DNA of 53,289 bases. Origin: Nitrospira japonica. Its GTDB lineage: Bacteria; Nitrospirota; Thermodesulfovibrionia; Thermodesulfovibrionales; SM23-35. Below the pieces are notes generated by a model that had not been told where the DNA came from, did no database searches, and worked only from the letters and a program-made list of their open reading frames with translations. The position numbers and the translations under genes were made by a program. Positions 1 to 53,289 of the stretch are shown here, one piece after another. Numbering within the stretch: position 1 is the first letter of the stretch; each line of letters begins with the position of its first letter. The stretch lies in contig DYFC01000021.1 of the NCBI GenBank assembly GCA_020725385.1, positions 1 through 53,289 on the forward strand, in the 5' to 3' direction.

Positions 1-62
1 AGATTTTTAAATGAGGCAATGAATCATTTTCAGTTAGATTTTTGATGAGGCAATTCGGTATA

Positions 63-91
63 TTGACAACTATAAAGATGAGTTGTACAAT
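63..91 (+). promoter_or_regulatory. sigma70-type promoter of the toxin-antitoxin cassette with an overlapping inverted-repeat operator
   Basis: TTGACA (63-68), 17-bp spacer, TACAAT (86-91). Inverted repeat ACAACT (66-71)/AGTTGT (81-86) overlaps both boxes. ATG at 98 lies at the expected start site with no RBS. Confidence 0.7.
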
Positions 92-97
92 TGAATC

Positions 98-487
98 ATG
101 GAAATTGTTTCTGACGCAAGTATATTCTTATCAATTGTCCTTAACGAGAATGATCGAGGATGGATTATTGAAAAGACAGCCGGTTGCAACATAATTTCTC
201 CTGAAATTCTTCCCTATGAGATTGGCAATGCTTTAATTGCAATGAGCAGAAAAGGACGGCTCAACGGTCAGGAAATCCTTCGGGCATTTGATATCTCACA
301 AAAAATACCTGTAAGCTTAGTTCCGGTGAAGATATTCGATGCTATGAAAATTGCTGTTCGGTTTAATATCTACGCATATGATGCCTATTATGTGCAATGT
401 TGTGTCGAAAACAAATTACCGCTTATCAGCCTTGATAACCGCATGTGTGCTGTAGCAAGAAATCTTGGAATAAAGGTGGTGGAATAA
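98..487 (+). CDS. vapC: PIN-domain (VapC-like) toxin
   Basis: 129 aa with PIN acidic motifs: IVSDAS at the N-terminus, PYEIGNAL, AYDAYY, LISLD. Confidence 0.85.
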   Translation: MEIVSDASIFLSIVLNENDRGWIIEKTAGCNIISPEILPYEIGNALIAMSRKGRLNGQEILRAFDISQKIPVSLVPVKIFDAMKIAVRFNIYAYDAYYVQCCVENKLPLISLDNRMCAVARNLGIKVVE

Positions 488-488
488 C

Positions 489-710
489 ATGAAAATATAC
501 ACGTATTCTAAAGCACGAGAAAATCTGGCTGCTATTCTTGAAGAATCAAAGAGAGAAGAAGTGGTAATACGCCGCCGTAAGGGTGACTTGTTTTCTATTG
601 TACCTAAAGTGCAACGCAAACGTTCTCCGTTTGATGTCCCTGGATTAAGCAAAAAGATTTCCCGAAAGAATATATTGAAAGCATTACGCGAATCCAGAGA
701 GCAGGCATAA
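489..710 (+). CDS. Phd/YefM-family antitoxin
   Basis: 73 aa, N-terminal YTYSKARENLAAILEE...EVVIRR Phd/YefM signature; starts 1 nt after the PIN gene. Confidence 0.75.
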   Translation: MKIYTYSKARENLAAILEESKREEVVIRRRKGDLFSIVPKVQRKRSPFDVPGLSKKISRKNILKALRESREQA

Positions 711-762
711 CAAAGCACTTGTGCGGATGGCTGATAGCCACCAGTGATTTTTAGCGTTATGG
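705..762 (+). mobile_element. attC-like integron cassette recombination site (1)
   Basis: GCATAAC (contains the stop codon) ... GTTATGG, 58 bp, with internal pairing CACT/AGTG, GG/CC and TGGCT/AGCCA. Confidence 0.65.
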
Positions 763-773
763 GGAAAAAATAA

Positions 774-1130
774 ATGAACAAGAAAATGTATGCGTTGATT
801 CTAAATTGGGATTTGTCACAGAAACCAAAAGATATATTTCAAATCTTACGAGAATACATAGCGAATAAATCATGGAAAAGATACGAGAATAAAAAGAACC
901 TAATTCAAAAAGTCTGGTATTCAAATGAAGAAACAGGACAATTCGGAGGCATTTATCTTTGGGAAACCAAAGAAGCGATGGAGGAAGAAATACGAACAAT
1001 GTATAGAGTCAAATCAATGACAGGCATTGACCCCACTATTACCAGGCTTGATGTTGAAGCCATACAAGAAGGCGACCATTCAATTGAGAAACTTACTTCC
1101 ATGGGACTAGCTTGGGCAAGAAAGGAGTAA
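774..1130 (+). CDS. YdhR-like dimeric alpha-beta barrel protein (putative monooxygenase), gene cassette
   Basis: LIQKVWYSNEETGQFGGIYLWET matches the YdhR-family K-W...GGxYLF/W pattern. Confidence 0.65.
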   Translation: MNKKMYALILNWDLSQKPKDIFQILREYIANKSWKRYENKKNLIQKVWYSNEETGQFGGIYLWETKEAMEEEIRTMYRVKSMTGIDPTITRLDVEAIQEGDHSIEKLTSMGLAWARKE

Positions 1131-1133
1131 AAC

Positions 1134-1191
1134 ACGTACCAAATTACTCCAGAGGATAACTTAAATCCAACGCTGATTTAGGTCGTTATCC
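1134..1191 (+). mobile_element. degenerate attC-like site (2)
   Basis: ACGTACC-aaatt-ACTCCAG ... GCTGA-tttaggtc-GTTATCC has the same layout as site 3, but R'' reads TACC instead of TAAC. An internal GGATAAC (1154-1160) can pair with GTTATCC. Confidence 0.55.
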
Positions 1192-1218
1192 TGCGGAAAA
1201 ATAGGTGAATCAATAATA

Positions 1219-2022
1219 ATGTCTGATTTTAGCGAAATATCGAAACAATATGAAAGTAATTCGGTGGTTCAAAAATCGGCAAGTCAAATCCTTTTCGAGC
1301 TTCTTGATATTCAGGCAAAAGACGATGTGCTTGATTTAGGGTGTGGAACAGGGCATATAACAAAAGAAATAAAAAGTAAAACAGATGGCAAAGTTGTTGG
1401 TGTTGATCCATCTGAAGGAATGATTAAAAAAGCACAGGAACAATTTTCAAATCTGGGGATCACTTTTCGGGTCTGCTCTGCCGAACAACTTGATTATAAA
1501 AATGAATTCGACATAATTTTTTGCAATTCGGCATTTCAGTGGTTTGTCAATCCTGTGAAGGCTATTGCAGCGTGTTACGCTTCTCTTAAAATGAATGGAA
1601 AAATGGCAATACAGGCTCCGTCAAAATATAATTACTGCCCTAATTTTCTCACGGCTATAAAAGAAGTTATGCAGAATAAGGCTACGAAAGATATTTTTTC
1701 AGGCTTTAACCCTCCATGGTTCTTCAGAAATACAGCTGAAGAATATACGGAATTATTTAGCGGAGCCGGTTTTAGAGTAAAAACTTCAAATATAGTTGAA
1801 GTTAACACCTATCATTCAGTTGAGGAGACATATAGAATTTTCGAGTCAGGAGCAGCAGCAGGATATTTGAATCAGGCTTACTACAGTACTCAGCTTACAC
1901 AGGAATATAAAGACAGCTTCAGAAATATTGTAAGAAATTCGTTTAGTAATCAGGCAGACGAAACAAAGAAAGTACGATTGACATTTTATCGTATCTATCT
2001 TCTTGCTAAAAAGGAAGGATAA
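1219..2022 (+). CDS. class I SAM-dependent methyltransferase (Tam/BioC-like), gene cassette
   Basis: VLDLGCGTG motif I, VGVDPSEGMI, FDIIFCNSAFQW. Confidence 0.85.
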   Translation: MSDFSEISKQYESNSVVQKSASQILFELLDIQAKDDVLDLGCGTGHITKEIKSKTDGKVVGVDPSEGMIKKAQEQFSNLGITFRVCSAEQLDYKNEFDIIFCNSAFQWFVNPVKAIAACYASLKMNGKMAIQAPSKYNYCPNFLTAIKEVMQNKATKDIFSGFNPPWFFRNTAEEYTELFSGAGFRVKTSNIVEVNTYHSVEETYRIFESGAAAGYLNQAYYSTQLTQEYKDSFRNIVRNSFSNQADETKKVRLTFYRIYLLAKKEG

Positions 2023-2078
2023 CAAGGCGTTCCAGAGAACAAGCCCTAAACGGACTGCCACTGAACTTATCGTTAGTG
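2017..2078 (+). mobile_element. attC integron cassette recombination site (3)
   Basis: GGATAAC-aaggc-GTTCCAG ... CTGAAC-ttatc-GTTAGTG, 62 bp, with the extra-helical C in L''. R'' GGATAAC is the exact reverse complement of the cassette's 5' core GTTATCC (1185-1191). Confidence 0.85.
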
Positions 2079-2229
2079 CTTTTGTTATTTTTCACATAAA
2101 ACTATATAAAACCTATTTAAAATTCTCACGATATTTTGTATAAAAGGAAATATTTATCAAAATAAATTAACTAGAGATAAAAGAGAATAACGGAGATTCA
2201 GATTATGGTCATGATGCTGTCGGAGGTAA

Positions 2230-3081
2230 TTATTTGATAATCTGATATGTTATTGCTAAAGTGTAATTAATTCCTTTTGCAGTATTTTTTCCGTATATTG
2301 AAGGGGTAAGGCCAGCTTCTATGCCCCAGTTTTTGTTAATTTTATAACCAATAACTACATCTAATTTTCCTATATCATAATTATTCGTTGCTGTTGGATT
2401 GCCATTTGAATCTACATCTTTGCCATTATCGGTGCTAAAAATTCCGTCAAGTTTAACTCTACCATAAATATTTTTTCTTAAATCAATCCCGACTTCAATT
2501 AGATACCTTATTTCATCAGAGGGCTCTTGCAGTCGCCATCTATATCCAATTTCAAAATTACAATACCCCGGGATTATTGGGTATAGTGTATGACCGTAAA
2601 GAAGGCGCATTTCTAAATCAATTTGACCGTTTCCAAGAGGAAGCTCATCGTCCTTTTCGTATGCCCATGGAATTTTCGTCAATAGCTGAGCAGATAAAAT
2701 ACCTTCTGCCAGTTTCATTATCTGCATTTTTGCGCCAACATCAATATCTCCTATGCCGGATGTTTTCTGTTCGGCTGTATAATCGTTCTTTCTAAGTCTT
2801 TTTATATAAATTGAATTTATGACTGTAAGATTATCGTATAAACCATACTCGAAATAATTGCTAATATGGTAATCACTAAAACTTCCGTTATTTGCAAAAT
2901 CAACTATTTCCCCATTGCTATCATAATCTTTGTTAGCAGAATAGTAATTAAAAGAAACCCTTTCATATAAATTACCTTTTTTCATTCCCCAGGCGCCGGC
3001 AAAAGAAAAATCGCATGTTATAAAAATAAACATTATCAATAAAAATAAAATAGTACTTTTGATTTTTACGGTATTTTTCAT
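2230..3081 (-). CDS. exported protein, probable outer-membrane beta-barrel
   Basis: Signal peptide; alternating aromatic/Gly beta-strand pattern (SGIGDIDVGAK, NFEIGYRWR); C-terminal YTLAITYQ strand. Confidence 0.55.
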   Translation of the reverse strand: MKNTVKIKSTILFLLIMFIFITCDFSFAGAWGMKKGNLYERVSFNYYSANKDYDSNGEIVDFANNGSFSDYHISNYFEYGLYDNLTVINSIYIKRLRKNDYTAEQKTSGIGDIDVGAKMQIMKLAEGILSAQLLTKIPWAYEKDDELPLGNGQIDLEMRLLYGHTLYPIIPGYCNFEIGYRWRLQEPSDEIRYLIEVGIDLRKNIYGRVKLDGIFSTDNGKDVDSNGNPTATNNYDIGKLDVVIGYKINKNWGIEAGLTPSIYGKNTAKGINYTLAITYQIIK

Positions 3082-3265
3082 AAAAAACCTCTTTAATCTA
3101 AAATTAAAAATGCATTTTTTTATATTGAATATTAAGAGTAAGTTAAAACAAGTATAGAATCAAATTGATATTATCAATAGAAAGAAACGTATATATTTAG
3201 ATAAAAAATAAAAATAAGAAATTTAAAGTTTTATCCTTCACCTGAAACCTGATAATATAAATAGC

Positions 3266-4723
3266 ATGTTAAGAACGATTTTATTTTTTCTAACATTAAT
3301 ACATTTTCTTTGTCTCGGAAGTCTTGCATTGTATGGAATCCACAGGATATGGTTATTATCACAATTGGCAAGTGAAAGAAAAAAATATTCTGAAAAAATA
3401 TTACCTATTAAAAATAATCATCCTTTTGTGACTATCCAATTGCCAATTTATAATGAAAGATTCGTAGCAGGAAGATTAATAGATGCTGCAGCAAAAATCA
3501 AATGGCCTAAAGATAGATTTGAGATACATGTACTTGATGATTCAACCGATGACACGAAAAATATTATAGATAAAAATATCGAATTATGGAAAAAAGAAGG
3601 ATTAAACATTCATGTTATCAGGAGAAAAAATCGAGATGGATTTAAGGCAGGTGCTCTATCTAACGGATTAAAACAAGCTAAAGGAGAATTTATTGCTATA
3701 TTCGACGCAGACTTTATGCCAGAACCAGATTTTCTATGTAAAACAATCCCATATTTCACCGATAAAAAAGTAGGTATGATACAGGCTCGCTGGAGTTTTC
3801 TTAATTGCGGTCATTCATGGTTAACAAGGATTCAATCCATTTTTCTTGGCCAGCATTTTTCCATTGAACATTTAATAAGATTTAAAAAAGGGTTATTTTT
3901 TAATTTTAATGGAACTGCCGGCATATGGAGAAAAGAAGCTATTGAGACATCAGGTGGATGGCAATCTGATACTGTTACAGAGGATCTTGATTTAAGTTAT
4001 CGTGCACAAATAGCTGGCTGGAAATTTATATATCTCGATAATGTTTCTGTCCCGTCAGAATTACCAATTACTATCGCAGATTTTAGAAATCAACAACAGA
4101 GATGGGCAAAAGGTTCAATACAAACAGCAAAAAAAATATTACCCCAACTTCTCCTACTGCCTCTGTCATTTTCTGTTAAAAGAGAAGCTGTTGCACATCT
4201 CATGGCAAATTTGTGCTGGCTTTTAGGTGCAATCTCTGTCTTAACACTGTATCCGGCTATTTTGTATCGTAAAGAGATCGGTATATATCAAATACTTCAT
4301 ATTGATCTGCCTCTATTTATATTTTCTGGATTTGCTATTTTCATTTATTTTCTCTTCTTTTCTAAAATTAACAACAATAAGATTGATTACCATATACTTT
4401 TTTTATTACCCATTTTAAGCGTGGGAATAGCTCCAAGCATATCACTTTCTGTTCTAAAGGGTATTTTTAGTAAAGGAGGTAATTTTTGCAGGACTCCAAA
4501 ATATGGCATTACTGGTAAAAACAAAATACCTGAATCAGTCTTGATATATAAAACTAAGTCATATAGTTATATCATTTTAAATATAATTTTCTTTATTTAT
4601 TCACTTCTCCCTGTTTTTTTTGCTATGAATAGAAATACAATTTTTGCAATCCCTTTTTTGTTAATTTTTCCCGCAGGTTTTATCTTAATAATTTTTAAAG
4701 AACTTTCAGAACTTAAAAGTTAG
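3266..4723 (+). CDS. processive GT2 glycosyltransferase (cellulose synthase-like, CslA type)
   Basis: QLPIYNE, DDSTD, KAGAL, FDADF, TEDLD and QQRW motifs, with C-terminal transmembrane helices. Confidence 0.9.
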   Translation: MLRTILFFLTLIHFLCLGSLALYGIHRIWLLSQLASERKKYSEKILPIKNNHPFVTIQLPIYNERFVAGRLIDAAAKIKWPKDRFEIHVLDDSTDDTKNIIDKNIELWKKEGLNIHVIRRKNRDGFKAGALSNGLKQAKGEFIAIFDADFMPEPDFLCKTIPYFTDKKVGMIQARWSFLNCGHSWLTRIQSIFLGQHFSIEHLIRFKKGLFFNFNGTAGIWRKEAIETSGGWQSDTVTEDLDLSYRAQIAGWKFIYLDNVSVPSELPITIADFRNQQQRWAKGSIQTAKKILPQLLLLPLSFSVKREAVAHLMANLCWLLGAISVLTLYPAILYRKEIGIYQILHIDLPLFIFSGFAIFIYFLFFSKINNNKIDYHILFLLPILSVGIAPSISLSVLKGIFSKGGNFCRTPKYGITGKNKIPESVLIYKTKSYSYIILNIIFFIYSLLPVFFAMNRNTIFAIPFLLIFPAGFILIIFKELSELKS

Positions 4724-4837
4724 ATAATCATAGAAATTATCAATAGAATCTAAATTATTCATCTATATATTTAATTGGACATTCTTTTTTAAATAAAACA
4801 ATATAATTATAAAAAAAATATAAAGGGAGGTTTTGGT

Positions 4838-6667
4838 ATGAAAAGATGTTTATTAATTTTTTTCACAGTAGCAATGTTATTTACTATGTTAATTCCTGAA
4901 TCGAGTTTTGCGAAGCTTTTACCATCGCAAAAAGAATTCCCAAATGCAAAGCTATTAGTTTCAGGGGATTCTCTTCAATCTGAGATTGGCAAAAAGAACT
5001 TAGTAATCATTGATGCACGCACATCAGGCTATGAAATTTCACATATACCAGGTGCCATTAATATTAAATTTGGAGATTATTTTAATCCCGGCACAGGTCT
5101 TCTTCCTGTTTCAGAGTTAAACAGTAAATTGAGTGCAGCTGGACTGAAAAGAAATTTGACATTCGTGATTTACGATAATACTACCGATTCATGGGGTGCT
5201 GCAGGAAGAATTTTCTGGATGCTTGAATATCTTGGATGCAATAATGTCCAAGTACTTGACGGCGGCTGGGATAAATGGGTTGCTGATGGAAAACCTACTG
5301 AATCTACTATAAACACATTGCCTGCAAGTAAATTCAAAGCATCAATAAAAGCATCGAAAAAAGCCACAAAAGATAAAATTAAGAAAATGCTCGGTAAGAA
5401 AAATTTTGCTATAATTGATTCCCGCACCGATGAAGAATTTATTGGGTGGCAACTATATGGTGAGGCAAGAGGCGGACATATTCCAGGAGCTGTACAAATT
5501 CCATATGCATGGTTTTTTAATTCTGACAAAACAGTTCTGAATTATAATTCACTTAAAAATATGTTTGAATCAAGAGGGATTACAAAGAAAAAAGAAGTTA
5601 CTGCTTATTGTACAGTTGGAATCAGAAGCGGTTTTGTTTATTTCTTATTAAGGTTGATGGGTTATTCAAAAGCATCAAATTACGATGCTTCTATTGTTGA
5701 ATGGGCAGCAGATTCTTCTTTGCCAATGGAGAAAATGGCTAATTATCATGCTTTAGTGTATCCAGAATGGATTAAAGATCTAATTGATGGTAAAAATCCG
5801 GCGACATATCCAGGCAATGGATATGTCATTCTATATACAACCTGGACAGCCCGGTACTATGAAAATAGAACAGATTATATAGGAACTAATTATGAAACTG
5901 GACATATACCCGGAGCAATTTTCCTTGATACTTATAGTATAGAAAACGGTCCTAACTCCGAATATGGAGAAGGTTATATGCACCCTTCTGAAGGAAATGT
6001 TAAACCAATTTCTGAATTACAACAATTCCTTGGAAATATTGGAATTTCGAAAAATAAGACTGTAATAGTTTATGCTGATGATGAAATTGCAATGATGACA
6101 GCAGGTCGAGTTGCATGGGCATTGCTATTAGCTGGTGTTGATGTCCGTATTTTAAATGGCGGTTATCAAGCGTGGGTAAAAATGGGGTTTCCAGTTGAAA
6201 CAACTCCAAATAGTTTATCCCCTATTGAGTTCGGAGATAGCCCCGGCAACCCTCAATATTTAGCAACCATGAATAATGTTAGAGATATAGTAAATGGTTC
6301 GGTAAGTAATATAGTAATAGCTGATGATCGTTCATGGGAAGAATATATAGGCGATTCTAATTCTTATTATCCTTACTTTTTTGCATTGGGGAGAATTCCA
6401 ACATCAAAATGGATAGGTGATTGGGTTGAAATAGTAAGACCTGATGCGCAGTCACTTAGGACATACACTGAAGTAGAATCTAATTGGAAAAAGGCTGGTT
6501 TTTCTTCAGAGGAAAAAATTTATTTTTATTGTGGCACAGGTTGGCGTTCAGGACTTTATACGTTCTATGCCTATTTGTTAGGATGGGATGCTGCAAATTA
6601 TGATGGTGGATGGTTCGAGTGGACATATTATCCCGAGAATCCTATAGAAAAAGGAACTCCTCAATAA
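4838..6667 (+). CDS. exported four-domain rhodanese/sulfurtransferase (YnjE-like C-terminal half)
   Basis: Signal peptide; repeated HIPGA motifs; two active-site loops, YCTVGIRS and YCGTGWRS; YDASIVEW and YDGGWFEW signatures. Confidence 0.85.
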   Translation: MKRCLLIFFTVAMLFTMLIPESSFAKLLPSQKEFPNAKLLVSGDSLQSEIGKKNLVIIDARTSGYEISHIPGAINIKFGDYFNPGTGLLPVSELNSKLSAAGLKRNLTFVIYDNTTDSWGAAGRIFWMLEYLGCNNVQVLDGGWDKWVADGKPTESTINTLPASKFKASIKASKKATKDKIKKMLGKKNFAIIDSRTDEEFIGWQLYGEARGGHIPGAVQIPYAWFFNSDKTVLNYNSLKNMFESRGITKKKEVTAYCTVGIRSGFVYFLLRLMGYSKASNYDASIVEWAADSSLPMEKMANYHALVYPEWIKDLIDGKNPATYPGNGYVILYTTWTARYYENRTDYIGTNYETGHIPGAIFLDTYSIENGPNSEYGEGYMHPSEGNVKPISELQQFLGNIGISKNKTVIVYADDEIAMMTAGRVAWALLLAGVDVRILNGGYQAWVKMGFPVETTPNSLSPIEFGDSPGNPQYLATMNNVRDIVNGSVSNIVIADDRSWEEYIGDSNSYYPYFFALGRIPTSKWIGDWVEIVRPDAQSLRTYTEVESNWKKAGFSSEEKIYFYCGTGWRSGLYTFYAYLLGWDAANYDGGWFEWTYYPENPIEKGTPQ

Positions 6668-6685
6668 ATAATAGAAGTATTTTTC

Positions 6686-6722
6686 ATAAGGAAAGCTGTA
6701 ATAACAGCTTTCCTTATTTTTT
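6686..6722. terminator. bidirectional intrinsic terminator between the convergent rhodanese genes
   Basis: 14-bp stem ATAAGGAAAGCTGT-aata-ACAGCTTTCCTTAT followed by a T-run. Confidence 0.75.
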
Positions 6723-7598
6723 ATCTACCACAAGTTTTTCCCATTCTTCATATCCACCTTCATAGTTTTTTGCTGGAGGTAAGCCTGAAAGCGTATGAAC
6801 CATCCAAGCATAACCGGATCTTATTCCACCTGTGCAATAATATACAATGGGTTTATTAAGGTCTATATTATTCTTCTTTAACAAATCTTTTAGCTCGGTT
6901 GAATTTATCGGTCTTCTGTTTTTTCCCTTGTAAAAATTCTCCCATGAAATCCTTTTAGCACCTGGAATATGTCCTTTTATCCATTCAAGAAGCGAGCGGG
7001 TGTCAATAATTGTATAAGAGTTTTTATTTTTTTCAAGTTCTTGAGTTGAAATATTTATTGTGTCATCAATACTGTAAAAATATTTAACGATCTGCCGTGG
7101 TTTTTTTTCTTCGCCTGTTTTCAAAGGAAGTTTTAAATCTTTCCATTCCTGGATACCACCTAAAAGCAATCTTATTTTTCCTTTATGTCCAAGCAATTTC
7201 AATATCCAGAAATTCCATCCTTCTCCGCCCCAACTTTTATCTGCATCACCATAAATTACAATAGGACTATTTTCATCTATCCCAAGCTCTCCAAGTTTTT
7301 TTGAAAGTTCTTCTGGTTGGAGTATTTTGTATTTAACACCATTCTTATCTGTTTTTGTATAATCTTCCCATGAAAAAGAAATTGAACCCGGGATATGTTC
7401 TTTTAACCATTCCTTTTGTGGTCTTGCATCAAGAATTATCCATTTATTCAATTCATTATTTAATTGTTTAACACTCATTGATTCAATCTCACTTGCAATT
7501 GCTGCTTCAATATCTGAAAATAAAAAAGAAAATAAACCTATGCAAATTATGACATCTAACAAAATATCAAATTTCTTGAACATAACACCGTTTATCAT
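6714..7598 (-). CDS. two-domain rhodanese/sulfurtransferase with N-terminal signal or anchor
   Basis: HIPGS and GHIPGA motifs, YCTGGIRSG active site, NYEGGYEEW. Start could be 7583. Confidence 0.85.
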   Translation of the reverse strand: MINGVMFKKFDILLDVIICIGLFSFLFSDIEAAIASEIESMSVKQLNNELNKWIILDARPQKEWLKEHIPGSISFSWEDYTKTDKNGVKYKILQPEELSKKLGELGIDENSPIVIYGDADKSWGGEGWNFWILKLLGHKGKIRLLLGGIQEWKDLKLPLKTGEEKKPRQIVKYFYSIDDTINISTQELEKNKNSYTIIDTRSLLEWIKGHIPGAKRISWENFYKGKNRRPINSTELKDLLKKNNIDLNKPIVYYCTGGIRSGYAWMVHTLSGLPPAKNYEGGYEEWEKLVVDKK

Positions 7599-8913
7599 TA
7601 TTGCCCCCTTTACATTAATTGCTATACAAAATGATTTGCGTTTACATATTCCTTTGCTTTTAGGAATAACTGCATTTAATGTAATAATTCTTTCTTTTAT
7701 ATTATTTTATGCTGAGAGAAATCAAATATCATGGTCACCTTTATTCATAATATCAGTTGCTGTAATAATAAGAATTTTATTTGTTTTTAAGCAACCAGAA
7801 TTATCCGATGATATTTACCGGTATTTGTTAGATGGAATACAATTAATCTCCGGGAATAATCCATACTCATTACCTCCTGATTCTATAAAAGTATACGATA
7901 AACATATTTACAATATATTAAAGAAAGTAAATCATCCGGATCTTATAACTATTTATCCACCCGCAGCACAAATATTGTTCGGCATAAGTGCATTCTTCAG
8001 CAAAACTATAATAAGCATAAAATTTATACTTGTTGTTATAGATATATTTACATGCATAATCATAATTAAAATTTTGAAAAATATTAACATTCCATCATGG
8101 AAATCTATCTTATATGCATGGCATCCTTTACCAGTTATAGAGATAGCAGGTTCAGGCCATATTGATTCTTCAGTCATATTTTTCCTTTCGTTAACTTTAT
8201 TTATAATATTTTCAAAAAAGTCAGATGAAATCTTAATAGAAAATTCTAAAATGGTTTTTTCTGGTATAACCTTTGGATGTTCTTTTATGACAAAACTATT
8301 TCCAATTATTCTTTTACCTTTTCTTCTAATTGTTTTGAATAAAAAAAATAGAATATTTTTTATTTCAGGTTTTATATTTATTACAGTATTCCTATTTTTA
8401 CTATTCTTTCCTGATATTATAAACATATTCAAAACCCTTGCAGTTTATCTAAACAATTGGGAATTTTCAAATTATGGCTTTATTTTGCTTAAAGATTCAC
8501 TTTCATCAGGAACATTAGCACGTTTAATATTACTCATAATATTTGTCTTTATTTCATGTATTATGTTTGTCTTGTTTTTAAGAAGAAAAAACTTAAATAT
8601 TAGAATTTTTCAATATATGTACTGGTTAATCTTTATGTATTTACTTTTAAATCCTACTTTACATCCATGGTATGTTCTATCACTTGTATTTCTGTTGCCA
8701 TTCTATACTAAACCTGAAGGTCTTGTATTTAGCTGGGTTGTTTTTCTTTCTTATTACATTCAAATCGAATATTTTCTCACAGGAAAATGGATTGAGATAA
8801 AATTATTTTCTGCGATGATATGGTTATCACCAATTGTTACCTTTATTATCATTAAAATAATTACTTTTACTATAAACCTTACAAAAAAAAGCTTCTCGGA
8901 AAACAACCCATAA
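7540..8913 (+). CDS. GT-C fold polyprenol-phosphate-sugar-dependent glycosyltransferase (GT87/DUF2029-like)
   Basis: Multi-pass membrane protein with LSDDIYRY, NPY, TIYPP, YAWHP, GHID and HPWY motifs. Start uncertain. Confidence 0.75.
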   Translation: MQIMTSNKISNFLNITPFIIIAPFTLIAIQNDLRLHIPLLLGITAFNVIILSFILFYAERNQISWSPLFIISVAVIIRILFVFKQPELSDDIYRYLLDGIQLISGNNPYSLPPDSIKVYDKHIYNILKKVNHPDLITIYPPAAQILFGISAFFSKTIISIKFILVVIDIFTCIIIIKILKNINIPSWKSILYAWHPLPVIEIAGSGHIDSSVIFFLSLTLFIIFSKKSDEILIENSKMVFSGITFGCSFMTKLFPIILLPFLLIVLNKKNRIFFISGFIFITVFLFLLFFPDIINIFKTLAVYLNNWEFSNYGFILLKDSLSSGTLARLILLIIFVFISCIMFVLFLRRKNLNIRIFQYMYWLIFMYLLLNPTLHPWYVLSLVFLLPFYTKPEGLVFSWVVFLSYYIQIEYFLTGKWIEIKLFSAMIWLSPIVTFIIIKIITFTINLTKKSFSENNP

Positions 8914-9567
8914 AATCTTGATACCCGCTTTAAGAGTTCCTTTCAATGTTTTACTTATCTTTGACTTGCCTCCTGCTCTTTTATAATAGGGAAGGGGGAC
9001 TTCTGTTATTCTTAGATTATATTTTAAAGCTCTAATCTGCATCTCTATTGTCCAGCCAAAATTTTTATCACCCATATCTAAATCCATCAAAGAGTCCCAT
9101 TTAATTGCTCTCATTGGTCCGAGATCATGATATTTAAATTTCCATAGTAAATAGGTTAGATATGTTGCCAGAAAATTACCAAAACGCTGCTGAAAAGACA
9201 GAGCTTCTTTACTTGTTGGAATCCTATTTTCAATTACAAAATCTGCTGAGCCATAGATAATAGGGTTTAGAATCTCATGAAGTCTTGAAATATCATCGCT
9301 TCCATCAGCATCAGCAAATGCGATTATATCAGGTGGTTCATGAGATAAAAACTTTATCCCTGCGAGACAGGCTCTTCCATAACCTGCTATAGGTTCATAA
9401 ACAACAAATACTCCATTATTCTGTGCAATATTTGCAGTCTCATCAATAGAGCCATTATCAACAACAATAACTTTATCTACAATTTCGGGAATAGCTTTGA
9501 GAACTAAAGGCAGAGTTTCAGCTTCATTCCTTGCTGGCAAAATAAGAGCTATTTTGGTATCTTGCAT
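8827..9567 (-). CDS. GT2 polyprenol-phosphate glycosyltransferase (DPM1-like)
   Basis: LPARNEA, VVDNGSID, GYGRAC, DADGSD, DLGPMRAI, GWTIEMQ. Confidence 0.85.
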   Translation of the reverse strand: MQDTKIALILPARNEAETLPLVLKAIPEIVDKVIVVDNGSIDETANIAQNNGVFVVYEPIAGYGRACLAGIKFLSHEPPDIIAFADADGSDDISRLHEILNPIIYGSADFVIENRIPTSKEALSFQQRFGNFLATYLTYLLWKFKYHDLGPMRAIKWDSLMDLDMGDKNFGWTIEMQIRALKYNLRITEVPLPYYKRAGGKSKISKTLKGTLKAGIKILWVVFREAFFCKVYSKSNYFNDNKGNNW

Positions 9568-9713
9568 ATTAATAAATATCGGAAATAAATTTTTTGATGA
9601 ATTTATAATACAAAATTCATTTGCTGATTTACTAATACTTAAATTATATAAATAACTTATAATTCATAAGACATATCCATGATTTTTTATGAATATTATG
9701 ATAATCTTACTTA

Positions 9714-10493
9714 ATGAATGACATAACATCAGAAATTAAAAAAGCTATTACTGCTAATGATGAAGAATTAAAAATACTCGTTCATCATTTCTCGGTTGAA
9801 GTTTTAAAAAATATATTTATTAACAGAAATCTTAATGAAGATCATGTTTATGTGATTGCAAATAGAAAAAATATATCATCCTCTTTACTTGAATATATCT
9901 ATAACATTAGAAAATGGAAAGAAAATTATAAAATAATCTCAGCTTTGTGCCGTAATCCAAGAACTCCTGAAAAAATAGCTTTGCAGATATTAAAATCATT
10001 ACGAATACTTGATCTTGCGGAACTCACCCGCAATAAACAGGTTCGTATATCAGTTAGGTCTAAAGCAGAATTAATGATATCTGAAAAAATACTATCATTA
10101 CCTTCGGGTATAAAAATCTCAATAGCAAGAAGGGCAAGCAATAATGTATTGCTAAAATTGCTCGAAGATGGAGTTAAAGAAGTTGTTCCAGTATGTCTTG
10201 ATAATCCATTATTGACCGAAGGTGATATTTGCAAAACTATTCATTTGAGAAAGACACCATCCCATGTAATAAATATGATAGCAAGTCATCCTAAATGGTC
10301 AAACCGTTATGAAGTTCAAAAAGCTTTGATAAGAAATAACTATTCAAAGCTTTCAATTATTGTAAATTTTTTTGAGAAGATGATGACACATGATCTTATA
10401 GAGTTATACGAAGACCCTAATGTTCCAATTAGTACCAAACCTTTTTTATATAGAGAACTTTTAAGAAGAAATGCTATAGATATTGAAAAATAA
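9714..10493 (+). CDS. hypothetical helical-repeat (LRV/HEAT-like) protein
   Basis: Repeated A-L-x-x-N-P motifs (ALCRNPRTP, CLDNPLL, ASHPKW, ALIRNN). Confidence 0.5.
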   Translation: MNDITSEIKKAITANDEELKILVHHFSVEVLKNIFINRNLNEDHVYVIANRKNISSSLLEYIYNIRKWKENYKIISALCRNPRTPEKIALQILKSLRILDLAELTRNKQVRISVRSKAELMISEKILSLPSGIKISIARRASNNVLLKLLEDGVKEVVPVCLDNPLLTEGDICKTIHLRKTPSHVINMIASHPKWSNRYEVQKALIRNNYSKLSIIVNFFEKMMTHDLIELYEDPNVPISTKPFLYRELLRRNAIDIEK

Positions 10494-10496
10494 AAA

Positions 10497-11576
10497 TTAA
10501 GAACTAAAAAATCTAAACCAGCTTTTCTTTTCTTTGAGATTTTCAACTATTCCATAAATCGTTCGTATGAGTGAATTGATTTCTTTTTGTTCTTTTTTAT
10601 TATCTTTCAGTTCATTTTTTACATTTTCTATATCTGTTTTTAATTCTTTTAAAATCTTATTTGTCTCAGAAATTGCATTGATGATTTCATCAGCTTTCTT
10701 ATCTGAAATTACAGGAACTTCTTTAATAATAGGTTCAGAAATTTGTTCTTCTTCAATTTTTGTAATTATTTTTTCTGGTTCTGTCCTCACTTCTGGAATT
10801 TCTATTTCCGGCATTTCAAAAGATGTTCTCTGAATCGGTATTTGCTCTTCAGCAATTATAGGTTTTACAGCAGCTTTTGGTTTTGGTTCTTCAAAAATAG
10901 CTGATTCTGTTAATGATTTTTCTGTAATAACCTTTTCAGGTTGAGCAAATGTTTCCGAATACTCTTCGGATGTCTGTATTTTAATTTTATGTTTTTGCGA
11001 AATATTTTTTATAACGAGTTTTGTGATTTCCCTGAATGTTTTCTCAACTCCTTCTCCTCTAACTGCAATAGATTCAAAGTAGCTATATTTGCCTTCTGGA
11101 TTCAGGTCATTATTTAATTCGTCAACAGATAAAATATTTGGCAAGTCACGCTTGTTAAATTGAAGGAGAATAGATATTTCATCAGGATTAATATTATTCT
11201 CTATAAGGTTATCATACATGTTCCTGAGGCTTTCAATATTAGAATCTTTCATCTCTTTTTGTGAGTCAGCTACAAAAACAACAGCATCAGCACCTTTCAA
11301 AACTATCTTTCTTGTTGCATTATATCTCACCTGACCGGGAACAGTGTACAACTGAAATCTTATAGAAAAATCGCTTATTTTACCTATTTCAACAGGAAGA
11401 AAATCAAAAAAAAGTGTTCTGTCGGCTTCTGTGGCAAGAGAAAGTAGTTTACCCCTTCTTGAAGGATCAAAGATTGAATGTAGATATTGTAGATTAGTTG
11501 TCTTTCCACTTAACCCGGGGCCATAATAAACAATTTTTATAGTTATTTCTTTAGTTGCATAATTAAATAAAGCCAT
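10497..11576 (-). CDS. mglA: MglA-family small GTPase with a long C-terminal extension
   Basis: KIVYYGPGLSGKTTNL, DRTLFFDFLP, LYTVPGQV, NKRDLP; about 165 extra C-terminal residues. Confidence 0.85.
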   Translation of the reverse strand: MALFNYATKEITIKIVYYGPGLSGKTTNLQYLHSIFDPSRRGKLLSLATEADRTLFFDFLPVEIGKISDFSIRFQLYTVPGQVRYNATRKIVLKGADAVVFVADSQKEMKDSNIESLRNMYDNLIENNINPDEISILLQFNKRDLPNILSVDELNNDLNPEGKYSYFESIAVRGEGVEKTFREITKLVIKNISQKHKIKIQTSEEYSETFAQPEKVITEKSLTESAIFEEPKPKAAVKPIIAEEQIPIQRTSFEMPEIEIPEVRTEPEKIITKIEEEQISEPIIKEVPVISDKKADEIINAISETNKILKELKTDIENVKNELKDNKKEQKEINSLIRTIYGIVENLKEKKSWFRFFSS

Positions 11577-11579
11577 ATT

Positions 11580-12977
11580 TTATACTATAGCATAAACTGC
11601 ATTTCTTGTCTGATGTTTAACCCTATACATAGCTTCATCAGCGAGTTTTATAAGTTCCTCCTTTGAACTTGCACTGCCCGGATATGAAGCTACCCCAAAA
11701 CTTGCAGTTATTTTTAATGCGTAACCTTCTTTTTTAAGAAAAGTATTTTGTTCAACAGCTCTTCTCATTCTTTCTGCTATCTGTGCAGCAGCTTTTGGAG
11801 CTGTTTGTGGAAGAACAATTACAAATTCATCGCCACCATATCTTGCAACAATATCAACAGTTCTAAGATTTCTAAGTAAAAGCTGTCCCATTTCAACCAA
11901 TACCTTGCTTCCTACAATATGTCCATAAGTATCATTTATCCTTTTGAAATGGTCAATGTCCATAAATACTAATGATAAAGAACTATTATATCGGCTCGCA
12001 CGCTGTATTTCGATTTCTATGGTTCTGTTAAGATAACGCGTATTAAAAAGCTTTGTTAAGTCATCAGTTATAGCAAGTTCTGTCATTTTCTGGTATAAAG
12101 AAGTCCTTTCAATCGCAATTGCAGTATGGTCAACCAATCTCATTAAAAGGTCCATATCATCTTTGTTAAAAGGCTCCCCTGTTTTTTTATTTACGAGCTC
12201 AATAACACCAAGAATTTGTTCATTAATTTTTACAGGAACACACATCAGTGATTTTGTCTTGAAATGAATCGCTCTATCTATTCTGCCTGTAAATCTTTGA
12301 TCTTTTGAGACATCAGGTACTACAACAGGAATACCTTCTTTTGCAACCCATCCCGCGATTCCTTCTCCTAATTTTATTCTAAATTTTCGTATATTCGAGG
12401 ATTTCTTTCTATTGGTTTTTTCGAAAATAAGATCTCCTGTTTCTTGATCAACAAGGAGTACAGACCAAGCTTCAGCTTTTATCATCTCCTTCACTTTTTC
12501 CATTATCATGAAAAGAATATCTTTAAGTTCAGTTGAAGAAGTAAGGGTTTTACTTACTACCTGATAAAAGTCTAACTCTCTTTTTAATGAAAACAGATCA
12601 TTTTTAAGTTTTATATTTTCATTTAAGATTTTAGATTCATTCAGTGCTTTTTTTATAAAAAAAGTTAATTCCTTGGGACCGGGTAGAAATAATGGGAATG
12701 TCAAGTTAATTTTAAGCCATTTAGTCATTCCTTTTAGAGCATGGTTATCATATATAATGATTTTCGGTATATTTGATGTTAGGTTGAGGAATTTATTAAA
12801 TGAAATATTTTTATTTATATTTTTTTCGATTATAAATATATCTGCTTTTTTGTCAGCTAATTCTTGTAGTGTTTTCTCGAGTGAATCATATTTTATTACA
12901 TTATACCCTGTTGATATAAGCAAGTCCTGAAAATCATAATTTAAAGGTATATTTCCTATCAATGAAATTCTATGCAT
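11580..12977 (-). CDS. GAF-GGDEF diguanylate cyclase with a degenerate receiver-like N-terminus
   Basis: [11 protein letters not shown] motif, DIDHFK, RTVD I-site, RYGGDEF. Start placed at ATG 12977, overlapping the end of secA. Confidence 0.9.
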
Positions 12978-15639
12978 TGATACCGCAGCATTTTTTGTAT
13001 TTTTTACCACTTCCGCAAATACATGGATCATTCCTTCCTATTTTTTTTGCACGTCTTACAGGCTGTGATGATGCGGAACTTTCACCTCTATTGTATTGCA
13101 TTCTAATCTGTTTTACAGGTTCTCTAATAGTTTCTTTCTTTTGTATCTGAATCTTGAAAAGTCTTGTCACAACTTCAGTAGATATTCTTGAGGACATAGC
13201 TGCAAATACTTCAAAGGCTTCTTTTTTATATTCAACTAATGGATCTTTTTGACCATAGCCTCTTAACCCAATGCCTTCTTTAAGATGGTCCATGCCAAGA
13301 AGGTGATCTTTCCATTGGGTATCAATAACCTGAAGCATGATAACCCTTTCAAGATAGCGCATTAAGTCGCTACCAAATTCCTGTTCTTTTGCTTTGTAAG
13401 TATTTTTTACAGTTGAGATAAGATATTCTCTGAGAGCATCTCTTCCCATTGATTCAATTACAGGCGAAATTGAGAATACTCCGTATATCGCTTCTTTTAA
13501 ACCTTTAATATCCCATTCTTCAAAATACTTATCTTCGGGACAGTATATATCCATAATTTCATCGATAACATCTTCTATCATTGAATATATACGTTCTTCC
13601 AGATTCTGACCTGAAAGAATTTCTTTTCTGAAAGAATATATTTCGGATCTCTGTTTGTTCATAACATCATCATACTCAAGAAGATGTTTTCTAATTTCAA
13701 AATTGTGTGTTTCAACACGTTTTTGTGCATTCTCTATTGCTCTTGATACAATTTTATTCTCAATCGGCACATCTTCTTCCATGCCAAGCTTACCCATAAT
13801 TCCAGAGATTTTATCAGAACCAAAAATTCTCATTAAATCATCTTCAAGAGAAAGATAAAAACGTGAAGAACCAGGATCACCCTGTCTTCCTGAACGCCCT
13901 CTTAATTGATTATCTATTCTTCTTGCTTCATGTCTTTCGGTGCCAAGTATATGGAGTCCTCCCAGTGAAACAACTTTTTCTCTATCTTTTTTGCATATTT
14001 CCTCTGCTTTAGAAAGAGCTGCTTTCCACTCTTCTTCTGAATATTGTGGTTTATCTTTTAAAAAATCGCGTGCCAAACCTTCAGGATTTCCACCAAGTAT
14101 AATATCAGTACCTCTACCTGCCATATTTGTTGCTATAGTGACAGCACCGCTTCTTCCTGCCTGTGCTATAATTTCTGCTTCTTTTTCATGATATTTAGCA
14201 TTAAGAACATTGTGTGGAATACCTTTCTTTTTCAGTAAATGACTGAGTATCTCTGATTTTTCAATAGAGATAGTGCCAACCAGAACTGGTTGGCCTTTTT
14301 TATGAAGTTGTTCAATTTCTTCTATTACTGCATTAAATTTTGTTTTTTCAGATTTATAAATAACATCAGGATGATCAACTCTTATCATCTCTTTGTTTGT
14401 TGGAATTACTACGACATCAAGATTATAAATTTTTGCAAATTCCTCTGCTTCTGTATCTGCTGTACCTGTCATGCCCGCAAGCTTGTTATACATTCTGAAG
14501 TAGTTCTGAAAAGTAATAGAAGCGAGTGTTTGGTTTTCACTCTCTATTTTTACACCTTCTTTTGCTTCAATCGCCTGATGTAACCCATCTGACCAGCGTC
14601 TTCCCGGCATAAGCCTGCCAGTGAATTCGTCAACTATAATAACTTCATTATCCTTAATAACATAATCAACATCTCTTTTGAAAAGAGTATGTGCTTTTAA
14701 AGCTTGTAAAACATGGTGAACTAATTCAATATTTGCAGGATCGTATAAGTTTACCGCTCCGAGTAAATGTTCAACCTTTATATTCCCTTCCTCTGTTAGA
14801 ATTGCCGTACGGGCTTTTTCATCAATTGTATAATCAATATCTCTTTTAAGTTTTGGAATAATTTTATCAATTCTATAATATTTATCTGTTGATTCTTCAG
14901 ATGGTCCAGAAATTATTAAAGGAGTCCTTGCTTCATCAATTAGAATGCTGTCAACTTCATCCACTATTGCATAATTTAGTTCCCTCTGGCAATATTCAGA
15001 TATATCATACTTCATATTATCTCTAAGATAATCGAATCCAAATTCATTATTTGTGCCGTAAGTAATGTCTGCAGCATAAGCCTCCTGTCTTGTGCAGGGC
15101 TTAAGAAAATCCATTTTTTTATCTGTTGAAAAATAATTAGGATCATATAAAAATGATGCTTCATGTTGTATTACACCAATTGATAGTCCCAAGAAATTAT
15201 ATAAAGGTCCCATCCATTGAGTATCACGTTTTGCAAGATAATCATTTACAGTTACAACATGAACTCCACGGCCTTCAAGTGCGTTAAGATAAACAGGAAG
15301 TGTGGCTACAAGTGTTTTACCTTCACCTGTTTTCATTTCGGCAATTTTACCTTCATGCAGGACAATACCACCTAATATCTGGACATCAAAATGCCTCATA
15401 TTTAGTTTTCTTTTTGAAACCTCACGTACTACAGCAAAAGCTTCGGGAAGGATTTCATCAAGAGATACTCCTGATTCAAGCATTTTCTTAAACTCTGAAG
15501 TTTTTTCTTTGAGTTGTATATCGGAAAGCACTGAAATAGAGGATTCAAATGAATTAACTTGCTCAACAATTGGCCAGAGTCTTTTAAGTTCTCTTTCGTT
15601 TTTTGTACCAAAAAATTTACTAAGTAATGTTCCTATCAT
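12970..15639 (-). CDS. secA: preprotein translocase ATPase SecA
   Basis: [38 protein letters not shown]-terminal zinc finger [17 protein letters not shown]. Confidence 0.99.
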
Positions 15640-15789
15640 TTTTCTATAATAAAATACACAAACTATTATTTCAAGAAATTGTGTAAAAATTTTATTTAAC
15701 TGTCTTTTTTATTTTATAAAAATTAATGATTACATGAAAAGTTTATAGAGATCTTGCGATTATTTATTTCGACATGCTAAATTGATTTT

Positions 15790-17076
15790 ATGAAGAAATT
15801 AGTTTATATACATACATTTGGTTGTCAGATGAATGTTCATGATTCTGAAAAAATGCTTGGAATCTTGGAAGGGAAGGGCTATCAAGAGACTGATCAGCCT
15901 TCGAAAGCTGATTTAATAATTTTTAATACTTGCAGTATAAGGCAAAAAGCTGAACAGAAGTTTTACAGCGAACTTGGCAGAATAAAATCTTATAAAAAAA
16001 GACATAAAAATCTAAAAATTATTGTTGCAGGGTGTATAGCACAACAAGAGGGGAAAAATATTTTTAAGAAAGCACCACATGTCGATTTTATAATAGGACC
16101 ACAAAATATCCATAATCTCGAAAAAATACAAGATGAAAAACAAGTATTAATTGAAGAAAATGCAGACATAGCAATAAATGATCTTCCTGTAAAACGTAAC
16201 AATAATGTATCTGCATGGGTTACTATAATGTATGGTTGTAATAATTATTGCAGCTATTGTGTTGTACCTTATACAAGGGGCAGAGAAAGGTCTCGTCCGA
16301 GTGAAAATATCTATAAAGAAATAACTGAACTTGCAGCAAAAGGATACAAAGAAATAACACTTCTTGGACAAAATGTAAATTCATATTACAGTGATATTAA
16401 TTTCACGCAGCTATTGAGAAAAATCAATAAAATAGAAGGAATCGTAAGAATTCGATTTGTGACATCTCACCCAAAAGATTTATCAGAAGATTTAATATAT
16501 GCAATTCAAGAGCTTGATAAGGTCTGCGAACACATACATTTGCCTTTGCAATCAGGTTCTGATGAGATACTTGTAAGAATGAATAGAAGATATTCTTTGA
16601 AAGATTATATGAAAAGAGTGAACATGTTAAGAAAAAAGATTCCAGATATATCAATCACTTCAGATATTATTGCAGGATTTCCCGGTGAAAATGAAAGTGA
16701 CCATAGAGCTACTTTGAAAGCTTTAAAAGAAATAGAATTTGATGGTATATTTGCTTTTAAATTTTCACCAAGACCTGGCACAAAAGCGGAAAAAATGGAT
16801 AATCAAATAGATGAAAATATAAAATCTGAAAGGCTTTCTGAAATACTTAGTTTGCAAGATAAAATTACCGAGAAAAAAAATAAATCACTCGAAGGAACTA
16901 TTCAAGAAATTTTAATAGAAGGTTATGACGAATTGAATGTTAATAGATTATCAGGCAGAACCCGTACAAATAAAATAGTTACAATAGATGCATATAACTT
17001 TAAACAAGGCGATATAATCAATGTTTTTATATCAAAGGGGAGAAAACATTCTCTTGAAGGGAATCCTCTGATTTAA
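15790..17076 (+). CDS. miaB: tRNA (i6A37) methylthiotransferase MiaB
   Basis: TFGCQMNVHDSE, NTCSIR, radical SAM CNNYCSYC, VPYTRGRERSR, TRAM domain. Confidence 0.95.
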   Translation: MKKLVYIHTFGCQMNVHDSEKMLGILEGKGYQETDQPSKADLIIFNTCSIRQKAEQKFYSELGRIKSYKKRHKNLKIIVAGCIAQQEGKNIFKKAPHVDFIIGPQNIHNLEKIQDEKQVLIEENADIAINDLPVKRNNNVSAWVTIMYGCNNYCSYCVVPYTRGRERSRPSENIYKEITELAAKGYKEITLLGQNVNSYYSDINFTQLLRKINKIEGIVRIRFVTSHPKDLSEDLIYAIQELDKVCEHIHLPLQSGSDEILVRMNRRYSLKDYMKRVNMLRKKIPDISITSDIIAGFPGENESDHRATLKALKEIEFDGIFAFKFSPRPGTKAEKMDNQIDENIKSERLSEILSLQDKITEKKNKSLEGTIQEILIEGYDELNVNRLSGRTRTNKIVTIDAYNFKQGDIINVFISKGRKHSLEGNPLI

Positions 17077-18314
17077 TGAAAGTTTCAATCCTTACACTCG
17101 GTTGCAGAGTAAATCAAGCAGAAAGTTCATTTATAGAAGGTAATCTAATAAATAATGGAATATCTATAGTTGATTTAAAAGATAAACCAGATTATTGCAT
17201 TATAAATACATGCTCGGTTACCTCAAAAAGTGACTACCAATCAAGACAACTTATCAGAAGAGCTTTAAAAACAGGGTCAAAAGTAATTGTAACCGGCTGT
17301 TATACACATCTTAATTCAGAGAGTATATTAAAAATAAATAAAGAAATTGTAGTTGTGCCTAATAATTTAAAACATAATATAATCAAAATGATAGATGATA
17401 ATATTAAAATTAATAGTTTAAGTTATTCTTTTAACTCACGTCCATATTTAATAATTCAGGTTGGATGTAATAATAAATGTTCCTATTGTATAGTAAGAAT
17501 TGTACGTGGAAAATCAAAAAGTATTCCTATAGAAAAAATAATAGAGCAAATCAAAAATTTCTCTGAATCAGGTTATAATGAAATTGTACTTACAGGTATT
17601 CATATTGGTTCATATGGTCATGATCTTGAACCTAAAGTAAAACTTTCAGATTTAATCAAAACTATCTTAGTTAAAACAAATATTATGCGCATTAGATTAA
17701 GTTCGCTTGAAGTTACCGAGATAGAAGATGAATTTTTAGACATGATGAATGACAATAGAATATGTAATCATCTACATATTCCAATGCAAAGCGGAGATGA
17801 TAAAATACTTAGACTTATGAATAGAAATTACGATACAAGATTTTATTCTTCAAAAATTGAAAAAATAGCGAAAAAAGTTAACAATATAAACATTGGAACT
17901 GATATTATTGTTGGATTTCCGGGTGAGACTGAAAAAGAGTTTTTTAATACGAAAAAACTTATTTCTGATTTACCAATATCTTACATTCATATTTTCCCTT
18001 TCTCAGCTAGAGAAGGAACTCCTGCTTATAACTATAACGAGCAAATAAATAATGTGGAAAAGAAAAAAAGGTGTTTAGAGTTACAATCTATAAATAAAAT
18101 AAAAAAGAAAAATTATTATGAGAAGCAACTCGGAAAAGAATTAAATATTATTATTGAAAAAAAGAATAGTGAAAATTTATATACAGGCACATCAGAGAAT
18201 TTTCTAAAGATCCCTGTCATATCAAGCGATTTGCCTTTAAAATCATGCATAAAATCGAAGATTATACAAAATGAAAAAAACAACCTTATAGGAATCCCCA
18301 TAAACAAAATATAA
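17076..18314 (+). CDS. mtaB: tRNA (t6A37) methylthiotransferase MtaB
   Basis: TLGCRVNQAES, INTCSVT, CNNKCSYC, LTGIHIG, HIFPFSAREGT. Confidence 0.88.
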   Translation: MKVSILTLGCRVNQAESSFIEGNLINNGISIVDLKDKPDYCIINTCSVTSKSDYQSRQLIRRALKTGSKVIVTGCYTHLNSESILKINKEIVVVPNNLKHNIIKMIDDNIKINSLSYSFNSRPYLIIQVGCNNKCSYCIVRIVRGKSKSIPIEKIIEQIKNFSESGYNEIVLTGIHIGSYGHDLEPKVKLSDLIKTILVKTNIMRIRLSSLEVTEIEDEFLDMMNDNRICNHLHIPMQSGDDKILRLMNRNYDTRFYSSKIEKIAKKVNNINIGTDIIVGFPGETEKEFFNTKKLISDLPISYIHIFPFSAREGTPAYNYNEQINNVEKKKRCLELQSINKIKKKNYYEKQLGKELNIIIEKKNSENLYTGTSENFLKIPVISSDLPLKSCIKSKIIQNEKNNLIGIPINKI

Positions 18315-18446
18315 CATATTATAATTTCAGTATATTTTTTCTGCCTAAATCATAATCAAATTCGCTTAATTCTGCAATAGAGATGCCCGTTATATGTTTT
18401 TAAACATAATTAATAACAGTTTATTAACAATCATTGTTAATTTAAT

Positions 18447-18474
18447 ATGTCTGATAAGATATATTATGTAAAAT
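18447..18474 (+). other. dif: dif site (XerC/XerD chromosome dimer resolution site)
   Basis: ATGTCTGATAA-GATATA-TTATGTAAAAT: 11-6-11 layout; the XerD arm differs by one base from the E. coli TTATGTTAAAT. Intergenic location. Confidence 0.85.
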
Positions 18475-19053
18475 AATGAATGTTCTTTTTATTTTTTGTT
18501 ATACTATTACCCTTTTTCCTATATATGAACTTATTAAAAGACAGATAATGAATTTAATCTTTTTAATATGTTACAGATGCTCTTTTTTGTAATTATTCAT
18601 GTTTTTAGTTTAAAATTAATAATTCCTGTATCAAATTCTTATAGCATATGCTTTTAAAATAGAACAATTTATTTTGGAATATTATTTAATCACTTTAAAA
18701 ATTTAATATAATATATTGTAATTTAATAAATAATTTGATTAACTTTAAGAAAATATTTAAAGAACTAAAAATAGACATAATTTTTTTAAATTACTAATTA
18801 ATATTATTGATGTAATATTGCATTAAATATGATAATTTTCTTTTTCAATAAAAATTAAATTTTCTCAAAAATATTAGTTAATAAATCATTTAACTTTAAT
18901 AATATATATTTTTTTAAAGTTATACTTTCAGTTTTTAAATTAGTAGTTCTACTTCCGGATAATATATAGTTATTTTCTATTAATTTCTCATTTTCAATCA
19001 CTATTATCTATTTGTTAAAAAGTATTTAGATTAATAAAAATATATTAAATAAA

Positions 19054-19311
19054 ATGAATAGTTACGCTATAATTACTTTTCATAATTCTCATTTTGCATT
19101 AAAAGCAAAAAGAGTCTTTGATAATAATCGTTTGAAATCAGAAACTATACCTGTACCAAGAGAATTAAGTTCAGAATGTGGTTTCTGTTGTAAAGTTTTG
19201 TGGAAAGATAAAGACTTAGTAGAAAATGTTTTAAAGAAAAATAATATTGCTTATGAAAATATTTATAGATGGGAAGATAAAGCAAAAGGCAAGAAATTTA
19301 ATTTTGTTTGA
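19054..19311 (+). CDS. DUF3343 family putative Se/S carrier protein
   Basis: ITFHNSHFALKA and IPVPRELSSECG motifs; first gene of the yedF operon. Confidence 0.8.
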   Translation: MNSYAIITFHNSHFALKAKRVFDNNRLKSETIPVPRELSSECGFCCKVLWKDKDLVENVLKKNNIAYENIYRWEDKAKGKKFNFV

Positions 19312-19326
19312 AAGAAGGAGGATTTA

Positions 19327-19938
19327 ATGTCTATAGAAATAGATGCAAGAGGGCTACCCTGCCCTCAACCTGTAATTAAAACAAAAGAAGGCTTAGAAAA
19401 AGCTAAAGGAAAAGAATTAGTAATTATTGTTAGCACATCTGAATCAAGGGATAATGTTCTTAGATTTTTATCTCATTCAGGTATAAATATTAATAAAGTT
19501 GAAGAAAATAACGGTTCATTTTATATATATACTGAAAAAACAAATAGAATACCTATAAATGTTGAAAAAAATGAATATATATGTTCAACCTCACAAATAA
19601 ATTTTGGAACGACTATTTTTATTAATAAAGACCGTATTGGACATGGCAATGACGAACTTGGCTATAATCTTATGAAAGCTTTCATAACAACAATTAAAGA
19701 TTTGTCTGTCCAGCCTAAGACTCTATGTTTTATGAATAGCGGGGTAAAACTTACAGTTAATGGGGCTGAAACTATTCCATATCTTAAGAATTTAGAGGAA
19801 AAAGGCATTGAGATTCTTGTATGCGGGACATGTCTTAGCTTTTACAATATCAAAGATAAATTAGCTGTCGGAAAAATTTCGAACATGTATGACATTTCTG
19901 AAACTATGCTAAAATCTTCCAAAGTCATTACTATATAA
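19327..19938 (+). CDS. yedF: selenium-metabolism sulfurtransferase-like protein YedF (TusA + DsrE domains)
   Basis: IDARGLPCPQPVI (TusA CPxP), GxxELG..LM..F, NSGVKL, CGTCL, GKISNMYDI; RBS AGGAGG. Confidence 0.88.
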   Translation: MSIEIDARGLPCPQPVIKTKEGLEKAKGKELVIIVSTSESRDNVLRFLSHSGININKVEENNGSFYIYTEKTNRIPINVEKNEYICSTSQINFGTTIFINKDRIGHGNDELGYNLMKAFITTIKDLSVQPKTLCFMNSGVKLTVNGAETIPYLKNLEEKGIEILVCGTCLSFYNIKDKLAVGKISNMYDISETMLKSSKVITI

Positions 19939-21095
19939 TGAGAAAAAAAGTTGTTTATTTTGATAATGCAGCAACATCTGGAATTAAACCGCCTTCTGTA
20001 ATTAAAGCTATATGTGATTGTCTTAAGAAAAAAAATGCTAATCCCGGTAGATCAGGTCATAGTCTTTCTGTAAAAGCTGCTGAAATAATTTATAGTTGTC
20101 GAGAAAAAATAGGCGAATTATTTAATTTTGATAAGACTGAAAATATAATTCTCACTAAAAATGCTACAGAATCTCTTAATATTGTCATCAACGGTATCTT
20201 AAATACAGGAGATGAAGTTATTACGACTTCAATGGAACATAACTCTGTATTAAGACCATTAACTTATTTAAAGGAAAAAAGGCATATTAAAGTAACGATA
20301 ATTAATGCAGATTTAAACGGTCAGATAAATCCAAAAGACATTTTGAATTCAATATCAGATAAAACAAAACTTATAGTAGTTACTTCTGCATCAAATGTTA
20401 CAGGGACTAAAATGGATGTAGAAAAAATAAGAGAAATCGCTCAATATAACAACATAAAAATTCTTGTAGATGCAGCACAAGGAGCAGGAACAGTAAAAAT
20501 TGATTTTAAAAAATCCCCATTTGATTTTATTGCAATTACAGGCCATAAACATCTTTTTGGACCGCAGGGTACGGGTGCTTTAATTATTAAAAATAATGAA
20601 GAACTTGAACCTTTAATGTTTGGTGGAACTGGAAGTCAATCAGAGAAAATTATTCATCCAGGTTTTTTACCGGACAAATTTGAATCTGGCACGCTTAATA
20701 CGCCCGGTTTTGCTGGATTATCCGCAGGTATTGAATTTATTTTAGGTAAAAAGATTGAAAATATAATCAGCTATGAAAAACAGTTAACAAATTATTTAAT
20801 AAAGAAATTAAAAGAAATTGAAGAAATTACTATATATGCAGCAAATGTAGAAAGAGTATCCACTGTTTCATTCAATATTAACGGATTCCAGCCATCAGAA
20901 GTCGCAGATTATTTAGACAAAAATCATGGAATCTGTGTACGTTCCGGGCTCCATTGCGCACCTGAAGCTCATAAGACCATAAATACATTTCCAAACGGTA
21001 CAATAAGATTTTCGTTGTCATATTTTAATACTAAGGAAGAAGTTGATACCTCAATTAACGCCTTGAAATCATTTATTATCAAAAATAAGAATTAG
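19938..21095 (+). CDS. class V PLP cysteine desulfurase/selenocysteine lyase family protein
   Basis: YFDNAATS, NPGRSGH, DAAQGAG, TGHK (PLP Lys), RSGLHCAP (catalytic Cys). Confidence 0.9.
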   Translation: MRKKVVYFDNAATSGIKPPSVIKAICDCLKKKNANPGRSGHSLSVKAAEIIYSCREKIGELFNFDKTENIILTKNATESLNIVINGILNTGDEVITTSMEHNSVLRPLTYLKEKRHIKVTIINADLNGQINPKDILNSISDKTKLIVVTSASNVTGTKMDVEKIREIAQYNNIKILVDAAQGAGTVKIDFKKSPFDFIAITGHKHLFGPQGTGALIIKNNEELEPLMFGGTGSQSEKIIHPGFLPDKFESGTLNTPGFAGLSAGIEFILGKKIENIISYEKQLTNYLIKKLKEIEEITIYAANVERVSTVSFNINGFQPSEVADYLDKNHGICVRSGLHCAPEAHKTINTFPNGTIRFSLSYFNTKEEVDTSINALKSFIIKNKN

Positions 21096-22966
21096 TTAAT
21101 TAATTGCCTCGTATCTCCCACTCTTTTAGTCAATTTAATAGCATCAAAATACTCAAGAAAATGAATTGCACACTTTCTATTTGTTGGAAAAATATCTTTG
21201 AATTCTCTGACTGTAATAAAAGGTTTTTCCCTGAAAAAGTTTCTCAGATTTTCAAGCCCTTTTTTATAAGAATCTGATTTAACATAAATAGAATTGCTTA
21301 TTTTTATTACTAGACCTTCCTTTTCCATTAATTTCAATATATTTAATATATATTTTTGTTCAATGTTAAGGATTTTGCTTAATTCCTCTATATTAGGTGG
21401 TTCTGTACCTGTTTTATTAAGTATTTGAAGTATTAAATCTTTATTGATTTCATCCTTCTTATTTAATAAAGGTTTAAAAGAAGAAAGTCTAACAATATCT
21501 TTTTCTATATAAATATCTTTCAAAGATGATAAAAGGCTGTTGAATATCTTAACATCTACTTTTATATAATTCCTGAGTTCTTCTTTTGGAATTCCGGGTT
21601 TTATCGGGTTATTTTCATGGTATTCCTTTAACTTTTTTATTATTATATCTTGAAAAATTCTAATAGCTTCAGAATGAAAAATAATATCATCATATTGGTA
21701 AACCAATTGCTTCGACCTCAAATCATTTAAAGATTGATATATTTCGGGTATATCTGCATTTATCCAGCCCTCTAATGTAGATAATCTTATACCATTTATT
21801 GATGTTCTTTTAATTCTTAATGCAATTTTTTCAGCTAAAGTACCATCATCGAAAAAAGTTAACTCATTAATGCTTTTTTGATGACTAATTTTATATGATG
21901 AAGGGTCAAGTATTTCACCTCCACCTATTGTATCAATAGGTGTAACTCTTCTAATTATAAATCTATCACCCGACATTGCAATCACCGGTTCGTTAAGCCG
22001 GAATTGACAATAACAAGTTTCACTCGGTTTTAATTCATTTTTTCCATATAATATAGTCCTTGCAGGTTTTTCGGAAGTACCTATGTGAAAATGTACAATC
22101 TCTCTATTTTTAAGACTTTTTACATGAGATAGTAATGTTACCTTTGCATCGATTTGATATGCAGGAACTAATTTATCAATGTTCACAACAGTATCTCCTC
22201 TTTTTAATAAATCCCTGTCAACTCCCTGAAGATTTATTGCAACTCTTTGTCCTGCATAAGCTTCGTTAACACTTTGACCGTGACAATGTAACCCTCTAAT
22301 TTTAGTTCTTACTTTACATGGGAGAATATCAACTTCTTCTCCAACACTTATTTTTCCAGAAAAAACAGTTCCGGTTACTACTGTGCCGAATCCTTTCAGT
22401 GTAAAAACTCTATCAATAGGCAGCCTAAAAATTCCTTTTGTTGATTTTGGATTAACTTTCAAAGATTCTTGTTTAATTTTCTCTTTCAATAATTCAATAT
22501 TCTTCATTGTGATAGTCGAAACATTAATTATTTCTGAATTTTCAAGAAAGGAGTCTTTTAGAAATTCTTTGACATCTTCTGTTACAAGATCAAGCCAATC
22601 TTTATCGACAAGATCGCATTTAGTAATTGCCACAATCCCTGATTTTATTTTTAAGAGATTGCATATATTAAAGTGTTCAATACTTTGCGGCATAATTCCC
22701 TCATCGGCAGCTACTACGAAAAGTACAATATCTATACCACCTGCACCTGCTAACATATTTCTCACAAGACGTTCATGTCCTGGCACATCTACAATTCCAA
22801 CTGTAAGTCCATTAGTATATTTAAGGTAAGCAAAACCTAAATCAATTGTTATTCCACGTTCTTTTTCTTCTTTTAGTCTATCGGGGTCAATACCTGTTAA
22901 TGCTTTAACTAAAGCGCTTTTTCCATGGTCAATATGTCCTGCGGTACCTAAAATTATATGATGCAT
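21092..22966 (-). CDS. selB: selenocysteine-specific elongation factor SelB
   Basis: [43 protein letters not shown] and full-length winged-helix C-terminus ([12 protein letters not shown]...RVGDTR). Start at MHHIILG, 624 aa. Confidence 0.95.
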
Positions 22967-23003
22967 TTTTTTATAGAAATAAGAATATAAAAACTGTATT
23001 CTA

Positions 23004-23099
23004 TGGAGAGGGGTAGTGGGAATCGAACCCACCATAGCTTCTTGTCCAGAGCATCCACTGGTTTTGCAGACCAGGCGGGGCCCAGCCCCGATACCCCTC
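23004..23099 (-). tRNA. tRNA-Sec-like tRNA with Cys anticodon GCA and U73 (selC*-like tRNA-Cys)
   Basis: Minus strand: GAGGGGTA T CGGGGC-TGG-GCCCCG C CTGGT-CTGCAAA-ACCAG [about 25-nt variable arm] GTGGG-TTCGATT-CCCAC TACCCCTC T CCA. 96 nt, 8-bp acceptor stem, 5-bp T stem. Confidence 0.92.
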
Positions 23100-23123
23100 G
23101 TTTGTATTTTATTATCGATTATA

Positions 23124-23153
23124 ATTATATGTAAAATAGCTTTTTTCTATCAA
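23124..23153 (-). promoter_or_regulatory. putative promoter for the tRNA-selB unit
   Basis: Minus strand TTGATA-18 bp-TATAAT. The AT-rich context lowers significance. Confidence 0.4.
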
Positions 23154-23334
23154 AAGATTATTAAATATAGATTGTTTTTCAATTTTACTAAACAAATTTC
23201 AAACAAGTTTATCAATTTTTCTAATGTCTTATTTTTTTCATATTAGTTTGAATAACAACATTCAGGTTTAATACAATTGACTAAGCAAAGATATTTTTGT
23301 TAACGTATTAAATCAAATCAACTCAGGAGATTTT

Positions 23335-23754
23335 ATGACAGATAAACACGTTAGTACGCATAAAAGCAGTAATAAGAAAAAAATAAATTTATCGCCCAGA
23401 CAACAGAAAATTCAAGAAATTAAGAAAAAACTTCTTTCACAAAGGAAAGAATTGCTTCTCGGAGCTTTAGAGGCATTAAATGAACTTCCAGGGCAAACTG
23501 TTTTTCCTGATCTTGGTGATCAGGCAACAGCTGAAATCGATCGCAATTTCATGCTTAGACTCAAAGGTAGAGAACAAAAGCTTTTGAAGAAAATTGATGA
23601 AGCCATTGAAAGGATTGAACAGGGCACATTTGGAATTTGCGATAGATGTGGACAGGAAATAAACATTAAAAGATTAGAAGCAAGACCTGTGACTACAATG
23701 TGCATTGATTGCAAAACACTTCAAGAGGAAGAAGAGAAACTAATGGAAACATAA
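23335..23754 (+). CDS. dksA: RNA polymerase-binding protein DksA
   Basis: PDLGDQA coiled-coil tip; zinc finger CDRC...RLEARP...CIDC. Confidence 0.92.
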   Translation: MTDKHVSTHKSSNKKKINLSPRQQKIQEIKKKLLSQRKELLLGALEALNELPGQTVFPDLGDQATAEIDRNFMLRLKGREQKLLKKIDEAIERIEQGTFGICDRCGQEINIKRLEARPVTTMCIDCKTLQEEEEKLMET

Positions 23755-23953
23755 TTAATTTCTGTCTATTGAATATTTTTCTCACCTATTTCTATATTTT
23801 TAATATTTTTCCAGTTTTTTATTAGTGTTTGTTCATCTTCTGCTTTCATGGCTAAAAAGTTAGTGATAATTCATTACGAAAATTAACTTTATTGACAAAT
23901 TATTAAATCTATGATAAGTAAATTGAGTTAATAATTTAAAAAAGGAGGAGAAG

Positions 23954-24340
23954 ATGACCCCCGATGATCTTAAATATCATAAGGAACATACATGGGTAAA
24001 AGTTTCCGGCAGAAAGGTTACAATCGGGATAACCGATTATGCACAGGATGCATTAGGCGACATTGTTTATATTGACCTACCTGAATTAGATGCAGATGTT
24101 GAAGCTAATACTGAAATAGGTGAAATTGAATCAACAAAAGCAACGTCTTCTATCATTTCTCCTGTAAGTGGCAAAGTCATAGAAGTCAACGAAGAGCTTT
24201 CTGAAACACCTGAAATTATCAATGAAGATCCTTACGGTAAAGCCTGGATAGCTGTTATTGAAATGAATGATGAGTCAGAGCTCGATGATCTAATGGATGC
24301 ATCTGAATATTCAAAATATGTTGAAGAAGAAATTAAATGA
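23954..24340 (+). CDS. gcvH: glycine cleavage system H protein (lipoyl carrier)
   Basis: GITDYAQDALGDIVY, IESTKA lipoyl-Lys, INEDPYG; RBS AGGAGG. Confidence 0.95.
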   Translation: MTPDDLKYHKEHTWVKVSGRKVTIGITDYAQDALGDIVYIDLPELDADVEANTEIGEIESTKATSSIISPVSGKVIEVNEELSETPEIINEDPYGKAWIAVIEMNDESELDDLMDASEYSKYVEEEIK

Positions 24341-25722
24341 GGCTATCAATTCTTGGTGCAGGTCCGGGCGGTTATGTTGCGGCTATAAGAGCTGCACAAT
24401 CAGGAATACATGTTACATTAATTGAAAAAGATGAAGTTGGCGGTACCTGTCTTAATAAGGGTTGTATTCCTACTAAGTCCATAATTGCATCATTAGAACT
24501 TTTTAAAAAAATAAAATTATCAGAACTATATGGTATCGATGTCCCTAACGGCTCAAAACCTAATTTAACCAAGATATTAAATCGAAAAAATAAAATAGTT
24601 CAAACCCAGATTAAAGGATTATACAATATTTTTAAATCGTATAGAATTGATATAAAAAAAGGCAAAGGATTTATATCTTCTCCACAGAGTCTTTTAGTAA
24701 CTTATAATAATGGTGAACAGGAAAAGATTGTTTCTGACAAAATTATTATTGCTACGGGTTCGAGACCATTTCAAATTCAAAATTTGCCGTATGACGGCAG
24801 AATAATAATTTCAAGTGATGATGCCCTGAATTTGCCAGAAATACCAGATGATATTGCTATTTTAGGAGCAGGGGCAATTGGTTGCGAGTTTGCCTGTATT
24901 TTTAGATTACTTGGCTCTAAGGTTACGTTACTCGAAATGCTTTCAAGACCTTTATCTAACGAAGACATTGAAATAACCGATATTTTACAACGCGAATTTA
25001 AGAAAATAGGAATTAGACTTATCACCGGTGTAAAGGTCGAAAAGACTATAGTAGAAGACAATTCAGTTATTATCCATATTGACAATGGAGATATAATTAG
25101 TTCAAAAAAATTACTTATAGCTACAGGCAGAGCTTTCAATAGTGAAAATATAGGGTTAGAAAATATTGGCATAATTAGAAGTCAAAGTGGAAAAATACCT
25201 GTAAATGAAAAATTTGAGACAAATATAAAGGGTATTTATGCAGTAGGTGATGTTATTGGGAATATGATGCTTGCACATGTTGCAGCCCGAGAAGGTATAA
25301 CTGCTGTGGATAATATTCTTGGCAATAATTCAACAATTGATTATAATTCTGTACCTTTGGTAATTTTTACATATCCAGAAATTGCATCGGTTGGGTTAAA
25401 GGAATTTCAAGCACAAGAGAGAGGAATTAAAATAAGGACAGGACATTTTCAATTTAGAGCACTTGCAAGATCCCATACTATAGGGGAAATTGATGGGCTG
25501 GTTAAAATAGTATCTGATGCTGATTCAGATAAGTTACTCGGGGTACATATTATTGGTCCTCATGCCTCTGATATTATTCATGAGGCAGCTTTAGCTATCA
25601 GAAAAGGGTTAAAAACTAAAGACATCATAGAAACTATCCATGCACATCCAACATTTTCAGAGGCAATTATAGAAGCAACTGAAGATATATATGGCATGGC
25701 TATACATGCTATTAAGAAATGA
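24337..25722 (+). CDS. lpdA: dihydrolipoamide dehydrogenase
   Basis: GAGPGGYVAA, GGTCLNKGCIPTK, HAHPTFSE. Confidence 0.95.
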   Translation: MRLSILGAGPGGYVAAIRAAQSGIHVTLIEKDEVGGTCLNKGCIPTKSIIASLELFKKIKLSELYGIDVPNGSKPNLTKILNRKNKIVQTQIKGLYNIFKSYRIDIKKGKGFISSPQSLLVTYNNGEQEKIVSDKIIIATGSRPFQIQNLPYDGRIIISSDDALNLPEIPDDIAILGAGAIGCEFACIFRLLGSKVTLLEMLSRPLSNEDIEITDILQREFKKIGIRLITGVKVEKTIVEDNSVIIHIDNGDIISSKKLLIATGRAFNSENIGLENIGIIRSQSGKIPVNEKFETNIKGIYAVGDVIGNMMLAHVAAREGITAVDNILGNNSTIDYNSVPLVIFTYPEIASVGLKEFQAQERGIKIRTGHFQFRALARSHTIGEIDGLVKIVSDADSDKLLGVHIIGPHASDIIHEAALAIRKGLKTKDIIETIHAHPTFSEAIIEATEDIYGMAIHAIKK

Positions 25723-27080
25723 TAAATAATTTTCAGCAAGACTGGCTAACCGAATCAAGAAAAAAACATTGGGAACTCTATTCTGAACTTAATGTACTTT
25801 TAAGAGCAGTTGATAGATTTTTTCATATAGATAATCTTAATATTTCTCAGAACGAACTTCCAGTGAAAAATTTTTATAATGAAATTAACTCATTACGTGA
25901 TGTTATCTTCAGAATACTCGCTATTTTTGAAGTAATTATTCCTGAAAATAAAAAAAATGCTTTCTGGTTCCAGAAGTATGCTGAATCAAAATTCTTTAGT
26001 TATTACACAAGAGATATTTTGAAAGAAAAGCTTTATAGTCAGGACTCTCCGGAAAAAAGCATCTTTTTAATGTATGACCTATTTATAAATTTAAAGGGGA
26101 TTATTACTGAATTGCTTAAATCAGGCGAAATACAATATAACAGCTTTATTAATATAGGACAGATTATAAGCAAAGAAATTAGAGGAAATAAATTTTTAAA
26201 CCCTTTCCATAAGGAAATAAGTCCTGAATTTGATACTATTAATAATCCTCCAATTACTGAGATCGTCAAAAAAATTAAAGAACCTGAAATCAAAAAGAAT
26301 ATATCCCTCATATATATTTATTTCTTCAGATTTTTAAGATTTCTCAAACATATTGATATTTCATCAAATGACACTATTTCATTGAATTCATCACTTTTAA
26401 TCTTAATCATGTTAAAGTCCGAATTAGATTTATTCCGGAATTTCTTAAAGAGAAATGCTTTATCAATTAAAAATGAGGAAATAAAATCATTATTAAATCT
26501 TATTTCGTATCAACTATCAATGGAAACCAAAAGGGTCTTTAATCAAGAATTAAAAGATATCTTTCAGAAAGAAAATGCGGATAATTTAAGAGGTAAAATC
26601 GAAAACAGCAAAGGTATTTTGAATAATCTAATAGAGCAAAGCATACTACAAATTACACAATACTTTAACAAAAATATTCAAGGAGAGGACATTTTTCCCA
26701 ACTTTATTGATAAATTATCTCAATCTATAAAACTCAGAGAAGATATATTTACACTTCATAGGTTTATAACGTTACTTGAAGAACAAGCTGCTGTGCCTGA
26801 AGTTGGTAGGGATATCTTTAAAGGAATGAAAAATTATATGAAGGATTTTCAACATTCTACATTTAGTCTGTTACGTTATGACGACTATAATGAATTCGCT
26901 GAGTTTTTTAATAAAATTTTTAATCTTCAATGGTTAGAGCAAGACCAAATATTAAAATTAACAAAAAGTTTTAAGATATACATAGAAACAACATTAAGAA
27001 ATATTGCTAATCGTTCTGAATTAAAAAATATATCCTTCGATGTAGATAAAGTTGAAGCAAATTTAAAAAAATATATATAA
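25719..27080 (+). CDS. hypothetical all-alpha protein
   Basis: 453-aa ORF coupled to lpdA by an ATGA overlap; no motif recognised. Confidence 0.6.
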   Translation: MINNFQQDWLTESRKKHWELYSELNVLLRAVDRFFHIDNLNISQNELPVKNFYNEINSLRDVIFRILAIFEVIIPENKKNAFWFQKYAESKFFSYYTRDILKEKLYSQDSPEKSIFLMYDLFINLKGIITELLKSGEIQYNSFINIGQIISKEIRGNKFLNPFHKEISPEFDTINNPPITEIVKKIKEPEIKKNISLIYIYFFRFLRFLKHIDISSNDTISLNSSLLILIMLKSELDLFRNFLKRNALSIKNEEIKSLLNLISYQLSMETKRVFNQELKDIFQKENADNLRGKIENSKGILNNLIEQSILQITQYFNKNIQGEDIFPNFIDKLSQSIKLREDIFTLHRFITLLEEQAAVPEVGRDIFKGMKNYMKDFQHSTFSLLRYDDYNEFAEFFNKIFNLQWLEQDQILKLTKSFKIYIETTLRNIANRSELKNISFDVDKVEANLKKYI

Positions 27081-27131
27081 TTTATTTTATAGAATTGTAT
27101 AATTATTTAATTCAGTTATATAATTAGAAAT

Positions 27132-27455
27132 ATGGCAGTTCATAATAGATTAAGACATCAGGTAGATACCGAAATACGTATCCGGCGTATTATTTTTTAT
27201 ACACTTATGTTTTTAAGTTTTATATATATAATTACATCACTTGTTTTTGGAGATATGGGACTTATTAAATATATAGATCTACATAAGAAAAAAAGTAATC
27301 TAGAAACAGGCATTAAAGAAATAGAGCGAGAAAACCAGCTCCTTAAGTTGCAAATCAAATTACTGAAGGAAGATCCTTTCTTTAAAGAAAAATATGCAAG
27401 AGAAGAATTTGGTTTAGCAAAACCTGACGAATACATCTTCCAGTATGACAGATAA
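27132..27455 (+). CDS. ftsB: septum formation initiator (FtsB/DivIC family)
   Basis: Transmembrane helix, FGDMG, coiled coil, EKYAREEFGLAKPDE. Confidence 0.8.
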   Translation: MAVHNRLRHQVDTEIRIRRIIFYTLMFLSFIYIITSLVFGDMGLIKYIDLHKKKSNLETGIKEIERENQLLKLQIKLLKEDPFFKEKYAREEFGLAKPDEYIFQYDR

Positions 27456-29619
27456 TCCTCTTTTTATTTGCATATTATGGCACATGCATCAACCATTTTA
27501 TAAAGACCCTTTCAATAATTATTACCGTCTCCCATGGGTAAGGCTTCACGGATGTAAAGATTACCTTGACATGCTTGAGATTCTTCTTGAATTCCCGGAT
27601 ATAAAACAGGTCTTTAATTTTACCCCTTCCCTGCTTGAACAACTTTCCGACTATACTGAAAATCATGCAAAGGACCAATATCTTGAAATAACCTTGAAAA
27701 AAGCTGATGAACTTACATTAGAAGATAAGGTTTTCATTCTTGAAAATTTCTTTCTTGCAAATTGGGATAATATGATTAAGCCCTTTCCCAGATATTTTGA
27801 TTTACTTAAAAAAAGGGGATTTCATGTTATAAAAAAGGATCTTTCTCGTATTGCCAATTATTTCACAAAAGATGATTATCTCGATCTTCAGGTGCTCTTC
27901 AATCTATGCTGGATAGATCCTTTATTTAGAAACAGAGATCCTTTTTTGAAAGAATTGTCAATAAAAGGCAGGGGATATTCTGAAGAAGAAAAAAAATTAC
28001 TTATCGATAAACAACTCTCTATAATCAAAAACATAATTCCAAGTTATAGTTCTGCAGTCAAAAAAGGACAGATAGAGATCTCGGTATCTCCTTTTTACCA
28101 CCCTATCCTGCCTTTATTATGCGATACAGATTCTGCCAAGATAGCTATTCCTGATATACGTTTACCAAAAAAGAGATTTTCACATTCTGAAGATGCTGTA
28201 AATCAAATTAAGATGGGCTTAGAATATTTTGAAAAAATATTTGGTTACAGACCGGTCGGGATGTGGCCATCTGAAGGTTCCGTAAGCGAGGAAGTATTGA
28301 AAATCATTTCAAGTGAAGGAATACAATGGATAGCAACTGATGAAGATATACTTGCAATTTCGCTCGGTAGACAATTAAGAGATTCTTCACGTAATGTTAC
28401 AGAACCTACGTTGCTTTATAAACCATACCAGTTTAATGATGTTTCAATAATATTTCGTGATCATATTATTTCTGATTTAATAGGTTTTATTTATTCTAAA
28501 TGGGATTCCAAACATGCTGCTGATGATCTTATAAACAAATTACTTCATATAAGATACTCTTTACCAGAAGATAGACCTTATCTTGTATCAATAATACTTG
28601 ATGGTGAAAATGCATGGGAATATTATAAAAATGATGGACATGATTTTTTACGCTATTTTTATTCTTCTCTTTCATCCGAAAAACGCCTCAAGACAATAAC
28701 ACCATCCGAATATATAAAGAATTTTGGTGTTGGAGAGCCTTTAAAAAAACTTCATGCAGGTTCCTGGATATACTCAAATTATGCTGTTTGGATAGGACAT
28801 GAAGAAGACAATACCGCATGGGATTATCTTACTGAAGCAAGAGAGGAACTGGAATTATTTCAGAAAATGAATCCAGATAAAGACCTCTCAAAAGCATGGA
28901 AAGCTATTTATATTGCTGAAGGAAGCGATTGGAACTGGTGGTATGGTGATGAACATACTACCGAAACACAGAAAGATTTTGATGAACTCTTTCGATTCAA
29001 TCTTATGAAAGTCTATCAAGAGATTGGCAAAGAAATACCGTCGCATCTTTATATACCTGTTCTCAGAGAAGACAGAAGTATTTTACCTTCCATATCAATA
29101 AGAGGATTTATTGAACCAAAAATAGATGGTATGGTTACAAGCTATTATGAATGGTATCAGGCCGCAAAACTCGATATTAAAAAATCCGGGGGAAGTATGC
29201 ATAAATCAGAAAGCATGCTTTCAACTCTGTATTATGGCTTTAACAAAGATAAATTGTTTATAAGATTAGATCCGTCTTTCCCTTTTGATGAGATGCCAGA
29301 GGATACAAGAATAACCATTTATATACTTGGTAAAACTAATATTAAATCTGTCATTCCTTTAAGAAAAGATTTAACGGGCGAATTTTTTATTAAAAAAGAA
29401 AATGATTGGTTAAAGGTTAAAGAAATAAGAGATTATGCAATTAATGATGTTTTTGAATTTTCTATTCCTTTTGAAGATCTTAATTCAAAAGAATCAGATG
29501 AACTGCGTTTATTCATATTATTAACCAGAAATGGCGAAGAACTTGAAAGGTGTCCGTGGAGAGGTTATATATCTATAACTGTACCATCTCCGGATTTTGA
29601 AGCAATAATGTGGTATTGA
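27445..29619 (+). CDS. glycoside hydrolase family 57 (amylopullulanase-like)
   Basis: WHMHQP, PFYHPILPL, GMWPSEG, LDGENAWE, AEGSDWNWW. Confidence 0.92.
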   Translation: MTDNPLFICILWHMHQPFYKDPFNNYYRLPWVRLHGCKDYLDMLEILLEFPDIKQVFNFTPSLLEQLSDYTENHAKDQYLEITLKKADELTLEDKVFILENFFLANWDNMIKPFPRYFDLLKKRGFHVIKKDLSRIANYFTKDDYLDLQVLFNLCWIDPLFRNRDPFLKELSIKGRGYSEEEKKLLIDKQLSIIKNIIPSYSSAVKKGQIEISVSPFYHPILPLLCDTDSAKIAIPDIRLPKKRFSHSEDAVNQIKMGLEYFEKIFGYRPVGMWPSEGSVSEEVLKIISSEGIQWIATDEDILAISLGRQLRDSSRNVTEPTLLYKPYQFNDVSIIFRDHIISDLIGFIYSKWDSKHAADDLINKLLHIRYSLPEDRPYLVSIILDGENAWEYYKNDGHDFLRYFYSSLSSEKRLKTITPSEYIKNFGVGEPLKKLHAGSWIYSNYAVWIGHEEDNTAWDYLTEAREELELFQKMNPDKDLSKAWKAIYIAEGSDWNWWYGDEHTTETQKDFDELFRFNLMKVYQEIGKEIPSHLYIPVLREDRSILPSISIRGFIEPKIDGMVTSYYEWYQAAKLDIKKSGGSMHKSESMLSTLYYGFNKDKLFIRLDPSFPFDEMPEDTRITIYILGKTNIKSVIPLRKDLTGEFFIKKENDWLKVKEIRDYAINDVFEFSIPFEDLNSKESDELRLFILLTRNGEELERCPWRGYISITVPSPDFEAIMWY

Positions 29620-29622
29620 AAA

Positions 29623-30063
29623 ATGAAAGCATTAATACAAAGAGTAAAACAAGCTTATGTTGATATAGAAGGAAAAATTGTTGGGAAAATTTCCGAAGGT
29701 ATTCTTCTTTTCCTTGGCATTGAAAAAGGTGATACCGAGTCTGATATTGAATATCTTGTAAAAAAGGTTTCTGCACTAAGAATATTTGAAGATGAAAACA
29801 AAAAAATGAATCTTTCTCTCCAGGATATAAATGGAGAAATACTTGTTGTATCACAGTTCACGTTATCTGCTGACTGCAGAAAAGGAAATAGACCATCTTT
29901 TGACAAAGCTGAAGTACCTGATAAAGCAAAAGAAATGTATATAAAATTTATTAGAAAATTAACTGAAAAAGGCTTGAATGTCCAGACAGGTGAATTTGCT
30001 GCTTTTATGCAAATTCACTTAATAAATAATGGTCCTGTTACAATCCTTATAGATTCCAAATGA
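29623..30063 (+). CDS. dtd: D-aminoacyl-tRNA deacylase
   Basis: [26 protein letters not shown]. Confidence 0.95.
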
Positions 30064-32270
30064 GAACATTAAATCTTAAAGAACATATCAAACTTATAGT
30101 AAATGCAAAACACTGGGATCCTTTTATGGTTCTTGGTATGCATCCTCTTGAAGAGAACGGCAGAAAGATGATTGTTGTCAGAGCATTTTTACCTCACGCA
30201 GCAAAAGCATCTGTTATAGATACAAATACCAAAAAAATTTTTGAAATGACTCTTATCCATAAAGCTGGGTTTTTTGAGGTCATCTGTACCGATAGAAAAA
30301 ACATTTTCAAGTATATTCTAAGAGTTACAACACATGAAGGTAAAGAATATGAATTTTACGACCCATATTGTTTTTTACCTGTACTTGGAGATTTTGATTT
30401 ACATTTAATCGGTGAAGGCACACATTTAAATTCCTATGAAAAGTTAGGCGCTCACATAATAAAACACAATGGCATTAAAGGAACGCATTTCGCAGTATGG
30501 GCTCCTAATGCAAAACGTGTCAGCGTAATAGGTAATTTTAATAACTGGGATGGTAGAAGACATCAAATGAGAGTTCTCGGTTCTTCAGGGATATGGGAGA
30601 TTTTTATTCCGGGTTTGGGAGAAGGTGAAATCTATAAATTCGAGATACTTGCAAAAAACGGAAAGGATGTATTTATAAAGTCAGATCCATATGCATTCTA
30701 TTCTGAACTTAGACCAAAGAGTGCATCAATTGTCTGGAATATTAATAAATATCAATGGAATGATAATGAATGGATGAACAAACGCAAAGAAATAAATCTT
30801 CTTGAGTCACCTGTCTCCATATATGAAGTTCATCTTGGCTCATGGATGAGGGTACCGGAAGATGGCAACAGATACCTTTCTTACAGAGAATATTCTGAAA
30901 AACTTGTTAATTACGTCAAAGATATGGGATATACGCATATTGAACTTTTACCTGTTACAGAACATCCTTTTGATGGTTCATGGGGTTATCAGACAATAGG
31001 ATATTATGCTGTTACGAGTAGATTTGGGACACCCGAAGAGTTCATGAATTTTGTTGATATATGTCATCAAAATAATATAGGAGTAATACTCGACTGGGCT
31101 CCCGGACATTTTCCTACAGATGGTCATGGACTCGGTTTTTTCGATGGCACATGCCTTTATGAACATGAAGACCCGAGACTTGGCTATCATCCTGATTGGG
31201 GAACAAAAATATTTAATTATGGAAGGAAAGAAGTAAAAAACTTTCTTATTTCAAATGCACTTTTCTGGTTTGATAAATACCATATAGACGGCTTGAGGGT
31301 TGATGCTGTTGCATCAATGCTTTATCTTGATTACTCAAGAAAAGAAGGCGAATGGATTCCGAATAAGTTTGGTGGTAGAGAAAATCTTGATGCTATAGAT
31401 TTTATCCAGGACTTCAATAAAATATCACATGGTAAGTTTCAAGGCATATTAACAATTGCAGAAGAATCAACTGCATGGCCCGGGGTATCAAAACCTGTTT
31501 ATCTCGGAGGTCTTGGATTCAGTATGAAATGGAATATGGGATGGATGCATGATATGCTTGAATACTTTTCCAAAGACCCTATTTATAGAAAATACCATCA
31601 CAATAATCTCACATTTAGTCTGCTCTATGCATTTTCCGAAAACTTTGTGCTTGTTTTCTCACATGATGAAGTTGTTCATGGAAAATGCTCCATGTTAAAT
31701 AAAATGCCGGGAGATATGTGGCAAAAATTTGCAAATGTAAGGGCACTTTATGGATTTATGTTTACCCATCCGGGTAAAAAATTGATGTTTATGGGTAATG
31801 AGATAGGACAATGGGATGAATGGAATCATGATAAGAGTCTTGACTGGCATTTACTCGGTTTCACACCTCACAAATGTCTTCAAAAATATATAATGGATTT
31901 GAACCTGATTTACAAATCCGAACCTTCTCTCTATGAATTAGATTACAGTTACAAAGGATTTGAATGGATTGATTTCAGAGATGCTGACAGTAGTATTATT
32001 TCTTTTATAAGAAAAGCCAAAGATCCTGAAAATCATCTTGTAATAGTATGTAATTTCACACCTGTTCCGAGAAACAACTATCGTTTTGGTGTTCCTTCTC
32101 TATGTTTTTATAAAGAGATATTAAACAGCGATTCCCAAATTTACTGGGGGAGTAATATGGGAAATTCCGGTGGTGTATTTTCTGAAAATCTTCCATGGCA
32201 TAAACAGCCATGTTCAATAAATATTACGTTACCTCCATTATCAGTAACAATATTCAAACCCATGAAATAA
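30060..32270 (+). CDS. glgB: 1,4-alpha-glucan branching enzyme
   Basis: [44 protein letters not shown]. Confidence 0.97.
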
Positions 32271-32298
32271 TAGATTTATAGAATCTGAATTGTTTTTT

Positions 32299-33009
32299 CT
32301 ATTTCAAGACTTTTCTTAGGATATTATCAAGTTCGTAATAAGAATTAAAGCATTCATCCGGTTTGTAGCCATTATATTCTTTACACTCATTACTAAAAAG
32401 TATAAATTTCATCCCTGCTTTTTTTGCTGCAGGAAGATCTTTATAAGGATTATCCCCTATATAAACAGAATCTTGTGGTGAAACACCAAGCTTCTCCATC
32501 GCAAGCTGAAAAAGTCTTGTGTCTGGCTTTTTATAACCAAATCTTGATGATAGCAGTCTAAGTTTGAAAAACTGATCAAGTCCCAAAATAGCTATTTCAG
32601 GTTCTGCAAAAACCCACTGCGCATCAGAAATGATAGCTGTGGAATATTTAGTATTCAAATTTGCAATTGTATCATACAAACCTTCAAATACACCAAATTG
32701 TCTTATTGTTAAAGCTCTGAAAAGCATTGTTATATCAACAACAATACTTTTTGTATATTTCTTTTTTCCATATCTATTCATAATATCAAAAAAGACTTTA
32801 TACACATCAACTTCAGGATAAGTTTCTTTGCTTGAAGATAGATATTGTTGGATTCCCTCAAAAAATGATTTCTTCAATTCATCCGGTGGAATGTTCACAT
32901 AGTGATAAGAAAGATAACGCGAAAGCATTTCATAAACCCATGGATCATTCTCGTCTGTTCTGATATTAATTAATGTACCGTAAAGATCAAAAAACAACCC
33001 TTTTTTCAT
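32299..33009 (-). CDS. HAD-superfamily hydrolase
   Basis: FFDLYGTL, ISDAQ, KKPD, YIGDN. ATG at 33009 overlaps the stop of the upstream gene (ATGA). Confidence 0.85.
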   Translation of the reverse strand: MKKGLFFDLYGTLINIRTDENDPWVYEMLSRYLSYHYVNIPPDELKKSFFEGIQQYLSSSKETYPEVDVYKVFFDIMNRYGKKKYTKSIVVDITMLFRALTIRQFGVFEGLYDTIANLNTKYSTAIISDAQWVFAEPEIAILGLDQFFKLRLLSSRFGYKKPDTRLFQLAMEKLGVSPQDSVYIGDNPYKDLPAAKKAGMKFILFSNECKEYNGYKPDECFNSYYELDNILRKVLK

Positions 33010-34007
33010 AAAAGTTTTAAACCCCATTTCAGACATTGTTCTGCCTCATAAACAAGGCGTTTTCTATATTCCCAGTGTAAATAATTATTTCTTGCGATTC
33101 GCAATTCAGTCATTGCCATATAAAAAGGATTACGCTGTGTAATTTCTTTAAAAGCTTTTTTTGGATTATGAAAATGTTTAGTATAATTGCTTAAAAAATG
33201 TCTAATAAAAGGTTCCGATAAGTAAGGATTTCCTGTTCTCCATAGAAATGCATGTTTTATTTCTCCGCAGACCATTCCTATATCATAAGCAGGGTCAGAG
33301 TTCTTCATACGTTCAAGATCTATTGCGACAATATGCCCACTTTCTGTAAATATAAAATTCGTTGGTGTTGCATCTCCATGAACAAGAGATTTTTTCGTAT
33401 AAGCAAATTGTTCTTTATTTAACCACTTATCCATTAGTTTAAGGAAATATTTTTTTTCATTATCCGAAATTACTGTTTGTTTCATGAGTTTGTTAATGAT
33501 TTTTTGAAAATAATAATTAATTGGTTCAATTTCAAAATTCTCATCTGAACCGGTTCTATTGTGAAAAACATAAAGAAAATCCGCCAGTTTCTCAAGCTTA
33601 TCTTTTAATTGTTCTGATTTTCCATTAAATATCGCTTTCTTAAGATAGTAATCAAGATTTTTCCCATCTATAAATTCTTCTGTGAGTGCGAGCCCTATTC
33701 TTTCCTCTTTGCTTATTGGTTTAACAACATAATTAGGGAAAACGTCAAAACCATAGCTTCTGATTTTATTTAAATTGTCATACTCACCTTTTATTCTAAG
33801 GACTCTCTCAATCTTTGTATCATTTAATTTAAAGAATTTACCCACAATAGAAATATGTGTATTTTCTTCGGTATATTTATAAACATTACTTGACGACATT
33901 CTATCTACATGAAAAAGAGGATACCTTGTATTATCACATACATGCGAAAATAGAATTTCATATAAAGGGTCAGAATATTCAAGTCTTCCAAGATATGTTG
34001 AATTCAT
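33006..34007 (-). CDS. aminoglycoside-phosphotransferase-like kinase
   Basis: VHGDATPTNF and AIDLE kinase motifs. Start at 34007 or 34028. Confidence 0.75.
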   Translation of the reverse strand: MNSTYLGRLEYSDPLYEILFSHVCDNTRYPLFHVDRMSSSNVYKYTEENTHISIVGKFFKLNDTKIERVLRIKGEYDNLNKIRSYGFDVFPNYVVKPISKEERIGLALTEEFIDGKNLDYYLKKAIFNGKSEQLKDKLEKLADFLYVFHNRTGSDENFEIEPINYYFQKIINKLMKQTVISDNEKKYFLKLMDKWLNKEQFAYTKKSLVHGDATPTNFIFTESGHIVAIDLERMKNSDPAYDIGMVCGEIKHAFLWRTGNPYLSEPFIRHFLSNYTKHFHNPKKAFKEITQRNPFYMAMTELRIARNNYLHWEYRKRLVYEAEQCLKWGLKLL

Positions 34008-34011
34008 AAAA

Positions 34012-34659
34012 TCAAACCTTTTCCTCATATTTAGTTATAAAAACATTATATCCTTTATCAGCGAGAATTTTGCCTAATTTCTTAACTTCATTAATTTCAA
34101 GAAATCTTCCCAATCTTACTCTAAAATAATTTTCACCATTAATATTTGCTTGCTGTAGATATACCTGTTTATATTTTAATTCAAGTGCGGTTTTAAGACT
34201 TACAGCATTTGATTTATCTCTAAAAGAACCAACTTGTATAGTAAATGGTCCTGATAAAGAAAGGTATTTTACTTCTTTTATATATGATTCATCCCTACCT
34301 AAATACTCTATCATTACATTTGATGTCCCAGTTGAGATTAAGCCGATTTCTTTTGCTGCAGCATAAGATAAGTCTATATCCCTTCCTGATACAAATGGTC
34401 CTCTATCATTTACAATACAGTTGATGCTTTTTTTATTATTGATGTTTGTAACCTTTAATTTTGTGCCGAAAGGGTATTCTCTATGTGCACATGTATTAGC
34501 ATACATATTGAAGATCTCACCTGAAGATGTTGGTTTTCCATGAAATTCTGAGCCATACCACGAAGCAACAGCATAATTAGAAGAAGACCTATAATAAGAA
34601 GCACATGAAATTATTAGAATATTTAAAGAAATAAGTGCAAGAAATTTTAAATATTTCAT
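34012..34659 (-). CDS. rlpA: septal ring lytic transglycosylase RlpA (lipoprotein, SPOR domain)
   Basis: Lipobox IISC, ASWYG, VNDRGPF, IDLSYAAA, C-terminal IQVGSF SPOR domain. Confidence 0.92.
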   Translation of the reverse strand: MKYLKFLALISLNILIISCASYYRSSSNYAVASWYGSEFHGKPTSSGEIFNMYANTCAHREYPFGTKLKVTNINNKKSINCIVNDRGPFVSGRDIDLSYAAAKEIGLISTGTSNVMIEYLGRDESYIKEVKYLSLSGPFTIQVGSFRDKSNAVSLKTALELKYKQVYLQQANINGENYFRVRLGRFLEINEVKKLGKILADKGYNVFITKYEEKV

Positions 34660-34843
34660 AAATAAATTTTAGCACTAATTTAGAAACTTTCATATATTAA
34701 TGCAGATATTACAAGAAAATTTATTTATGAATAGCAAATATCCTTCATTCTTAACCTGACATCCATATAAAAACAATTTCTTCGAACAAAGAAAATGGAT
34801 ACGTAAAATTAAGTCTAATGTAAAAAGACACGGATAACGTAGT

Positions 34844-36184
34844 TTATAGTATATATCTGCTTAAATCCTCGTCTTTTACAATTTCACTGAGTTTTTCTTT
34901 TACATAGTCTCTGTCTATCACAAGCTTGCCGTTTTTTCTTTCAGGTGCTTCAAATGAAATATCCTCAAGAAGTTTCTCAAGAACAGTATGTAATCTTCTT
35001 GCACCAATGTTTTCAGTTTTTTCGTTTACATATGCAGCTATATCAGCAATCTCTTCTATTGACTCATTAGAGAATCCGAGTTCAACATTTTCAGTTTGTA
35101 GAAGTGCTGTATATTGTTTAATTAAAGCATTATGTGGTTCTGTCAAAATTCTTATAAACTCATTTTTTCCGAGATGTTCAAGTTCAACTCTTATTGGAAA
35201 ACGTCCCTGTAATTCAGGTATTAAATCCGAAGGTTTTGACATATGAAAAGCACCGGCTGCAATAAAAAGTATATGATCTGTTTTAACCGGGCCATGTTTA
35301 GTTGCAACGGTTGTACCTTCTACAATAGGAAGCAAATCTCTTTGTACACCTTCTCTTGATACATCAGGACCATGCGAATGACCTTTACTCGCAATTTTAT
35401 CAATTTCATCAATAAATATAATTCCTGATTGTTCGGCTCTTGTAATAGCTTCACGAGTTATTTTGTCCATATCAATTAATTTGTTAGCTTCTTCTTGAAT
35501 CAAGATGTTAATAGCTTCAGGAATCTTTACCTTTTTCCTTTTTGCTTTTTCTGGTAGAAAATTCCCGAGCATTTCTTTTAGATTAATCTCAAGCTCCTCA
35601 AGCCCAACATTTGATACTACACCAAAGGGAATCATCTTTTCTTTAACTTCTATATCAACATATCTATTGTCGAGCTTGCCATCTCTAAGTTGTAAGCGAA
35701 GTCTTTCTCTTGTATCCCTATATTTTTCTCTTTCTTCATCTTCATTTATTGTACCCCTTTGAGTTCTCGGAGGAGGTAGCAAAAGATCCAGAAGCCTTTC
35801 CTCTGCGAGTGATTTTGCTTTTTCCTGAACTTTTTCAATATGTTCTGATTTAACCATGCTAATAGAAATCTCTGCAAGATCTCTGACCATAGATTCAACA
35901 TCACGTCCAACATATCCAACTTCTGTAAATTTTGATGCCTCAACTTTAACAAATGGTGCATTTGCAAGTCTCGAAAGTCTTCTTGCTATTTCTGTTTTAC
36001 CAACTCCGGTTGGGCCAATCATAATAATATTTTTAGGTAGTACCTCATCTTTGAGCTCTGGAGAAAGTTTCTGCCTTCTCCACCTGTTTCTCATTGCAAT
36101 GGCAACAGCCTTCTTTGCTTTATTTTGTCCAATGATATATTTATCGAGTTCTTCAACAATTTTTCTCGGCGTTAAATTCTCCAT
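34844..36184 (-). CDS. hslU: ATP-dependent protease ATPase subunit HslU
   Basis: [40 protein letters not shown]. Confidence 0.98.
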
Positions 36185-36208
36185 CTATCACTCCTGTATA
36201 AATTTGAT

Positions 36209-36736
36209 TTACAATTCCTCAATGACATTATTTTTGTTTGTATAGATACAAATATCAGCAGCTATTTTCATTGCTTTTTCAACTATATCCCTTGCTGACA
36301 GGCTTGTATTTTCATATAATGCTCGTGCAGCAGCTTGAGCATAGGGACCACCTGAACCTATTGCTGCAATACCATCTTCAGGCTCAATAACGTCACCTGT
36401 TCCAGAAAGAATAAAAGTATGTTCAAGATCAGCTACAAGTAAAAGAGCTTCAAGTCTTCTTAAAATTTTGTCTGTTCTCCAATCTTTCGCAAGCTCTACA
36501 GCAGCCCTTTTAAGGTTACCTCTGTAAGATTCGAGTTTCCCTTCAAATTTTTCAAATAATGTAATTGCATCTGCTGTAGCTCCTGCGAAACCGGTTAATA
36601 CTTTATCACCAAACATTTTACGTATCTTTACAGCATTATGTTTAAGCACAGTGTTGCCTAAGGTAACCTGTCCATCACCTCCAATTGCAACTTTATTATC
36701 ACGCCTTACACATAAAATAGTTGTGCTTTTAATCAT
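36209..36736 (-). CDS. hslV: ATP-dependent protease subunit HslV
   Basis: [34 protein letters not shown]. Confidence 0.97.
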
Positions 36737-36818
36737 TTTTAGCTCCTTGGAAACTTGGTCTTTGAACAACATTAATATATTAATTATTACTCATTGAAAA
36801 ATATATTTACAACAGACT

Positions 36819-37694
36819 CTATTTATTTCTGGCAAGAGGATGTGCTTTATCATAAACATCAACAAGATGCTTTACGTCAAGATGAGTATATTTTTGAGTT
36901 GTTGACAAAGATTTATGCCCGAGAAGTTCCTGTATTACTCTTAAATCAGCACCTCCTTGAAGCATATGACTCGCAAAGGAATGCCTTAGAGTATGTGGCC
37001 CTACATTACCTTTAATCTGTATTGCTTTTGAATACTTAACGACTATTCTTCTAACTCCTCTATCGGTAAGTCTGGTGCCGAGTCTGTTTAGAAACAAAGC
37101 TTTTTCTTTCTTTTTTGTAAGTAATCTCTCGACAAGATATGTTTTTATCGCATCAATAGCTTTTGAACCGATTGGCAAAATACGTTCTTTTCTTCCCTTA
37201 CCGTGAACTATTATTAGTCCTTCTTTGATATTAAGGTCTTCAATATTAAGTCCGGCCAGTTCACTTACTCTTAATCCACTCGAATATAAAAGTTCAAGAA
37301 CCGCTTTATCTCTTGCGGGTATAAAACCGATACCATCAGGTTTTTCCATAAGTGAAAATGTATCATCAACTGATAGAAACTTTGGTAGATGGCGTTCTGA
37401 CTTAGGACTTGATACAAGTTTAGCAGGATTTGTTTTAACATAACCTTCCCTATAAAGAAATTTAAAAAATGTTCTTATGCTTGAAATCTGCCTGCTTACA
37501 GAAGTTTTGGTTAGACCTTTTTTTATCTGAGAGGCTATAAACCCTCTTATATCCATTAAATCTGCTTTTTGAGGTTCTATTTTAATGTGTCTTAAGAAAT
37601 CCTCTATATCTTTACGGTAGGCTCTGACAGTATGATTTGAAAATCCCCTTTCGGCTTCAAGATACCTTATAAATTTTTCAACTAGTTTATTCAT
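36819..37694 (-). CDS. xerC: tyrosine recombinase XerC
   Basis: LYSSGLRVSEL, GKGRKER, PHTLRHSFASH, QELLGH, TTQKYTH; upstream of hslVU. Confidence 0.9.
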   Translation of the reverse strand: MNKLVEKFIRYLEAERGFSNHTVRAYRKDIEDFLRHIKIEPQKADLMDIRGFIASQIKKGLTKTSVSRQISSIRTFFKFLYREGYVKTNPAKLVSSPKSERHLPKFLSVDDTFSLMEKPDGIGFIPARDKAVLELLYSSGLRVSELAGLNIEDLNIKEGLIIVHGKGRKERILPIGSKAIDAIKTYLVERLLTKKKEKALFLNRLGTRLTDRGVRRIVVKYSKAIQIKGNVGPHTLRHSFASHMLQGGADLRVIQELLGHKSLSTTQKYTHLDVKHLVDVYDKAHPLARNK

Positions 37695-37810
37695 AATTGT
37701 TATATTTTACACCATTTCTATACCATTTGTTGTTTTTAATGAAGTAAGTGATCTTTAACCGCATAATAAAGATTTAACTTAAAATTTATTTAGCTTGATT
37801 ACTTTATTTA

Positions 37811-38689
37811 TTAGGATGTAATTATTTGCAGTATCTCTTTATATCTTTGAGCTGCTTTTTGAACTATATCTTGTGGCAAAACCGGGCCAGGATAAGTTTT
37901 ATTCCAGTCAAGCGTAAGAAGATAATCCCGAACAATCTGTTTATCATAGCTATCCTGGCTTTTTCCGGGGGAATAGTCTTTTATTGACCAAAAGCGTGAT
38001 GAGTCAGGAGTAAGAAGTTCGTCTATCAAAATAAGAGTGCTGTTATATAAACCGAATTCAAATTTTGTATCGGCAATTATTATTCCTTTTTTTTCGGCAA
38101 TATCCCTTGCTTTTTTATATATTGCAAGACTAATATTTTTTAATTTTCCGGCAATCTCTTTACCAACAATATCTTCTGTCTGCTCAAAGGTTATATTAAT
38201 ATCATGCCCTTCTTCTTCTTTGGTACTCGGTGTATATATTGGCTCTTCAAGTTTTGAAGATTCAAGAAGACCGTCAGGAAGTTTAATACCACATACTGTT
38301 TTATCTTTCTGATATGATTTCCAGCCGCTTCCCGAAAGATATCCCCTTACAACACATTCAACTGCAAGGGGTTTTGCTTTTTTTACGAGCATACTTCTTC
38401 CTTCGAGTATACCGGCATATTTATGGAGAGTTTTAGGATATTCCTTTACATCAGTTGCAATGATATGGTTTGGTATTAAATCCCTCATCTTATCAAACCA
38501 GTAAATAGATATTTGTGTTAATATTTTACCCTTATCCGGTATTCCATTTGGAAGAACAACATCAAAAGCCGATATTCTGTCTGTTGCCACAATCAAAAGA
38601 TTTTCTCCCATATCATAAATATCTCTAACCTTTCCCCTTTTTAAAAATGGGATGTCTTTTATTTCTGTTTTCAAGACTATTTCAGACAT
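37811..38689 (-). CDS. purC: SAICAR synthase
   Basis: [37 protein letters not shown]. Confidence 0.97.
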
Positions 38690-38776
38690 AATTTTTTCCT
38701 TTCTCAAATATATATAGAAAATGATAGAGGTTCATACAGAAACAATATCTATTTTATATACAACGTTTCTTTTTTT

Positions 38777-38803
38777 CTGGATTCCCGCTTTCGCAGGAAT
38801 GAC
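38777..38803. repeat. REP-like short palindromic element (GTCATTCC-N-GGAATCCAG type)
   Basis: Minus strand GTCATTCCTGCGAAAGCGGGAATCCAG: GC-rich hairpin with a GAAA loop in an AT-rich spacer. Confidence 0.7.
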
Positions 38804-38856
38804 AGTTTGTATATTTATTCAGCAAATTTTTTGGAGAAGAACGTTATTTAATAGTA

Positions 38857-39567
38857 TCATGATTCATTTTTAAAGAAAAGAATTCTTCCGCATTGGGGAC
38901 AGGTTATAATATCATTGTTCTTTTTCAATTCAACAAAAAGTTGGGGAGGTATGTTCATATCACAGCCAAAACATATTTCATCTTTTGCTTCAACAACAGC
39001 AAGACCATTATATTTCTCAATAAGATTTATGTAAAGTTTATATAAATCAACTTCGATTAATCCGGCGAATTTTGAACGGATTTCCTTCATATTTTCAAGA
39101 TCTTTTTCAAAAGATAATTTTTCTTCCTGAAGATTTTGTTTCAATTCATCAAGTTTTTTCTTGTCAGTATTTAATTTTATTTCTTCATGATTTACCTGTT
39201 TTGAGACAGATTCAATTTCTTCCATTATAGTTAAAATTTGATCTTCTATAACCCGTTGTTCTTTTTCAAAAGATTCTATCTCGTTTAATAACGCTTGATA
39301 TTCTTTATTAGTTTTGATTTCTGAAGTTCTTAATTTGAGTTTCTTTATTTTTTCTCCTATATCATCAAGTTGACGTTCTTTTTCTCGCTTTTTTTTGTCA
39401 AGATTTTCAAGACGCTGTTTGAAAAGATTAAAAGAATTCAAGGCTTCTTTGAAAGGAATTTCTACTTCAATAATCTTTTGGGGAATTTTGTCTATCATAC
39501 GTTTTGCCGTGAGTATTTTCGTATCAATTTGTTGTAATTCTATTAGAAGTCTTAATTGTTCATTCAC
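38857..39567 (-). CDS. coiled-coil protein with C4 zinc ribbon (DUF164 family)
   Basis: LIELQQID, long coiled coil, CFGC...CPQCGRIL; GTG start. Confidence 0.85.
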   Translation of the reverse strand: MNEQLRLLIELQQIDTKILTAKRMIDKIPQKIIEVEIPFKEALNSFNLFKQRLENLDKKKREKERQLDDIGEKIKKLKLRTSEIKTNKEYQALLNEIESFEKEQRVIEDQILTIMEEIESVSKQVNHEEIKLNTDKKKLDELKQNLQEEKLSFEKDLENMKEIRSKFAGLIEVDLYKLYINLIEKYNGLAVVEAKDEICFGCDMNIPPQLFVELKKNNDIITCPQCGRILFFKNES

Positions 39568-39606
39568 AGTTTGTACCTTTTTAAAATTAAGGAGGATTTA
39601 CTTTTT

Positions 39607-39682
39607 TGGTGGGCCCACCAGGACTCGAACCTGGGACCAACCGGTTATGAGCCGGTAGCTCTACCAGCTGAGCTATGGGCCC
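39607..39682 (-). tRNA. tRNA with CAT anticodon, most likely tRNA-Ile2 (lysidine)
   Basis: GGGCCCATAGCTCAGCTGGTAGAGCTACCGGCTCATAACCGG...TGGGCCCACCA, 76 nt; located after rpoD like ileX. The tRNA call is firm; Ile2 versus Met is inferred. Confidence 0.9.
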
Positions 39683-39743
39683 CCAGAGATGAATAATTTA
39701 ATTATTCATGAACTTGTATTTTAAATTTATTGTTAGTATTTGG

Positions 39744-41279
39744 TCAAGGTTTTTCAATAAATTCTCTGAGCCATTTACTTCTTGAAGGATGTTTTAGTTT
39801 TCTTATTGCTTTAACCTCAATCTGACGGATTCTTTCACGTGTAACTTCAAATTCAAGCCCGACCTCTTCGAGAGTTTGGGGCACATCAAATCCTATCCCG
39901 AAACGTTTTCTTATTATTTTTTCTTCTTTAACAGGCAATGAACTCAAGATCTTATCAATCCTCTTTTTCATGTCATCCTGTATGGCAGCATCAAGTGGTG
40001 ATTGGGTACCCTTATCTTCTATGAAATCCATCAAATGACTATCCTCCTCACCAATGGGAGTTTCAAGAGAAATTGGCTCTTTTGATATTTTTAAAATACT
40101 ATGAACTTTGTCAACAGGCAATTTTAACTTATCGGAAATTTCAAATGGAGTTGGTTCTCTCCCAAGTTCTTGAACAAGCTCGCGTGCTGTCTTTGTAATT
40201 TTATTCATGGTTTCAACCATATGTACTGGTATTCTTATTGTTCGTGATTGATCAGCAAGTGCCCGGGTAATTGCCTGTCTTATCCACCATGTAGCATATG
40301 TACTGAATTTATATCCTCGCTTATATTCGAATTTATCAACTGCTCTCATTAATCCGCTGTTGCCTTCTTGAATCAGATCGGAAAAACTCATTCCTCTTCC
40401 AAGATAGCGCTTTGCAATACTAACTACAAGACGCAGATTTGCTTCGATCATTGCTTTTCGTGCTTCATCTACTATTTCTTCACCAATCAATAATTCCCTT
40501 AAAGCTTTTTTCATATCTGAAAATTTCATTCCAAAAAATAATTCTTTTTGTCCAATTTTATTTCTAAGATATTCTATATCATCGGATATTTTTGATTTAG
40601 ATTTTTTGTATTTTTTCATTAGAGTCGAAAGATTCTTCTGTAAAGTCTCTATATCTCCTATGGATCTTTTCAATTCATCCGAAAATGCGATAATAACATC
40701 ATCTTTAAGCTTCAATTCTTTAATTTTTTCTATTATCTGCTCGCGATTTTTTTCGAGTAAATTTATTAGTTTATTGTATTCAGCATTTGATGATTTTTTA
40801 CTGAAAGATTTTATTTCACCAAGTCTTTTGAGATATGCTTTTCTTTTTTTATTAAGATGATCAATTTTGATGGTAATATTATAGAAATTTTTCCGTTCAG
40901 CATTTATTTCTTCCTCGGTAAGATCTTCATGGTTTTGAATTATTTCTTCCATAGGTGCTATACCATTCTTGAACATTTTCCCAAGTTCTACAATCTTTTT
41001 AAGAACAAATGGCATTCTAAAAATGACCCTATAAATTTTTTCTTTTCCTTCTTCTATTTTTTGGGCAATCTGTATTTCACCCTGACGGGTAAGTAAGGGA
41101 ACGCTGCTCATTTCTTTGAGGTAAATTCTTATAGGATCTTTTTCGCTTTCAATAAATTCAGAAGCTTTGATTTCTTCCTCATCTGAAGATATATATTCTT
41201 CTGGATAAATATTTTCCCGGTTATCTTCATAATCCTCGTAGTTCTCAAAATAATCAAAATAATCTGAATATTTTTTCAT
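39744..41279 (-). CDS. rpoD: primary sigma factor RpoD
   Basis: [46 protein letters not shown]. Confidence 0.95.
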
Positions 41280-42970
41280 TTTGAAGTTCCTCTAACAAGT
41301 TTTCGTTTCTCTTTCAACATAAGGTTGTGGAGGTAAATATCATCGGGTTTTTTTGACAACTCATTAATTCTTCGTTCCTCAAATTTTCGCTGCTCTATTC
41401 TGCGAAGGCAATCCCTTATATTGTCATCTATAAGTTGAATGTCAAATCCCGGATTTATTAAAAGTTCCGAGATTAGAACTTTTTCAACGTCATTTGCTTC
41501 AGAGGTCAACTGTTCTATATTTAATCCACTCCCGTATTTTTTAATCTTTAAGAATAAAGATTTTATTATTTCGTCCTTGAGATCCTCAATTTCTAATTCT
41601 GATAGGATATAAGGAATCCTATCCGGTTCAGATAATATAGCACTTAAGAGTAATTCTTCTTCTGCATAAGTAGTTCTTTGTCTGTAATTTGAAGTCCCAG
41701 TATTATTTTGAGTAAATTTTTTATTTCTTAATTTTTCGGTTTCATTTCTGAGCAGATTTTCATGTATACCGGACCTGTCAGCAAGTTCGCTAAGCAGTTC
41801 ATCGGCTAATAAATAATCTTTTATATTTGCGATCATCGGCATGATTTCCTTCACTTTTTCCGCTCTCGTTTTTTTCGATGTATTAAAAAGAAATTCAATT
41901 GCTGAAAATGCGTTTTCTATTTTTTTTATAAAATTCTGTGCACCATATTTTCTTAAAAAACTATCAGGGTCATCTTCAGCTGGTAAAGTAATTATTTTTG
42001 CCTTGAAATCATTTTCAAAAATAATATTTAGCGATCTTCTTGCAGCAGAAATTCCGGCTTCATCACCATCAAATATAAGAATAACATTTCTTGTAAGTAT
42101 CTTAAGTTTCTGTAAATGTCCGGAAGTCAAAGCAGTTCCTAATGGAGCTACAACATTATTTATTCCATATTGGTGACAGATAATTGTATCCATATATCCT
42201 TCAACTATAATTGCATAGTCATTTTTTCTTATATAATCTTTGGCTATATTGATGCCGAAAAGATTTTCACTTTTCTTGAATAAAGGTGTCTCGGGAGAAT
42301 TTAGATATTTTGGCATTGTATTATCCATAACCCTGCCACCAAAAGCCACTATATCATTTTTCATATTTATAATGGGAAAAATAATTCTATTTCTGAAAAT
42401 ATCCCTGTATCCATGATTATCTAAAGCAACGAGCCCTGCTTCAAGCATTTGATTTTCGGTAACATTCTGCTTTTTAAGGAACACAAAAAGACTGTTTCTT
42501 GAATCAGGTGCATATCCTATGTTAAATCTTAAGAGTGAATCTTTTGTTATGCCCCTTTCTGTAATATATTTTAATGCGTTTTCTGAACCAAAAAGATTTT
42601 TAGTGAAAAAATGTGAGGCAATTTCATTTATCTTAAAAATTTGTTGTCTTCTTTTATATGAATGGTCTTTTGAAAAATCTTTTTCAATAAACCTTATTCT
42701 GGCTTTTTTTGCGAGGTATTGTAGTGCTTCATAAAAAGATAGATTTTCTTGCTTCATTGTGAAAGATACTATGTCCCCTCCTGAACCACAACCAAAACAA
42801 TGGAAAATTTGTTTAGAAGGGCTGACTATAAATGATGGTGTTTTTTCGGAATGGAAAGGACAAAGACCTTTATAATTCTGTCCGGCTTTTTTTAAGTTAA
42901 CAAAGTCGGATATGAATTCTACAATATCTATCTTTGATTTGATTTCCTCAAGAAGTCTTTCAGCCTTCAT
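41276..42970 (-). CDS. dnaG: DNA primase
   Basis: [11 protein letters not shown]...[28 protein letters not shown]. Confidence 0.97.
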
Positions 42971-42986
42971 TCAGCCTGCTTTTGCA

Positions 42987-43943
42987 TTAGTGACTGAATC
43001 TTTTAAATCCGGAGCACTCTATAATATTGAAAATATTTTCACCTCCGGTAATTCTATCCAAAAGTAAATTTAATCCAAGTGTATCACTTGAAATGTGTCC
43101 GGCAATAACTACATTCAAATGGGATTTCTCCGCTTCCTTAAGATGTTCTTCACTCATATGCATTCCAACAATTGTGCTAACACCGCTGTTTGTTAAGCTT
43201 TGAAAAATATCTTTTGCACCTTCTGTTCCACCTGTCATATCAACAAATATCTTCCCGGCTTTTCTTTTTTTATCACCAAGAATTATTTTTGGACCCGAAT
43301 TATTTAATTTTGCTATACGATATTCCGGAATTGTCATAAGTATATCAATGATATCGGAGAGAAAAACCGGCTTTTGGCTCTCAAAAAGCTTATGTAAAAA
43401 ATTTGCAACCATATTGTCAGCAGGTGTATGCATACAAATAAAAGGAATGCCCAGCAATCTCGCTGTATCAACTGCTCTTGAATGGTTCGCTGGCATGATT
43501 TTTCTTTCTACTTCTTTGATTCTCTTGTCCATTAATCCTTCGGCAGTATTAATTGGAACTCCGAATATATTCAAAATATCGGACTGTAAATACATTACAG
43601 AATAAAGGTTTGCAAAAGCCCTGCCCGATGGATGGTGTGAAAAGAGAAGGTCAATATTTTTTCCTTTTGTCCTAAGATTATCTGCGAGTAATATTTCGCC
43701 AACATCGATGTCAATGCCAACGAGAATGCTTTTTATTTCTTCATCACCATTTCCAAACAAAATACGTGAATCAGAATAAGGATTCTCAAGGGATTGTAAA
43801 TCAAAGAACTCTTTATCTTCAGGCTTCAGATCATCGAATTCCTTTTTTTTTCTACTTAATTCCTCAAGAACATTTTCTTTTCCTCTAAGGTCATTTTCAA
43901 TACCTGCTTGAATACCTTTTAAATAAATTTCGTTTAGTTTCAT
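42987..43943 (-). CDS. NIF3-like metal-binding protein
   Basis: SHHP, HTPADN, DMTGGTEG, IAGHISSD. Confidence 0.75.
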   Translation of the reverse strand: MKLNEIYLKGIQAGIENDLRGKENVLEELSRKKKEFDDLKPEDKEFFDLQSLENPYSDSRILFGNGDEEIKSILVGIDIDVGEILLADNLRTKGKNIDLLFSHHPSGRAFANLYSVMYLQSDILNIFGVPINTAEGLMDKRIKEVERKIMPANHSRAVDTARLLGIPFICMHTPADNMVANFLHKLFESQKPVFLSDIIDILMTIPEYRIAKLNNSGPKIILGDKKRKAGKIFVDMTGGTEGAKDIFQSLTNSGVSTIVGMHMSEEHLKEAEKSHLNVVIAGHISSDTLGLNLLLDRITGGENIFNIIECSGFKRFSH

Positions 43944-44401
43944 AAAGAAGAGATGCCTTTTTGTAAAAGTTCTTTTACTTTTTCATTAACGATTTTTCCA
44001 TCAGCAGCACCCTTTAAAGCTGGCATGACAAGACGCATAACTTTGCCCATATCTTTTAATCCGGATGCTCCGGAATCCAAAATAGCTTTAGAAATAATAT
44101 TTTCTATCTCAGCTATGGAGAGTTGTTGTGGCAGATATGACTGTAGCATGGACAATTCATTCCTTTCCTTTTCAGCAAGATCATTTCTACCACCTTTTTC
44201 AAATAAATCAATAGATTCTCTTCTCTGTTTAGCAAGTGTTGAAAAAACAGAAATTATCTCATCATCAGATAATTCATGACCGGTTTCAATCTGTTTATTT
44301 TTAATGGCAGCCTTTGCCATTCTTAAAACAGAAACCTTCAAATTGTCTGATGCCTTCATAGCTGTTTTTAGATCTTCTTCAAGCTTTTTAAGAAGGGACA
44401 T
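43940..44401 (-). CDS. GatB/YqeY domain protein
   Basis: KQRRESIDLF, YLPQQLS, DMGKVM, GAADGK. Confidence 0.92.
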   Translation of the reverse strand: MSLLKKLEEDLKTAMKASDNLKVSVLRMAKAAIKNKQIETGHELSDDEIISVFSTLAKQRRESIDLFEKGGRNDLAEKERNELSMLQSYLPQQLSIAEIENIISKAILDSGASGLKDMGKVMRLVMPALKGAADGKIVNEKVKELLQKGISSL

Positions 44402-44598
44402 TATCTGTACGCCATTTTTACTTTTTTAATTGCTTTTTTGCGAGCAGCCAATGCCTTTTTTTTCCGTTTTACGCTTGGTTTTTCGTAATGCTCTCTTTTC
44501 TTTATTTCGGAAAGAATTCCTTCTTTTTCGCACTGTTTTTTAAATTTTTTCAGTGCATTTTCGAAAGATTCGCTTTCACGAACCCTTATATAGGGCAT
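44401..44598 (-). CDS. rpsU: 30S ribosomal protein S21
   Basis: [14 protein letters not shown]...[12 protein letters not shown]; RBS GGAGG. Confidence 0.97.
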
Positions 44599-44635
44599 CC
44601 ATAGACCCCTCCTCCCTTTTCTAAAATAGAGATTA

Positions 44636-44665
44636 ATTTTAACAATTTTCTATTTCCCCTGTCAA
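44636..44665 (-). promoter_or_regulatory. promoter of the rpsU-yqeY-nif3-dnaG-rpoD operon
   Basis: Minus strand TTGACA-18 bp-TAAAAT with an extended -10 TG. Confidence 0.6.
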
Positions 44666-44729
44666 TGTAAGTTCTTGCAAAAATTAATATATTATGATAA
44701 ATTTTTAAGCATTCAAAAATAATAAAAGC

Positions 44730-44901
44730 TTAACCCGAAAAATACAGACATTGCAGTAAAACCTTTATGAATACTGGAGATGCTGATATAAACTTGTCCT
44801 GACGATAGGTTAGGATTCAGCATTACACTATTTATACATAAAGCCTCAAAAATTGTCATTCTGAACTTGATTCAGAATCTCCAGTTTTATTTTCGGGTTA
44901 A
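44730..44901. mobile_element. MITE-like element containing two inverted REP-like units
   Basis: Terminal inverted repeats TTAACCCGAAAA/TTTTCGGGTTAA; internal CTGGAGATGCTGA...TTCAGCATTAC and GTCATTCTGAACTTGATTCAGAATCTCCAG. Confidence 0.6.
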
Positions 44902-44954
44902 TTTAAGAAATTTTTTTGAAATTCATATTCTTATAAAAATTATACGGGGGTATT

Positions 44955-45944
44955 TTGAATAGACAACTGATTTCTCACTACCCTGAATTTATGGGAAAAA
45001 GTCCAAAAATTCAGAAATTCATAAGAGATTTAAAAAAATTTGCTGCTAATGACAATAATATCCTCATAAAAGGAGAACCGGGAACCGGTAGACAAGTCAC
45101 GGCAAGAACATTACATAATTTAAGTCAAAGAAAAGACGGACCATTTATCATTGTCGACCTTTCATCTATACCACATGATGAACAGGATTTTATAATTTTT
45201 AAAAGAGATAAAAAAACACAAAAATCCGAAACTTTCCAGAGTATGATTGAAAAAGCAATAAACGGTTCAATTTTTTTCCTCGAGATTGCCGAAATGTGTC
45301 CTGATGCTCAACTTGAACTTATTAGATTAATGAAAGATTCCAAAATTGAAAATACCGAAAAAAAATTAAATGTAAGAATAATATGTTCTACAGGAAAAGA
45401 TTTAATAGAAGAAGTAGAAAAAGGAAGTTTTAATCAGGATCTTTATGAAATTTTAAACTCTACAGTATTAAGAATACCACCTTTAAGGGAAAGAAAAGAG
45501 GATATTATTATTATCGGAAAATTTTTTCTGGATGAGGCTTGTGAAAAATTTGAAACAGGTACAAAAGAATTCTCAAAGGATGCAAGAGATTTCATTTCAA
45601 AATATGACTGGCCTGGAAATATTCGTGAACTCGAGACAGCAATCAAGAGGGCGGTAATTTTATCGAATTCCCCGGTAATTAGCAAAAAAGAGCTTATGTT
45701 AGATAGCATCAATTCTTTTTCAATAAAGGAATTTCTTGAGGAAAAACTCAAAAGGTACTTGATGGAAATAACAAAACTTGAAAACTGCAATTTATATGAG
45801 ACTGTAATGAAAGAAGTGGAAAAATCATTGATAACCATAGTATTAAAAGAGACAGAAGGAAACCAACTTAAGACTGCAAAAACGCTCGGGATTAATAGAA
45901 ATACTCTACGCTCAAAAATAAAGGAGTATAAGATAAAAATATAG
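44955..45944 (+). CDS. degenerate NtrC-type AAA+ domain with Fis HTH (transcriptional regulator)
   Basis: GEPGTGR, IPPLRERKEDI, WPGNIRELE and GNQLKTAKTLGINRNTL are present; GAFTGA is absent. Confidence 0.8.
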   Translation: MNRQLISHYPEFMGKSPKIQKFIRDLKKFAANDNNILIKGEPGTGRQVTARTLHNLSQRKDGPFIIVDLSSIPHDEQDFIIFKRDKKTQKSETFQSMIEKAINGSIFFLEIAEMCPDAQLELIRLMKDSKIENTEKKLNVRIICSTGKDLIEEVEKGSFNQDLYEILNSTVLRIPPLRERKEDIIIIGKFFLDEACEKFETGTKEFSKDARDFISKYDWPGNIRELETAIKRAVILSNSPVISKKELMLDSINSFSIKEFLEEKLKRYLMEITKLENCNLYETVMKEVEKSLITIVLKETEGNQLKTAKTLGINRNTLRSKIKEYKIKI

Positions 45945-45961
45945 AAAATCTATTCTTGAAT

Positions 45962-46423
45962 TTATAAGACCTCAAAAATGAACTCAATTTCAAGTGGAGA
46001 GTTAAGGGGAAGGACATTTACTCCAATTGCTGCTCTTGCATGTTTGCCTTTTTCACCAAAAATTTCATATAAGAGATCCGATGCGGCATTTAATACTTTT
46101 GGTTGTTCTGTAAAGTTATCAGAAGACGCCACAAAACCGGTCATTTTTATACACTTTTTAACATTATTAAGATTGCCTATATGTGATTTTAGGATTGAAA
46201 GAGCATTAATCACAGCTGTTTTTGCATCTTCCATCGCATCTTCTACGTTTACATCAGCACCAACTTTACCCTGTCTTAATAATTTACCCTTTTTAAAAGG
46301 TAACACCCCGCTTAGAAAAACAAGATTGCCCGTTCTTGTTAAAGGAATATATGAACCCAGTGGATTTGGTGCATCTGGAAGTTCGATTCCCAGGGCTTTT
46401 AATTTTTCTTCTGGAGAAATCAT
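45962..46423 (-). CDS. RidA/YjgF family protein
   Basis: [34 protein letters not shown]. Confidence 0.9.
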
Positions 46424-47685
46424 AGTCCAATCTCTTCGGGTATCCCGATTCTTCCAAGAACCGCAGAGGCAGCAGCTACGGCAGGGTTTGATAGATATAC
46501 TTCGCTCTCAGGGTGCCCCATTCTCCCGACAAAATTTCTATTTGTTGTAGCAATTGCACGCTCACCTTTTGCAAGAATTCCCATATATCCTCCAAGACAC
46601 GGGCCACATGTTGGAGTAGAAACAACAGCTTCTGATTCAATAAAAATATCAAGCAGACCTTTTTTCATTGCTTTTTGATATATTTTCTGGGTTGCAGGAA
46701 TCACAATCATTCTTACATTAGGATTTACTTTTTTTCCTTTAATGACCATAGCTGCTTCAAGCAGATCTTCATACCTACCATTGGTACATGAACCTATAAC
46801 TACCTGATCAATTTTTATATTCGATAGTTCTGCCGCTGGTTTTGTATTTGATGGAAGATGAGGGCAGGCAACTGTCAGAGGTATTTTTGTACAATTATAT
46901 TCACGTATTTCTGAATACAGAGCTTTTTTGTCAGACTTATAATAAATAAATTCTCTTTTTGCACGATTTTTAACATAAGCCCTTGTAATTTTATCAGGGA
47001 CAATAATACCATTTTTTGCACCTGCTTCTATCGCCATATTGCACATGGTTAATCTTCCATGCATTGGCAAATTGTTTATAGTTTCACCTTCAAATTCCAT
47101 TGCTTTATAAAGTGCACCATCAACACCGATATCCCCTATTGTATGAAGAATTAAATCTTTCCCTCCAACCCATTTATTGGGTTTTCCATAATAAATAAAT
47201 TTCATTGATTCAGGAACCTTAAACCAGCACTCGCCTGTTGCCATTGCAGCAGCAACATCTGTAGAACCAACTCCTGTAGAAAAAGCACCGAGTGCTCCAT
47301 ATGTGCATGTATGGCTGTCAGCACCAATAATACAATCTCCGGGTAATACAAGTCCTTCTTCAGGAAGTAAAGCATGTTCTATTCCCATTCTTCCTACTTC
47401 AAAGTACAAACTCAGGTCATATTCTCTTGAGAATTCTCTAAGCAATTTGCATTGTTCAGCAGCTCTTATATCTTTCTGCGGTGCAAAATGATCCGGGATA
47501 AGAGCGATTCTATTTTTATCGAAAACTTCTTTGGCTCCTATTTTTTTGAATTCAGAAATTGCTATAGGAGCAGTTATATCGTTTGCGAGTATAAGATCAA
47601 CTTTTGCGTTTATCAATTCTCCAGGGATAACTTCTTTTTTGCCAGAATGTGTAGCAAGTATTTTTTCAGTAATAGTCATTGCCAT
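46420..47685 (-). CDS. leuC: 3-isopropylmalate dehydratase large subunit (LeuC/HacA type)
   Basis: [34 protein letters not shown]. Confidence 0.9.
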
Positions 47686-47835
47686 ATAAAGCCTCCAATA
47701 TTATTTTGTTTGAATATTATAACTCTGAAAAAATTTTTTGTGTAATACAGTCTGAAAAATAAGTGTATTAAAATGTTTTTAAATTAAAAATATTTTATGT
47801 TATTATAATTAACACACTTGTAAGGAATTTATAAT

Positions 47836-49293
47836 ATGACTAAAAAAATAAACAAAATATTAATCGCCAACAGAGGAGTCACTGCAGTCAGGATTATGCA
47901 TACCTGCAGGGACAGGAAAATACCTACTACTGCTGTTTACAGTACACCTGATCGTCTTGCTCATCATGTTTTCATGGCTGATTTTGCAGTACATATTGGC
48001 GAAGCACCACCTGTTGAATCGTATCTTAATATGGAAAAAATGATTGCTGCTGCAATTCAGAGCAAGTCGGATGCTATCCATCCTGGTTGGGGTTTTCTTG
48101 CCGAAAATCATAAATTTGCACGTATGGTTATGGATGCAGGTTTGATCTGGATTGGACCCAGACCCGAAGTTATTGAAGCTCTTGGTGATAAAATTGAAGC
48201 TAAAAAGCTTGCCCAGAAAGCAAATGTACCAACAATACCGGGAATAATGGATGTAAATAGTATTGAGCAAATTAAAAAATGGATGAAAGAAGAAAAAATA
48301 GCTTTTCCTATAATGATCAAAGCAGTGGCAGGCGGTGGCGGCAAGGGTATGGTAAAGGTTGAGAGTAAAAATGACTTGCAGCATGCTTTTGCACAGGCTC
48401 GTTCTGAAGCTTTAAAATCATTTGGAGATGACAGGGTACTTGTAGAGAAATATATAGAACGTGGAAGGCATATAGAAGTTCAGGTTGTTGCTGATGAACA
48501 TGGAAATGTTGTCCATCTTTTTGAAAGAGAATGTACAATTCAAAGGAGAAACCAAAAAATAATTGAAGAAGCTCCCTCACCTTCAATTAATGAAGATCTT
48601 CGTAAAGAAATATGCTTTACAGCAACCCGTTTAATGAGAGAAATTGGCTATAATTCAGCAGGAACAGTTGAATTCATATTTGACTCAAATACAAATAAAT
48701 TTTATTTTCTTGAAGTCAATACAAGACTTCAGGTTGAGCATGGTATAACTGAATTAATTACAGGTGTTGACATAGTAGGCATAATGATAGATGTTGCAAT
48801 GGGTAAAAAACTTCCTTTTAAACAGTCGGATATTCATCCAAACAGGTGGGCTCTGGAAGTAAGATTGAATGCAGAAGATCCGAAAAATTTTAGCCCTTCG
48901 TTTGGAACCATAACAAGACTTCAGATACCTCAAGGACCGGGTGTAAGAATTGCTTCTGGTGTTTATGAAGGAGCTGACATACCTCCATATTATGATTCCT
49001 TGTTTATGTTACTTATTTCAGCAGGAGCTGACAGGCTTGACGCGATACGTGTTATGGATAGAGCACTAAGTAGAAATTTACGTGTAGAGGGCGTTAAAAC
49101 ACTTGCTCCATTACTTTTAAGCATAATAAGGCATCCATCTTTTATTGCCGGAGAATTTTCTACAAGATTTATTGAAGAACATATGGATGAGCTTATTTCT
49201 ATGTTCAAAGAAAAAGATAGTCAGGATGAAGTATTAAAAATAGCAAGATATGTAGCTGAAATATCAGCACTGGGACCGCAACCATGGATGTAA
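47836..49293 (+). CDS. biotin carboxylase subunit (pyruvate-carboxylase A-like)
   Basis: ILIANRG, HPGWGFLAEN, GGGGKGM, RECTIQRRNQK, EVNTRLQVEH. Confidence 0.92.
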   Translation: MTKKINKILIANRGVTAVRIMHTCRDRKIPTTAVYSTPDRLAHHVFMADFAVHIGEAPPVESYLNMEKMIAAAIQSKSDAIHPGWGFLAENHKFARMVMDAGLIWIGPRPEVIEALGDKIEAKKLAQKANVPTIPGIMDVNSIEQIKKWMKEEKIAFPIMIKAVAGGGGKGMVKVESKNDLQHAFAQARSEALKSFGDDRVLVEKYIERGRHIEVQVVADEHGNVVHLFERECTIQRRNQKIIEEAPSPSINEDLRKEICFTATRLMREIGYNSAGTVEFIFDSNTNKFYFLEVNTRLQVEHGITELITGVDIVGIMIDVAMGKKLPFKQSDIHPNRWALEVRLNAEDPKNFSPSFGTITRLQIPQGPGVRIASGVYEGADIPPYYDSLFMLLISAGADRLDAIRVMDRALSRNLRVEGVKTLAPLLLSIIRHPSFIAGEFSTRFIEEHMDELISMFKEKDSQDEVLKIARYVAEISALGPQPWM

Positions 49294-51320
49294 ATTCAAA
49301 AGTAAAAGATTATATTTTTGTTAAACCAGGAATGTCTCCAAAAGATATTGTAAAAGCAGTTCGCAATCTTCAAGGTGTTTGTTTTACCTCTGTTGGAATG
49401 CGTGATGCGGGTCAATCTGATTTTAAAAACCGCCATCGTATTTACGACCTTGCAACTCTTGCTCCTTTTTACAACAGGATGGGACTCTTTAGCGCAGAGT
49501 GTCATGGTGGAGCACGCTGGCATGTTGGTGTAATGAATAGGCGCGAAAGCCCGTTTGAAGAGATAGAAATTCTCAGACAGCAGATGCCAAATGTTCTTCT
49601 TCAAACATTAATCAGGGAGACTAATTTATTTGGTTATAGACCCTATCCTAAAAATGTTATTGAGTATGTTGTATCAAGGGTTGACATAGATGTATGGAGA
49701 TGTTTTTCCTTTATAAATGACGTAAGAAATATGCGCGCAGTTGCTGAAGTTGTTATGAAGAGAGGAAAACTTTTTGAGCCTGCTATATCATTTACCCATG
49801 CTGACTGGACTACTAATGAATATTATCTTAGTGTTGTACGAGATGTAATAGACCTTTGCGGTGGTACTGAAGAAATAATTTTCTGCGTTAAGGACATGGC
49901 AGGAGTTGGAAGCATCAAAAGAATAAGTAGTTTGATTGATGCTATAAAACAAAAATATCCTGATCTTGTAATTCAATATCATAGACATATAACCGATGGT
50001 CTTGCAATGCCTGCACTTTATGCTGCTGCTCAGGCTGGAGCAAAAATATTTGATGTTGAAGAAGATTCATTGGTTAGATTCTATGGACATTCGCCTATAC
50101 TTGCTGTTCAGGCTTATTTTGAAGAAATGGGAATACCTGTAAATCTTGACAGAAAAGAAGCGGAATCAGCAGTACAAAAAGTTCGCGAATGGATAAATTA
50201 TTATGATTGGGCGGAATCGCCTTTTAAAGGATTTGATCATACTGTAACATACCATAAAATGCCGGGCGGTGCTTTCCCGAGTTCTTTTGAACAGGCAGAA
50301 AAAGGCGGATTTCTTCATTACATGCCTGCTATTTTAAAGGTCATGTCTCTCTACAACAAAATTATCCACTATTTTGATGTAACTCCTGGTTCACAGATTA
50401 CATGGGTTACCTGTAGCGGAATAGTTAATAAATATGCAAAAGCAAAAGGAGACGCAGGCGTAAGGCATTTAATAGAACTTCTTACAAAATTTGTTGATGA
50501 GAAAAATCTTAATATTGATTTGATGAATGAAAATGAAAAAGAAGAACTTCTTACACTTTTTAGAAATGCGCCGGGAGATTTTCGGAATCTTATTCTGGGA
50601 CACTATGGCAAACTACCTATGGGGTGGCCTCCTGACTGGGTTTATCAAAGCACATTTGGAGAAGAATGGGAAACAAAGATAAAAGAAAGAATGGAACTTT
50701 CTCCACTTGAGTCAATTCCCGATGATGATCTTGATAAGTTAAGACAGGAATTATCCGAAAGTATTGGAAGAGAACCTACAGAAGAAGAATTTATTCTTTA
50801 TCTGATGCATCCTAAAGATGCGATTTCAATGATTGAATTCAGGGAAAAATATGGTGAAGCACCATTGGTTTTGCCTACAGATGTCTGGAGACATGGATTG
50901 AAAAATTCCGGTGATAAAGTGGATTTCGAGTTATGGGGTAAGCCATATTCCATAGAACTCGTTTCCATAGGTTCAGAGCATGAAGGTATAGTCCATGTTG
51001 TAATGAGGGTAAACAATAAAACAAGAGTATATACAGTAGAAACACCACGCGCCAAAAAAGTTGAGATAAGAATGGCAAAGAGTGCAAATGAAATTGGAGC
51101 TCCGATAAACGGAAATATCTGGAGAATAGGCAATCCTGAAAGAGGCTCGCTAAAGGTCGGAGATATAGTCCACAAAGGTGAAGAAATTGCTAACCTTGAA
51201 GCAATGAAAATGGAAAATGTAATAGTTGCTCCATTTGACGCACAGATAGTTGAAATTTGTGTAAAACTAAATAGCTTTGTTGTTGAAAACCAATTACTCT
51301 TTGTCCTCGAAAAACAGTAA
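49284..51320 (+). CDS. 2-oxoacid carboxyltransferase plus biotin carrier (pyruvate-carboxylase B-like, divergent)
   Basis: RDAGQS, KDMAG, HRH metal ligands, MPGG, VTPGSQ, EAMKME biotin motif. Confidence 0.85.
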   Translation: MDVNSKVKDYIFVKPGMSPKDIVKAVRNLQGVCFTSVGMRDAGQSDFKNRHRIYDLATLAPFYNRMGLFSAECHGGARWHVGVMNRRESPFEEIEILRQQMPNVLLQTLIRETNLFGYRPYPKNVIEYVVSRVDIDVWRCFSFINDVRNMRAVAEVVMKRGKLFEPAISFTHADWTTNEYYLSVVRDVIDLCGGTEEIIFCVKDMAGVGSIKRISSLIDAIKQKYPDLVIQYHRHITDGLAMPALYAAAQAGAKIFDVEEDSLVRFYGHSPILAVQAYFEEMGIPVNLDRKEAESAVQKVREWINYYDWAESPFKGFDHTVTYHKMPGGAFPSSFEQAEKGGFLHYMPAILKVMSLYNKIIHYFDVTPGSQITWVTCSGIVNKYAKAKGDAGVRHLIELLTKFVDEKNLNIDLMNENEKEELLTLFRNAPGDFRNLILGHYGKLPMGWPPDWVYQSTFGEEWETKIKERMELSPLESIPDDDLDKLRQELSESIGREPTEEEFILYLMHPKDAISMIEFREKYGEAPLVLPTDVWRHGLKNSGDKVDFELWGKPYSIELVSIGSEHEGIVHVVMRVNNKTRVYTVETPRAKKVEIRMAKSANEIGAPINGNIWRIGNPERGSLKVGDIVHKGEEIANLEAMKMENVIVAPFDAQIVEICVKLNSFVVENQLLFVLEKQ

Positions 51321-51442
51321 TTCCTTAAATTTTGTAGAAATAAAATATCTATTAGATTAAATTAACCCAGAAAATACACACATTTTATTCAGTAACTTTT
51401 TGTGAGAAGAACATTTATTTATTTGTATATAATGGTTTTATA

Positions 51443-52015
51443 CTAAAGTTGGGATTTTAATAATTTTCTTATTTCTTTAAGTATTTCATCAGGTTTCTTA
51501 TTAAAATCTATAATTGAAAGAACCTTACAATGTTCCCTTTTTTTATCTATAATTATAATTAATGGTGTTCGTGTTTCATGAAATGCTTTATGTAATTTAA
51601 ATGAAGGATCCGGTATAAGAGGGATAGGTATTTTATAATAATTTTTAAAATATGAAATCTCCTTTAAGTTGTTTCCAGCACCAATGCCTATCATCTTTAC
51701 TTTTTTACAAAGAACAGGATCAGCTTGAATCAATTTATAAAGCGCTACGAATTCATTGGCACGGCTCTGGCAAACCGGGCAATAAATGCTGAAAACCTCT
51801 ATTAATACAAAATCAGCTTTTATATTTTTTAGAGAACATCTGCTATTGTCAGTGAATCCAAGATAATCAAGTTCATCTTTAATAAACTGGGTATCGAATT
51901 TGATTTCAGGGATTGAGTCACCTGCTTTTAATATTTTTTCATTCCCTGCGATACAAGGCGTATATACACAAATAAAAAGAAGATATATAAAAATTATTAA
52001 AAATTTACGATTCAC
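51443..52015 (-). CDS. exported TlpA/peroxiredoxin-like thioredoxin-fold protein
   Basis: Signal or anchor helix, EVFSIYCPVCQ (CxxC), IGIGAGN, RTP. GTG start at 52015 is inferred. Confidence 0.75.
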   Translation of the reverse strand: MNRKFLIIFIYLLFICVYTPCIAGNEKILKAGDSIPEIKFDTQFIKDELDYLGFTDNSRCSLKNIKADFVLIEVFSIYCPVCQSRANEFVALYKLIQADPVLCKKVKMIGIGAGNNLKEISYFKNYYKIPIPLIPDPSFKLHKAFHETRTPLIIIIDKKREHCKVLSIIDFNKKPDEILKEIRKLLKSQL

Positions 52016-52511
52016 TTTTTTGGCCCGAGGAACTGATATTAAAGAACCTATGGCTGAACCGCCTTCTTTCAAGATAAATTAATAAAAGACATAAAAGAGC
52101 ACAGAATAAATTAAAAAAAACATGAATATGGTTTATACCTGTAAATAAGATTTCATTACCAAAACAACCACAATCAAAATTAACATTGCGTTTTATATTG
52201 ATTTCTATTGCGATTATAAACGAAATAAGAAGACAAAATTGTATAAAAGCACATGATCTCACAAATAAACCTGTGCAGAGGAAAATCCCGCTTATAAATT
52301 CAATCCAAGGAAGGATTAAAGCAAATAAATTAACTATTTTAAAATCAATTAATTCATATCTTGAAATATTGATTCTAAAATCATCAATATTGATTATTTT
52401 ATCGAAACTTGCATATATAAAAAGAAACCCGAGAAAACATCTCAATAAAAGTATTATTTTCCCCCTATGAAATTTTATTTTTCGACAATAATCAAACATT
52501 TCAAACCACAT
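52005..52511 (-). CDS. MauE/DoxX family redox-associated membrane protein
   Basis: FIYASFDKI, LPWIE, DCGCFG. Confidence 0.85.
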   Translation of the reverse strand: MWFEMFDYCRKIKFHRGKIILLLRCFLGFLFIYASFDKIINIDDFRINISRYELIDFKIVNLFALILPWIEFISGIFLCTGLFVRSCAFIQFCLLISFIIAIEINIKRNVNFDCGCFGNEILFTGINHIHVFFNLFCALLCLLLIYLERRRFSHRFFNISSSGQKSES

Positions 52512-52520
52512 TAAAAATAT

Positions 52521-52946
52521 CTATGAAACAATCACAATAGTAATATTATTGAAACCTTTTAAGAAAAGATTATGTGCAAGCTCAAGATCATAAGCGCGAC
52601 TTAATGTTCTACCATAGATAAATATTCTGGAATCCTTGGATGCATTTGCAAGATATAACCCATAGAAAAAATCAAATTCTTCAACAGGAAAATTGAATGA
52701 ATTGACAGGTCTATCCTCTAAAAACATTTCGTGTGGTCTTGCATCAAAAACAAAACAATCATAAGAATCGCATCTAAAACCTTCAATTTCTTTTAAGCTT
52801 ATGCTTTTATATAAGTCTGCATGCAGATAACTTGGTATTAACTGAATTTTATTAGTTCTAAATAAATTTATAATAAAAGACAAAACAACACTGATAAATA
52901 TTACCAGTAAAATATCGCATAGCAGTATTTTTGTCTTCTTTAGCAT
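52521..52946 (-). CDS. membrane-anchored rhodanese-like domain protein lacking the catalytic Cys
   Basis: N-terminal transmembrane helix, FVFDARP; IFIYGR where active rhodaneses have IxYC. Confidence 0.6.
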   Translation of the reverse strand: MLKKTKILLCDILLVIFISVVLSFIINLFRTNKIQLIPSYLHADLYKSISLKEIEGFRCDSYDCFVFDARPHEMFLEDRPVNSFNFPVEEFDFFYGLYLANASKDSRIFIYGRTLSRAYDLELAHNLFLKGFNNITIVIVS

Positions 52947-53289
52947 ATAATAAGAAATTGAATAAGCATATTTGCAATAATATAACCTAAAGTCTCATTT
53001 ATAATCAAGCTTTTGCTAATTTAAAATTATTAAATAAACAATATATTTGGAGTTTTTCTACCATCTTGCTCCATTGTAAAGATTGATTATAAATTCATAA
53101 TCACAGGAGCTTATTGGAAGTTTTTTGTTAACCCGAAAAATGCATTTGAAGTAATGCAGATGTTGCGAAAAAATTTATTTTTCGATACCTTAGTGTACGT
53201 TTAAAGATGATTTGCCATGAACTTTTTTATGTATAACCAAAAAATATCTTTTGATATAAAAATCATCGAGTTAAATAAATTTTTGAGCA

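Follow-up and report, generated by a model that had tools for sequence, protein, structure and literature searches.

A selenium/sulfur carrier operon and a selC*–selB* pair lie back to back in a Thermodesulfovibrionales genome

The locus described here is composed of two already described selenium-related modules lying back to back, a Se/S carrier operon and a selC*–selB* pair, within a stretch of 53,289 nucleotides (the window) from a genome of the order Thermodesulfovibrionales (Nitrospirota), designated G000. For the locus as a whole, our preferred reading, to which we assign a probability of roughly 0.65, is that two known modules of the selenium economy have been joined, and that their adjacency stems from a recurrent selenium-utilisation neighbourhood and not from tRNA chemistry. 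Four public runs, belonging to three studies, yielded short contigs that repeat the junctions of the window, with no alternative joints.

The carrier operon is a single plus-strand unit of three genes, which encode a DUF3343 protein, or putative Se/S carrier (19054..19311, 85 aa), the selenium-metabolism protein YedF (19327..19938), and a group-II NifS-like PLP enzyme of the cysteine desulfurase/selenocysteine lyase family (EF2568/SclA family; 19938..21095). It converges with selB* (21092..22966, minus strand): the desulfurase stop codon TAG covers 21093-21095 and the selB* stop codon TAA, on the minus strand, covers 21092-21094, the two ORFs sharing the 4 nt 21092-21095. ORFs, Pfam/NCBIfam matches, and translations confirm what an earlier note on this DNA had described, namely a three-gene operon with a Cys-bearing carrier, a TusA-DsrE fusion, and a desulfurase with an RSGLHC loop, the 4-nt overlap with the selB stop, and the lack of in-frame TGA codons in the trio, in which the terminal stop of each ORF is its only one.

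Judged by sequence, the trio is the known SelD-linked module for Se/S mobilisation and trafficking. The first protein matches PF11823 (Pfam Se_S_carrier/DUF3343) at 73.6 bits (cut-off 25) and, as membership demands, is small and has a conserved cysteine; its C42 and C45, which lie inside TIPVPR..SSECGFC, are invariant in an alignment of 7/7 orthologues. Members of the YedF family (TIGR03527) occur in SelD-bearing genomes, typically adjoining selD. The class is defined by a length of about 200 aa and an N-terminal TusA-like domain followed by a C-terminal DsrE-like domain with CGXC, the motif named for YedF in the available part of PMC5322559. The second protein of the operon has this organisation, with Pfam TusA and DsrE matches, CPQP in the TusA-like domain and CGTC in the DsrE-like domain, and scores 209.8 bits with the NCBIfam model TIGR03527 (selenium_YedF; cut-off 110). 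Compared with the sister species G005, dN/dS amounts to 0.111 for the desulfurase, 0.088 for YedF, and 0.194 for DUF3343.

The desulfurase gives 328.6 bits with Pfam Aminotran_5 and 461.5 bits with TIGR01977 (cut-off 377), and its translation contains the RSGLHCA loop and a GHK motif with the PLP lysine; K204 and C340 are invariant in an alignment of 6 orthologues. It resembles Enterococcus faecalis SclA (EF2568), a group-II NifS-like enzyme whose RXGXHCA loop consensus is given in the accessible portion of 10.1101/2020.02.07.939272. TIGR01977, to which it belongs, takes its name from EF2568, but the SclA-specific model NF040779 requires 525 bits and gives it 334.3, which by that criterion sets it apart from SclA orthologues. 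These properties bear on the earlier suggestion of a tRNA-dependent S/Se relay, in which SelB*-bound Cys-tRNA would be the substrate feeding the desulfurase and its persulfide chain. All that speaks for such a relay is that the genes lie side by side and that their convergent stops overlap by 4 nt, whereas the enzyme is a full-length member of a family acting on free amino acids (385 aa on a 376-position model, with no extra domain). A tRNA-dependent PLP enzyme is further ruled against by the SepCysS models, which score it at 48.4 and 38.4 bits, far under their thresholds of 301 and 365.25. Because the genes converge, the trio and selB* are not co-transcribed, and in G002, G003, and G015 the orthologous trio stands beside selD with no selB* alongside. 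We found no support for the relay and consider it extremely improbable.

The selenium link ascribed to these families earlier is borne out by the YedF score and by relatives in which selD adjoins the trio, directly in G002, G003, and G015 and at a distance of 2.6 kb in G006. Direct contact between the trio and selB* is confined to one genus, comprising G000, G005, G031, and, judging from a contig join, G001. Immediately upstream of the window's trio, on the same strand, lie two genes outside the module, miaB for a tRNA ms2i6A37 methylthiotransferase (15790..17076; TIGR01574, 495.1 bits, cut-off 355.3) and mtaB for a tRNA ms2t6A37 methylthiotransferase (17076..18314; TIGR01579, 402.7 bits, cut-off 357.05). 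They would suit a trio acting as a general sulfur relay, for MiaB/MtaB or other thiolation, with its adjacency to selB*/selC* functionally meaningless; the lack of a detected selD in G000 and the occurrence of DUF3343 proteins in SelD-free organisms, reported in the part of PMC5322559 available, point the same way. However, miaB and mtaB adjoin the trio only in the near-identical lineage G000/G005/G031, whereas the neighbours of the orthologous trio in G001, G002, G003, G006, and G015 are selD or YedE-type genes, YedF scores as a selenium-linked equivalog, and yedF-family genes are linked to selC* in 21/73 loci, which makes a general sulfur relay quite improbable.

The latter count comes from a survey of neighbours up to 2 kb per side at 73 related selC*-type loci, in which related genomes are non-independent observations. 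A selB lies just downstream in 12 of them, a yedF-family gene occurs at 21, and selD at 5; at least one of these is present at 36/73, and none of the three within 2 kb at the other 37. Given this frequency, the adjacency of trio and selC* in the window reflects a recurrent selenium-utilisation neighbourhood. With a wider list of neighbours compiled after the results were known (LysR, transglutaminase-like, HgdD/activase, rhodanese, or TusA), 15 further loci bring the total to 51/73, leaving 22 loci without any selenium-linked neighbour; most of these families, rhodanese excepted, are listed as YedF/DUF3343 partners in the available text of Lin et al. 2015 (PMC5322559). The association that the earlier note expected between the trio and the variant tRNA holds in part: among the 7 genomes in which an orthologous trio occurs, 5 have a selC* within about 20 kb of it, but none was detected in G002, where the trio is beside selD and only a canonical selC was found, or in G003, where the trio is likewise beside selD and no tRNA-Sec match was obtained. 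A normal selC(UCA) is present in every examined genome carrying the variant tRNA, G000 included, and the contrast drawn earlier between relatives with a normal and a variant tRNA accordingly gave a mixed result.

The second module begins with the tRNA at 23004..23099 on the minus strand, typed as tRNA-Cys(GCA) by ARAGORN and as tRNA-Sec by Rfam (57.7 bits, gathering score 47). In the Rfam RF01852 alignment, it folds with an 8-bp acceptor, a 5-bp T stem, a 6-bp D stem, and a long variable arm, and carries anticodon GCA, A37, U73, and an encoded CCA (3′ end ...CCCCTC-T-CCA). The selC*/tRNAReC class is recognised by a 13-bp acceptor plus T branch, a long variable arm and an extended D stem, by U73, and by anticodon GCA or UCA; the window tRNA combines the tRNASec-like fold, with a 13-bp (8/5) branch, with U73 and GCA and a coexisting selC(UCA). 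Directly downstream, 38 nt from the tRNA end, selB* starts with ATG at 22966 (a longer ORF from 23035 would enter the tRNA). Its 624-aa product passes TIGR00475 (384.6 bits, cut-off 242.25) and is a full SelB with GTPase, D2, D3, and all winged-helix domains, 58% identical to the canonical SelB encoded on contig C52 of G000. In a phylogenetic tree it groups in a clade of tRNA-adjacent copies (SH-aLRT 98), the SelB* copies arising by duplication inside their own family. Six aminoacyl-pocket positions (R30, F45, D185, R186, H229, and R241, in the A. aeolicus SelB numbering of the accessible part of PMC4605307) are invariant in 26/26 SelB/SelB* sequences.

By these features, the pair is a selenocysteine-type apparatus with cysteine identity (U73, GCA) and matches the published selC*/tRNAReC–selB* pair. 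The same tRNA might instead be a true tRNASec with a sense anticodon, charged by SerRS, converted by SelA, and placing Sec at UGC/UGU codons with a SECIS, as reported for some Actinobacteria. The retained long variable arm, 6-bp D stem, and 13-bp acceptor/T branch, together with the presence of selA, are compatible with this, such species are mentioned in the available part of PMC7609411, and U73 with a long V-arm can fit SerRS according to that of PMC5389517. Against it, CysRS recognises its tRNA mainly by U73 and GCA, all 13 typed selC* copies in relatives keep both, and members of the class are shown to be cysteinylated in the same portion of PMC5389517. A sense-anticodon tRNASec is thus very improbable.

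Beyond the window, G000 encodes a canonical selC(UCA) (C13:40092-40185, tRNA-SeC(tca), 72 bits), selA (C52:27274-28623), and a second, canonical selB (C52:14706-16574). At least five, and probably six, of its genes have an in-frame TGA inside a Pfam domain; they encode two FdhA, an RnfB-like protein, a peroxiredoxin, a methyltransferase, and a DUF1573 protein, and the 70 nt from the TGA have predicted folds of −23 and −20.9 kcal/mol in the two FdhA genes. The earlier note had stated that selA and selD are missing from the locus. Both are indeed absent from the 53-kb window, but genome-wide the statement fails for selA, while no selD was found above cut-off anywhere in the assembly (96.6% complete); the inventory it had called for thus turned up selA, the canonical selB, selC(UCA), and at least five TGA genes, but no selD. 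Relative to G005, strong purifying selection acts on selA and on either copy of selB, with dN/dS of 0.078 for selA and 0.074 for the canonical selB (dS 0.55-0.64 for these two) and of 0.090 for selB*. Rather than having been retooled for cysteine, as proposed earlier, the Sec machinery is duplicated.

It would be worthwhile to settle whether selD is really missing. The expectation, attached to the YedF class, of a selD in the same genome agrees with G002, G003, G006, and G015 and departs from G000, whose assembly is incomplete. A selD above cut-off occurs in 29/31 related genomes, and the sister genome G005 (98% complete) yielded none. By synteny, a non-coding 739-bp spacer of 16% G+C ahead of the trio (18315..19053) takes the place of a divergent selD in the same-genus genomes G002 and G003; a selD remnant was sought in this spacer by G+C content and by tblastn with SelD, and none was detected (best E 0.81). 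A contig of a third, close assembly (G031:C76, 93% nucleotide identity) is collinear with the window across the selD site and has no selD there. These observations, together with the long SelB* branch of G000/G005 (0.49 versus 0.08-0.33 in other tRNA-adjacent copies) and the failure to find selU, would agree with a lineage that truly lost selD and Sec synthesis, in which selC*/selB* reads UGA-SECIS genes as cysteine and the trio moves sulfur only. However, the dN/dS values of the intact selA and canonical selB are not those expected had Sec synthesis ended in the common ancestor of G000 and G005. A short selD contig could also have been filtered out of G000, since this assembly has no contig below 5,155 bp and selD contigs elsewhere in the genus measure 2.6 kb (G001) and 2.0 kb (G003), and G001, with the same trio/selB*/selC* arrangement, keeps selD elsewhere. 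We therefore regard the loss of Sec synthesis as unlikely. Should the G000/G005/G031 lineage be truly SelD-free and still keep selA, selB, selC, and six UGA-SECIS genes under selection, a case that we consider rather improbable, either selenium would be activated independently of SelD, with the adjacent Sec-lyase-type enzyme/YedF/DUF3343 relay as candidate donor, or all selenoprotein codons would be read as cysteine via selC*/selB*; a real absence would be the more surprising result.

Returning to the reading of two joined modules, and with the observed family memberships, motifs, duplicated machinery, TGA-containing target genes, purifying selection, and recurrent linkage in view, we infer what each protein does biochemically and which way Se/S travels, as follows. 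The desulfurase would use free selenocysteine or cysteine as substrate and load its Se (or S) onto the cysteine of the RSGLHCA loop as a perselenide or persulfide, which would then pass to the cysteines of YedF (CPQP, CGTC) and DUF3343 (C42/C45), and these proteins would carry Se/S to an acceptor, normally SelD. In the other module, CysRS would charge the selC* tRNA, as the published class suggests, and SelB* would bring it to UGA-SECIS sites, where cysteine would be inserted, either complementing Sec insertion by the canonical set (selA/selB/selC, encoded elsewhere) or standing in for it. The two would be neighbours because selC* in this order recurs within selenium-utilisation neighbourhoods, tRNA chemistry not being the cause, and regulation of the cysteine fallback may be coupled to the supply and salvage of selenium.

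Both modules have close counterparts in the literature. In the available part of Mukai et al. 2017 (NAR, PMC5389517), the selC* tRNACys class is listed for Thermodesulfovibrio, whose selC* tRNAs (Supplementary Table) share the anticodon arm and 3′ end with the window tRNA, and a tRNA-adjacent second selB (selB*) is also described. Those systems resemble the window in their tRNASec-like tRNA with U73 and GCA, in the second selB immediately downstream, and in the complete canonical selA/selB/selC coexisting in the genome. They differ in that selB* is reported there only from Syntrophobacterales and Desulfobacterales, with modified 8/4 tRNAs, whereas the window belongs to Thermodesulfovibrionales and has an 8/5 tRNA; moreover, its SelB* stems from duplication inside its own family, and selD, which all isolate genomes there possess, went undetected in G000. 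Paralogues of selB adjacent to a tRNA thus also occur outside the two deltaproteobacterial orders that this text names. The published cluster of SelD-linked YedF, DUF3343, and Sec-lyase-family genes (Lin et al. 2015, GBE, PMC5322559; TIGR03527) unites the same three families, with the same YedF motifs and conserved DUF3343 cysteine and with selD as immediate neighbour in relatives. It differs from the window, where the trio abuts selB*/selC* and neither the locus nor the rest of the assembly yielded a selD; the portion of PMC5322559 available contains no mention of a variant tRNA near such clusters.

In Thermodesulfovibrionales, selC* repeatedly adjoins selenium-trafficking or regulatory genes (yedF-family, selD, LysR-type, and sometimes its own selB). 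The tRNAReC of Desulfotomaculum nigrificans is reportedly carried by ordinary SelB, in contrast to the dedicated SelB paralogue at the window. The window tRNA shares with it the class definition given in the accessible part of PMC13582414 (a length of 80 nt or more, an anticodon UCA or GCA, and U as discriminator). The same text relates, second-hand, that tRNAs of the selC*/tRNAReC class decode UGA codons followed by a SECIS as Cys. The division of work between canonical tRNASec and the cysteine-carrying tRNAReC/selC* is still called unclear in the same part of this 2026 paper. Finally, a consensus scan placed a promoter-like site (TTGATA-18-TATAAT, 23124..23153, minus strand, 11/12 matches) about 25 nt 5′ of selC*, a type of site not enriched over shuffles in this region, and this hints at a tRNA–selB* transcription unit.

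The arrangement claimed in the earlier note, an operon converging on selB and a Cys-type tRNA, was confirmed by the ORF scan, family scores, a 4-nt overlap, and public contigs. On the + strand, three ORFs, tightly spaced head to tail in the ORF scan of the window and showing no internal stops in their inspected translations, encode a DUF3343/Se_S_carrier protein (19054-19311; PF11823, 73.6 bits), a TusA-DsrE fusion of the YedF family (19327-19938; NCBIfam TIGR03527 'selenium metabolism protein YedF', 209.8 bits, cut-off 110), and a class-V PLP desulfurase (19938-21095; TIGR01977, the EF2568 cysteine-desulfurase family, 461.5 bits, cut-off 377). The YedF translation contains both CPQP and CGTC motifs, and the desulfurase carries the PLP lysine and the group-II loop RSGLHCA, for which the accessible text of 10.1101/2020.02.07.939272 gives RXGXHCA as the consensus. 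This PLP enzyme belongs to the same family as the characterised selenocysteine lyase of E. faecalis, and scores 334.3 bits, below the cut-off of 525, with the SclA selenocysteine-lyase model. As a set, the trio is known from comparative genomics as one for selenium/sulfur mobilisation and carriage (PMC5322559, accessible part). The desulfurase stop (TAG, 21093-21095) overlaps that of the convergent selB (TAA, 21092-21094, - strand), so that 4 nt are common to both ORFs. The true start of this selB is at 22966, a longer ORF (to 23035) extending into the tRNA. Short contigs from four public runs in three studies bridge the stop overlap as well as the selB start and tRNA, and also span the stretch from the upstream spacer into DUF3343, YedF, and the desulfurase; since no alternative joints at the window junctions were found in them, the observation is confirmed.

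ARAGORN types the tRNA (23004-23099, - strand) as tRNA-Cys(GCA), and it matches the Rfam tRNA-Sec model at 57.7 bits (gathering score 47). According to the Rfam alignment and the sequence, it has an acceptor stem of 8 bp, a T stem of 5 bp, a D stem of 6 bp, and a long variable arm, along with the anticodon loop CUGCAAA and a discriminator U followed by an encoded CCA. U73 and GCA on a tRNASec scaffold define the selC* tRNACys of Mukai et al. 2017 (PMC5389517), whose accessible text applies the name selB* to an additional selB that is reported to follow selC* in Syntrophobacterales and Desulfobacterales. Among the entries of the available supplementary table are selC*(GCA) tRNAs from three Thermodesulfovibrio species, in which the anticodon arm and 3′ end are like those of the window tRNA. 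The accessible part of a 2026 paper (PMC13582414) equates selC* with tRNAReC, describes UGA being read as Cys where a SECIS follows, citing Vargas-Rodriguez et al. 2018, and calls the division of labour between tRNAReC and tRNASec unclear. The sequence some 25 nt upstream of the tRNA fits the -35/-10 pattern well, such fits being no more frequent in the region than in shuffled sequence. Among the 31 genomes of the order, ARAGORN typed 13 selC*-type tRNAs in 10 genomes; outside these, four Rfam matches were left untyped and four were tRNA-Ser(UGA).

The statement that selA is missing holds within the window and fails for the genome, whose assembly (2.46 Mb, 71 contigs, 96.6% complete, 34.7% G+C, smallest contig 5,155 bp) contains selA (C52:27274-28623, 628.5 bits), a canonical tRNA-Sec(UCA) (C13:40092-40185, 72 bits), and a second selB (C52:14706-16574) with 58% identity to the window copy, which is thus a paralogue. 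In-frame TGA codons were screened by requiring coding-like frames on both sides, which yielded 94 candidates, 55 of which remained after those followed by a ribosome-binding site and start codon were dropped; 20 frames were taken to Pfam with TGA translated as U, and in six a domain spans the TGA. Four of these encode a methyltransferase (C26:19590-20384), a peroxiredoxin of the AhpC/TSA type whose TGA occupies the peroxidatic position (C45:33359-34081), and the formate dehydrogenase alpha subunits at C27:11709-14783 and C27:32846-35563, where the 70 nt counted from the TGA are predicted to fold at -23 and -20.9 kcal/mol, respectively. The other two are candidate selenoproteins of a less usual kind: in an RnfB-like Fe-S protein (C31:134473-135621) the TGA falls within the first cysteine cluster, and in a DUF1573 protein (C41:11187-11555) it forms part of an ...S-U-G-C... 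motif. The other 14 frames were adjacent genes lying in one frame or had no domain over the TGA. Given Sec genes together with domain-spanning TGA genes, the organism, judged by gene content, uses UGA-SECIS recoding.

In a tree built from 26 SelB sequences by a quick maximum-likelihood run (IQ-TREE, SH-aLRT support only), all six tRNA-adjacent copies, plus one further paralogue from a related genome (G007), fall in a single within-family clade (SH-aLRT 98), in which the SelB* of the source genome (G000) and its sister species (G005) sits on a long branch (0.49). The aminoacyl-holding residues of the A. aeolicus structure (R30, F45, D185, a basic residue at 186, H229, and R241; PMC4605307, accessible part), transferred to the set via the PDB alignment, are invariant in all 26 sequences. 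Only nine positions, including three within the last winged helix, distinguish the paralogue clade from canonical SelB; S228C, adjoining pocket residue H229 in SelB* (window 21092-22966), is confined to G000 and G005, the other 24 sequences having serine. With the pocket kept, so few clade differences, and a dN/dS of 0.090, which denotes purifying selection, SelB* looks like a working SelB, little changed, as would be expected if it delivered to a SECIS a tRNASec-shaped aminoacyl-tRNA whose amino acid bears a thiolate or selenolate.

In the genome-wide inventory that the earlier note called for, selD was not found in the searches of G000: the selD model recovered only ThiL, HypE, and PurM, and tblastn of a relative's SelD against the whole assembly gave only ThiL- and PurM-type matches; selU was likewise not found in the search of this genome. 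Across the order, selD scored above cut-off in 29 of 31 genomes (own genome included; 26 genera), nearly all of these genes carrying one in-frame TGA, and the two genomes without it are G000 and G005 (98% complete). Two congeneric genomes (G002 and G003) have a divergently oriented selD some 130 bp ahead of DUF3343, in G015 selC* is followed by selD-DUF3343-YedF-desulfurase, and in G006 selD is 2.6 kb away from the trio. At the corresponding place, G000 and G005 have a spacer of 739-771 bp, which in the window (18315-19053) is a 739-bp non-coding stretch of 16% G+C between mtaB and DUF3343, conserved between the two species only at its ends (82% over 194 nt and 78% over 89 nt); tblastn of SelD on this spacer found no remnant (best E 0.81). 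The genes flanking selD in G002, G006, and G015 map to the interior of contig C60 and to contig C48 of G000, where there is no SelD match. A 7.2-kb contig of a third assembly (G031:C76, 1-7166; stretches L158/L165) is collinear with window 16178-23185 at 93% nucleotide identity and also has no selD. Hence selD is not at its ancestral site in the G000/G005 lineage. The G031 assembly is titled 'Candidatus Woesearchaeota archaeon', C76 probably being a mis-binned bacterial contig.

These findings might be read as real loss of selD in this lineage, which would raise the interest of the locus considerably. Several points argue against it. Both selA and canonical selB are intact in G000 and G005, with dN/dS values of 0.078 and 0.074 (dS ~0.6). 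The congeneric selD genes of G001 and G003 sit on very short contigs of 2.6 and 2.0 kb, a length that the size floor of the G000 assembly would have excluded. Moreover, in G001, where two contigs that abut within selB* point to the trio/selB*/selC* order seen here, selD is present elsewhere in the genome. The selD of G000 is therefore probably unassembled rather than lost. In another genome (G012:C5; L037:5332-6340), a selD beside selC* is split, with AIRS and AIRS_C in separate ORFs and frames, as either a frameshift or a pseudogene.

An association of the trio with the variant tRNA was borne out in part. Close YedF orthologues (at least 61% identity) occur in seven of the 31 genomes, and five of them (G000, G005, G001, G006, and G015) carry selC* no more than about 20 kb from the trio; it was not detected in G002 (81% complete) or in G003 (460 contigs; no tRNA-Sec match at all). 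Direct abutment of trio and selB* is limited to one genus. In a wider survey, species-representative genomes were scanned for the conserved anticodon-arm/T-arm pattern of the window tRNA type, giving 73 loci in 69 assemblies, with records titled Nitrospirota, Nitrospirae, or Thermodesulfovibrionales except for two ('Bacterium' and Woesearchaeota). Within 2 kb on each side, selB starts 35-75 nt past the end of the matched pattern at 12 loci (one a remnant), a yedF-family gene (30-51% identity to the window YedF, mostly within 300 nt downstream of the tRNA on the same strand) occurs at 21, and selD at five, at least one of the three being present at 36 of the 73. By our estimate, the chance that any of three single-copy genes falls within 4 kb of a tRNA in a 2-3 Mb genome is well under 1%, the related genomes being non-independent observations. 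Despite this kinship, the several distinct arrangements (tRNA-selB*, tRNA-yedF, and tRNA beside selD) point to repeatedly retained linkage. When the nearest ORF to either side was also scanned with Pfam (131 ORFs), transglutaminase-like proteins (13 loci), HgdD or its activase (12), and LysR-type regulators (10) were added. A wider neighbour list, compiled after the results were known, adds 15 loci to reach 51 and leaves 22 of the 73 without any such neighbour; most of its families, rhodanese excepted, are YedF/DUF3343 partners in Lin et al. 2015 (PMC5322559, Table 1, accessible part). G001 also has a second selC* (C29; L041:1171-1475), followed by a truncated selB* (an 86-aa ORF reduced to the last winged-helix domain of SelB), a DUF3641 radical-SAM gene, a CMD-family gene, and dksA-gcvH-lpd. 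In the window, a 453-aa ORF without a Pfam or NCBIfam match lies downstream of gcvH-lpd (25719-27080).

The proposal of a Sec machinery turned to cysteine holds insofar as a Cys-carrying Sec-type apparatus, of an already known sort, is present; a tRNA-dependent relay, in which SelB-bound Cys-tRNA would feed the desulfurase, is not indicated. Against the desulfurase acting on Cys-tRNA, the enzyme scores only 38-48 bits with SepCysS models and has no added domain, and the two units converge and are therefore not co-transcribed. Orthologous trios also stand beside selD, with no adjoining selB*, in G002, G003, and G015. Instead, the trio would mobilise and carry selenium/sulfur, while selC*-selB*, as a counterpart to the Sec apparatus, would insert cysteine when the same UGA-SECIS genes are read. 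That the two units lie together is consistent with a joint role in selenoprotein economy, in which selenium supply and salvage would operate alongside a cysteine fallback, and the LysR-type neighbours at other loci suggest that the two units may share regulation. All biochemical steps of this scheme are ones we infer from sequence. A truncated CysRS-like paralogue (C47:26045-27271), separate from the CysRS gene of the genome (C21:49416-50861), was considered as a dedicated CysRS* and set aside, as it adjoins a phosphohexomutase-like gene and is not near selC*; it occurs in 12 of the 31 related genomes and is common to six of the 10 with selC*. Its product (stretch L168:5046-6275) reaches 321.8 bits with the cysS model, short of the cut-off of 340, and 169.7 bits with MshC; it may be CysRS*-like or may instead ligate cysteine to a small molecule.

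Both the trio and selC*-selB* are of described kinds. In the literature collection searched, we found no paper tying yedF, DUF3343, or selD to tRNACys, tRNAReC, or selC, although the 2018 paper and the 2017 figure supplements may cover it; the accessible supplementary text of PMC5389517, figure supplements aside, contains no yedF, desulfurase, selD, SirA, DUF3343, or selB. Possibly new, then, are the tRNA-adjacent selB paralogue of Thermodesulfovibrionales, arisen by within-family duplication, the frequent linkage of selC* to yedF-family, selD, and LysR-type genes, and the missing selD of the G000/G005 lineage.

Follow-up and report, generated by a model that had tools for sequence, protein, structure and literature searches.

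The window analysed here is a stretch of 53,289 nucleotides, contig C15 of a Thermodesulfovibrionales/Nitrospirae MAG (2.46 Mb, 71 contigs, 96.6% complete). On its minus strand, directly upstream of a selB gene, it carries a tRNA gene with the body of a selenocysteine tRNA and the anticodon and discriminator base of a cysteine tRNA. Such a gene raises the question of which amino acid the tRNA carries, which factor delivers it and to which codon. Three answers had been offered in the original prediction, namely a Cys-tRNA delivered by SelB, a Sec tRNA redirected to UGY codons and a non-translational carrier; the first is the best supported, and the other two are kept as lower-rated rivals. The best explanation overall, to which we give a probability of roughly 0.6 on the strength of sequence comparison, is that the locus is a functional selC*-type tRNA-Cys gene and that the SelB paralogue encoded next to it (SelB*) delivers the Cys-tRNA to SECIS-marked UGA codons.

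Structure and identity elements of the tRNA

Analysis with ARAGORN called a 96-nt tRNA-Cys(gca) at 23004-23099 of the minus strand, and the Rfam tRNA-Sec model RF01852 matched 23008-23099(-) with 57.7 bits (E 3.7e-9; gathering score 47). The acceptor stem comprises 8 bp (23099-23092 with 23015-23008, GAGGGGUA/UACCCCUC), its first pair being G1:C72, and is linked by a single U, as read from the sequence, to a D stem at 23090-23085/23081-23076 (CGGGGC/GCCCCG) with a 3-nt loop. The D stem was counted as 5-6 bp; its sixth pair is weak and does not form in 15 of the 44 related sequences. The anticodon stem of 5 bp (23074-23070/23062-23058) closes the loop CUGCAAA (23069-23063), in which G34-C35-A36 occupy 23067-23065, and is followed by a variable region of 25 nt (23057-23033) and a T stem of 5 bp without a bulge (GUGGG/CCCAC), which gives an acceptor/T branch of 13 bp (8/5). 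The 3' end, also read from the sequence, consists of U73 at 23007 and an encoded CCA at 23006-23004. The original prediction had described this anatomy correctly (8-bp acceptor stem, 5-bp T stem, long D stem with a tiny loop, long variable arm) and had placed U73 at the right base; the GCA anticodon had likewise been recognised but was assigned to 23066-23068, one base off. The minimum-energy fold of the lone sequence is cloverleaf-like in the acceptor stem only, so that the structure given here depends on the alignment with related tRNAs. In this copy the variable region pairs poorly by eye.

The sequence and structural traits of selC* tRNA-Cys are present, i.e. an acceptor stem longer than 7 bp, a long variable arm, U73 and GCA. 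The selC* tRNAs were described as having a Sec-like body, U73 and a GCA or UCA anticodon, and their hosts include Thermodesulfovibrio/Nitrospirae (Mukai 2017, Nucleic Acids Res, PMC5389517); with the tRNAs described there the window's tRNA shares the long variable arm, the 8-bp acceptor stem, U73, GCA, an anaerobic host and coexisting selA, selB and selC. With canonical bacterial tRNA-Sec (RF01852) it has in common the 8/5 branch, the D stem of the 6-bp type with a very small loop and the long variable arm, but GCA and U73 replace UCA and G73, and the score on RF01852 is lower than that of the canonical tRNA-Sec (72 bits). From elongator tRNA-Cys, with its 7/5 branch and short variable loop, it differs in the 8/5 branch and the 25-nt variable region. 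The delta-proteobacterial tRNAs in the main text of PMC5389517 are of an 8/4 subtype with a T stem of 4 bp, a bulged A51a and a branch of 12 bp, while the window's tRNA has a T stem of 5 bp, no bulged A51a and a clean 8/5 branch.

The contrast between 8/5 and 8/4 that had been drawn earlier holds against this delta-proteobacterial type; according to the same paper, however, the arrangement differs from phylum to phylum, and the supplements in which these arrangements appear may already contain the 8/5 form for Thermodesulfovibrio. The novelty of the locus had been overrated, since the selC* family, including Thermodesulfovibrio, and the selC*-selB* pair are already published (PMC5389517). The tRNA type itself is thus known, and what is new is the duplication of SelB* within the family, the linkage to yedF and selD and the failure to find selD in this genome (G000) and its sister genome G005. 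Full-text literature searches gave no description of selB* in Nitrospirae or of a link between selC* and yedF, and the supplements of PMC5389517 may show either.

Accuracy of the sequence and conservation of the gene

Contigs from the public runs X1 and X4, which come from two studies, cover the entire tRNA, with zero differing letters listed in 23004-23099, and a contig from run X3 that spans the 3' half of the tRNA showed no differences; X1 is possibly the source sample. A sequencing error in the tRNA is excluded by these contigs, which bears out the earlier judgement, based on the two Cys-type changes, that such an error was unlikely.

Second and third above-threshold matches to RF01852 were found in many of 40 relatives. 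Twenty such extra places were retrieved for inspection, of which 15 were called tRNA-Cys(gca) by ARAGORN, four more were visibly of the same type with longer variable arms and one was a truncated canonical tRNA-Sec. The RNAalifold consensus of the 20 aligned sequences was an 8/6/5/5 cloverleaf. A covariance model (R1) was built from those aligned tRNAs and applied to 151 genomes of the order, where it gave 79 matches of at least 68.6 bits in 74 genomes; canonical tRNA-Sec scores about 66 bits or less on this model. The window's tRNA reached 108.5 bits and the canonical tRNA-Sec of its genome 59 bits. A further 20 R1 matches, from other families, were retrieved. The anticodon loop CUGCAAA was found in all 43 retrieved copies of the window's tRNA type, and the U73-CCA end in 41 of them, the exceptions being a copy of G002 and a 153-nt copy of G001.

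Alignment of 44 distinct related tRNA sequences, fitted to the model, revealed that 97.4% of the cells were paired and that both-sided changes occurred in 17 of the 24 pairs, including all 8 acceptor pairs, so fitted; compensatory changes were found in all four helices. None of 500 shuffles matched the observed pairing and covariation, and slid controls paired only at 48-62%.

These data bear on the possibility that the locus is a mis-assembly, a sequencing error or a functionless pseudogene left by a decaying duplicate of selC. Some copies in relatives do look degenerate, i.e. the 153-nt copy of G001 (C74) has no CCA, the copy of G002 ends in TCCC, and G001 also has a tRNA copy followed by only the last ~52 codons of selB*. 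Against decay or artefact stand the same bases in the contigs of two studies, the presence of the type in 74 of 151 genomes of the order, about half of those sampled, the compensatory changes in four helices with identity elements kept, and purifying selection on the linked selB* (see below). An artefact or pseudogene has scarcely any probability left and is effectively refuted by conservation and covariation. Judged by the same comparisons, 23004-23099 is a real, conserved gene that belongs to the selC* family and represents its 8/5 form.

Genome background and predicted charging

The genome contains 36 tRNA genes according to ARAGORN, among them a canonical tRNA-Sec(UCA) with G73 on contig C13, which has the same T arm as the window's tRNA, and an ordinary 75-nt 7/5 tRNA-Cys(GCA) on C37. 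The selA gene (628.5 bits) lies ~11 kb from the genome's second selB, the orthologous copy, on the same contig (C52), and a full-length cysS coding for CysRS is present on C21. Since canonical tRNA-Sec, ordinary tRNA-Cys, selA and the second selB coexist, the window's tRNA is an extra gene and not a mutated selC. A search of the genome for these genes and for selD had been suggested with the original prediction; canonical selC(UCA), selA, the second selB, ordinary tRNA-Cys and full-length cysS were all recovered, and selD was not found by HMM or tblastn.

The tRNA would be charged with cysteine by CysRS, as suggested by its identity elements and by published assays on other family members; cysteinylation was reported for the selC* tRNAs assayed from other phyla (PMC5389517). 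That the tRNA belongs to the selC* family and is expressed and charged with cysteine appears highly probable from these comparisons.

The features of SerRS and SelA substrates that the tRNA keeps, namely the long variable region and the Sec-type D arm, count against cysteine. They would fit a Sec tRNA redirected to Cys codons: SerRS would charge it by way of the long variable region, the Ser would be converted to Sec by SelA by way of the Sec-type D arm, and SelB* would place the Sec at UGC/UGU codons that have a SECIS-like hairpin downstream. Such a redirection is consistent with the RF01852 score above the tRNA-Sec threshold, with the maintenance of the 8/5 branch, Sec-type D arm and long variable region across the order, with the retention in SelB* of the residues thought to hold the selenolate and with purifying selection on selA (dN/dS 0.076). 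U73 is counted as compatible with SerRS for allo-tRNAs (PMC5389517), and a precedent exists in the tRNA-Sec of Aeromonas salmonicida, which has a GCA anticodon and puts Sec at UGC (Mukai 2016, Angew Chem, via PMC11415595). The A. salmonicida tRNA is Sec-shaped with a cysteine anticodon, as is the window's tRNA, but the latter carries the Cys discriminator U73. U73 and GCA together form the CysRS identity set, and the U73-CCA end is kept in nearly all retrieved copies, while the genome's true tRNA-Sec has G73. The cysteinylation of selC* tRNAs from other phyla and the failure to find in the genome selD, which is required for any Sec synthesis, also speak against Sec, and we regard this redirection as unlikely.

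A dedicated synthetase was sought as well. A CysRS-like paralogue of 409 aa on C47 has no C-terminal domain and altered active-site residues, and it is not beside selB*. It was rejected as a dedicated synthetase: the short paralogue occurs in 16 of 41 relatives, 11 with selC* and 5 without, at least 7 selC* genomes are without it, and any association would be inflated by kinship. Because its distribution does not match that of selC*, it is not an obligate partner. Nor does the locus resemble those with cysS*, the CysRS copy of Desulfobacterales that has no anticodon-binding domain and is encoded downstream of selB*: no cysS* follows selB*, and the tRNA has GCA with G1:C72, not UCA with A1:U72.

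The SelB paralogue and its origin

The selB* gene (21092-22966, minus strand) codes for 624 aa, with its ATG at 22966 and its stop codon at 21092-21094. The CCA end of the tRNA lies 37 nt before this start codon, as had been predicted with the strand unstated; the spacer (22967-23003, minus strand) is AT-rich and contains no terminator-like site. A sigma-70-like promoter was identified at 23124-23153 on the minus strand (TTGATA, 18-nt spacer, TATAAT), ending ~25 nt 5' of the tRNA. It matches 11 of 12 consensus positions and is the best in 20900-23400, but it is a pattern match only, and such sites are no commoner in the region than in shuffles (11 found, 13.3 expected). The tRNA and selB* are probably transcribed together from the tRNA's own promoter.

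The protein contains the EF-Tu GTPase domain, domain 2, the SelB beta-barrel and SelB winged helices 2 and 3 (Pfam), scores 384.6 bits on TIGR00475 (selB; cut-off 242) and is 58% identical to the genome's other SelB (C52). It is thus a second copy, located directly 3' of selC*, and both are marks of selB*. In the published selC*-selB*(-cysS*) clusters the tRNA is directly 5' of the second selB on the same strand, as here (PMC5389517). The main text of that paper reports a second selB downstream of 8/4 selC* in Syntrophobacterales and Desulfobacterales only, with cysS* in some of these delta-proteobacterial clusters, while in the window selB* is followed by no cysS*.

A SelB match was found in every one of 41 genomes and a second SelB in a minority; at least two SelB-like matches, some of them partial, were found in 18 of 57 genomes of the family. 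A quick IQ-TREE phylogeny of 55 rows was constructed after the partial rows G003_L108, G003_L110 and G021_L109 had been dropped. It grouped the SelBs that have such a tRNA in front of them in a single clade (SH-aLRT 98), which branches from within the family's ordinary SelBs. The clade consists of the SelB* of G000, G001, G005, G006 and G007, two in G011 and one on a Woesearchaeota-labelled contig, and a long stem (0.46) leads to those of G000, G005 and the Woesearchaeota-labelled contig. A selC* tRNA was located directly 5' of all 8 clade members, seven by ARAGORN and that of G007, a 168-nt form, by R1. By contrast, the 43 ordinary SelBs of the family or order type all lacked a selC* tRNA directly 5', and in other families selB was beside selC* at none of 20 loci. 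The partial SelB*-like gene of G003 (69% identity) had no selC* within 1.2 kb upstream.

Since the tRNA-preceded SelBs are nested inside the SelBs of the family, SelB* is a lineage-specific duplication which, according to this tree, arose within this Thermodesulfovibrionales family. The same nesting among the Nitrospirae family's own SelBs, in a tree without delta-proteobacterial SelB* sequences, indicates that the delta-proteobacterial copy is not its source. A Sec-shaped Cys tRNA would thus have gained its own elongation factor a second time, through an independent SelB duplication in a lineage other than the delta-proteobacteria. This strengthens the view that the exchange of Cys for Sec at codons marked by a SECIS has been selected for.

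Most genomes carry a single SelB and most selC* genes of the order are without an adjacent selB*, and therefore SelB* is not generally required for the function of the tRNA. The occurrence of the tRNA type with or without SelB* allows the contribution of SelB* to be asked.

Comparison with the sister genome G005 gave dN/dS values of 0.090 for selB* (dS 0.71), 0.074 for selB and 0.076 for selA, which indicates that all three are maintained by purifying selection. The aminoacyl-pocket residues named for the SelBs of A. aeolicus and E. coli (Phe, Asp-Arg, His and Arg) are kept in SelB*; their roles are taken from solved SelBs, in one crystal of which L-cysteine was bound in the pocket (PMC4605307). 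The SelB* clade departs at only 9 of the 273 columns conserved among 43 ordinary SelBs. No mark of cysteine specialisation was seen among the pocket residues, all of which are unchanged, and hence there is no sequence sign that SelB* is specialised for Cys over Sec.

Proposed delivery to the codon

If the tRNA is charged as predicted, its 8-bp acceptor stem would bar it from EF-Tu, and SelB*-GTP would bind the Cys-tRNA and take it to codons that are followed by a SECIS hairpin, chiefly UGA codons in the mRNAs of selenoproteins such as those of two FDH-type genes in this genome and of selD in relatives. The two FDH-type genes have an in-frame TGA at the ...AR(Y/I)-U-HS... site, and the hairpins after these TGAs have energies of -20.9 and -23.0 kcal/mol, against -13.7 and -15.5 in shuffles. 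Cysteine would enter where selenocysteine otherwise goes, and the outcome would be a selenium-independent backup or starter route.

Related tRNAs lend this route some support. A UCA member of selC* inserted Cys at the UGA of selD in E. coli (PMC5389517), and the Sec-like tRNA-Cys(GCA) of Desulfotomaculum nigrificans was reported to decode UGA as Cys via SelB, not EF-Tu (Vargas-Rodriguez 2018, RNA Biol, via PMC11415595). The window's tRNA shares with the latter the GCA anticodon, the Sec-like structure and the proposed delivery by SelB rather than EF-Tu, but the D. nigrificans system is described as using the organism's SelB, while the window encodes a separate, dedicated paralogue linked to the tRNA. 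A point against the reading of UGA is that GCA is cognate for UGC/UGU and that UGA needs a G-A wobble mismatch. For delivery by SelB* to SECIS-marked UGA, taken as a separate step, we see an even chance.

The cognate pairing suggests another use, in which SelB* would bring the Cys-tRNA only to UGC/UGU codons beside SelB*-specific hairpins, as a dedicated or regulated source of cysteine at particular sites, and UGA would not be recoded. UGY codons pair fully with the anticodon, and the active-site Cys of the yedF genes adjacent to selC* (see below) is an ordinary Cys codon. Several of the column changes of the SelB* clade, moreover, lie in the last winged helix (R590K in 6/6, L593F in 4/6 and P602H in 3/6), the domain that binds the SECIS in SelBs of known structure, and they could mean a different RNA target. 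These three changes are, however, conservative or non-uniform within the clade, the ordinary tRNA-Cys and EF-Tu already serve UGY, which leaves the benefit unclear, and the published assay of a GCA member reports decoding of UGA (via PMC11415595). Restriction to cognate codons therefore seems quite unlikely. The 8/5 tRNA-Cys and SelB* are a candidate orthogonal pair for SECIS-directed, site-specific insertion.

Selenium genes around selC* and the search for selD

The genes beyond selB* lie on the plus strand. A class-V aminotransferase gene of the cysteine desulfurase/selenocysteine-lyase-like kind (19938-21095) is convergent with selB* and overlaps it by 4 nt; its product scores 461.5 bits on TIGR01977, above the cut-off, and 334 bits on the SclA model, below the cut-off of 525. 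It is preceded by yedF (19327-19938), coding for a sulfurtransferase-like selenium metabolism protein with TusA and DsrE domains (TIGR03527, 209.8 bits, cut-off 110), and by a gene for a putative Se/S carrier protein of 85 aa (19054-19311; PF11823, 73.6 bits, cut-off 25). Beyond the carrier gene lies an AT-rich gap of 739 nt (18315-19053), the place that selD occupies beside the carrier, yedF and desulfurase genes in relatives.

In G002 (L122) the carrier, yedF and desulfurase genes are head to head with selD, in G015 (L042) the gene order is selC*, selD, carrier, yedF, desulfurase, and in G012 selC* lies ~700 nt from selD. Of 20 selC* loci from other families, 9 had a yedF-like gene within 2.5 kb, which in seven cases was read as following selC* directly in the same orientation; the 20 loci retrieved earlier included 2 with such a gene. 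Gene order thus indicates that selC* is linked to the selenium genes yedF and selD. No in-frame UGA was seen in the yedF genes beside selC*; in the 8 alignments extending as far as the active site, its Cys is encoded by an ordinary Cys codon. The ties of selC* to yedF, the Se/S carrier, the desulfurase and selD suggest a part in initiating the use of selenium or in providing a backup for it.

The same neighbourhood could be taken to mean that the charged tRNA acts outside translation, as a carrier that brings cysteine, or else a persulfide or selenide adduct, to the neighbouring trafficking proteins YedF, Se/S carrier and desulfurase. The proximity of yedF-like genes to selC* at the loci just named, the adjacency of selC* and selD in G015 and G012 and the position of the carrier, yedF and desulfurase genes next to selB* in the window would all suit such a carrier. 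The clustering is equally expected, however, for a translational role in selenoprotein synthesis. The invariant CUGCAAA loop points to codon reading, and the GTPase and ribosome-factor domains of SelB* are kept under purifying selection. We hold a non-translational function to be very unlikely and return to SelB*-mediated insertion of cysteine as the preferred reading.

The selD gene was found in 38 of 41 relatives, and every full-length copy has a single in-frame TGA; the search recovered no selD from G000, its sister G005 (98% complete) and G024. An HMM search for selD in this genome matched ThiL and HypE only; tblastn with a same-genus SelD found no selD in the genome and, on the window contig, no remnant in 18315-19053. 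Part of that gap (18358-18986) is covered without differences by independent contigs from runs X3 and X4. PMC5389517 reports selA-D in all selC* genomes, while here selA, selB and selC were found and selD was not. Three observations count against a true loss of selD, namely that selA, selB and selC are intact and constrained, that the two FDH-type genes have kept their TGA and downstream hairpin and that the selD genes of many relatives lie near contig ends, so that an assembly gap at selD is a possible explanation.

Alternatively, selD may have been lost from the lineage of G000 and G005, with the fast-evolving SelB* and selC* decoding UGAs without selenophosphate and selenoprotein genes being expressed independently of SelD. 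Cysteine could then be inserted constitutively, or free Sec could be salvaged, charged by CysRS and delivered by SelB* with its intact selenolate pocket; CysRS is able to charge Sec onto tRNA-Cys (PMC11431864). This combined reading is decidedly improbable, but a loss of selD, if true, would be a natural experiment on a Sec system without selenophosphate.

A second form of the module in the same family

The 8/4-with-bulge form of the tRNA is also present in this family, in a minority of its genomes. A SelB-like match of 36% identity in G171, judged without its tRNA, probably belongs with it. In G019 and in the partial copy of G021 (C126) the 8/4-with-bulge tRNA is accompanied by a SelB-like protein that is only 35-42% identical.

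selD and neighbouring genes

Analysis of the assembly that carries the window (96.6% complete) did not reveal selD, nor did that of its sister G005, whose genome is 98% complete. selD is present in 38 of the 41 relatives, and every full-length copy in these genomes contains an in-frame TGA. The genome of the window retains selA, selB and selC, together with two FDH-type genes containing TGA. At the usual selD site, beside the carrier-yedF-desulfurase genes for selenium handling, lies a gap of 739 nt (window 18315-19053).

Two genes for MiaB/MtaB-type radical-SAM methylthiotransferases (window 15790-18314; UPF0004 and Radical_SAM, with a TRAM domain in the first) are located in tandem immediately upstream of the selenium gene cluster. 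It may be coincidental that they are close to a tRNA in which A37 should be modified. A 453-aa ORF (window 25719-27080), located downstream of gcvH and a dihydrolipoyl dehydrogenase gene, matched no Pfam family.

Variant selC* copies in related genomes

In some genes of the selC* type (Sec-shaped tRNA-Cys(GCA)), the variable arm is expanded by very long insertions, so that the whole tRNA measures 119-168 nt (loci L083:3391-3558, L045:2174-2292, L159, L167:2501-2627 and L046:6175-6327); all these genes retain the other arms and the GCA anticodon, and U73-CCA is mostly retained. In the related genome G001, locus L047 (C29:1195-1475) harbors a selC* copy followed by just the last ~52 codons of selB*, the SelB paralogue gene; this locus is syntenic with the window, being adjoined by dksA and gcvH, and a separate selC*-selB* pair that looks intact was identified on another short contig, C74. 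Two selC* copies separated by 5 kb were found in G006 (L049, C1:1559000-1569500), where one precedes selB* and the other precedes a multi-haem cytochrome c gene and adjoins a DDE transposase. Many selC* and selD genes of the relatives lie close to contig ends, as though repeated.

The locus selC*-selB*-desulfurase-yedF-carrier was also observed on JAWABG010000076.1 (L058), from a MAG labelled 'Candidatus Woesearchaeota archaeon'. Its SelB* is 94% identical, and the SelB tree places it with the bacterium of the window; this contig has probably been mis-binned.

A second module was observed in the same family, consisting of an 8/4 tRNA-Cys(GCA), whose T stem has a bulged A, and a SelB-like protein that is just 35-42% identical. 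It was found in G019 (L054, C10), ~4 kb from selD, in G021 (L109, C126) and probably, by coordinates only, in G171 (C7). The tRNA of G019 and G021 resembles the published delta-proteobacterial form, and the module is possibly of foreign origin.

CysRS-like paralogue

The genome of the window also harbors, away from selB*, a short CysRS-like paralogue (C47:26045-27274, locus L072/L133), in which HIGH is replaced by HIGN while KMSKS is intact. Asp and Ser occupy two positions held in canonical CysRS by Cys and Glu as zinc ligands. The paralogue was found in 16 of the 41 relatives, 11 of which also carry selC*.
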